Shown here in pieces: positions 1 to 33,840 of a stretch of 33,840 nt of DNA. The DNA is from Microcoleus sp. (lineage in GTDB: Bacteria > Cyanobacteriota > Cyanobacteriia > Cyanobacteriales > Microcoleaceae): contig JAYFMW010000009.1 of assembly GCA_042408215.1 (NCBI GenBank), forward strand, positions 1-33,840, given 5' to 3'. The first letter of the stretch is position 1; every line of letters starts with the position of its first letter. The position numbers were made by a program, and so were the translations under genes. A model generated the notes under the pieces. The model worked only from the letters and a program-made list of their open reading frames with translations. It did not search any database and had not been told where the DNA came from.

Positions 1-39
1 TAATGGAAAAGTTAAAAATTAAATCTGAAGGGGGCCTGA

Positions 40-255
40 ATGCTACCTGTTAAGAAAAAACTTGTCACCGATGAAGCAATGCGTCCAGTTGCAGTGCTGA
101 TTGATTACGAGGACTGGCAAAAAATCGAGAAACTGTTAGAGAATCTAATAATTCAAAAGACAGAAAAGAGTAATTTAGCCAAGTATGCGGGTGTGATTCA
201 ACTAACTCAAGACCCTTTAGAGTATCAGAGACAAATTAGGGAGGAGTGGGATTGA
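40..255 (+). CDS. Small putative antitoxin with no cognate toxin present
   Basis: 71 aa. The PVAVLIDYEDW N-terminus and YQRQIREEW C-terminus resemble antitoxins that precede PIN toxins. Confidence 0.5.
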   Translation: MLPVKKKLVTDEAMRPVAVLIDYEDWQKIEKLLENLIIQKTEKSNLAKYAGVIQLTQDPLEYQRQIREEWD

Positions 256-262
256 ACCAATC

Positions 263-295
263 GATTTTTAGATTTTAGATTCTAGATTTTAGATT
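263..295. repeat. Heptamer tandem repeat (GATTTTA)n, STRR type
   Basis: gattttta gattttagat tctagatttt agatt; it supplies the hicA stop codon. Confidence 0.8.
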
Positions 296-497
296 GAAGA
301 ATACGAGCCTGTTTTAAAATCTGAGCTAGAGTATAACGCTTGACTGAGCGATGAGCTGGGACCGTCAATTTCAATACTTCATCTGGCATAGCTTTTTGCA
401 GTCGAGTGTGGCTACCCCGTTGGCGGACAAATACCCATCCATCCCGCTGTAGGGCAGCAATAATTTGAGTATAAGGAAGATTGGGAACTTTGCTCAT
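282..497 (-). CDS. hicA: HicA-family toxin, C-terminus probably clipped
   Basis: GWVFVRQRGSH and TVPAH motifs; overlaps hicB by 4 nt; last residues are encoded by the repeat. Confidence 0.85.
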   Translation of the reverse strand: MSKVPNLPYTQIIAALQRDGWVFVRQRGSHTRLQKAMPDEVLKLTVPAHRSVKRYTLAQILKQARILQSKI

Positions 498-697
498 AGC
501 ACCAATTCCCTCACAATTGCACCTTCGGAAATGCTCAATTCATCTGCCATCTGCTCCAAATAAAGTTCGATCGCTTCTTGAATATTTGCTAACGCTTCGT
601 CAATCGTTTCCCCTTCACTGATGCAGCCTGACAGTGAGGGAACATAGACGGTATATCCACCTTCGTCACTGGGTTCTAATACGACTTTGATGTTCAT
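494..697 (-). CDS. hicB: HicB-family antitoxin (short form)
   Basis: EGGYTVYVPSLSGCISEGETIDEALANIQEAIELYLE; start reassigned to ATG 697. Confidence 0.9.
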   Translation of the reverse strand: MNIKVVLEPSDEGGYTVYVPSLSGCISEGETIDEALANIQEAIELYLEQMADELSISEGAIVRELVL

Positions 698-874
698 AAT
701 TTCGGTGTCGCGAGCGCTGACTTTTCTATTATAGATGATTTGGGGCGATCGCACTATAATAGCAAATAGCTAAGTATTATGGAGCGATTGCCTGAGCATT
801 TCTTTTGTGGAGATGCCTAACAGTAAAAGGAAAATATGCCATAATATAAATATTCGTTTCATAGCCTTCCACCT

Positions 875-1246
875 AGGACCGCCAAAATCACCCTGAATTT
901 GCCAGATGAAGTCTATCACCAAGCAGAATTAGTAGCGCAGCAACGCCACCGCAGCGTAAGTGAGATTCTAGTATAAACTCTGGAAATCTTCCTATTACCA
1001 ACCGCTAAACCAGTGTCAGCATTGTCTGATTCAGAAGTAATCACTCAGACTCAACTCCGGCTGCAACCAGTCCAAGAACAACGATTGAGTGAATTGCTAG
1101 ACCGCCAACAATCCGGTACAATTACCTCTGTAGAACACGAGGAATTGCAAGCATTAATCCACATCTATGAAGCTAGACTATTACGACAAGCTCAATCCTT
1201 AAATGAAGCTGTGCGGCGCGGCTTGCTCGAACCATTAAAAGGATAA
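875..1246 (+). pseudogene. Degenerate antitoxin-like gene
   Basis: The frame of ORF 1013..1246 extends upstream as TAKITLNLPDEVYHQAE, with AGG where ATG is expected (875) and an in-frame TAA at 974-976. Confidence 0.6.
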
Positions 1247-1251
1247 TCAAA

Positions 1252-1314
1252 ATGGCTATTTCCGAACAAGTTCGAGCCAGAGTTCGCGCCCAAGCTCAAA
1301 GGATCGCAAATTAA
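1252..1314 (+). pseudogene. N-terminal stub of an HNH-type nuclease/toxin
   Basis: MAISEQVRARVRAQAQ resembles the start of small cyanobacterial HNH proteins. It breaks at GGATCGC before the CxxC motif. Confidence 0.5.
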
Positions 1315-1329
1315 ATAATTTACACAAGT

Positions 1330-1386
1330 TTGTGGGATGGGCGGCCCGCCCGTCCTTTCTGTACGGGCGGGACGCCCATCCCACAA
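1330..1386. repeat. REP-like palindrome
   Basis: ttgtgggatgggcg...cgcccatcccacaa inverted repeat. Confidence 0.8.
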
Positions 1387-1437
1387 GAACCATCAAATTA
1401 TAAGTTATTTAATTCTCATTCCAAAGTTGAGTGAATC

Positions 1438-1686
1438 CTAACCTGCTTTTGCCAAAGAACGAACGGTTAAGATTTCATCAGGGCGTAGAACTTCTACAGT
1501 AGAAATGGGAACTGCTATGACTGTCAGAGACTCACCAACAGCATTAAATACTTCCAACAGACAGCCCTCTTCACCACCACTAGGATGAGAAACAAAATCA
1601 ACCAGTGTTGCAAGATCTCCTGCTCTGAGTTGATATTCTGGTAAGTCACGGGTTAAAGCAACTTCCTGATATAGCTCTAGGGTCAT
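1438..1686 (-). CDS. DUF4926-family protein (putative antitoxin/immunity)
   Basis: LYQEVALTRDLPEYQLRAGDLATLVD...LEVFNAVGES pattern. Confidence 0.8.
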   Translation of the reverse strand: MTLELYQEVALTRDLPEYQLRAGDLATLVDFVSHPSGGEEGCLLEVFNAVGESLTVIAVPISTVEVLRPDEILTVRSLAKAG

Positions 1687-1687
1687 G

Positions 1688-2017
1688 TCAATTCTCCTTA
1701 AGAGGTTTGAGGGTCACGAACTGAAATTTTCCATCAATCCGTCGTTGTAGCCAAATTGTAACAACAAATAGGTTTGTGCCATTTGTACCAACGAGTTCTC
1801 CTACAACTTGATAAAAGACTCCATACTCGTTGTTCCTGTCTTCAACAGCCTCACCTACTCCCACAACTGACTGGATGGCTGCTCTGAGTGCTTCTGGGTT
1901 TTCTGAGGTAAATCCAGCCCGTGCCAAGAATTTTGACTTATCATTTCTGGCTTTATGCACAAGTAGGTAGCCGGTTATCTTGTCGTCTGGGATGAGCGCA
2001 TCTTCTGGAATCTTCAC
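1688..2017 (-). CDS. DUF6883-like protein (putative toxin partner of DUF4926)
   Basis: KITGYLL...DKSKFLARAGF...YG...VVTIW...FVTL; directly upstream of DUF4926. Confidence 0.7.
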   Translation of the reverse strand: MKIPEDALIPDDKITGYLLVHKARNDKSKFLARAGFTSENPEALRAAIQSVVGVGEAVEDRNNEYGVFYQVVGELVGTNGTNLFVVTIWLQRRIDGKFQFVTLKPLKEN

Positions 2018-2265
2018 CCTGAAACCTCTCCATCCTTTTTATTTTGATTGTGCCATACAGAAGCCCAAGAGTTTGTATCGTTCTGGATTACCGCAGTTTT
2101 TTCGTGAAAGTCGATCGCACATATGGCCTTTTTGGCGACTGAGGAGATTTTAGACCAGCGCGAGGTCAGAGATAGGGTGGGTGGTGCGATCGAACGCACA
2201 AATGATATAAAACTGACTGATTTAACTGAAATTAATACTGAGTCAGTGCAATTTTTGTAAAAAAG

Positions 2266-2309
2266 GGCGATCGCACTTTCATCAAGGTGTGGAAAAAAGT
2301 GCGATCGCC
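2266..2309. terminator. HIP1-containing hairpin, possible terminator
   Basis: GGCGATCGCACTTT...AAAGTGCGATCGCC, followed on the minus strand by a T run, just after ORF 2345..2629. Confidence 0.5.
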
Positions 2310-2344
2310 TTTCAATTTTCTTACTTCCTTACCTGCATCAACAG

Positions 2345-2629
2345 CTAGAAAGTCCGACTGACTCTTTTTAACCATTCATTGCCATTTGGTGTTTTTCCCG
2401 TCACACCGAATTCATCTGTTATGGGAGTAGTATCAGTCATGAAAGTACCATCTGGCTTGAGCCTGATGCGGTAAAGTTTTCTATATTCTTCGCGCCATAG
2501 ATTGGCATTTGGTGTCGTTCCTGTAGCACCAAATTGATCGGTTACAGGAGTCCTTGATTGAGCATTAGCTGGCAAAGATATACTCAATATTAAGAGCGCG
2601 AGACTACCAACAAAAACTTGATACTTCAT
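2345..2629 (-). CDS. Small secreted protein with an internal duplication
   Basis: Signal peptide ending ANA-Q; two copies of TP(V/I)TD(Q/E)FGxTGxTPNxNxW. Confidence 0.65.
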   Translation of the reverse strand: MKYQVFVGSLALLILSISLPANAQSRTPVTDQFGATGTTPNANLWREEYRKLYRIRLKPDGTFMTDTTPITDEFGVTGKTPNGNEWLKRVSRTF

Positions 2630-2810
2630 AAGATTGCGAATTCCTTTCTCAAGATATTGACAAACAGACTTTGACTGGTTGGACATCTGTACTGGGGCGA
2701 TCGATGATTATTTGAATTTTACATGATTATCGTATAATTATTGATTTATCGGATAGAGGTTTCTTAAGGAAAAATATAGGATTTCATTGTCCTTTACACG
2801 ATTTCCTGAT

Positions 2811-3170
2811 ATGGCGTTCTCCCTTGGCAAGCGCCTCAAGGCTACCCGTGAAGCACTCGGATTAACCCAAGAGCAAGTTATTGAGCAGTTAGAGCTGCGC
2901 TACGGGATCACCCTGAGCCAACAAGCCATCTCGTGTATCGAACACGGCAAGCGCAAAGTAGACGCCGAGAGGGAGCTACCCGCCTTCGCCGCCGTGTACA
3001 GAAAACCGATCGATTATTTCTACGAAACCCTGGAATTGCCCGCCGCACCCCCAGCCGCATCCGCACCCAAGCGCCGCTCAACAGTCACCGTTGACATGGA
3101 TGCTCTGACTCACCGCGATAAGCTAGAGCTAGCAGCAGAATTAATTCACAACGTTTTGCAAGAAACCTAA
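2811..3170 (+). CDS. XRE-family HTH transcriptional regulator
   Basis: LGKRLKATREALGLTQEQV...SQQAISCIEHGKR. Confidence 0.85.
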   Translation: MAFSLGKRLKATREALGLTQEQVIEQLELRYGITLSQQAISCIEHGKRKVDAERELPAFAAVYRKPIDYFYETLELPAAPPAASAPKRRSTVTVDMDALTHRDKLELAAELIHNVLQET

Positions 3171-3228
3171 TAGGGCGATCGCCCTACAATATCAAATAGC
3201 TACCTAATTCATAAATCACATAGATTCT

Positions 3229-3588
3229 ATGACAATCCAAGAATTAGAAGCACAACTTTTGGCCTTAACGCCGATAGACAAAGCTGAGGCCATCAGCATC
3301 TTAACCCAGAGTTTGAAAAACAGCGGCCGCCCGATTACAAAAACCCCAGGCGTGATGGGCGGCGACGCTTGTATAGACAAAACTCGCATTCCCATTTGGT
3401 TGCTCGCCAGCTATCGCAATGACGGCGTTACTGATGCTTTTATCCTAGATTGCTATCCCCATCTCAGTGCTGCTGATTTGGTAAATGTTTGGGCTTATAC
3501 TGAAGCTTGTCCAGACGAAAATGAGGAAGCAATTCGACAGCAAGATGAGGCTGACGAAATCTTAGATACACCCGAAAATATCAAATAA
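3229..3588 (+). CDS. DUF433 antitoxin
   Basis: ITKTPGVMGGDACIDKTRIPIW...YPHLS motif. Confidence 0.9.
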   Translation: MTIQELEAQLLALTPIDKAEAISILTQSLKNSGRPITKTPGVMGGDACIDKTRIPIWLLASYRNDGVTDAFILDCYPHLSAADLVNVWAYTEACPDENEEAIRQQDEADEILDTPENIK

Positions 3589-3592
3589 ACCT

Positions 3593-3807
3593 ATGGTACG
3601 TCTCTACGCAGACGAACACTTTCCCCGACAAGTCGTGCAAAACCTGCGCTATGAGGGGCATGATGTCAATTCCGGTTGTATCGGAATGATTAAACCGCTC
3701 CAGCGCCAGAGAGCACAGAGTCTCCAGAAGAGAGAGATGAATAATTCCGATGCCAACGGATTTGATATGATGTCCTGACTGTTCAAGAAGCAGGAAATGC
3801 TGGACTA
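3593..3807 (+). pseudogene. DUF5615 PIN-like toxin, interrupted and truncated
   Basis: MVRLYADEHFP...GHDV resumes as LTVQEAGNAGL after the insert is removed; similarity is then lost. Confidence 0.8.
3668..3766. mobile_element. About 100-bp MITE-like insertion
   Basis: ATGATGTC duplicated at 3660-3667 and 3767-3774; imperfect inverted termini aattccggttgtatcggaat / attccgatgccaacggattt. Confidence 0.75.
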
Positions 3808-4132
3808 ATCGATTGGGGGCGCCGTCCATATATTAACTCCCTTCCCGGTAAAAGACTATCGAATTCTTTCTGATTCTTCCTGATTCTTCCTTCGTGTCCT
3901 TCGCGTCTTCGCGGTTAAATAATACTAATTATTCCGAACCGAAAGAAGTCATTGAATTCAATAAACTTCATGGTCGATTTGATCGAACCCAATTTTAAGG
4001 ACTAAAATCCTTACTACAAACCTATTTTTCCAAGTTTGTCAAGTATTTTACCAATAAAGAAACCCGGTGGCTGTAGGGGCGATGCCCCCGTGCTCGCCCG
4101 GGTTTCTGGGATGACAGAAAACTCAACTAATT

Positions 4133-7094
4133 TTACTTAGTTTTATTCTTAGTCGTTGTCGCAGTCGCCGTCTTTTTAGCAGCAGTAGTTTTCTTCGCAG
4201 CAGTTGTCGATTTCGCCGCCGTAGTCTTCTTAGCCGCAGTTTCCGACTTCGCCGCAGTAGTTTTCTTAGCAGTAGTTGTTTTCTTCGCAGCAGTTTCCGA
4301 CTTCGCCGCAGTAGTCTTAGTTGACTTCTTCGACTTGCTGCTAGATTTTCCGCCGCCCGCTGCTTCCTTCGCTGCTAACAAATCCAGTGCTTTTTGTAAG
4401 GTGAAATTCTCCACTGATTCATCCTTAGCCAAAGACGCATTGATTTCCCCGTGTTTGACGTAGGGCCCATAACGGCCATCGTAAACATTGAGGAGTTCTC
4501 CCGATTCTGGATGGGCGCCCAATTCCTTCAACGGTGTGGCTGTTTTGCTGCTTCCCCGAACGGCTTTTGGCTGGGCTAATAGTTCTAATGCCCGATCGAG
4601 GCCTATACTTAAAACATCATCAGGTGGTTTGATCGATCGATAATCCTTACCCACCTTACCTTGGTCGTGCACCACATAAGGCCCATACATCCCCAAATTA
4701 GCCTGCACCTTCGCCCCCGTATCCGGGTGAGTGCCCAACAAGCGCGGCAGAGTCAGCAAACTCACAGCCATCTCCATAGTCACACTATCTTTATCCGTCC
4801 CCTTCGGCAAAGAAGCCCGCTTCGGTTTCTTGTTAGTTTCCGACACTTCCCCTAACTGAACGTAAGGCCCATAACTACCAATCAGCACAAAAATCGGTTC
4901 CCCAGTTTCCGGGTGGAGACCCAATGTTTCCGGGCCTTCAGTTTTTTGCTTTAACAAAAACTCGACTTGTTCCGGGTCTAAATCCGCCGGCGTCAAATCT
5001 TGAGGAATCGATGCTTTTATCGGCCCTTCTTCCCTTTCAGCTTCGAGGTAAGCGCCGTATTTGCCGATACACACTTTGGCAGATATATTCTCCAATACCA
5101 CAGTGCGGGCAACTTTGGCATCAATTTGACTTTCCTGTTCTTTGACTTGAGTTGCGAGTCCAGTTTCCCCTCGATAAAACTTGTCCAAATACGGCAGCCA
5201 TTTAGCTTCGCCGGTAGCAATTTCATCGAGGGTTTGTTCCATTCTGGAAGTAAAACCGGTGTCTACTAAATCGGGAAAATATGTTTCCAATAAAGTAGTG
5301 ACAGCGAAAGCAGTGAAAGTGGGAATTAAGGCGTTGGTGATTAATTTCGCGTAACCGCGATCGACTATAGTGCCGATAATACTCGCATAGGTACTCGGAC
5401 GACCCACCCCTTCACTTTCGAGCGTTTTGACGAGAGAAGCTTCTGTGAAAGCGGGCGGGAGGCTGAGTTTCGTGGCCGATCGCCTCTAAGTCCTTACAAT
5501 TAGGTTGATCGCCCACTTTCAGTGCCGGCAAAATCACCTCTTGGTCTTCCAAAGCCGCATCCGGGTCATCGGAACCCTCCACGTAGGCCCGCAAAAAGCC
5601 GGGAAAATCGATGCGTTTCCCACTGGAACGAAAACCCGCATCTTCCACCTGAGTCAGTACCGTGACGTGAGTTTGGCGCGAATCAGCCATTTGAGAAGCG
5701 ACAGTCCGCTTCCAAATCAAATCGTAGAGGCGGAAATCAACGCCATCGAGTCCGGTTTGCTGCGGAGTCCGAAAAGTGCTACCGGCGGGACGGATAGCTT
5801 CGTGGGCTTCCTGAGCACCTTTGCTTTTGGTCGTGTATTTGCGCGGTTGGGGGCTGAGGTATTCGCTACCGTAAAGTTCTTGGACGCAACTGCGGGCTGC
5901 GGCGATCGCCTGTTCCGATAAATGCACCGAATCCGTCCGCATATAGGTGATAAAACCGCGTTCGTACAGACTTTGGGCGATTCGCATAGTTTCACGCGCA
6001 CCCAGCCTCAGCTTGCGGTTAGCTTCCTGCTGCAAAGTCGAGGTTGTAAACGGTGGCGAAGGTTTCCGGGTGACTGGCCGTTCTTCGAGATTGGTGACAG
6101 TCCAAGGTTTGTTTTGAATGCGCGAGAGTAAAGCCCGCGCCTGTGGTTCATTCAGCAAAAGTACGCGGCGGCCTGCGATAATTTGCCCGGTACTTTCATC
6201 AAAATCGCTACCGTTGGCAACTTTCACATTGCCTACTGTTACCAGTTTGGCATCAAAGGCACCCCCCTGTCCCCCCTTACCAAGGGGGGTATTGTCCGAA
6301 GCCCCCCCCTTACCAAGGGGGGTATTGTCCGAAGCCCCCCCCTTACCAAGGGGGGTATTGTCCGAAGCCCCCCCCTTACCAAGGGGGGTATTGTCCGAAG
6401 CCCCCCCCTTACCAAGGGGGGTATTGTCCGAAGCCCCCCCCTTACCAAGGGGGGGGTTGGGGGGGGTCAAAGTCGCTTTTAAATCCCAGTAGCTACCTTG
6501 GTGGAAGGCGCGGCGTTCCCTTTCCCGGCATACCAAAAGGCGCACGGCGACTGACTGCACTCTGCCGGCGGACAAGCCCCAGGCGATTTTTTTCCACAAG
6601 AGGGGCGAAAGGGTGTAACCGACGAGTCTGTCGAGAATCCGGCGAGTTTCTTGGGCTTGTACTACTCGATTGTCGATGTCGCGACAGTGAGTCAAAGCAT
6701 CGCGGATGGCTTCGCGGGTGATTTCGTGAAACACCATCCGTTTGATGGGAACTTTGGGTTTGAGGATTTGCAGCAAATGCCAGGAAATGCTTTCGCCTTC
6801 GCGGTCTTCGTCTGTGGCTAGAATCAGTTCTGTTGCTTCTTTGAGGGCTTCTTTGAGTTCTTTGACAATTTTCTTTTTATCTTTCGGGATGACGTAGAGG
6901 GGTTCAAAGTCGGCCTCCACGTTTACGCCGAGTTGCGCCCATTTTTCTCCTTTGACGGCTTCTGGTATTTCTTCGGCGGAGGATGGGAGGTCGCGCACAT
7001 GGCCCATCGATGCCTCTACACGGTAGGTGGAGGGCAGGAAGTTGCGAATGGTGCGGGCTTTTGTGGGAGATTCGACGATGACTAGGGTTGACAT
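4133..7094 (-). CDS. topA: DNA topoisomerase I, split by a 1-nt frameshift near 5448-5450
   Basis: [50 protein letters not shown]-terminal repeats and a Lys/Ala/Thr tail. Deleting one base restores [23 protein letters not shown]. Confidence 0.95.
6262..6466. repeat. In-frame 33-bp palindromic tandem array inside topA
   Basis: Unit ccccccttaccaaggggggtattgtccgaagcc; encodes PLGKGG six times, separated by five ASDNT. Confidence 0.95.
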
Positions 7095-7709
7095 GGCATC
7101 TTTTATATGGGTAGCGACGCAGAAGCGAGTGTTTAATTTACCGAGTGTATGTCAGATGTCAATGCTTCTGGGAATTTTGGGTATTATTTTCACGCTACCT
7201 TAATTTTTAAGTTATTGCCGATCGGGTTAAATATGACAAGCTCAAAGGCACTTACAGCAGATTCCACGTTTATGAAGTACACCCGCCTATCGATACCCGT
7301 AGGGACCAGGCATTGCCTGGTCCCTACTACTTCTGGAATACGCTGTATGTAGAACGTAAAAGGTAGAAAGTAGAAAGTATCAGGTATAAGTGCATCGCCT
7401 GATGTTTTACCTGACTGTAGCAGAATTGCTGGTGACTGGATGTTGAGACTGCTGAATGTGGGGCCAGAGTTCCTGGAAGTGGGGCGATTTGAAGCTGGGG
7501 GAGGGTTGGGGATTGTCATGACTTATACCAAAATTGTGAAGGTCAGCGATCGCGAAAACAATTAAGTCCAATGATGCGATGGGTTAAAATAGGACTCGAT
7601 CGATAGCGAGGTTGACCAGAAATCGCTCCCAAGTAATCGCCTTCACCCAAACAAAAATAAGGTGCGTTACATTTCATTAACGCACCCTACAAGAGCGGCG
7701 ATCGCACTA

Positions 7710-7925
7710 TTAGCCGTTTGGCTGGCTTGCTTTATAGTTGTTCATCGCTTTTTGACTGAGTTCTTCTAGACCTACATCAGACCAAAGATCTTTTTGCCAA
7801 AGAGTATAATCAAACGGTTCTCGTAAGATGAGACTGATCAACTTCTCAGCTTGAACTTCTCCTAATGCGCTAACTAATGCCTCTAGTCCCTTTAGCTTGA
7901 TTTCAGTGTCAGTTATCGTATCCAT
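7710..7925 (-). CDS. Orphan putative antitoxin
   Basis: TDTEIKLKGLEALVSALGEVQAEK...EPFDYTLWQ resembles a family usually paired with PIN toxins. Confidence 0.6.
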   Translation of the reverse strand: MDTITDTEIKLKGLEALVSALGEVQAEKLISLILREPFDYTLWQKDLWSDVGLEELSQKAMNNYKASQPNG

Positions 7926-8206
7926 CGTTTACTATATTTTTCCGACCTCTGACAAAGTTATCATTTCTTGATAATTCAAGCGCGTTAGGTAGAATTAGAT
8001 AATGGCTAACGATCGAGTTAGGCACTCAAAGGCTTGTAATTGTTGGGTTTCGTTGTCTCAACCCAACCTACAAGATCGGGCGATCGCACTAACGCACCCT
8101 ACGATACTAGATTGGCTGAATAAAGTTTAATTGGGATCATCCCATTTTTGTAAAATCATTACCCAAAGTAACGAGATTGCAAGGGTTTTAGTACCCCTTA
8201 AAATGG

Positions 8207-8710
8207 CTAACGTGCAAAATTGGGATGCTCCAGTTTAATTAAACAAGCACCTCCTTCAACGTGCTTTCTATTATTTTTATTTCCATAATAAAAATTCAAA
8301 AACAATAACACATCGTCTGGATAAGCAGAAGGCATTTTTTTTAGCATGATATTACCAGACACTGTGAAATGGTCTAAAGATGAAGGCTTTGATAATGAAA
8401 TAGTTGCTCCATTTTCAATTTTGTGAAAGGAAACACATTTCTTGATCGGCTTTTTCTGATCGCTTGTAAAGTCAGCAATCTCAACATTAATTATTGTCAA
8501 TATATTTTGATTGTTGTAAATAGCTTGAGCCGTTAACTCAAGCTGGTCATCACTTGATTTCCAAGTATAGGATACGGGTGTTTCCCCTAGCATTTGCTCG
8601 GCTTTAGGTTTTTCAAGATCATGCTCAACTTGAGATTGCTTTGCTGTCGCTCTCAATGAAAGAATTGCTTTATATCGTCTATTGGGTCGCTCTTGTTCTT
8701 TAGAAGTCAT
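8207..8710 (-). CDS. Hypothetical protein
   Basis: 167-aa AT-rich ORF with no recognised motif; a short palindromic repeat lies near its 5' end. Confidence 0.6.
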
Positions 8711-8765
8711 TGTACAGTTTCTGTTCGCTTGAGTTTTTGGGTACTTATAGTGATCGGGAAATCTG

Positions 8766-8799
8766 AAAAGAAATCCTAAGCACCATTAGGATTTCTTTT
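8766..8799 (-). terminator. Intrinsic terminator
   Basis: aaaagaaatcctaa-gcacca-ttaggatttctttt perfect stem downstream of 8867..9481. Confidence 0.75.
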
Positions 8800-8866
8800 G
8801 CGGAATTGTAACCCACTATCTACAAGTTTGTAATGCTAATTTCTAGTCTGTTTCAATCAGAGACTA

Positions 8867-9481
8867 TTAAACAACCTTGTCTAGTTCAAACCTGAATTGC
8901 GTGGCCAATGTACCACCACCACCACCACTCATAATTATGTTAGCACTGCTAATACCTAGCAAATCAAACTCTGTATTGATATCAGAGAGCACGGCGGTAT
9001 TGATTTCTTCTCCTTGTTGAACATCAGATACTACCCCGATAAAAATCCTCGGGAGAAATTGAAAAACAGCTTTTTGAGCAGGCGAAACAATCTTATGTTT
9101 GGCGAGTAATTTACCGTCTTTAAAGACATTGGCTGAGACAGAACCCAGTGACAGGTTATTCTTGAGTTCAACTTCAAATGGACTGGCTGTTGGTTCAGAA
9201 GTAAGACGAAGAATATGACCAGATTTCCCCATTTCTACTGCAAACTTATTTCCAAAGGTTGCTAACATTTTAGGCGTGTAATTACCATCACTATCTGAAG
9301 AAGAGACCTCAAATTTTGCCGGAAATACGAAGGGATGGTTACACCCCACACCACAATTAGTTATTACCTTCCAAGCAATAGCTAGCTCACCAAAATTTGT
9401 GGCTTCATTTTTTTGAAAGATTAATACTTGACTATTGGCGACATCATTTGAGTAATTGATGAAATTAAGTTGGATATCCAT
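8867..9481 (-). CDS. Beta-rich hypothetical protein, likely a conserved family
   Basis: 204 aa with AGGAG RBS. MDIQLNFINxSND...IFQKN...AWKVI...HPF matches an uncharacterised family as recalled, not verified. Confidence 0.75.
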   Translation of the reverse strand: MDIQLNFINYSNDVANSQVLIFQKNEATNFGELAIAWKVITNCGVGCNHPFVFPAKFEVSSSDSDGNYTPKMLATFGNKFAVEMGKSGHILRLTSEPTASPFEVELKNNLSLGSVSANVFKDGKLLAKHKIVSPAQKAVFQFLPRIFIGVVSDVQQGEEINTAVLSDINTEFDLLGISSANIIMSGGGGGTLATQFRFELDKVV

Positions 9482-9539
9482 GATGATTAATCAGCTCCTT
9501 TTTTTGTTTTTGTTTTGGTTTTTGTCTATTAGATGAACC

Positions 9540-10052
9540 CTATTCAGTCTCACGGATTATCCGCAAAGTTCCAAGTGTTTTGCCATCCTTGTCCGTTAGT
9601 ATGGCATCAAGAGATAAGTCCTCTTCGTCATTAAGATTAAGACTAGAGGAGGTATATACTCCACTGACTTTGTAGGATACTTGGCGCTTGGGCTTAAACT
9701 CGAACTGCATGGCGTTTCTGGTTTTTTTTCCAGTGACACTGACACTGTAGCCACGTGATAGTCCATAGGCAATCAGAGAAGCTAGGGTTAAAAGAGTGGG
9801 AATCTTCACAGCAGCTTGGATAATAGGAATCGTGACTTCATGCTCCCCATGATCGAGGGCTTGTTGATTTAAAACCTTTTCCCATTCAGATACTTGATGT
9901 GAATCCGCTACATCCACTGTGAATGGAGTCTTAGCTTGGATTTCTGGGAAGACTAGATCACCACCCTGAACGTCAGTCCATTCGATAGAGTTCAAGGAAT
10001 GCTCCTGGAGAGTTACGAAGGAATTTACTATGAGCCCTGTCATCGCTTTCAC
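9540..10052 (-). CDS. Hypothetical protein with one hydrophobic segment
   Basis: Open frame overlapping the upstream gene by 80 nt; IPTLLTLASLIAYGL segment; start uncertain. Confidence 0.55.
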   Translation of the reverse strand: MKAMTGLIVNSFVTLQEHSLNSIEWTDVQGGDLVFPEIQAKTPFTVDVADSHQVSEWEKVLNQQALDHGEHEVTIPIIQAAVKIPTLLTLASLIAYGLSRGYSVSVTGKKTRNAMQFEFKPKRQVSYKVSGVYTSSSLNLNDEEDLSLDAILTDKDGKTLGTLRIIRETE

Positions 10053-10431
10053 GACAGCACACCCAGTAGATTGTGCAGTTGGGATATGATTCCAAGATTT
10101 GACTTAGACGAAGTGGTTTATCTTCAGTGTACTTAGAGAGGTCTTGAGTCCGTTCCGTACTTCCAACTGTGTAAATACCACAATGTTCTGCAAACTCTGT
10201 TGCATACCAACAAGAATAATCATATGTAGGGTTAGGGGGAATTTCTTCCGCAACGTTGCCTCCTGGCTCGTTTCCACTCCGTAGATTATCTAGGATTTTA
10301 TGGCCATCATTGTTTGAAAGACTGGCTCCATCTGGGACGTAATACACAACTTGACTCCCTTCAGGAATCAGAAGATCGGATTTCTGATCCGACCATCTAC
10401 CACCATGAGCTGAAATTATTATGCCAGTCAT
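9973..10431 (-). CDS. Stv ('putative adhesin')-like domain protein with HG...CR motif
   Basis: IIISAHGG, IPEG..VVYYVPDG, YDY, LSQIL, IYWVCCR; GAGG RBS. Confidence 0.6.
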   Translation of the reverse strand: MTGIIISAHGGRWSDQKSDLLIPEGSQVVYYVPDGASLSNNDGHKILDNLRSGNEPGGNVAEEIPPNPTYDYSCWYATEFAEHCGIYTVGSTERTQDLSKYTEDKPLRLSQILESYPNCTIYWVCCRESDDRAHSKFLRNSPGAFLELYRMD

Positions 10432-10658
10432 AGATTAACCTCTGCATCGCTTATGAATCAATCATGCAGCTTCCCTTTCCTCAACACCAGCAAAGTTAGC
10501 AAAGTTAAGAAGAAAGTTAAGGATTTAGCACCAGCAAATCCCCAAAGCCATTCTTCATCTCAGTTTCAGATGCAGCAAGAGATTTTCATTCAGAGGTATC
10601 GATCTTAAGCAGGAAACTTTACACACTTCGTAACAAATTCCTCTGAACTTTTATTAAC

Positions 10659-10749
10659 AGGACTTACGCATTGTAACGGTGCAACAAGGCTTTGAGATTG
10701 CTTCGCTGCTCTCGCAATGACAGAATTGCGTTATCTGTGCGTAAGTCCT
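10659..10749. mobile_element. MITE with AGGACTTACGCA termini
   Basis: Perfect 12-bp inverted termini; ATTAA on both flanks. Confidence 0.8.
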
Positions 10750-10916
10750 AATTAATCAGGTTTCCAGGCGGCGCACTGAGCGTAGTCGAAGTGTCGATCG
10801 CCCTTTCCAAAAGCCATGCACACTTGATTAAGTTATATGTAAAATTACCGATCTTCACTGAAACGTCCCGTTAACCTATCTATCTACTTGGCTAACAGGC
10901 TTGCGTATATTTCCTT

Positions 10917-12359
10917 ATGCTCCAACCTCAACCGCGATGCAGAAAGACCGATATCCTTACCCAGCAAGGATTTCAGAAACTCCAAACAGCAGTATCTCAG
11001 ACAGACAATTGGAACCCTTACACCAAATCCTGTCCCTTAGAAGCCTTAAGAGAATACACTGGGCTATCGACCCATACTCTCAGCAAAGTCCACGCTCGGA
11101 AAGCAGGTGTTGATTTACGAACCCTCGTGCGCTACTTCAGCGCTTTTGACCTCACCTTGGAACCCAGCGATTATCTGTCCCCTATCCGGCATGGGGAAAC
11201 GACTGAGCCAGTTGGTGGGAGGGTAGGCACGGGGGCACTACCCCTACAAAATCCTGGTTTTCCTGAGAATGAAACAGCCCTGCTGAACAATGGCGTGAGT
11301 TGGGGTCTGGCACCGGATGTTTCAGTCTTCCACGGTCGTACCGCCGAATTAGCTACTTTGCAGCAATGGGTTCTAGAACAGCGCTGTCGTTCGATCGCTC
11401 TCTTAGGTATGGGCGGCATTGGTAAAACTTGGCTGGCGACTAAACTGGCAGAACAGGTGCAGCATGAATTTCAATCCGTCGTTTGGCGCAGTCTCCGACC
11501 GATCGCGCGATCGCACTCCCCCATGCCCTTCAGCGATTTCCTAGACGACCTGATTCGCCACCTCGCCCCCCCGTCCAACCCAACAATTCCAGAACCCATC
11601 GGCGCTAAAATGCTGCAATTGATGGATACCTTGAGACAAATACCTTGTTTGTTGGTTCTCGATAGCGTTGAATCCATTCTGCCAGGGCATACCCCACAAA
11701 CCGCTTCGAGGAATGGTTCTACAGAACAACACCCTGCTGACGATGAGACGTATTGCGAGCTTTTACGACAACTGGGACAAGGGCTACATCAAAGCTGTGT
11801 GGTGTTAACCAGCCGAGTAGAACCGAAACTGATCCAGTATATGTCAGGGGAGAATTTAGGAGTCCGTTCTTTAAGCATCCCAGGATTGCAGCTTGCAGAA
11901 ATCCAACGGATGTTTCGCACTAGAGGCTCATTCCAGTGCAAGGCTGCCGAATGGACTCGCTTAGTTGACTACTACGGTGGCAATCCCCTCATTCTAAGCA
12001 TTGTTGCCACAACCATTCAGCGTTTATTTGATGGGAGCATCACAGAATTCTTAAGACAAAACACGATGATTTTTGATGAGATTCGTGAGGTGTTAGATTC
12101 ACAGTTTGAGTGTTTGTCAGCTCTAGAGAAAGACGTGATGAGAGTTCTGGCAACCCAGGATACGCCCCTTTCATTTTCAGACTTGCGATCGCGAATTTCA
12201 CTTTCAATCTCCACAATAGTCTTGTTAGAAGCTCTGAAATCTCTGAAAGCGCGATCGCTAATCGAAAGGACGGCTGCTCATTCTGGCTTGCAACACTTCG
12301 ACGGAGCTCAGTGCACCGCCCTGCTGAGGGATTATGGGAAAGAACGTTTTGTGTTGTAG
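10917..12359 (+). CDS. HTH + NB-ARC (STAND) protein with no C-terminal repeats
   Basis: N-terminal HTH (LEALREYTGLSTHTLSKV), FHGRTAEL, Walker A GMGGIGKT, LLVLD, VLTSR, GGNPL, winged helix LKARSLIE. Confidence 0.9.
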   Translation: MLQPQPRCRKTDILTQQGFQKLQTAVSQTDNWNPYTKSCPLEALREYTGLSTHTLSKVHARKAGVDLRTLVRYFSAFDLTLEPSDYLSPIRHGETTEPVGGRVGTGALPLQNPGFPENETALLNNGVSWGLAPDVSVFHGRTAELATLQQWVLEQRCRSIALLGMGGIGKTWLATKLAEQVQHEFQSVVWRSLRPIARSHSPMPFSDFLDDLIRHLAPPSNPTIPEPIGAKMLQLMDTLRQIPCLLVLDSVESILPGHTPQTASRNGSTEQHPADDETYCELLRQLGQGLHQSCVVLTSRVEPKLIQYMSGENLGVRSLSIPGLQLAEIQRMFRTRGSFQCKAAEWTRLVDYYGGNPLILSIVATTIQRLFDGSITEFLRQNTMIFDEIREVLDSQFECLSALEKDVMRVLATQDTPLSFSDLRSRISLSISTIVLLEALKSLKARSLIERTAAHSGLQHFDGAQCTALLRDYGKERFVL

Positions 12360-12500
12360 GTGCGGAGCTTCTCCGACGGGGGACGCACAACAGGAGACTC
12401 TGCCTCCTGTTTACCTGTGCGATGGAAGCAGAGCAAGAGTGACATGGGTTCCCAGGCAGAGCCTAGGAACCAGTTGAACCAGTTGAACCAGTTAAATTAA

Positions 12501-14585
12501 CTACTTCGCAGCTTGACGCTCTTTGGCCGCCTTGATCACTTCTTCAGCGATGTTGCTCGGACAAGGAGAATAGTGAGAGAACGACATTGAGAACTGTCCG
12601 CGCCCAGATGTCATAGTACGCAAGTCGCTAATGTAGCCAAACATTTCGCTCAACGGCACATCTGCCTTGATGCGTGCTCCTGTCTGGTTTGTTTCCTGAG
12701 ATTTCATCATCCCCCGGCGGCGGTTGAGGTCTCCGATGACATCGCCCATGTAATCATCTGGAGTGAATACATCGACATTCATAATCGGTTCGAGCAACTG
12801 AGGCCCCGCTTTCGGAATAGATTGCCGATAGGCCGCTTTTGCAGCAATTTCAAAGGCCATCGCCGACGAGTCAACGGGGTGGAAACCGCCTTCTAGGAGC
12901 GTGAATTTCAAGTCTAAGCAGGGGAATCCAGCCAAGACGCCTTTGTCGATGCAGCTTTCAAAGCCTTTTTCGACGGCTGGCCAATATTCTCTCGGTACGC
13001 TACCACCGGTCACTTTTGATTCAAATATGAAGCCGCTTCCAGGCTCACCAGGCTCGATCACGTAGCCGATTTTGGCAAATTGACCAGAACCACCTGATTG
13101 CTTTTTGTGGGTGTAATCGTCTTCGAGGCGCTTGGTAATCGACTCGCGGTAGGCTACCTGTGGTTCGCCAACTTCTACTTCGACGCCGTGGGTGCGCTTG
13201 AGAATGTCTACTTTGATGTCGAGGTGTAACTCGCCCATCCCCTTGAGAATCATTTCGCCGCTTTCTTGATCCGTCACCATGTGGAAGGATGGGTCTTCTT
13301 GCACCATCTTGGTGAGGGCTGCTCCCATTTTTTCTTCGCCGCCTTTTAGCTTCGGTCTGACCGAAATTGAAATTACGGGTTCTGGGAAGACCATTGGCTC
13401 TAGGGTTGCGGGATTTTTGGGGTCGCAGATGGTGTGTCCGGTGCGGACGTTTTTCATGCCGACGATCGCCACAATGTCCCCTGCTTGAGCCGATTCAATT
13501 TCTTCGCGAGAGTTGGCGTGCATTTCCACCAAACGGCTGATTCGCTCGGTTTTGCCTGTGGCGGTGTTGAGTACGGTGTCGCCCTTGGACAACTTACCGG
13601 AGTACAGGCGGGTGAAGGTTAGAGCACCGTAGCGATCGTCCATGATCTTAAACGCGAGTGCTCGCAATGGCTTGTTGGGATCGACGATCGCAAATTCGCC
13701 GGTTTCATTCCCATCGAGATCGACTTCTGGCTGTGGTGTGACTTCCATCGGGTTTGGCAGGTAGTCAACCACGGCATCCAGTACCAACTGCACGCCCTTG
13801 TTTTTAAACGATGAGCCGCAGTAGGTGGGGAAAAATGCCCGATCGCGACAGCCTTTGCGAATACAGCGCTTGAGGTCATCAATACTCGGCTCATTGCCTT
13901 CGAGATATTGTTCCATCAGAGCGTCGTCTTGCTCGACGGCCAGTTCGATCAACTGTTCGCGCCAAGTTTCGACATCATCGACCATATCGGCTGGTACATC
14001 TTTAATTTGATAGTTCATCGGGTCGCCGGAGTCATCCCAGATCCAGGCTTTGCGGGTCAGCAAATCGACTACGCCGCAAAATTTTTCTTCAATGCCGATC
14101 GGCAATACCATGACCATCGGTTTAGCTGCGAGGATTTTATCAACTTGCTTGACAACGCGGTAAAAATCTGCACCGGTGCGATCGAGCTTATTGATGTAGA
14201 TAACACGAGCAACTTTGGAATCGTTAGCGTAACGCCAGTTGGTTTCAGATTGAGGTTCGACTCCACCTGAAGCACAGAACACACCGATGCCACCATCGAG
14301 AACCTTCAGGGAACGGTAGACTTCAATGGTGAAATCTACGTGTCCAGGGGTATCGATGATGTTCAGTTGGTGATCGTTCCAAAAACAAGTTGTAGCAGCG
14401 GACTGAATCGTAATCCCGCGCTCTTGCTCTTGTTCCATGAAGTCCGTCGTCGCCGCGCCTTCGTGTACTTCACCAATTTTGTGGATTTTACCAGTCAGTT
14501 TCAGGATTCTTTCGGTGGTGGTGGTTTTGCCAGCATCTACGTGGGCGAAGATGCCGATATTTCGATAACGAGTGAGATCTTTCAT
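12501..14585 (-). CDS. fusA: Elongation factor G, stand-alone paralogue outside the str operon
   Basis: [33 protein letters not shown]; 694 aa. Confidence 0.95.
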
Positions 14586-14646
14586 AAAAAAGTTCGGTAA
14601 GTGGGAAACTTAGAGGCTTCAGCCCTGAGAGGGAAACTCTAAGGGG

Positions 14647-14844
14647 CATTGGTGTCAACTTAACGTTAAACCCAGTCAGAGACTGCTGTTTGACTATTAA
14701 GGCCAGATCCCCCCTAGCCCCCCTTAAGAAGGGGGGGACAGGAGTCTTCTCAAAGTCCCCCTTCTTAAGGGGGATTTAGGGGGATCTAGACTTGGCGTAA
14801 AACCCAGATTTCTCAAGGGTTTCAGGCTTAAGTTGACACCAATG
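14647..14844. mobile_element. 198-bp MITE nested in the HEARO element
   Basis: 17-bp inverted termini CATTGGTGTCAACTTAA; 9-bp target duplication TCTAAGGGG (14638-14646 and 14845-14853). Confidence 0.9.
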
Positions 14845-14932
14845 TCTAAGGGGGACTTCGGTCTAGAGTGAATCCCCTTGTGGGGGTGGAGGGGTATGGT
14901 TGCCCCTCCGTGGAGCTCTGGTTGTCTCCGAA

Positions 14933-15165
14933 TCCCTTTCGGGTAAAGTTCGCGCGCGCCTTTGTTATAAGAGCTTGCGCCGGCTTGCAGCACTGTCGAG
15001 CGTGACTTTAAGACTGTTTAACTACAAGCGACAGAGCCCAAAACTAGCGTCGCATTCAAGGAGTGTCGTGACTCAAATAACGTAGCCAGTTAAGGCGATA
15101 GCTGGTCAGTACAGCTTGCTTGATTGCTCTTACAAGCTCAGTCCCTTTAGGGCTGAGTTACTAAC
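14933..15165 (-). ncRNA. HEARO / IscB omegaRNA scaffold
   Basis: Minus strand reads GTTAGTAACTCAGCCCTAAAGGGACTGAGCTTG...GACCAG...CTACGTTATTTGAGTCACGACAC...GCTAGT...CTCTGTCGC...TTAAACAG...CAGTG...ATAAC...AACTTTACCCGAAAGGGA, the order of conserved HEARO segments. Confidence 0.8.
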
Positions 15166-15896
15166 TGTAATCTGAAGTTGACTTCCTGCTTCACTTGAAC
15201 ACGAGTTGATGCAGCTTGGAGGAGTTTCCTCACCCAAGTATCGGTTTCGATTTACCGAGGCGTTAGTTCCGGCGTTACCCGCCGTAATTAATGCTTGTTC
15301 TATCTAATATGTTTCGTGCCACCTTCCAGTCTCTATTTTGGGTATCCCCGCTGCGGATGACCTTTATGAGTTCTGGACGAGAGAGATTTTTTGTGGTTCG
15401 ACTTCGCACGCACCGTTTTCTGGCGATCGCTTCAACAATTTTCCCACAATTGGAACATTTTTGAGAAGTATAGTTAAGACTAACTGCTACGGTTGCGACT
15501 ACTCAATAGGAACATATCTACTTTAAGTGTAATTACATAAATCTTACCATAGAATTTGCTAAAAATTTGTGGTTCGACTTCAAGGGCGCCTACCGGGCGA
15601 AGTTTTAACTATTTCCGCTACCTGATTGGCTTGTAGCCAGTTGCAGCCAGAAAGAGGCGATCGGACTCGTTGCTTCAACCGTGGTTCGACTTCCCACGCA
15701 CTGTTTCGCCGATCGGCATTATACTCGCTTTCCGATCGCCACAGAGGATGCCCGATCGGCGATCGGCAACAAACACCCGCAAAACAGGGAGCGCGAGGGG
15801 GATTCCGCGATACAATCGGTGTTTGGTAAAGAATTTCTCAAAGCTCACTGCCCATTACAGGCTTGTGGGCCTGTATTACCCAACTTGTCTGAAAAT

Positions 15897-17468
15897 ATGG
15901 ATTTTGCTACTCTTGCCGCCCAGCTAAATGCTGGAACTATATTGCCAGAGGGAATAGTCATCGTCACCCTCTTGGTTGTACTCGTGGGCGACTTAATCGT
16001 AGGCCGCAGTTCCTCTAGTTGGACTCCCTACGTCGCCGTTGCCGGGTTGCTGGCTGCGGTCGGTGCCTTGTGTTTGCAAGCGGACAACACTAATACTATC
16101 TCGTTTCTGGGCGGTTTTAACAGCGATGCCTTGAGTTTAGTATTTCGCGGAATTATTGCTTTGACTGCGGCTGTCACTATTTTGATATCCGTCCGCTATG
16201 TACTGCAAACTGGTACTGCTTTAGCGGAATTTATCGGCATTTTGCTCAGCGCTACTTTGGGGGGAATGTTCCTTTCCGGTGCTAATGAATTGGTGATGAT
16301 TTTTATTTCGTTGGAAACCCTGAGTATCTCGTCTTATTTGCTGACGGGTTACACAAAACGTGACCCGCGTTCCAATGAAGCGGCTTTGAAATATCTGTTA
16401 ATTGGCGCGTCTTCTTCGGCGGTGTTTCTCTACGGGCTTTCGCTGCTGTACGGGTTATCTGGTGGCGAAACTACGTTAAGTGCGATCGCAGCGAATCTTT
16501 CTACTGTTAATAACGGTCAATCTCTGGGTTTAGTGATTGCGTTGGTATTTGCGATCGCCGGAATTGCCTTCAAAATCTCTGCGGTTCCCTTCCACCAATG
16601 GACACCGGACGTTTACGAAGGTTCACCTACACCGGTAGTTGCATTCCTTTCTGTCGGTTCCAAAGCAGCCGGTTTTGCCCTAGCAATCCGCTTGTTAACT
16701 ACGGTTTTTCCCGTACTTACAGAACAGTGGCACTTCGTATTCACAGCCTTAGCAATTCTCAGCATGGTGTTAGGGAATGTGGTAGCTCTTGCCCAGACTA
16801 GCATGAAGCGGCTTTTAGCTTATTCCTCGATCGCCCAAGCCGGTTTTGTGATCGTTGGTTTGGTTGCAGGAACCGAAGCCGGTTATTCCAGCATGATCTT
16901 TTATCTGTTGGTTTACCTGTTTATGAATTTAGGCGCTTTCGCCTGCATCATTCTGTTCTCATTGCGGACTGGAACCGACCAAATTAGCGACTACTCAGGT
17001 TTGTACCAAAAAGACCCGCTGTTAACTTTGGCCTTGAGTATTTGTTTGCTTTCCCTCGGCGGAATTCCACCGCTAGCCGGATTTTTCGGCAAAATTTATC
17101 TGTTCTGGGCTGGCTGGCAAGCTGGACTTTACGGCTTAGTTATTCTGGGATTAATTACCAGCGTAATTTCGATTTACTACTACATCCGCGTCGTCAAGAT
17201 GATGGTAGTCAAGGAACCTCAAGAGATGTCAGATGTTGTCAAGAATTATCCTGAAGTTCGCTGGAATCTTCAAGGAATGCGGCCTTTGCAAGTCACCGTT
17301 GTACTGACGCTAGTTGGGACTACTTTGGCGGGTATTTTGTCGAATCCTTTGTTTAATTTGGCTAATGATGCTGTTAGCCAAACTCCCATGTTGCAGTCGG
17401 CGTTGAGTCATGTGCAACCTGTGGTGGCTGCAAAAATTGAATCGAACTTGTTGTCTCGCCAGGATTAA
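15897..17468 (+). CDS. ndhB: NDH-1 subunit 2 (NdhB/NuoN)
   Basis: [19 protein letters not shown] start, [33 protein letters not shown]; start reassigned to 15897. Confidence 0.97.
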
Positions 17469-17502
17469 TTTTACCTGGTTTTGGATGATATCAAAGAGTT
17501 GG

Positions 17503-17537
17503 AAAACGCCTAACTATTGAAGTTGGGCGTTTTTTTT
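17503..17537 (+). terminator. ndhB intrinsic terminator
   Basis: aaaacgcctaact-loop-agttgggcgtttt followed by a T run. Confidence 0.8.
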
Positions 17538-17568
17538 ATTGTTGTGATATACTGTTAATTACAGTCCT

Positions 17569-17654
17569 GGACGCACGCTTCTACCTAATTCTGTCATTCT
17601 GAGAGAAGCGAAGAATCTCAAGCCCTTAGAACACCGTCATAATGCGTAAGTCCT
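17569..17654. mobile_element. Degenerate GGACTTACGCA-type MITE
   Basis: Right end TGCGTAAGTCCT intact; left end decayed to ggacgcacgc. Confidence 0.5.
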
Positions 17655-17712
17655 CAATTATGATTTATCACCGCAGATGTAGGCAGATTAACGCTGATTA
17701 ACGCAGATAAAA

Positions 17713-17820
17713 CGGACTTATGCACTCCGAAAAAGAAACCGGGTTTTTTACCTAATCTGTCGGTAAAAACGAAGTATTTTCGTGAAAAAACCCGGTTTCT
17801 GGGCCCCATGCGTAAGTCCA
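17713..17820. mobile_element. GGACTTACGCA-type MITE
   Basis: ggacttatgca...tgcgtaagtcc termini; ATAAAA on both flanks; internal AGAAACCGGGTTT palindrome. Confidence 0.75.
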
Positions 17821-17844
17821 ATAAAAGTTAGTACAGAGGTAACA

Positions 17845-18444
17845 ATGTTAGTACAAACTAAGCAAAAGTTTTATACTCTAGATGAGTACCGGGAGTTAGA
17901 GGAAACTGCTGAGTTTAGAAATGAATACCGCGATGGAGAAATTGTACAAATGAGTGGTGGTACTATTAATCACAGCCGGATTATCCGAAATTTGAGTAGA
18001 GTTTTGGGAAATTTGCTTGAGGGGCAGCCCTATGAGCTTTTTCACAATGATTTGCGGTTGTGGATTCCTCGGTATCGACGCGGAACTTACCCCGATGTAA
18101 TGCTGATTGAAGGAAAGCCTGTTTTCAACGATGGACGCAGTGATGAGATTCTCAATCCTGTGCTGATTGTGGAAGTGCTTTCTAAGTCTACTAAGGATTT
18201 CGATCGGGAGGATAAGTTTCGGTTTTATCGATCGATTCCTGAATTCCGTGAATATGTGTTAATCAATCAATCTGAGTTTTTGGTCGAACAGTATATTAAA
18301 ACTGAATCGAATCAATGGTTATTTCAGGAATATGAGGGAGAAGCAGCTACAGTTTCTTTTGCTTCCGTGGGATTTAAAATCTCGATGAGTGAGATTTATG
18401 CAAAGGTAGTATTTGAAACCCAGGAAACGGAAGTACAAGCATAA
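17845..18444 (+). CDS. Uma2-family endonuclease-fold protein
   Basis: EYRDGEIVQMSGG, YPDV, IVEVLSKST; GAGG RBS before ATG 17845. Confidence 0.9.
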   Translation: MLVQTKQKFYTLDEYRELEETAEFRNEYRDGEIVQMSGGTINHSRIIRNLSRVLGNLLEGQPYELFHNDLRLWIPRYRRGTYPDVMLIEGKPVFNDGRSDEILNPVLIVEVLSKSTKDFDREDKFRFYRSIPEFREYVLINQSEFLVEQYIKTESNQWLFQEYEGEAATVSFASVGFKISMSEIYAKVVFETQETEVQA

Positions 18445-18467
18445 ACTAGATTATGGTAAAATAGAGT

Positions 18468-18896
18468 ATGACCAAGAAAATCGAGCAATATCGGATTGTT
18501 GAAACTCTCACGGAAAGTCAAATTTCTGACTTGATGGAATTATACAAAAATGAATTTTGGAGCGATAAGCGCACTCGCGAGGATGTTGTGAAAATGTTGG
18601 AGGCAACGGATGTTACGATCGGTTTGGTCGATGAGAGCGATCGGTTAATTGCTTTTACTCGCGTCATCACCGATTTTGTATACAGAGCAATGGTTTTTGA
18701 TGTCATTGTCAAGCCGACATACAGAAAGATGGGACTGGGTGCGAAGTTGATGGATGCAGTTGTCAATCATCCAGAATTGCAAGCAGTTGAAAAATCTTAT
18801 CTCACTTGTTTACCGAACATGATGCCGTTTTACGAACGATGGGGTTTCACAGATGACTTGGGCGAAATTCAGTTTATGCAGCGAACAAAGCCCTGA
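18468..18896 (+). CDS. GNAT N-acetyltransferase
   Basis: DVIVKPTYRKMGLG motif A; FYERWGF. Confidence 0.9.
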   Translation: MTKKIEQYRIVETLTESQISDLMELYKNEFWSDKRTREDVVKMLEATDVTIGLVDESDRLIAFTRVITDFVYRAMVFDVIVKPTYRKMGLGAKLMDAVVNHPELQAVEKSYLTCLPNMMPFYERWGFTDDLGEIQFMQRTKP

Positions 18897-18949
18897 GATT
18901 AGTGATTTTCTTTCATCAGCGTTCATCAGCGGTTAAAAATCTATAAATT

Positions 18950-19306
18950 CTAAATTCCCAACTTTTCCCGCATCACATCTTCTTTGTCTCTAAAACCTAC
19001 TAAAACCGCCGTTCCATCCTTAACAAACAGAGGGCGCTTCAGCAGCATCGCATCCTTAGCAAAAGCCTCAATCCACTCTTCGCTTGTCCAATTGTTCCGA
19101 GCTTCGCCCAAAGCGCGGTAAGATTGACCGGAGGTATTTCGCATGGGTTGAAAACCTAAAGAATTTACCCAGTTTTGAATTATCTCGCGAGTGGGTGGAT
19201 TTTCTTTTGTGTTAATGAACTCATAGGTAACTGCGCTATCTTCCAGCCACTTGAAAGCTTTTTTGCAGGTGCCACAGTTGGGTATTCCGTAAACTTGAAT
19301 AGACAT
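18950..19306 (-). CDS. ArsC/Spx/MgsR-family protein
   Basis: YGIPNCGTCKKA, LLKRP; start reassigned to 19306. Confidence 0.9.
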   Translation of the reverse strand: MSIQVYGIPNCGTCKKAFKWLEDSAVTYEFINTKENPPTREIIQNWVNSLGFQPMRNTSGQSYRALGEARNNWTSEEWIEAFAKDAMLLKRPLFVKDGTAVLVGFRDKEDVMREKLGI

Positions 19307-19312
19307 AATATT

Positions 19313-19600
19313 TGGGAATGGGGAATGGGAAATGGGGAATGGGGAATGGGGCATTGGGCATTGGGCATTGGGCATTGGGCATTGGAATTAACACTAATAA
19401 CTAATAACTAATGACTAATGACTAATGACTACTGACTACTGACTAATGACTAATGACTAATGACTAATAACTAATGACTAATGACTAATAACTAATGACT
19501 ACTGACTAATGACTACTGACTACTGACTACTGACTACTGACTAATGACTACTGACTAATGACTACTGACTACTGACTACTGACTAATGACTAATGACTAA
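19313..19600. repeat. Long heptamer STRR block
   Basis: GGGAATG/GGGCATT runs, then about 30 ACTAATG/ACTACTG units. Confidence 0.95.
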
Positions 19601-20040
19601 TGACTGCTGAATAATTTGGCTTGTTCAATCCATTTTTGCACGCGATCGACTGAAGGAGTTAAGTCATTCCGCTGCATTGTGGCTACGTGCATTCTTAAGA
19701 TTTGTTGGTGCAATCTTCCCACTGGCATTTGGGCTAGTTGAGCCGGAGAAGCAACGCCTGCGTGGAGTAACAGCCCGCAATACTCACAGCCTACACTGGG
19801 AATGCTAGCCAAGTCTGCCATCGCTACCCATTTGTTGACATATCGAATGTTAACTTGCAACTGAGCGGCCAGCAAGGCCTTCGCCGTTGGTGTTTTAGTC
19901 TGGTCAATTAGTTGCGCGGTTGTGCTAATTCCGCATCCTTCTAGTTGAGATTGGTTCTCATGGCTCAATCCGGGCAATTGTGCGATCGGCCAATCCCGTA
20001 CTTGCACGGAACTGCCATGAGTTTTATGATAAGTTTTCAT
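19597..20040 (-). CDS. DUF4332 protein
   Basis: WPIAQLPG, WVAMADL, YCGLLLHAGV. Confidence 0.85.
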   Translation of the reverse strand: MKTYHKTHGSSVQVRDWPIAQLPGLSHENQSQLEGCGISTTAQLIDQTKTPTAKALLAAQLQVNIRYVNKWVAMADLASIPSVGCEYCGLLLHAGVASPAQLAQMPVGRLHQQILRMHVATMQRNDLTPSVDRVQKWIEQAKLFSSH

Positions 20041-20110
20041 GTTTTTTTTCAGTTATTTTACTGATATTTTAAAGTATAAAATATAAAACAGTCAAGAGAG
20101 GCGATCGCCC

Positions 20111-21490
20111 ATGAAAAATACCAAAGATTACGACTTGTTAAGAAATGCTTTGCGTCAGCGCAGACAAAAACTGGCTAGTTTAATTGATTTTCCCACAATT
20201 CTCTGGTCTGGCAGCAGTATTTCTCGTAATTATCCAGCTCTGAAGTTCCCTTTTCGCGCCAGCAGTCACTTTCTCTATTTTGCGGGTTTGCCGTTAGAAA
20301 ATGCCGCGATTCGCTTAGAATCTGGCAAATTAGAACTGTTTTTAGATGACGCACTTCCTAGTAGCACACTTTGGCACGGGGAAATGCCGAAAAGATCGGA
20401 AATTGCGGAACTAATTGGGGCTGATGCTGCTTGGACAATGGCTGAGTTGAAATTGCGCTCGGCAAATGCAGCAACTATAGCTGTTCAAGATAGTTTGATT
20501 CAGTCGCAACAGTCACAAATTCTCGATCGCCCTTTGACACCATCTAAATCCCCCGCAGGTATTGACCTAGAACTCACCAAGGCAATTATATCACTTCGCC
20601 TCACCCACGATCCAGCAAGTTTGGCAGAATTACGAGCAGCGGCGGCTGTTACCGTAGAAACTCACAAAGCGGGAATGGCGGCCACTCGAACAGCTCAAAT
20701 TGAAGCGGGTGTTCGCGCTGCAATGGAAAGTGTGATTATCTCACAAAATATGACCTGTGCTTATCCAAGTATTGTCACCGTACATGGGGAAGTTCTGCAC
20801 AGCGAACATTATCACAATGCCCTACAAACAGGAGATTTGCTATTGGCAGATGTTGGTGCAGAAACATCAACGGGATGGGCTGCTGATGTGACTCGGACTT
20901 GGCCAGTTTCTGGTAAGTTTTCTCCAACTCAGCGAGCAATTTACGATGTGGTTTTGGCGGCTCATGATGCTTGCATAGATCGAATTTGTCCTGGTGTCGA
21001 GTATCGAGATATTCATCTTTTAGCTGCGAGAATCATGGCGGAAGGGTTGGTGGATTTGGGTATTTTGCGTGGCGATGTTGAAGATTTGGTAGAAATGGAT
21101 GCTCATGCACTATTTTTTGTTCACGGTATCGGACATTTAATTGGTTTGGATGTTCACGATATGGAAGATTTAGGCGATTTGGCTGGCTATGAAGCCGGGA
21201 GAGTTAGAAGCAGTCGTTTTGGTTTCGGATTCCTGCGGTTGAATCGAGTTTTACAAGTGGGAATGCTGGTATCGATCGAACCTGGATTTTATCAAGTTCC
21301 GGCTATTTTGAACAATCCAGAAACTCGGACAAAATATAAAGATTTCGTGAATTGGGAAAAACTAAGTAAATTTACAGATGTGCGGGGAATCAGGATTGAA
21401 GATGATATAGTGGTTACAGAGGGTGGCAGAGAAGTTTTGACAGCGAAATTGCCAACTAAGGCTTCGGAAATTGAGGGTTTGGTACGGTAA
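20111..21490 (+). CDS. pepP: Xaa-Pro aminopeptidase (M24B)
   Basis: LH, D.GAE, ADVTRT, HGIGH.IGLDVHD, IEPG.Y, GIRIEDD. Confidence 0.92.
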   Translation: MKNTKDYDLLRNALRQRRQKLASLIDFPTILWSGSSISRNYPALKFPFRASSHFLYFAGLPLENAAIRLESGKLELFLDDALPSSTLWHGEMPKRSEIAELIGADAAWTMAELKLRSANAATIAVQDSLIQSQQSQILDRPLTPSKSPAGIDLELTKAIISLRLTHDPASLAELRAAAAVTVETHKAGMAATRTAQIEAGVRAAMESVIISQNMTCAYPSIVTVHGEVLHSEHYHNALQTGDLLLADVGAETSTGWAADVTRTWPVSGKFSPTQRAIYDVVLAAHDACIDRICPGVEYRDIHLLAARIMAEGLVDLGILRGDVEDLVEMDAHALFFVHGIGHLIGLDVHDMEDLGDLAGYEAGRVRSSRFGFGFLRLNRVLQVGMLVSIEPGFYQVPAILNNPETRTKYKDFVNWEKLSKFTDVRGIRIEDDIVVTEGGREVLTAKLPTKASEIEGLVR

Positions 21491-21524
21491 ATGAGTAAGT
21501 ACAGATCGAATTAGCTCTGTACTT

Positions 21525-23228
21525 ATGCAGTTTCATCAGGTGGGGAAAAATCTAAAAAATATGAAGAAAGCTTGGGAAAGAGATTTTTTGAGGCTGTTCA
21601 AGCTGTTGGTTTTGCAAGTTAAAAAGTTAGTTGGGCACCGAGTCGATCGCACTTTTGAGCAACCTGTATCCTCTCCCCCACCGATGCAGGCTGCACCCTT
21701 GCCTATAAATGAAGCAGACAGGCTAAAAGCTCTTCAACGCTACAATATTCTGGACACAGATGCCGAAGCAGACTTTGACGATTTAACAGCTTTAGCATCC
21801 CACATTTGCGGCACTCCGATTGCTTTAGTTAGTTTAGTGGATGCTAATAGACAATGGTTTAAATCAAAAGTTGGTCTGGAAGCAATAGAAACTCCGAGAG
21901 AATTAGCATTTTGCGCTCACGCTATTTTAAACCCAAATGAATTGCTAGTTGTACCGAACACTATAGAAGACCCTCGTTTTGCTGGGAATCCCCTAGTAAC
22001 TTCTGACCCAAATATTCGATTTTATGCTGGAGCTCCGCTAGTAACTCCTGATGGTTTTCCCCTCGGCACTTTGTGTGCAATAGATACAGTACCTCGCCAA
22101 CTTAGTCCAGAACAGTTAGAAGCGCTGCGGATTTTAGGACGACAAGTAATCAGTCAAATGGAGTTGCGGATTAATCTAGTTAAGTTAAACCGAGCCGTCA
22201 AAAGGCATAAGCAAGTAGAAGCAAAGCTGCGGGCTTCTGACGAGCAAATAGTTAATTTTTTAGAAGGAATGACCGATGCTTTTTTGGCTCTTGACCCCCA
22301 ATGGGGAGTTACTTATGTTAATTACAAGGCCGCGAAACTTTTACATAGAAAGCCGGAAGAGATTTTTGGTAAAAATATATGGGACGAGTTACCAGGAGCA
22401 GTGAGGACGATATTTTACGATGAGTTCCACAGAGCTGTATCCCAACAATTTGGGGTGAATTTTGAACAATATTATCCTCCTTTAAAACGGTGGCTTGAAG
22501 TCCGGGCTTTTCCTTCTCACGATGGTCTTTCTGTGTTTTTTATCGACATTACAAGTCGCAAAAAGATGCAGTCAAAACTCAGAAAAGAACAGAAAAAAAC
22601 TGAGCGTTTGCTGCTGAATATTTTGCCGGAGGCGATCGCAACTAGGCTGAAGGGGAAGCCCGGGGTGATTGCCGACAAGTTTGATGATGCAACAATTCTT
22701 TTTGCTGACTTGGTGAATTTTACCCAATTTTCTACCACTATGTCAGCCACTAAATTAGTTTACTTGCTGAATGAAATTTTCTCAACTTTTGACTCCCTGA
22801 CCCAAAAGCACGGCTTAGAAAAAATTAAGACGATCGGGGACGCTTACATGGTAGCAGGTGGCATTCCGATTCAACGGCCAGATCACGCAGAGGCGATCGC
22901 CGAAATGGCCCTGGATATGCTAGCAGCAATTAAAGAATTAAATGTGAAGCTGAATGCGAACTTTGATCTCCGAATCGGGATTAATAGTGGCCCGGTAGTC
23001 GCGGGAGTAATTGGTACTAAAAAATTCAGTTACGATTTGTGGGGAAATGCTGTGAATACGGCTAGCCGCATGGAATCTCACGGTATAGCGGGCCGGATTC
23101 AAGTCAGCATCTATACTTACAATTTGTTGCAGGATCAATATGAATTTGAAGAGCGAGGACTGATTGAGATTAAAGGTAAAGGGCAAATGCAGACTTATCT
23201 GCTGTTGGGGAGAAAAAAATCAAGTTAG
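21525..23228 (+). CDS. GAF-PAS class III adenylate cyclase
   Basis: GAF ([10 protein letters not shown]), PAS, cyclase core [34 protein letters not shown]; start uncertain. Confidence 0.92.
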
Positions 23229-23311
23229 GTCGTACAATTATCAAAGGAGCCAAATAAGATTATCCTAGAGACAGAGATATCCGAGCCATAATATGCGCGG
23301 TACTCGCCTAT

Positions 23312-24859
23312 TTGACACTCCCCGGTCTAAAGACACGGGGATTCTTAAGGACAAACTTTGGGGGATGAATCCGCCCAAAGTTTAATTCTTAAAGGGTTAG
23401 TCAGCAACCCGCTACCCACTCGCTCGATAATTGAGTCTATGGCTACTTTTGACTTTCTGATGATGTTGGCTGCACCATTAATATCTGCATTCAATATTAA
23501 TCCCTGAGCCGAACGGTACAACCCTCTCTTGATTCTTTTACCTGATGGTTGCCAATTGTCAGGTTTTTCACCGACTTTTACTGGCAAAATGTCTCGGTCT
23601 AAAAAACTTGCTTTTGATGTGTAAGATTCGTCTTGTTCGACAAATCGCCACCCCTTTAAGTCACATTCTTGTTGGAGTCTATCTTTGACTTTAGCAGTGG
23701 GTATTTGGACAAAATTCTGATTAGTCACGACCCCCATATTAACCTCTTGCTTCTCTCCCTTGTTCCAGCCAAAGACTAAGACGTTTATTTGGTTGTTTTC
23801 GCAATAATCTACGATGGTTCTAACTGCTTTATTAACAGCATCTCTCATCCTTATAGTGCGAATTTCCGACAACTGCTGCAATCTTTTTGACGAGAAACCT
23901 TTGGGCAATTTATGTATTGCGTGTTCTGATTGAACTCTCGCTTTTTCTTTGTTAAACCATTGGTTCCAAGACTTGAGTCTATGTCCATCAATGATGAAAG
24001 GTTTACCATTGCTAGAGACACAAGTTAACCAGTTGTTGATGCCGCGATCGATGCCCAGATCCCCTGTCACTTCCAAGCTGCAACTAGGGGCTTGTTCAGT
24101 CAGGGATTCGTGGACATATTCAACCCATACCGTACCATTTCTAGGGATTAACCTGAGTTCTTTGATCTGGCAATTCTTGATACGTTCAGGTAGCGGAACC
24201 CAAAGCGCATCTTTCCCAAAGTATTCTTTTCCTTTTTTCCCTAGGGGTAATCTGACTTTATTTCCAATTACCTTTAAGGCTTGACCTGGATATGAAACAG
24301 GGTGCATTCCCCCTTTGGTTCTGTACCTTGGTAGTCTCGGTTTTTGATGGATTTATCCTTGATTTGCCAACTTCTCTAAGGCTCGGAAAGAAGTAAAAGA
24401 TTCCGCGACAGATTTAATAGATTGTTGGGCAACTTGAGAGTATAGTAACCCATAATTTTCGTTGGTTTTGGCTATTTTATACAAATCTGGATATTTAACT
24501 GCGATTTGGTTCTTAAAGTATCGTTGCCGACTTTCGTAAGTTCCGACATTAAACAGATTATTTGACCATCTCAAGAGTTGTTCGACAAGGGTTTTGTCGA
24601 GTCCTTTTAAATGCCAAACATCTTTTTGTACTGCGTACATTGAAATTACTGGCTATGGTGACACTAGGTTTAGTATAGATCGTGAATTAACAAGTTAATT
24701 AATCCTCAACAAATCTTTACCTTGGTCTCAATTGCTAGAAGTATTTGTCCGGGGACGGTTAAACATTATGTTATATTGAAACTTACGAACAGGCAGGATA
24801 AATCCTGCCACGCCCTTTCATCCCTGGACTAAAGTCACAGGGTTTTCAGGGTATTTCTT
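23312..24859 (-). mobile_element. IS200/IS605 tnpB-only element, copy 1 (1548 bp)
   Basis: TTTAT 5' of the left end, right end hairpin ending TCAA; identity with copy 2 stops at these ends. Confidence 0.92.
23345..24640 (-). pseudogene. tnpB: TnpB with nonsense codon 96
   Basis: GAA in copy 2 is TAA here (24353-24355); both ORF halves share one frame; GIDRG, ESYTS and NAD motifs. Confidence 0.9.
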
Positions 24860-24895
24860 ATAAATACTAAGTTGAAATCCTCGGAGCCTTTGATA

Positions 24896-25879
24896 ATGGT
24901 TCAATTTCATATTCAAACAGATAGCGATATCCCAGCATCCACCCAACTGTTCAATCAAATCAGGTTTGCGATCGCCTCGCGACAGTTTCCGCCTGGCCAC
25001 CGCTTACCCAGCACCAGACAACTAGCCATGCAGACGGGTTTGCACCGCAACACCATCAGCAAAGTATACCGACAGCTAGAAAATACCGGACTCGTGGAAG
25101 CTCAAGCCGGATCGGGCATTTACGTCCGCGCCCAAGGCCACGAAGGAGGTAGCAAACTCAAATCTCCCATCCTGGAACAATATCCTCTGGCAAACAAGAT
25201 AGTGCAGGAAAGCCTTGACCTACTGCTGGGACAGGGCTGTACGCTCAACCAAGCCAGGGAATTATTTTTGACCGAAATTGACTGGCGTCTCCGGTGCAGT
25301 GCGCGAGTCGTCGTCACAGCCCCCACTGAGGACATCGGCGTGGGGGAGTTGATGGCGAAAGAACTCGAACAAGCTCTGCGTATCCCCATCCAGTTAGTAC
25401 CGATGGAAGATTTGGGTACTTTTCTCGATCAAATCTCTTCTGGAACTGTGATCACGAGCCGCTATTTTATCGGACAAGCTGAATCGATTTCGGCATCTCG
25501 TTCGGTGCGAGTTATTCCCGTGGACATCTATGATTATGTTCAGGAGATCAAGTTAGTCGGGGATTTGCCGAAAGATAGTTATTTGGGTTTAGTCAGTCTG
25601 AGCCCTGGAATGCTGCGATCGACTGAAGTGATTATCCACAGTCTCCGGGGAGAGGATTTGCTGGTGATGACGGCGCTGCTGTCAGACAAGTACAAAATTA
25701 ACTCGATCGTGCGATCGGCTAGAACAATTTTTTGCGACCAACCGAGTTTTGCTACAGTAAAAGCTGCCATCAATGCGGCTAGAGAGGATATTATTCGTCC
25801 CCCACAACTGGTATGCTCCGAAAATTATATCGGCTCTAAGTCGATTAATTTGCTCAAGCGCGAGTTGGGATTGGGATAA
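24896..25879 (+). CDS. plmA: GntR-family regulator PlmA
   Basis: MVQFHIQTDSDIPASTQL...LPSTRQLAMQTGLHRNT; ends LLKRELGLG. Confidence 0.88.
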   Translation: MVQFHIQTDSDIPASTQLFNQIRFAIASRQFPPGHRLPSTRQLAMQTGLHRNTISKVYRQLENTGLVEAQAGSGIYVRAQGHEGGSKLKSPILEQYPLANKIVQESLDLLLGQGCTLNQARELFLTEIDWRLRCSARVVVTAPTEDIGVGELMAKELEQALRIPIQLVPMEDLGTFLDQISSGTVITSRYFIGQAESISASRSVRVIPVDIYDYVQEIKLVGDLPKDSYLGLVSLSPGMLRSTEVIIHSLRGEDLLVMTALLSDKYKINSIVRSARTIFCDQPSFATVKAAINAAREDIIRPPQLVCSENYIGSKSINLLKRELGLG

Positions 25880-25883
25880 GTTA

Positions 25884-26030
25884 GTTGACAGTTGACAGTT
25901 GACAGTTGACAGTTGGCAGTTGGCAGTTGGCAGTTGTTATTTGTTGTTTGTGATTTGTTGTTCTAATTTCCAATAACCAATTCCCAATTCTCAATTCCCA
26001 ATTCCCGATTACCGATTCCCGATTACCAAT
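25884..26030. repeat. Heptamer STRR blocks
   Basis: (GTTGACA/GTTGGCA)n, then (TTCCCAA/TTCCCGA)n. Confidence 0.85.
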
Positions 26031-26035
26031 CATTT

Positions 26036-27931
26036 ATGACAGTAGCATCCCGACAAAGCAACGCCAAAATTCTCGAATTAAAGTTGCAAAAGCACTTACA
26101 AGCAGCCGGATTTAAAGATTTGCCACTTTATATAAGTTGCGATTTTCGAGAATCATCTTTAACGGTTGTGGGAGAACACCCACGCAGTTTAGTTCTCAAA
26201 GCCAAACCGACTTTTGCTGTCCTAGAAGCAGCTATTCTGGAAATCGAACCGAAAGCTATTCAACAAATCGGACTTTGCCTAAAAATAACTGGGCAAAAAC
26301 AGCCTTACGCTTTCCATTCCTTTACCATGCACAATCCTGTTTTGTCAAGACCAAGAACAGTGGAAGTGCGAAAAAAACCTGTTGAGATACCGGCAGCAGC
26401 AGAGGGTAAAGAAGAGGGTATTGTGTTAGCAGCAACTGCGGCGGATGTGGCGGATGAGGTGCCGTTAGAAAAGGACGATCGAGATGCGGGAGTTCCAGAA
26501 TATTTTCCCGATTTGTCTGAAAGTCCCAGCTATTCGGAGCCGATCGCATTTAAAGCAGCAGCAATGTCGGCAGATATTGCTCAAAATCCCTTCGATCCGC
26601 TGGATTTGGAACCAGTGGTGACTGTCACCAAAAAACCTCAGCATTCGCCGTTGGTGCTCCTGTCTGTAGCTGGGATAGTTACTGTAGTCAGCGTAATTTT
26701 GGCCAGCGGTTTTTCTGTGCTGAGCCGCCCTTGCGTCATCGGAGAATGCACTGCATTGGATAATGCCAAACAGTTAAGTCAGAATTCGGCGAATACTCTG
26801 AGAACCTCAAAAGTTTCCAATACTCCCCTGGAAGCGCAAGAGCAATTAAAACAGGCGATCGCACTTTTAAAACCGATCCCATCTTGGTCGAGGCATTACG
26901 CTGTGGCGCAAAATGCCCTCGAAACTTACCAGGAGCAAAGTCAGAATTTAAACTCTGCGGTGGATGCGGCGCAACTGGCAGCAAAAGCCGCCCAAAAGAC
27001 TCAAAAGCCACCTCATTCTGCCGAGAGTTGGCAGTCAGCGCAAAAATTATGGGAAAGTGCGATCGGGCAACTCGAAGAAATCCCCAAAGACAGCCCAGCT
27101 TATCCATTTGCTAAGAGAAAGTTAAAGGAATACCGGACAAATTTAGCAAGTGCAAATCGGCAATTAAGCACAGAGCAAAAAGCCGAAAACCAACTGGTTG
27201 CTGCCAAAAATACAGCCCAAATAGCAGAAGCTCTCGCAGTAGTAGCTAAGTCAGCCGACAGTTGGGAAAAAGTGCAAGCAAATTGGGAAAAATCCATCGA
27301 AACGCTATCAGAAATTCCCACAGATACAAAAGCTTACCAGCAAGCTAAAGTGCTGAGTTCTAAATACGAAACCAGACTTTCACAAGCCAGCGATCGAAAA
27401 AATGTCGAAGGAATTGCCGAAGATGCCTACACTCAAGCAGTTACTTTAGCAGCTCAAGCGAAAATTTTCGAGGAGCGAAACGCTTGGTTTCAAGCATCAG
27501 AAAACTGGCGTCGAGCTTTGAGTTATGCATCCCAAGTACCTGTGGCAACTTCTTATTCCCAGAAAGCTAATCCCTTGATTAGTGCCTACAAAACTTCATT
27601 GCAGCAAGCAGAAGTTAAGTTGGAGGAAGACAGAAACTTGCAAAAAGCCCGCACTGATTTAGATAGAACTTGCAAGGGAAACCCCAAGATTTGCGACTAT
27701 ACTGTTAGCAAAGATTTGATTGCGGTGCAGATGACTCCAGATTATGTGCAGAAACTGCAACAAACTTTCATCCAAGCGGAAAACACCAATGCTACCAAGA
27801 CTCGCCAAGCTGTAGAAAAGCACGTTGAAACTCTGCAAAAAGCCTTGGAGGCGATCGGCGATAACGCCAATATTCCCATGCAAGTATACGATGGCGAAGG
27901 CAAGCGGATTGGCACTAAAACGCCAAATTAG
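26036..27931 (+). CDS. Membrane-anchored hypothetical protein with helical (TPR-like) repeats
   Basis: One TM segment; repeated W..AI..L..IP...AY..A...L..Y units. Confidence 0.8.
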   Translation: MTVASRQSNAKILELKLQKHLQAAGFKDLPLYISCDFRESSLTVVGEHPRSLVLKAKPTFAVLEAAILEIEPKAIQQIGLCLKITGQKQPYAFHSFTMHNPVLSRPRTVEVRKKPVEIPAAAEGKEEGIVLAATAADVADEVPLEKDDRDAGVPEYFPDLSESPSYSEPIAFKAAAMSADIAQNPFDPLDLEPVVTVTKKPQHSPLVLLSVAGIVTVVSVILASGFSVLSRPCVIGECTALDNAKQLSQNSANTLRTSKVSNTPLEAQEQLKQAIALLKPIPSWSRHYAVAQNALETYQEQSQNLNSAVDAAQLAAKAAQKTQKPPHSAESWQSAQKLWESAIGQLEEIPKDSPAYPFAKRKLKEYRTNLASANRQLSTEQKAENQLVAAKNTAQIAEALAVVAKSADSWEKVQANWEKSIETLSEIPTDTKAYQQAKVLSSKYETRLSQASDRKNVEGIAEDAYTQAVTLAAQAKIFEERNAWFQASENWRRALSYASQVPVATSYSQKANPLISAYKTSLQQAEVKLEEDRNLQKARTDLDRTCKGNPKICDYTVSKDLIAVQMTPDYVQKLQQTFIQAENTNATKTRQAVEKHVETLQKALEAIGDNANIPMQVYDGEGKRIGTKTPN

Positions 27932-28083
27932 CCGGGAATTGATTGGTTATTAACGGGTTCCCAGGCAGCTCCTGGGAACGAATACATCGTTATTAAATCA
28001 GTCCGCGCTTGAGTGGACTTCGTTTGTGTAGAAGCGATTTCAATCGCCGAGTTTTAGCAAGGGTTTTTAACCAAGATTTAGTA

Positions 28084-28704
28084 TTACTCCGCAATCAATC
28101 CAGCTTGAAAAATTTGTTGCGCCGTCAAATTCAACTCTGGGAAAGTTGGCGACTCAATTTTCTCATCTCCCCGAAACAAACTCACCTCGTACTCGCCGTC
28201 AACCAACCGATAAATCGAGATAGTCGGTTGCTTAGGATTACCAATAAACCTGCGGCCGCCCAAACCGAGATAATCCACAATCCAGTATTCAGGAATCCCG
28301 ATTAATTCGTATTCGCCTACTTTTCTGATGTAGTCATCTTGCCAATTCGTGCTAACGACTTCGACAAGGAGCGGAATTGATGCTCCTTGAGTCACAGTTG
28401 AGAACTTTTTCCACAGAGGTTCTGATGCTAAATTTGGGCGATTTAAGATCGGAATATCGGGCGAATAAGCTGATTCGTTTTCTGGTGGCTTAACTAAGGC
28501 TTGTCCGGGGATGAAGTACGGAAGGTTTAGCATTCTAAACTCAGCGGTTAACTCTGAGGCTAAAAAACCGATGACTTCTTCATGGTCTCCTAATGGCTGT
28601 GACATTTCAACAATCTCTCCGTTGTGCAGTTCATAGCGTCCGTTTTCTGGCTTCCATTCCGCAAATTCTGCAAAAGTTAGCGGTTTAGTTGCTGTTTGAA
28701 TCAT
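28084..28704 (-). CDS. Uma2-family endonuclease-fold protein
   Basis: YELHNGEIVEM, VEVVSTNW, GIPEYWIVD; AGGAG RBS before 28704. Confidence 0.9.
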   Translation of the reverse strand: MIQTATKPLTFAEFAEWKPENGRYELHNGEIVEMSQPLGDHEEVIGFLASELTAEFRMLNLPYFIPGQALVKPPENESAYSPDIPILNRPNLASEPLWKKFSTVTQGASIPLLVEVVSTNWQDDYIRKVGEYELIGIPEYWIVDYLGLGGRRFIGNPKQPTISIYRLVDGEYEVSLFRGDEKIESPTFPELNLTAQQIFQAGLIAE

Positions 28705-28902
28705 GGCTATTTCTCCTGAATTATGGCCGGGCGGGCTAGAATCCCACCCCACAAAAAAGTGAACTCTTGTGGAACAGGCATCTTGCCTGTTATTGAAAAT
28801 AGTCCCAAATGTAAGTTCATACCTACATTATATTACCAATTACGAATTACGAATTACGAATTCCCAATTCCCAAGGCCCAATGCCCAATTCCCTATGCCC
28901 CA

Positions 28903-29682
28903 TTACCATTTAATCAACTGTGCATCTTGATTAAAAAACCTGCGACACAATCCCTCAGTCAACAACAAAGTTGAAATTAAAGTTGCCAGTGCTAACACAA
29001 ACATAATCAAAATCTGGTAAGATGCTGCATCAAGAGGAGAGACACCGCTGAGCATTTGACCTGTCATCATACCGGGCAAAGTCACGATTCCTACGACGGT
29101 CATTGTATTTAAAGTCGGGATTAATCCAGCTTTAATTGCATCTTTGCGATACTGCTTTACTGCTTGCTGCGGAGTTGAACCTAAACTCAAATGAGTTTCT
29201 ATTTCCAACTGGCTGGAATTCACTGTGCTAACGAGTCTTTCGCCGGCGATCGCCCCGGAATTCATGGCATTTCCTAATATCATCCCCGCTAAAGGAATCA
29301 GGTATTGTGGCTCGTACCAAGGCTGAGGTTGCAAAATTAACAAATTTGTATAGGCCAAAGTCAAGGCTGTACTTATAAAAATTGAACCCCAAACTAAGGG
29401 CAGTAAATTTTTAATTTTTTTGCTAATTCTGTTGCTGCTAACCACGCTAGCTGTTGTCAGCATTACTGCTAACACTGCTAAGACTAGCCAAGGATTTTTA
29501 GCATTGGGGTCAAATATGACTGCGAGCACGTAGCCGACTAAAATTAACTGGATCAGGGTGCGCCCCGCGGCGATCGCGATCGACCCCTCCAATCCCAATC
29601 CCTGCCAAGCCGAAAGCCCGATCGCGATCGCCACCATCCCCAAAGCCCAACCCAAATCCGTAAAATCTAGCAGAATTAACAC
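28903..29682 (-). CDS. fetB: UPF0014 / FetB ABC permease
   Basis: IPLAGMILGNAMN, VGIVTLPGMMTGQML, YQILI. Confidence 0.88.
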   Translation of the reverse strand: MLILLDFTDLGWALGMVAIAIGLSAWQGLGLEGSIAIAAGRTLIQLILVGYVLAVIFDPNAKNPWLVLAVLAVMLTTASVVSSNRISKKIKNLLPLVWGSIFISTALTLAYTNLLILQPQPWYEPQYLIPLAGMILGNAMNSGAIAGERLVSTVNSSQLEIETHLSLGSTPQQAVKQYRKDAIKAGLIPTLNTMTVVGIVTLPGMMTGQMLSGVSPLDAASYQILIMFVLALATLISTLLLTEGLCRRFFNQDAQLIKW

Positions 29683-29724
29683 AAGCGCTCCCTTTCGATC
29701 AAGTGATTATTTGCCTGTCCAAAT

Positions 29725-29925
29725 TTGACACTCCCCCACAAGAAGGCGTGGGGATTCTTAATTCATCGACTGACCTTTCAGCGCTATGTCCTGATGGCAA
29801 TTCTTAAACCTTTCAACCGTACAACAGTACCAATTGACGAGCCTAACTCACAGCAACCCAGAGGGTCTATCTCCACTCATCGTATGCTTGATATGAACAA
29901 GCAAGTTCGGGTATGCCCTACCCTA
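29725..29925 (-). ncRNA. Putative TnpB omegaRNA scaffold of the mini-element
   Basis: GTAGGGTAGGGCATACCCGAAC...GGAGATAG...GTCGATGAATTAAGAATCCCC...TCAA resembles tnpB 3' ends. Confidence 0.6.
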
Positions 29926-30024
29926 CTTAACAAATCAACTAAATTATTTGTTTTCTGGTAAAGAGAATGCGTTGATTCTCTAGCTGTATAGCGAGTTTTC
30001 GCCGCTCTGTGTCCAACAATTTAT

Positions 30025-31572
30025 AAGAAATACCCTGAAAACCCTGTGACTTTAGTCCAGGGATGAAAGGGCGTGGCAGGATTTATCCTGCCTGTTCGTA
30101 AGTTTCAATATAACATAATGTTTAACCGTCCCCGGACAAATACTTCTAGCAATTGAGACCAAGGTAAAGATTTGTTTAGGATTAATTAACTTGTTAATTC
30201 ACGATATATACTAAACCTAGTGTCACAATAGCCAGTAAGTTAAATGTACGCAGTACAAAAAGATGTTTGGCATTTAAAAGGACTCGACAAAACCATTGTC
30301 GAACAACTACTAAGATGGTCAAATAATCTGTTTAATGTCGGAACTTACGAAAGTCGGCAACAATACTTTACAAACCAAATCGCAGTTAAATATCCAGATT
30401 TGTATAAAATAGCTAAAACCAACGAAAATTACGGGTTGCTATACTCTCAAGTTGCCCAGCAATCTCTTAAATCTGTTGCGGAATCTTTTACTTCTTTCCG
30501 AGCTTTAGAGAAGTTGGCAAATCAAGGAGAAATCCATCAAAAACCGAGACTACCAAGGTACAGAACCAAAGGGGGAATGCACCCTGTTTCATATCCCGGT
30601 CAAGCATTAAAGGTAATTGGAAATAAAGTCAGATTACCCCTGGGGAAAAAAGGAAAAGAATACTTTGGGAAAGATGCGATTTGGGTGCCGCTACCTGAAC
30701 GTATCAAGAATTGCCAGATCGAAGAACTCAGGTTAATCCCTAGGAATGGTGAGGTCTGGGTCGAATATGTCCACGAATCTCTGACTGAACAAGCCCCTAG
30801 TTGTAGCTTGGAAGTGACAGGGGTTCTGGGAATAGATCATGGCATCAATAACTGGTTAACTTGTGTCTCTAGCAATGGTAAACCTTTCATCATTGATGGA
30901 CATAGACTCAAGTCTTGGAACCAATGGTTTAACAAAGAAAAAGCGAGAATTCAATCAGAACACGTAATACATAAATTGCCCAAAGGTTTCTAGTCAAAAA
31001 GATTGCAGCAGTTGTCGGAAATTCGCACTATAAGGATGAGAGATGCTGTTAATAAAGCAGTTAGAACCATCGTAGATTATTGCGAAAACAACCAAATAAA
31101 CGTCTTAGTCTTTGGCTGGAACAAGGGACAGAAGCAAGAGGTTAATATGGGGGTCGTGACTAATCAGAATTTTGTCCAAATACCCACTGCTAAAGTCAAA
31201 GATAGACTCCAACAAGAATGTGACTTAAAGGGGTGGCGATTTGTCGAACAAGACGAATCTTACACATCAAAAGCAAGTTTTTTAGACCGAGACATTTTGC
31301 CAGTAAAAGTCGGTGAAAAACCTGACAATTGGCAACCATCGGGTCAAAGAATCAAAAGAGGATTGTACTGTTCTAGCGCTGGGTTGTTAATCAATGCAGA
31401 CGTTAACGGTGCAGCTAATATCATTAGAAAATCAAAAGTAGCCATAGACTTAATTATTGAGCGAGTGGGTAGTGGGTTGCTGACTAATCCTTTGAGAATT
31501 AAACTTTGGGCGGATTCATCCCCCAAAGTTTGTCCTTAAGAATCCCCGTGTCTTTAGACCGGGGAGTGTCAA
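30025..31572 (+). mobile_element. IS200/IS605 tnpB-only element, copy 2 (1548 bp)
   Basis: TTTAT at 30020-30024; TCAA end at 31572; near-identical to copy 1. Confidence 0.92.
30244..31539 (+). pseudogene. tnpB: TnpB with nonsense codon 250
   Basis: TCG in copy 1 is TAG here (30991-30993); the frame continues to 431 codons. Confidence 0.9.
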
Positions 31573-31835
31573 ACCGAAAAGTGTGTCTCAACTGTTTCAC
31601 GATGGTACAGGAGTGTAACCTTGACTATCAAAGTATACTACAAGTACAAGCAAATACAAGCAAAATCCCGGTTTTTAGGAATGGAGCTCAGAAATTAAAG
31701 CCGTCCTAAAAGGCGATGTGCTGAGGGAAGTCGAAGTAACGGGGTTTTAAACCCAATTTTCTGATAAACGTTTCTGAAAAACAGTTTTGCTGCAATAATT
31801 TGCTTTGATAATGGTTGAAATTTCTGGTGTCAAGA

Positions 31836-32378
31836 GTGAATAATGTCCCCCCCCTCGACTTAAGCCGCCAATACGCCCAGATTGGCGACGAGATGGCTGC
31901 TGCGGTGCAAAAAGTGCTGGCCTCTGGTGCCTACATCGGCGGCCCGGCTGTGAAAACTTTTGAACAAGAGTTCGCCAACTACATCGGCGTTTCCGAGTGC
32001 GTGGGCTGCAACTCCGGCACCGATGCGCTGGTTTTGGCTTTGCGGGCGCTCAAAATTGGCCCTGGCGATGAAGTGATTACTACTCCTTTTACTTTTTTTG
32101 CTTCGGCTGAGGTAATTAGTGGAGTAGGCGCAACTCCGGTGTTTGTCGATATTGACTGTGCGACATTTAACATGGATGTCGATCGCCTCGAAGCTGCAAT
32201 TACCGAAAAAACCAAGGCAATTATGCCCGTGCACATCTTCGGCCAACCGGTAGACATGACTCGGTTAATGGACATAGCCAACCGCCACAATTTAGCCGTA
32301 ATTGAAGATTGCGCCCAGTCTGTCGGTGCCGAATGGCATCTCCTCAATTCCCCAAAAAACAGATTAGAAACAGTTTGA
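31836..32378 (+). pseudogene. 5' half of a DegT/DnrJ/EryC1/StrS aminotransferase
   Basis: NSGTDAL, GPGDEVIT, PVHIFGQ, IEDCAQS. Similarity stops at AEW, before the PLP-lysine motif. Confidence 0.85.
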
Positions 32379-33379
32379 TTGTTGTCGGAAGTATTACTTT
32401 ATTAGGTTTAGGAATTGTTTGGTTGCGCCCTAGTGGAATAGATATCACAAAACTAACACCTATTCAACCAACTAACGCTCAAAATATATCCCTTGCTCAA
32501 ACCCTCTCTCGTTATTTTGATCTTTTTAATTATGTTTTTTCTGTAGCATTTAGTCCAGATGGTCAGGTTTTAGCTAGTGGGAGTTTGGACAATACAATCA
32601 AATTGTGGTCAGTCGCAACGGGAAGGGAAATCAACTCTCTCTCAGGTCATTCTGATTGGGTTTGGTCTGTAGCATTTAGTCCAGATGGTAAGGTTTTAGC
32701 TAGTGGGAGTTTGGACAATACAATCAAATTGTGGTCCGTCGCAACGGGAAGGGAAATCAACTCTCTCTCAGGTCATTCTGATTCGGTTTTCTCTGTAGCA
32801 TTTAGTCCAGATGGTCAGGTTTTAGCTAGTGGGAGTCGGGACAATACAATCAAATTGTGGTCAGTCGCAACGGGAAGGGAAATCAACACTCTCAAAGGTC
32901 ATTATAATTCTGTTAAGTCTGTAGCATTTAGTCCAGATGGTCAGGTTTTAGCTAGTGGGAGTTCTGACAATACAATCAAATTTTGGTCAGTCGCAACGGG
33001 AAGGGAAATCAACTCTCTCTCAGGTCATTCTAATTCTGTTATTTCTGTAGCATTTAGTCCAGATGGTCAGGTTTTAGCTAGTGGGGGTTCTGACAATACA
33101 ATCAAATTGTGGTCAGTCGCAACGGGAAGGGAAATCAACTCTCTCTCAGGTCATTCTGATTCGGTTTGGTCTGTAGCATTTAGTCCAGATGGTCAGGTTT
33201 TAGCTAGTGGGAGTTATGACAAAACCATCAAATTGTGGTCAGTCGCAACGGGAAGGGAAATCAACTCTCTCTCAGGTTATTCTAATCATGTTAATTCTGT
33301 AGCATTTAGTCCAGATGGTAAGGTTTTAGCTAGTGGGAGTCGGGACAATACAATCAAATTGTGGAGGGTGGGAAATTAG
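32333..33379 (+). CDS. TM-anchored WD40 protein with seven near-identical repeats
   Basis: Hydrophobic segment, then seven SVAFSPDG..LASGS.D.TIKLW units with a 126-bp period. Confidence 0.88.
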   Translation: MASPQFPKKQIRNSLIVVGSITLLGLGIVWLRPSGIDITKLTPIQPTNAQNISLAQTLSRYFDLFNYVFSVAFSPDGQVLASGSLDNTIKLWSVATGREINSLSGHSDWVWSVAFSPDGKVLASGSLDNTIKLWSVATGREINSLSGHSDSVFSVAFSPDGQVLASGSRDNTIKLWSVATGREINTLKGHYNSVKSVAFSPDGQVLASGSSDNTIKFWSVATGREINSLSGHSNSVISVAFSPDGQVLASGGSDNTIKLWSVATGREINSLSGHSDSVWSVAFSPDGQVLASGSYDKTIKLWSVATGREINSLSGYSNHVNSVAFSPDGKVLASGSRDNTIKLWRVGN

Positions 33380-33392
33380 TTTTTTTGATTCC

Positions 33393-33600
33393 AGAAACCG
33401 GGTTTCTTACTAAGTTGATGGTTCCCCCAAGATCGGGTGGAAAGAAACCCGGTTTCTGAGGCTAGGGTGGGCAGAAAAGAAACCGGGTTTCTTACTAAGT
33501 TGATGGTTCCCCAATATCGGGTGGAAAGAAACCCGGTTTCTGAGGCTAGGGTGGAGAGAAAATAAACCAGGTTTCTTACTAAGTTGATTGTTTCCCAACG
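33393..33600. repeat. About 85-bp tandem repeat (2.5 copies) built on AGAAACCGGGTTTCT palindromes
   Basis: Units start at 33393, 33478 and 33562. Confidence 0.85.
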
Positions 33601-33840
33601 CGGCTTGTAAGTGGGGAGGGCGGGTTTATTTAACCTGTTATCAACCCGAAAGGCTGTTGGTGAACCCGCCCCTACAGATCCCACATGAATGGTGCAACAT
33701 ATAAGCTTCAACCTACAATATAAACTCCTATTCTCCATCTCTACTTAACTCTCTTTTCTCTCTTCTCTCTGCGTTCTCTGCGCCCTCTGCGGTTAATAAA
33801 AAAAAATCTCAGTGTCACAGCCAAGCATCTGCGTTAACCT

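Follow-up and report, generated by a model that had tools for sequence, protein, structure and literature searches.

What does a STAND gene do when it ends right after its winged helix and faces a set of co-oriented genes? The question is raised by a 33,840-nt stretch of DNA from Microcoleus sp. (hereafter the window), in which a 480-aa HTH-STAND gene (10917-12359, + strand), the proposed activator, diverges from ORFs of 152 aa (9973-10431), 170 aa (9540-10052), 204 aa (8867-9481) and 167 aa (8207-8710) on the − strand. An ORF check of the window confirmed all five where a sequence-only reading had placed them. That reading saw in the locus a fixed system of one STAND regulator and four effector genes. 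The reading we favour, with a probability of roughly 0.6, is that a MalT-like activator without arm and sensor drives an exchangeable slot for genes of antagonism or interaction. We hold the regulatory part of this expression-slot explanation with good confidence, while the odds on an antagonism role for the cargo are about even.

The box between regulator and cargo

The divergent layout, with the STAND gene facing its neighbours, proved to be conserved. On the cargo strand, the leader contains a proposed operator of repeated CTTAACTT-type boxes (10493-10521, − strand), with one CTTAA-N7-AACTT starting at 10509 and a further box at 10521. Next to it lies a proposed σ70 promoter (10461-10489, − strand) made up of a weak −35 (10489-10484), a 17-bp spacer and the −10 CATGAT (10466-10461). 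In its general form, the box reads CTTAA-N7-AACTT-cggTTG on the cargo strand and abuts the σ70 −35, with the −10 17-18 bp away. Across 29 non-redundant sites, xAxxxT is found at spacer 17 in 20 and at spacer 18 in eight, compared to 0-6 at other spacers. Of 35 upstream regions, 21 have the pattern CTTAA.{7}AACT on the cargo strand, nine of these being close kin and several having served to spot the pattern; two have it on the other strand, and shuffled controls gave a mean of 0.2 and a maximum of 2.

For a held-out test, a matrix was made from five sites in other genomes, with a threshold score of at least 12. Twelve of 20 new short genes reached this score on the divergent strand and none on the other, all 12 with xAxxxT at 17-18 bp, against a mean of 0.07 in shuffles. 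Of the long forms, 2/20 had the box (Fisher p 0.002), although HTH similarity to the query is a confounder of this contrast between short and long. In the reverse test, the strict pattern alone returned 20 sites in 12 of 301 genomes, and the reversed control returned 0. All seven new box genomes encode the HTH (base rate, 153/301 genomes of the order), and at four of 15 previously unused sites, a member of this HTH family is encoded divergently no more than 1.5 kb away. Because the conserved box adjoins a σ70-type promoter, transcriptional control of the facing genes, suggested earlier from the gene arrangement, is likely.

The pairing of box and regulator is incomplete. The box is absent before 14 of the 35 first-set regulators, including the 52%-identical L093, and before eight of the 20 held-out short regulators; five short regulators in G046, G249 and G420 also have no adjoining box. 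Conversely, no HTH gene lies within 1.5 kb of 11 of the 20 motif-only sites, and a single genome accounts for seven of these. Given these solitary sites and solitary regulators, action in trans must be assumed. The same 11 sites fit an alternative in which some other global regulator of cyanobacteria reads the box, or the HTH-STAND protein binds it as a repressor, and regulator and cargo merely share a mobile promoter region. This alternative also draws on the resemblance of the box to the Pho half-site CTTAACCT. However, all 12 genomes with the strict box have this HTH, and the four new sites facing a gene of the family likewise argue against another factor. As for repression, activators customarily have their boxes upstream of a poor −35. 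The Pho box of SphR consists of three 8-bp repeats with 3-bp linkers, giving a period of 11 (PMC1906773). Although both share repeated TTAA-containing boxes upstream of a promoter, A-pair spacing here is 12-13 and then 9, which rules out identity with the Pho box; moreover, the consensus here is CTTAAGTT..AACTTCGG, and no phosphate-uptake genes were seen behind it. We therefore regard a different reader, or repression, as unlikely, and favour activation by the HTH-STAND protein.

The site in the window itself is not typical, with a score of 13.2 against at least 17 for four other positions in the genome, and strict box patterns miss it. Leader alignment revealed a degenerate second box copy (10590-10625, − strand), whose counterparts at the corresponding position in L117 and L092 are intact. 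Repeat and leader comparison showed that two small repeat elements have inserted in the intergenic region (10659-10794); the larger is missing from all eight other Microcoleus-type leaders aligned, and the smaller is common to L112 and L116. Folding of the leader RNA gave an MFE z of −2.1, with 7/200 shuffles as good, and Rfam gave no match to it. A class-wide pattern, which was too strict, was found in one of 151 genomes, the strict box was not found in viral contigs, and a plasmid search with one box-bearing stretch gave no match. We did not find the regulator or the box described in the open-access literature, though the clade tables of PMC13581612 may contain the family.

Exchange and content of the cargo

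An orthologue of the regulator is found in seven of 79 genomes of the genus, and four of these carry the cargo of the window. Across nine loci, including two metagenome contigs, six cargo sets stand behind an alignable leader and the same regulator, which rules out a fixed STAND-cargo system. Linkage holds for the divergent layout and the box, but cargo is swapped between strains. Pelatocladus has this cargo opposite another regulator, HTH-AAA_35; in other phyla, the family of the 204-aa protein adjoins AraC regulators or none. On a Calothrix plasmid, a RhiA-like gene occurs without a regulator of the HTH-STAND type. Since Pelatocladus and G015 keep the box and the RhiA-like gene with an HTH-AAA_35 regulator, HTH and box move together while the ATPase changes. 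Three suspected likenesses, of the G464 cargo to Evf, of the G597 cargo to P47, and of the G005 and L116 cargo to RhiA/RhiB, were not confirmed.

The 152-aa and 170-aa ORFs correspond to a single gene of 292-316 aa in 11 of 21 homologues and represent its N- and C-terminal parts, set in different frames in this assembly. The window holds one extra base near 9993 relative to all four runs compared, and the single-copy topA is likewise frameshifted in the same assembly. These data argue against four separate cargo genes and indicate that there are probably three. The N-terminal part matches Pfam Stv (PF21527; E 8e-14; 52.9 bits versus a cut-off of 24.2), and H10, C128, C129 and R130 are invariant in 15/15 aligned sequences; we take it as a putative cysteine protease or toxin domain. 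When a natural fused allele was modelled, the Stv part had mostly pLDDT 80-90. Fold searches with this model gave no match at Z ≥5 or E 0.001, and a PDB sequence search with the Stv alignment gave none. The C-terminal part consists of a beta tail and a mobile ~105-aa module that contains a hydrophobic helix. This part stands alone in G362 and G376; the module is also found by itself, behind a trypsin-like protease and before a long helical protein. Our domain agrees with Stv in its score and its conserved His and Cys; in the available part of the preprint 10.1101/2022.08.23.504947, Stv is described only at C-termini, whereas here it is N-terminal and fused to the mobile module. The first cargo gene has an excess of amino-acid change, with pN/pS of 2.8-5.3 for the C-terminal module (p <0.003 in five of six pairs, which are non-independent and derive from four alleles); for Stv, a single pair gave 2.95 (p 0.024). 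For comparison, pN/pS is 0.39-0.78 for the STAND gene, and dN/dS is 0.05-0.06 for fusA. No significant excess was seen for the 204-aa and 167-aa genes, and every cargo ratio versus Pelatocladus stays under 1 (0.45-0.92).

The 204-aa protein is probably RhiA/PSMB-like, judging from homologues, an Atlas cluster and a model. It has 951 homologues and 311 genome loci, and its relatives often carry the database label LigA dioxygenase. RhiA_N occurs in 10% of the members of its third Atlas cluster (score 0.97). The predicted structure is all-beta (pLDDT 83) and agrees, as compared by wording, with the two-lobed all-beta ~205-aa description in the RhiA/PSMB paper. The protein had no match in an older Pfam library and no relative in viral contigs, tblastn of plasmids returned no annotated rhiA, and a fold search of the model gave nothing above background (best Z 8.9 over 87 residues). 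The 167-aa beta protein belongs to an unnamed family, and an Atlas search returned no family for it. This family follows the 204-aa family in several phyla (21 of 80 loci, including 18 from outside cyanobacteria). The cargo is not wholly uncharacterised, given the Stv match and the many homologues of the 204-aa protein. The 204-aa gene had been credited with a strong ribosome-binding site and a terminator. AGGAG indeed lies 13 nt ahead of its ATG, and a perfect 14-bp A+T-rich hairpin (8766-8799) separates it from the 167-aa gene; the hairpin is absent from the terminator-scan list and is a possible terminator or mRNA stabiliser. A metatranscriptome contig of a related allele, from one study with contigs only and given no weight as evidence, covers 8942-10423, with its start near 10443, and stops short of the 167-aa gene.

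Elsewhere, the box precedes a YaxA/XaxA-like gene (E 1e-23) and an SmhA-like gene (E 1e-9), both pore-former homologues, as well as genes for lipoxygenases, a ricin-lectin peroxidase, and RTX-repeat, fascin, TIR and caspase proteins. Ordinary-looking genes (AraC, histidine kinase, pseudouridine synthase, Na/Ca exchanger) are found behind it too. Of the effector roles first proposed, nothing was found for anti-phage defence or cell death, while interaction or antagonism is plausible on indirect grounds. The regulation could be as we propose with protective or nutritional cargo, the RhiA-like protein sequestering small toxic metabolites and the slot serving as a stress or detoxification module. 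According to the available part of PMC13490719, solanidine (Kd 0.1 uM) and salicylate are ligands of the RhiA-like PSMB1a, which also increases tolerance; the sole RhiA relative tested binds small plant metabolites rather than killing cells. The 204-aa model is also similar to transthyretin-like and carbohydrate-binding sandwiches, at a Z of 6-9, which is background level. However, detoxification does not account for diversifying change in the His/Cys domain, for the pore-former homologues that follow the same box or for the tail-collar neighbours of the 204-aa family (14/80 loci), and we consider it improbable.

Another alternative is an NLR-like anti-phage or cell-death system, with the STAND protein directly activating a caspase-like Stv protein. 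In its favour, the STAND gene adjoins a His/Cys domain, a true caspase lies behind the box in G015, and cyanobacteria hold the closest Apaf-1 homologues, as stated in the accessible part of PMC13581612. But the regulator has no sensor domain, the STAND gene persists where Stv is gone (G362, G376 and five other cargo sets), and the conserved link is the promoter box. PADLOC matches (2023 library) are confined to the P-loop (35-50 residues, best E 9e-5), with none for the cargo. We consider direct activation very unlikely.

The regulator family

The 480-aa protein consists of an HTH (residues ~1-90), an NB-ARC plus helical domain (~128-380) and a winged helix that runs to the end, with no arm and no TPR sensor. 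It is above the Pfam cut-offs for both NACHT and NB-ARC and contains the STAND motifs Walker A GMGGIGKT, Walker B LLVLDSVE, sensor-1 LTSR and GxP GGNPL. PH0952 is the closest solved relative (E 7e-9), and the profile aligns helical domain and winged helix through the winged helix of PH0952 (the second stretch is weak alone, E 0.0095). Pfam did not call the HTH on the window protein, and its assignment is made at the family level, from relatives named XRE-family HTH, from PF13443 on the relative P0162 and from fusions of the same N-terminal domain to AAA_35, TIR-AAA_35, NB-ARC-WD40 and LuxR partners.

This family of 450-500-aa sensor-less proteins is conserved. All 36 aligned relatives, from a length-filtered search, end near the same place; WD40 was found downstream at 0/30 genomic loci scanned up to 2.5 kb; and 19 short forms group in the tree at 93/90 support, apart from two long ones. 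Simple truncation of an NB-ARC-WD40 gene was rejected on these grounds, and for the family as a whole truncation is already largely refuted. Nor is a sensor-less NB-ARC gene as unusual as had been supposed, since a WD40-only search of the last 300 nt plus 2.5 kb downstream matched at one of 14 paralogues in this genome. Some of these paralogues may be shortened by assembly frameshifts.

The regulator had been called intact-looking, and it does end after the winged helix as described, but the window allele is not pristine. A repeat search located a 24-nt element (12294-12317, + strand) that adds 8 aa in frame within the last winged-helix motif. The core of this element has 40 genome copies at ≤2 mismatches, and P0121 and P0122 share the insertion. 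The window STAND allele may be impaired by this insertion. Decay of a truncated NB-ARC-WD40 gene beside unrelated, horizontally acquired genes could claim the insertion, an N-to-S change adjacent to Walker B and the pN/pS of 0.39-0.78 among close STAND alleles, but the shared end point, the missing WD40, the grouping of short forms and a dN/dS of 0.2 versus L092 leave it almost no probability.

The proposed expression slot compared with known systems

MalT acts at repeated boxes near a promoter. The locus here would be an expression slot, whose fixed part comprises the HTH-STAND gene and a leader in which repeated boxes immediately precede a weak σ70 −35. The HTH-STAND protein would most likely oligomerise via its ATP-bound NOD, and several HTH domains of the oligomer would bind the boxes and activate by recruiting RNA polymerase, as MalT does. 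Because it lacks an arm or sensor domain, we infer that its auto-inhibition is loose or that control is exerted on it in trans. As its variable part, the slot would contain a short operon, swapped by recombination at or just behind the promoter, whose products are probably directed at other organisms, such as grazers or competitors. In the window, the products would be a putative His/Cys protease with a hydrophobic module fused to it, a RhiA-like beta-sandwich protein and the protein that habitually accompanies it.

More tentatively, the box may define an undescribed regulon of inter-organism conflict in filamentous cyanobacteria, in which one HTH, carried on interchangeable sensor-less ATPases, reads one box and switches a rotating arsenal of pore-former homologues, lipoxygenases, lectins, proteases and RhiA-like proteins. 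New genes would be plugged in behind the promoter in an integron-like manner, and no recombinase was seen. If so, the regulator would represent a STAND switch that naturally lacks a sensor and is controlled in trans. Should the cargo act against grazers, the box would be a tag for protein defences of mat-forming cyanobacteria among hypothetical genes, and would give context to three families of unknown function (Stv, RhiA-like and DUF2589). Cyanobacteria have many HTH-STAND genes without an assigned job, and the geometry of box and promoter would make them transcription factors that can be tested and whose regulon can be predicted. A STAND protein without arm and sensor also offers a direct test of what these parts are needed for.

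The locus resembles rhiABC/RhiR of Rhizobium and PSMB of Pectobacterium in having an all-beta protein of ~205 aa with no known enzyme domain and a patchily spread operon with its own regulator. Here, however, the regulator is an HTH-STAND protein and the partner genes differ, RhiA homology being only a lead. CED-4 is a eukaryotic NB-ARC protein that likewise has no repeat sensor; it is controlled in trans by a partner and activates a caspase directly through a CARD effector, while for the regulator here a trans partner is only proposed. Anti-phage Avs and bacterial NACHT proteins are, in the available parts of PMC13581612 and PMC10907252, tripartite STANDs that combine an enzymatic effector with a large sensor at the C-terminus. 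They share with our regulator a STAND ATPase in a variable genomic region, but it has neither the C-terminal sensor nor the enzymatic N-terminal effector. Likeness to MalT, GutR, AfsR and PH0952 lies in a DNA-binding domain joined to the NOD (NBD, helical domain and winged helix), with the HTH at the N-terminus as in PH0952, and repeated boxes near the promoter, which the regulator presumably binds, as in MalT. In the available part of PMC6468293, an arm and a TPR sensor hold PH0952 and MalT inactive; both are missing here. Unlike in these four proteins, the ATPase module is exchangeable with AAA_35, and the targets are variable accessory genes rather than a catabolic or antibiotic pathway.

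Regulator, leader and exchangeable cargo

The 480-aa STAND regulator (10917-12359, plus strand) is encoded divergently from its cargo, and the intervening leader carries a putative operator, the box. Among 79 genomes of the genus, with three candidates scored per genome, a STAND orthologue is present in seven and window-type cargo in four. Five other loci retain regulator and leader, with unrelated cargo genes behind them: 373 aa in genome G005, 389 + 111 aa in G464, two DUF2589 proteins plus a C39-like peptidase in G013, and, on two metagenome contigs, 361 aa (L116) and 855 + 553 aa (L117). Leader alignments extend as far as the promoter or slightly beyond. Conversely, in the cyanobacterium Pelatocladus the window's three cargo genes recur together with the proximal 140 bp of leader, opposite an HTH-AAA_35 gene. 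The sequence-only reading had proposed a fixed system of STAND and cargo, and these five loci, with Pelatocladus, argue against it. At the level of sequence, the comparisons show instead a fixed regulator and leader behind whose promoter the cargo is exchanged, an arrangement termed here a slot. A fusA gene adjoins 7/9 slot loci; G013 uses another site, and the L117 contig stops within the STAND gene. In G015, an HTH-AAA_35 gene faces an ECF sigma factor, a TPR protein, a RhiA-like domain (98% probability) and a caspase.

Contig C9, which the window covers entirely, belongs to a 7.36-Mb genome, for which protein database searches give Microcoleus as the best named matches. The locus is flanked by topA and a fusA gene, and its cargo side is A+T-rich (GC 0.38-0.43 versus 0.52 for the STAND gene). 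A frameshift near 5410-5450 breaks single-copy topA (4133-7094), which also contains an in-frame run of 33-nt repeats, each encoding 11 residues, near 6240-6480. This suggests that the assembly has indel errors and that repeats have invaded an essential gene. At 31815-33379, a WD40 ORF is overlapped in a different frame by a DegT aminotransferase fragment, possibly a frameshift or fusion. Pfam gives no match for the 631-aa ORF at 26036-27931 or for a 71-aa gene adjoining the cargo (7710-7925; also present in G376), which we take to resemble an antitoxin.

The promoter box

Comparison of leaders yielded the motif CTTAA-N7-AACTT-cggTTG, often with a further CTTAA(C/G)TT 12-13 bp upstream. It occurs on the cargo strand in 21/35 regions and on the other strand in two (expected, 0.2). 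Of 29 non-redundant sites, 20 have a -10-like xAxxxT 17 bp further on, and another eight have one at 18 bp. A held-out test covered the upstream 900 bp of 20 short and 20 long unseen, high-ranking genes among the 150 matches listed; divergent-strand sites were found for 12/20 short versus 2/20 long genes, all with a -10 and none on the other strand, although related genes are not independent observations and the short-long contrast is confounded by HTH similarity to the query. These data show a strand-specific box that, as judged from sequence, abuts a weak -35. The window's own copy (10493-10521) is a variant (score 13.2; P = 0.01 versus shuffles of its region), and is not the top-scoring site in its genome. 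Pho boxes, which have a period of 11 according to excerpts of PMC1906773, were considered and rejected, as that period is absent from the slot box.

Searching by pattern alone returned 20 sites in 12/301 genomes (control, 0). Nine, four of them new and five previously known, lie within 1.5 kb of this HTH and face it; the other 11 do not, but their genomes encode short HTH-ATPases elsewhere. Among the genes recorded behind the box are YaxA/XaxA and SmhA homologues, genes for two lipoxygenases and a ricin-lectin peroxidase, and others for RTX, fascin, ILEI, TIR and peptidoglycan-binding proteins; ordinary-looking genes and many unknowns are recorded there too. Boxes stand ahead of SmhA-like and YaxA/XaxA-like genes at L153 and L134 (G249, G420), and the one in G249 has a short HTH remnant about 2 kb away. 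Genome G046 holds seven exact boxes (L130, L140, L143-L147), two of them back to back between divergent TIR genes, and is the most promising genome in which to map a regulon controlled in trans.

The cargo genes

The first cargo ORF (152 aa; 9973-10431, minus strand) matches Pfam Stv; in excerpts of 10.1101/2022.08.23.504947, this domain has a His-Cys pair and may be a toxin or a cysteine protease. It is fused to the following 170-aa ORF (9540-10052) in 11/21 homologues, so that the four separate cargo genes originally described include two ORFs that are elsewhere a single gene. One base near 9993 is absent from all four runs compared with the window; since single-copy topA also has a frameshift, the extra base is likely, though not proven, to be an assembly error. 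The Stv part is cleanly missing in G362 and G376, and the C part has as its core a mobile module of 105 aa, which elsewhere stands alone or on a trypsin-like protease. Dense patches of differences from near-identical runs occur at 9935-10046 and 10302-10383; because the flanks are identical, this pattern is best read as mosaic recombination inside the first cargo gene. Across four alleles, pN/pS is 2.8-5.3 for the C module and 2.95 for Stv, compared with 0.39-0.78 for STAND and a fusA dN/dS of 0.05-0.06, which suggests an arms race on this gene, whoever the opponent. Values for the 204-aa and 167-aa genes (0.6-2.1) are not significant. Grazers or competitors are, we infer, the targets of the cargo.

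The 204-aa family (8867-9481 in the window) is widespread overall yet rare in cyanobacteria (5/401 genomes, one marginal). A relationship to RhiA is a lead only; excerpts of PMC13490719 describe a Pectobacterium RhiA relative that contributes to virulence and has plant metabolites as ligands. Of 311 loci, the 80 best were examined for companions: 21 have the 167-aa family (8207-8710 in the window), 17 have a protein of about 960 aa, 14 have a tail-collar protein, and 13 have a member of a cluster from which two members were scanned, both AraC regulators. Flavobacteria, Rhizobium and Janthinobacterium (L041, L054, L077, L088 and others) share a conserved operon, with some members absent in places: AraC, the 204-aa and 167-aa families, a degenerate paralogue, a 220-aa protein, a 960-aa unknown protein, a tail-collar protein and a glycosyltransferase. 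Burkholderiaceae (L013, L023, L025 and others) carry three tandem 204-aa paralogues, in many cases close to a lysozyme-like gene and to pairs of DUF2589, a family that the slot in G013 carries as well. A RhiA-like homologue on a Calothrix plasmid has no slot-type regulator adjoining it. A hairpin 3' of the 204-aa gene may reduce expression of the last, 167-aa gene.

The regulator family and known systems

The regulator passes the Pfam cut-offs for both NACHT and NB-ARC. A length-limited search found 939 relatives, the best about 440-520 aa, and all 36 aligned from it terminate near the winged helix. Simple truncation of a WD40 protein, the alternative raised against the original proposal, is contradicted by the downstream sequence: 0/30 short loci contain WD40 within 2.5 kb (four had less sequence), whereas the same search detected it in two long controls. 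When the profile was run without filtering against 401 genomes, the top twelve matches were short frames, below which 1,200-aa forms were mixed in. In a 36-row tree (single search, midpoint-rooted, few long forms), 19 short HTH forms cluster (support 93/90) separately from two long ones. The window allele has an 8-aa insertion, derived from a genomic repeat, at the last conserved motif; two database relatives share it, the L010 allele lacks it, and the differences listed against the compared runs include no gap there. A high-copy repeat, visible as a depth spike, makes up part of the HTH/NB-ARC linker (11220-11283).

Most of 14 other NB-ARC paralogues in this genome are likewise short (1/14 matches WD40), and many have a different conserved N-terminal domain (MxxxEVLKxAD...TGxHLDxLQ), a candidate second sensor-less family. 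In this genome, the regulator's HTH is also joined to a LuxR-type domain (contig C25, L159:8507-9253) and to TIR + AAA_35 (C1, L158:4635-6506); no box was found upstream of either.

By analogy with established STAND biology, ATP-driven oligomers would offer several HTHs to repeated boxes, and HTHs so placed would recruit sigma70 polymerase. A STAND without arm and sensor might be switched through its nucleotide state, through auto-inhibition that is only weak, or by a trans-acting partner such as the one that controls CED-4. The closest solved structure is PH0952, in which, according to excerpts of PMC6468293, an arm and a TPR sensor clamp the NBD; the regulator lacks both.

Searches of the open-access literature turned up nothing on the regulator family or the box. 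NB-ARC and AAA_35 are merely listed as accessory domains of sigma factors in excerpts of PMC11119718, and the regulator is not one of the Avs or bacterial NACHT systems as these appear in excerpts of PMC13581612 and PMC10907252. In action it may be likened to MalT, GutR, AfsR and PH0952, but it does not have the sensor that defines them. It is a sensor-less variant of this type, with a promoter signature that is concrete and testable.

Follow-up and report, generated by a model that had tools for sequence, protein, structure and literature searches.

A protein-less omegaRNA element at the start codon of a Microcoleus EF-G gene, and the docking of its relatives at gene starts

How does a mobile element come to lie exactly at the start codon of an EF-G gene, and what could keep it there? 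The case comes from a window of Microcoleus sp. DNA (the whole stretch analysed, 33,840 nucleotides; GCA_042408215.1 JAYFMW010000009.1:1-33840), for which a reading made from the sequence alone had proposed that an orphan HEARO/omegaRNA element abuts fusA, that the ATGA of the start codon was its target and that the native leader, pushed upstream, now serves as the guide. The explanation that we favour, and on balance hold to be probable, is that a protein-less element moved by TnpA settled at the ATGA of fusA, replaced the leader and persists by way of a guide RNA made from a host promoter for an IscB acting in trans. What is new here, and worth following, are a control with TnpB-type elements and the replacement of a leader from one ATGA to the next.

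Anatomy of the element

The element itself is real and of a known kind, a non-autonomous, omegaRNA-bearing derivative of IS200/IS605 (Table 1). HEARO (RF02033), the sole Rfam family matched within the window, is found by its covariance model with 110.8 bits, above the gathering score (83), and over all of the model, positions 1–211 of 211, which bears out the proposed omegaRNA; the copy, full-length but an orphan, ranks 56th by score among the 70 in the genome, with a few pairs lost, and its scaffold is 80% identical to the omegaRNA of an intact iscB copy (C8:38348). The 580-nt element is co-oriented with fusA and has its left end flush with the ATG, at 14585/14586, as had been noted, and no iscB or IsrB reading frame was found within 14586–15165. 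ISC elements proper encode IscB or IsrB, and the element is thus an ISC derivative. At the other end, homology to the relatives breaks off at 15165/15166, where the 5′ end of the scaffold is also the end of the element, and the guide comes from the flank.

Like a PATE, the element has subterminal hairpins at both ends, neither terminal inverted repeats nor an open reading frame, and a fixed target beside the left end without target duplication; protein-less PATEs of the IscB type are already known (bioRxiv 10.1101/2023.03.14.532601). It departs from a PATE at this locus in that the empty site is not scarless, 154 nt of flank being absent, and in that the right-end motif no longer matches the DNA guide intact, GTTA being a point change in this copy. 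The missing 154 nt may be read as a secondary event, given that unrelated copies sit precisely at the same fusA start in other genomes. The altered base is the third of the right end, where 58 of the genome's 70 HEARO copies have GTCA, and it still pairs in the HEARO RNA, as G-U.

This GTTA right end and a 198-nt MITE at 14647–14844 had both escaped the sequence-only reading. The MITE is a later insertion into the element; its family has 30 paired-end copies in the genome, 5 of them with a 9-bp duplication, its core returns several hundred BLAST matches, and in a DNA run the contigs that hold sister copies skip it. With the MITE and one duplicated target copy removed, the core of the element is only 373 nt long, and the nearest sister copy (G000 C3:441114–441509) is ~91% identical. 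An HMM of the window's left end matches 43 copies in the genome, and the pattern is found, among the matches listed, mainly in Microcoleus and Tychonema records; on the RNA strand, this left end supplies a U-run immediately 5′ of the AUG. As an observation apart, the copies of the MITE family sit mostly in one short palindromic repeat.

Table 1. Features of the fusA locus (window coordinates) and of a second element that replaces a leader
Feature	Position	Strand	Basis
fusA, 694-aa EF-G, intact	12501–14585	-	TIGR00484, 968 bits
Target motif ATGA, bases 1–4 of fusA (TCAT on the transposase top strand)	14582–14585	-	sequence
Non-autonomous IS200/IS605 element (ISC-derived, PATE-like)	14586–15165	-	sequence, sister copies
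Left end: A-run, candidate guide, hairpin	14586–14629	+	sequence; left-end HMM
Candidate DNA guide GAAA	14605–14608	+	inferred from the IS608 pairing rule
Subterminal hairpin of left end	14609–14629	+	sequence
MITE, 198 nt	14647–14844		17-bp inverted repeats, 9-bp target duplication
Copies of MITE target duplication	14638–14646 and 14845–14853		sequence
Internal linker where iscB was lost, without ORF	14854–14942	-	ORF scan
HEARO/omegaRNA scaffold, complete; 5′ end is the right end of the element	14943–15165	-	RF02033
Predicted guide (host flank)	15166–15185	-	relatives' alleles; junction in runs X10, X14, X15
Likely 5′ end of host transcript entering the element (weak hint)	15507–15517	-	RNA contig stops
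Response-regulator element	G000 C23:22798–24418 versus C28:256597–256787 (L313, L317)		broken iscB inside

An intact iscB, which the sequence-only reading had suggested looking for, is indeed to be had: the genome holds 16 iscB ORFs of 388–445 aa, 10 of them with all five checked motifs, and there are also 12 near-full-length matches without stops to Y1 TnpA (PF01797). One iscB with the window's left-end type was confirmed by Pfam, and 14 of the 16 long ORFs are without the three left-end types used. A TnpA encoded elsewhere is the likely mover of the element.

Several of these traits have counterparts in described systems. ISC1-1_MA of Microcystis aeruginosa, likewise from a cyanobacterial host, has a 5′-GTCA-type end, inserts directly 5′ of ATGA without duplication and shares its left end with oppositely oriented TnpB elements, N|ATGA targets being known in cyanobacterial ISC transposons (PMC4810608); the window element differs in being without iscB and in having its flank replaced, and the accessible text of that paper does not mention start codons. 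ISGst5/GstIscB has the same TTCAT TAM, omegaRNA at the right end and guide from the outside flank, and its PATEs share the protein-less use in trans, the upstream co-orientation and the cut-and-copy retention, whereas the accessible text describes neither start-codon docking nor a loss of flank from TAM to TAM (bioRxiv 10.1101/2023.03.14.532601). In the literature that we searched, with few subscription papers and without supplements, neither docking at start codons nor a flank deletion bounded by TAMs turned up. No intron family reached the Rfam gathering score in the window, and the native allele best accounts for the single joint in RNA that leaves out the element. IStrons, which combine a group I intron with IS605/IS607, are similar as RNA-guided mobile elements that limit harm to host genes; here, unlike in IStrons, no sign of an intron or of splicing was found, and harm is avoided by a position just outside the coding sequence.

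The lost leader

The sequence-only reading expected relatives to carry an element-free junction with a short leader, and named the absence of that junction as grounds for its own refutation. Among 78 genomes of the genus, fusA is present in 74; all 74 were compared, and the junction was found in none of them, nor in the one metagenome match, because 154 nt of leader have been lost. In the closest relatives (G005 and G008) and a metagenome contig (L296), the flank seen in the window is followed by 154 more bases and only then by the fusA ATG; the native leader is thus not merely displaced by 580 nt, its ATG-proximal part being gone. The 154-base piece starts with ATGA, and within 500 nt the only other ATGA is that of the start codon; the element therefore spans the stretch between two target motifs. 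Empty leaders usually end in a conserved block, which is present in 64 of 75 genomes and is included in the lost piece. An assembly error is not the cause, as contigs of runs from three other studies, X10 (DNA), X14 and X15 (RNA), extend across the occupied junction; a further RNA run, X18, carries the long-leader allele.

Comparison with close relatives showed 13 of 14 other occupied starts to be precise within 2 nt, the remaining one being ambiguous. In the only further large flank loss seen, of 42 nt at L124, the G000 allele has ATTA where the missing piece begins, a point against a loss from ATGA to ATGA. A second case running from ATGA to ATGA is that of a 1621-nt element at the start of a response-regulator gene, which we take to be RpaA-like: the leader that it replaces, 191 nt long and with ATGA as its first bases, is present in contig C28 and in G008. 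The guide of this element, followed by ATGA, occurs on C28, and its target thus lies inside the assembly; the 191-nt leader holds three ATGAs, and the case, having been found through a search for guide plus ATGA, is supporting but ascertained.

How such a loss could come about is suggested by the IS608 model, in which the 3′-OH of the right end joins DNA 3′ of the target motif at integration (PMC3597680), and TnpA is described as able to choose, once the right-end motif has been mutated, a boundary that lies beyond the element (bioRxiv 10.1101/2023.03.14.532601). We infer that TnpA would have inserted the element exactly at the fusA start codon and would later have linked its right end with the base that follows the next TCAT of the flanking DNA. 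Such a rejoining would amount to integration chemistry, and it would both delete the 154 nt and reset the guide to flank that adjoins an ATGA in the ancestral allele; the change to GTTA probably now hinders clean excision. The predicted guide differs from the ancestral allele of G008 by one mismatch in 20 nt, with ATGA adjoining, and together with ATGA it has no match in its own genome that would make it self-targeting. The proposal that the guide directs an IscB in trans to the element-free allele is thereby kept in altered form, for the flank does adjoin ATGA in the ancestral long-leader allele, whereas the predicted short-leader junction is absent.

The leader may also have been lost otherwise, which we regard as a possible but clearly less probable course of events. 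As the ATGA at both ends of the lost piece forms a 4-nt direct repeat, a microhomology deletion could have preceded the insertion; insertions at both ATGA sites could have recombined, plausibly so at a start that has been occupied repeatedly; or an element inserted at the upstream ATGA could later have had its left end rejoined at the start codon. All of these routes yield the identical final sequence, but each needs an extra rare event for a pattern seen twice in one genome. An empty allele with the short leader was found neither in the 74 relatives nor in the one metagenome match, and over almost all of its length the element is similar to a single sister copy, without sign of a chimera. Rejoining of the right end by TnpA, the course that we prefer, suggests a simple way of resetting guides and replacing host 5′ leaders, and it would mean that an omegaRNA element need not always lie beside the flank of its original insertion.

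Docking at gene starts and the TnpB-type control

Start-codon docking of HEARO elements is genome-wide. HMMs of three left-end types located 70 ATGA junctions in the genome, and 43 of these are at gene starts against a background of 17% (p=2e-16), the latter being the share of starts among all starts and non-coding ATGA sites and resting on our own crude gene caller (5556 genes, 76% coding). The enrichment that the sequence-only reading had wished to see counted is thus present, and it persists within 200 nt upstream of genes, with 43 of 51 junctions at starts when 51% are expected (p=6e-7). For HEARO-linked junctions, the automatic count of 33/48 at starts became 34/46 after a hand check, in which one junction proved to be another element's and one an internal duplicate and by which petL and petM, missed before, were recovered; rps16, hisG and the gene of a precorrin methylmutase are further examples of occupied starts. 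Across the genus, among the matches listed, 102 of 104 left-end loci abut ATGA, which agrees with the proposed role of the start codon's ATGA as target motif; the listed loci collapse to 70 distinct sites, of which 42 coincide with a homologue's N-terminus, and of the 46 sites that have a HEARO match 31 are at starts. Truncated genes with an internal Met were considered as false starts and rejected, homologues or Pfam profiles beginning at the same place.

The motif is ATGA and not the ATGAA that had been suggested: the fifth base at the 43 occupied starts does not differ from that at 2096 ATGA starts (p=0.29), and a bias toward Met-Lys or Met-Asn is therefore not seen. Two side observations concern the breadth of targets. 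Several other starts (L068, L073, L087, L105, L120, L124 and L355) are apparently occupied by differing element types across genomes. One left-end family has several targets (ATGA, ATAA, GTAA, GTCA and GTGA), each with its own few inner bases, and reads as a natural series of the TnpA DNA-guide code.

Does the motif alone lead elements to gene starts, as had been supposed? A first sister family, TnpB-type and with a closely related left end, has the same ATGA target. Of its 52 matches 30 were examined, and five were excluded, of which one lacked ATGA, two lay at contig ends, one duplicated a site and one had HEARO 1.4 kb upstream; 3 of the other 25 were at starts. A second family of 21 loci, from which three HEARO-bearing loci and one duplicate were dropped, gave 6/17, with two of its five tnpB-bearing sites at starts. 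Pooled, the non-HEARO elements (9/42) are indistinguishable from background (p=0.54) and differ from the HEARO elements in docking with Fisher p=4e-6 to 8e-6, values that overstate the contrast since kin are not independent. In frequency, docking is about four- to fivefold higher in HEARO elements (69%) than in the TnpB-type sisters (12%). The first sister family is about as diverse in sequence as the HEARO set (median 0.72 vs 0.70), and age is thus not an obvious confound. As sisters with the same target remain at background, the motif alone does not explain the docking; and because it is the left end, of a type common to both families, that sets the target, the contrast favours the retention of transcribed copies.

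The omegaRNA of IscB needs transcription from outside the element, and genes upstream are co-oriented for IscB and not for TnpB, with the choice between insertion and retention left open (bioRxiv 10.1101/2023.03.14.532601). Two families that share a target and differ in their need of a promoter bear on this question, and they point to retention. Docking is likely the result of promoter capture and IscB-driven retention, only promoter-capturing copies being kept: a host promoter would drive transcription of flank and scaffold, supplying an IscB from another locus with its guide RNA, and this IscB would cut element-free copies, whose repair from occupied ones would retain the transcribed elements. 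A point against this reading is that TnpB-type elements may be kept off starts by their opposing transcription.

A preference of TnpA for gene starts, or simply harmless insertion there, with the TnpB-type sisters selectively removed, would give a similar picture. The 5′ regions of genes are transcribed and accessible, IS608 prefers highly transcribed genes (PMC5027513), and the two tnpB-bearing starts of the second family fit such a view. We nevertheless think it unlikely, as the first sister family, of the same target and similar diversity, lies at background and not below it, and as the enrichment persists in the 200-nt upstream zone.

Fate of fusA and recurrent occupation of its start

An essential role of fusA was considered and rejected, a different EF-G being present on C28 and C23; the gene stands alone and is a paralogue that shares 50% identity with the other full EF-G of the genome. 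C23 (32 kb) and C28:247–284 kb are collinear and 97–100% identical, differing by mobile-element insertions; they are probably two haplotypes of one region, and the two identical EF-G copies may then be one locus. The window's fusA presumably corresponds to fusB of Synechocystis. That cyanobacterium has three EF-G genes (10.1101/2025.07.21.665844).

Could the insertion have silenced this paralogue? Such an outcome is conceivable where another EF-G exists, where the lost piece includes a widely conserved block and where the element has added long hairpins, and the insertion is recent enough that decay might not yet show. We hold it to be improbable all the same, and the idea, raised by the sequence-only reading, finds no support in the gene itself. 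The ORF is intact, and fusA is full-length (694–695 aa) in every relative whose contig covers it; its differences from G008 amount to 14 synonymous and 2 non-synonymous codons, a comparison of little power for so recent an insertion. A clade of eight genomes that has only a left end at fusA and has lost the same conserved block shows 2626 synonymous against 366 non-synonymous codon differences, with third-position identity down to 0.78; fusA is intact and under purifying selection there. That the starts of rps16, petL, petM and hisG are occupied likewise speaks against silencing.

RNA libraries X14 and X15 cover fusA as well as the occupied right junction, and no terminator-like site was found in the element. 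The RNA contigs of three studies end at 15507, 15508 and 15517, where a DNA run goes on to 15700, a weak hint of a transcript 5′ end ~345 nt upstream of the element; no sigma-70 consensus was found around this candidate end and no promoter in or near the element. The fusA protein would be made from a read-through transcript, the U-rich left end serving as initiation region. In folding predictions, the AUG region has a mean unpaired probability of 0.49, against 0.25–0.72 in other alleles, and is not clearly occluded. Among the reads and contigs of the runs examined, which are without strand or level, none was seen to read through from element to fusA, and no contig bridged the left junction.

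At the level of the genus, an element end lies at the fusA start in 19 of 75 genomes, the other 56 being empty; in 10 of the 19 it belongs to a full HEARO element, in one it is a left end lying behind an insertion that is tnpB-like, and in the eight-genome clade it is a left end only (two automatic labels were corrected by eye). Identity among the window element, the G023 element and the common subtype is 63–75%, which speaks for separate insertions, and the occupations would stem from about four lineages. In the eight-genome clade (L191, L178, L179, L174, L175, L177, L204 and L207), a bare left end is seen directly upstream of the fusA ATG. It is possible there that the initiation region has been fixed as a transposon left end, the native block being lost.

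Recurrence of this kind might suggest that the RNA now serves fusA as a domesticated regulatory leader, the more so as the right end has been altered with the pairing in the RNA kept. We give this very little credence: three quarters of the starts (56/75) are empty, the occupants are unrelated between types, dozens of unrelated genes are occupied alike and the window copy is disrupted by the MITE. Retention of a mobile element remains our preferred reading.

The common subtype, to which the lone left end behind the tnpB-like insertion belongs, has a patchy distribution in the fusA tree and occurs, with a matching 5′ tract, on both sides of the deepest split. In G019 and G046 (L239 and L244), the element is 88–94% identical to copies of the other clade while the third positions of fusA are 66–68% identical, and the first 150 nt of fusA are identical to those of other-clade carriers; G022 and G074 have carrier flanks without the element, as expected after precise excision. 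Against homing, carriers within that other clade resemble each other no more closely than non-carriers drawn at random (fraction 0.47), just 2 of the 104 clade-diagnostic sites fall in the first 300 nt, and the element-free G011 is also a mosaic. Interspecies homing of the element at fusA is thus suggestive at most, with ordinary recombination as the alternative. More broadly, and as a speculation on which we would not insist, omegaRNA-only mini-elements may act as a trans-powered gene drive at gene starts, dependent on host promoters, with guides reprogrammed by TnpA through deletion of flank up to the next ATGA, a valid target being kept, and with homing across species into empty alleles. 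If this were true, dozens of core genes in each genome would have their leaders and initiation regions rewritten.

Two further observations were made elsewhere in the window. A gene at 4133–7094 (-), which we take to be topoisomerase I-like, is split into two ORFs and has a tandem PLGKGG repeat insert. Two near-identical genes, presumably tnpB-like, lie at 23345–24640 (-) and 30244–31539 (+) and are broken at different places.
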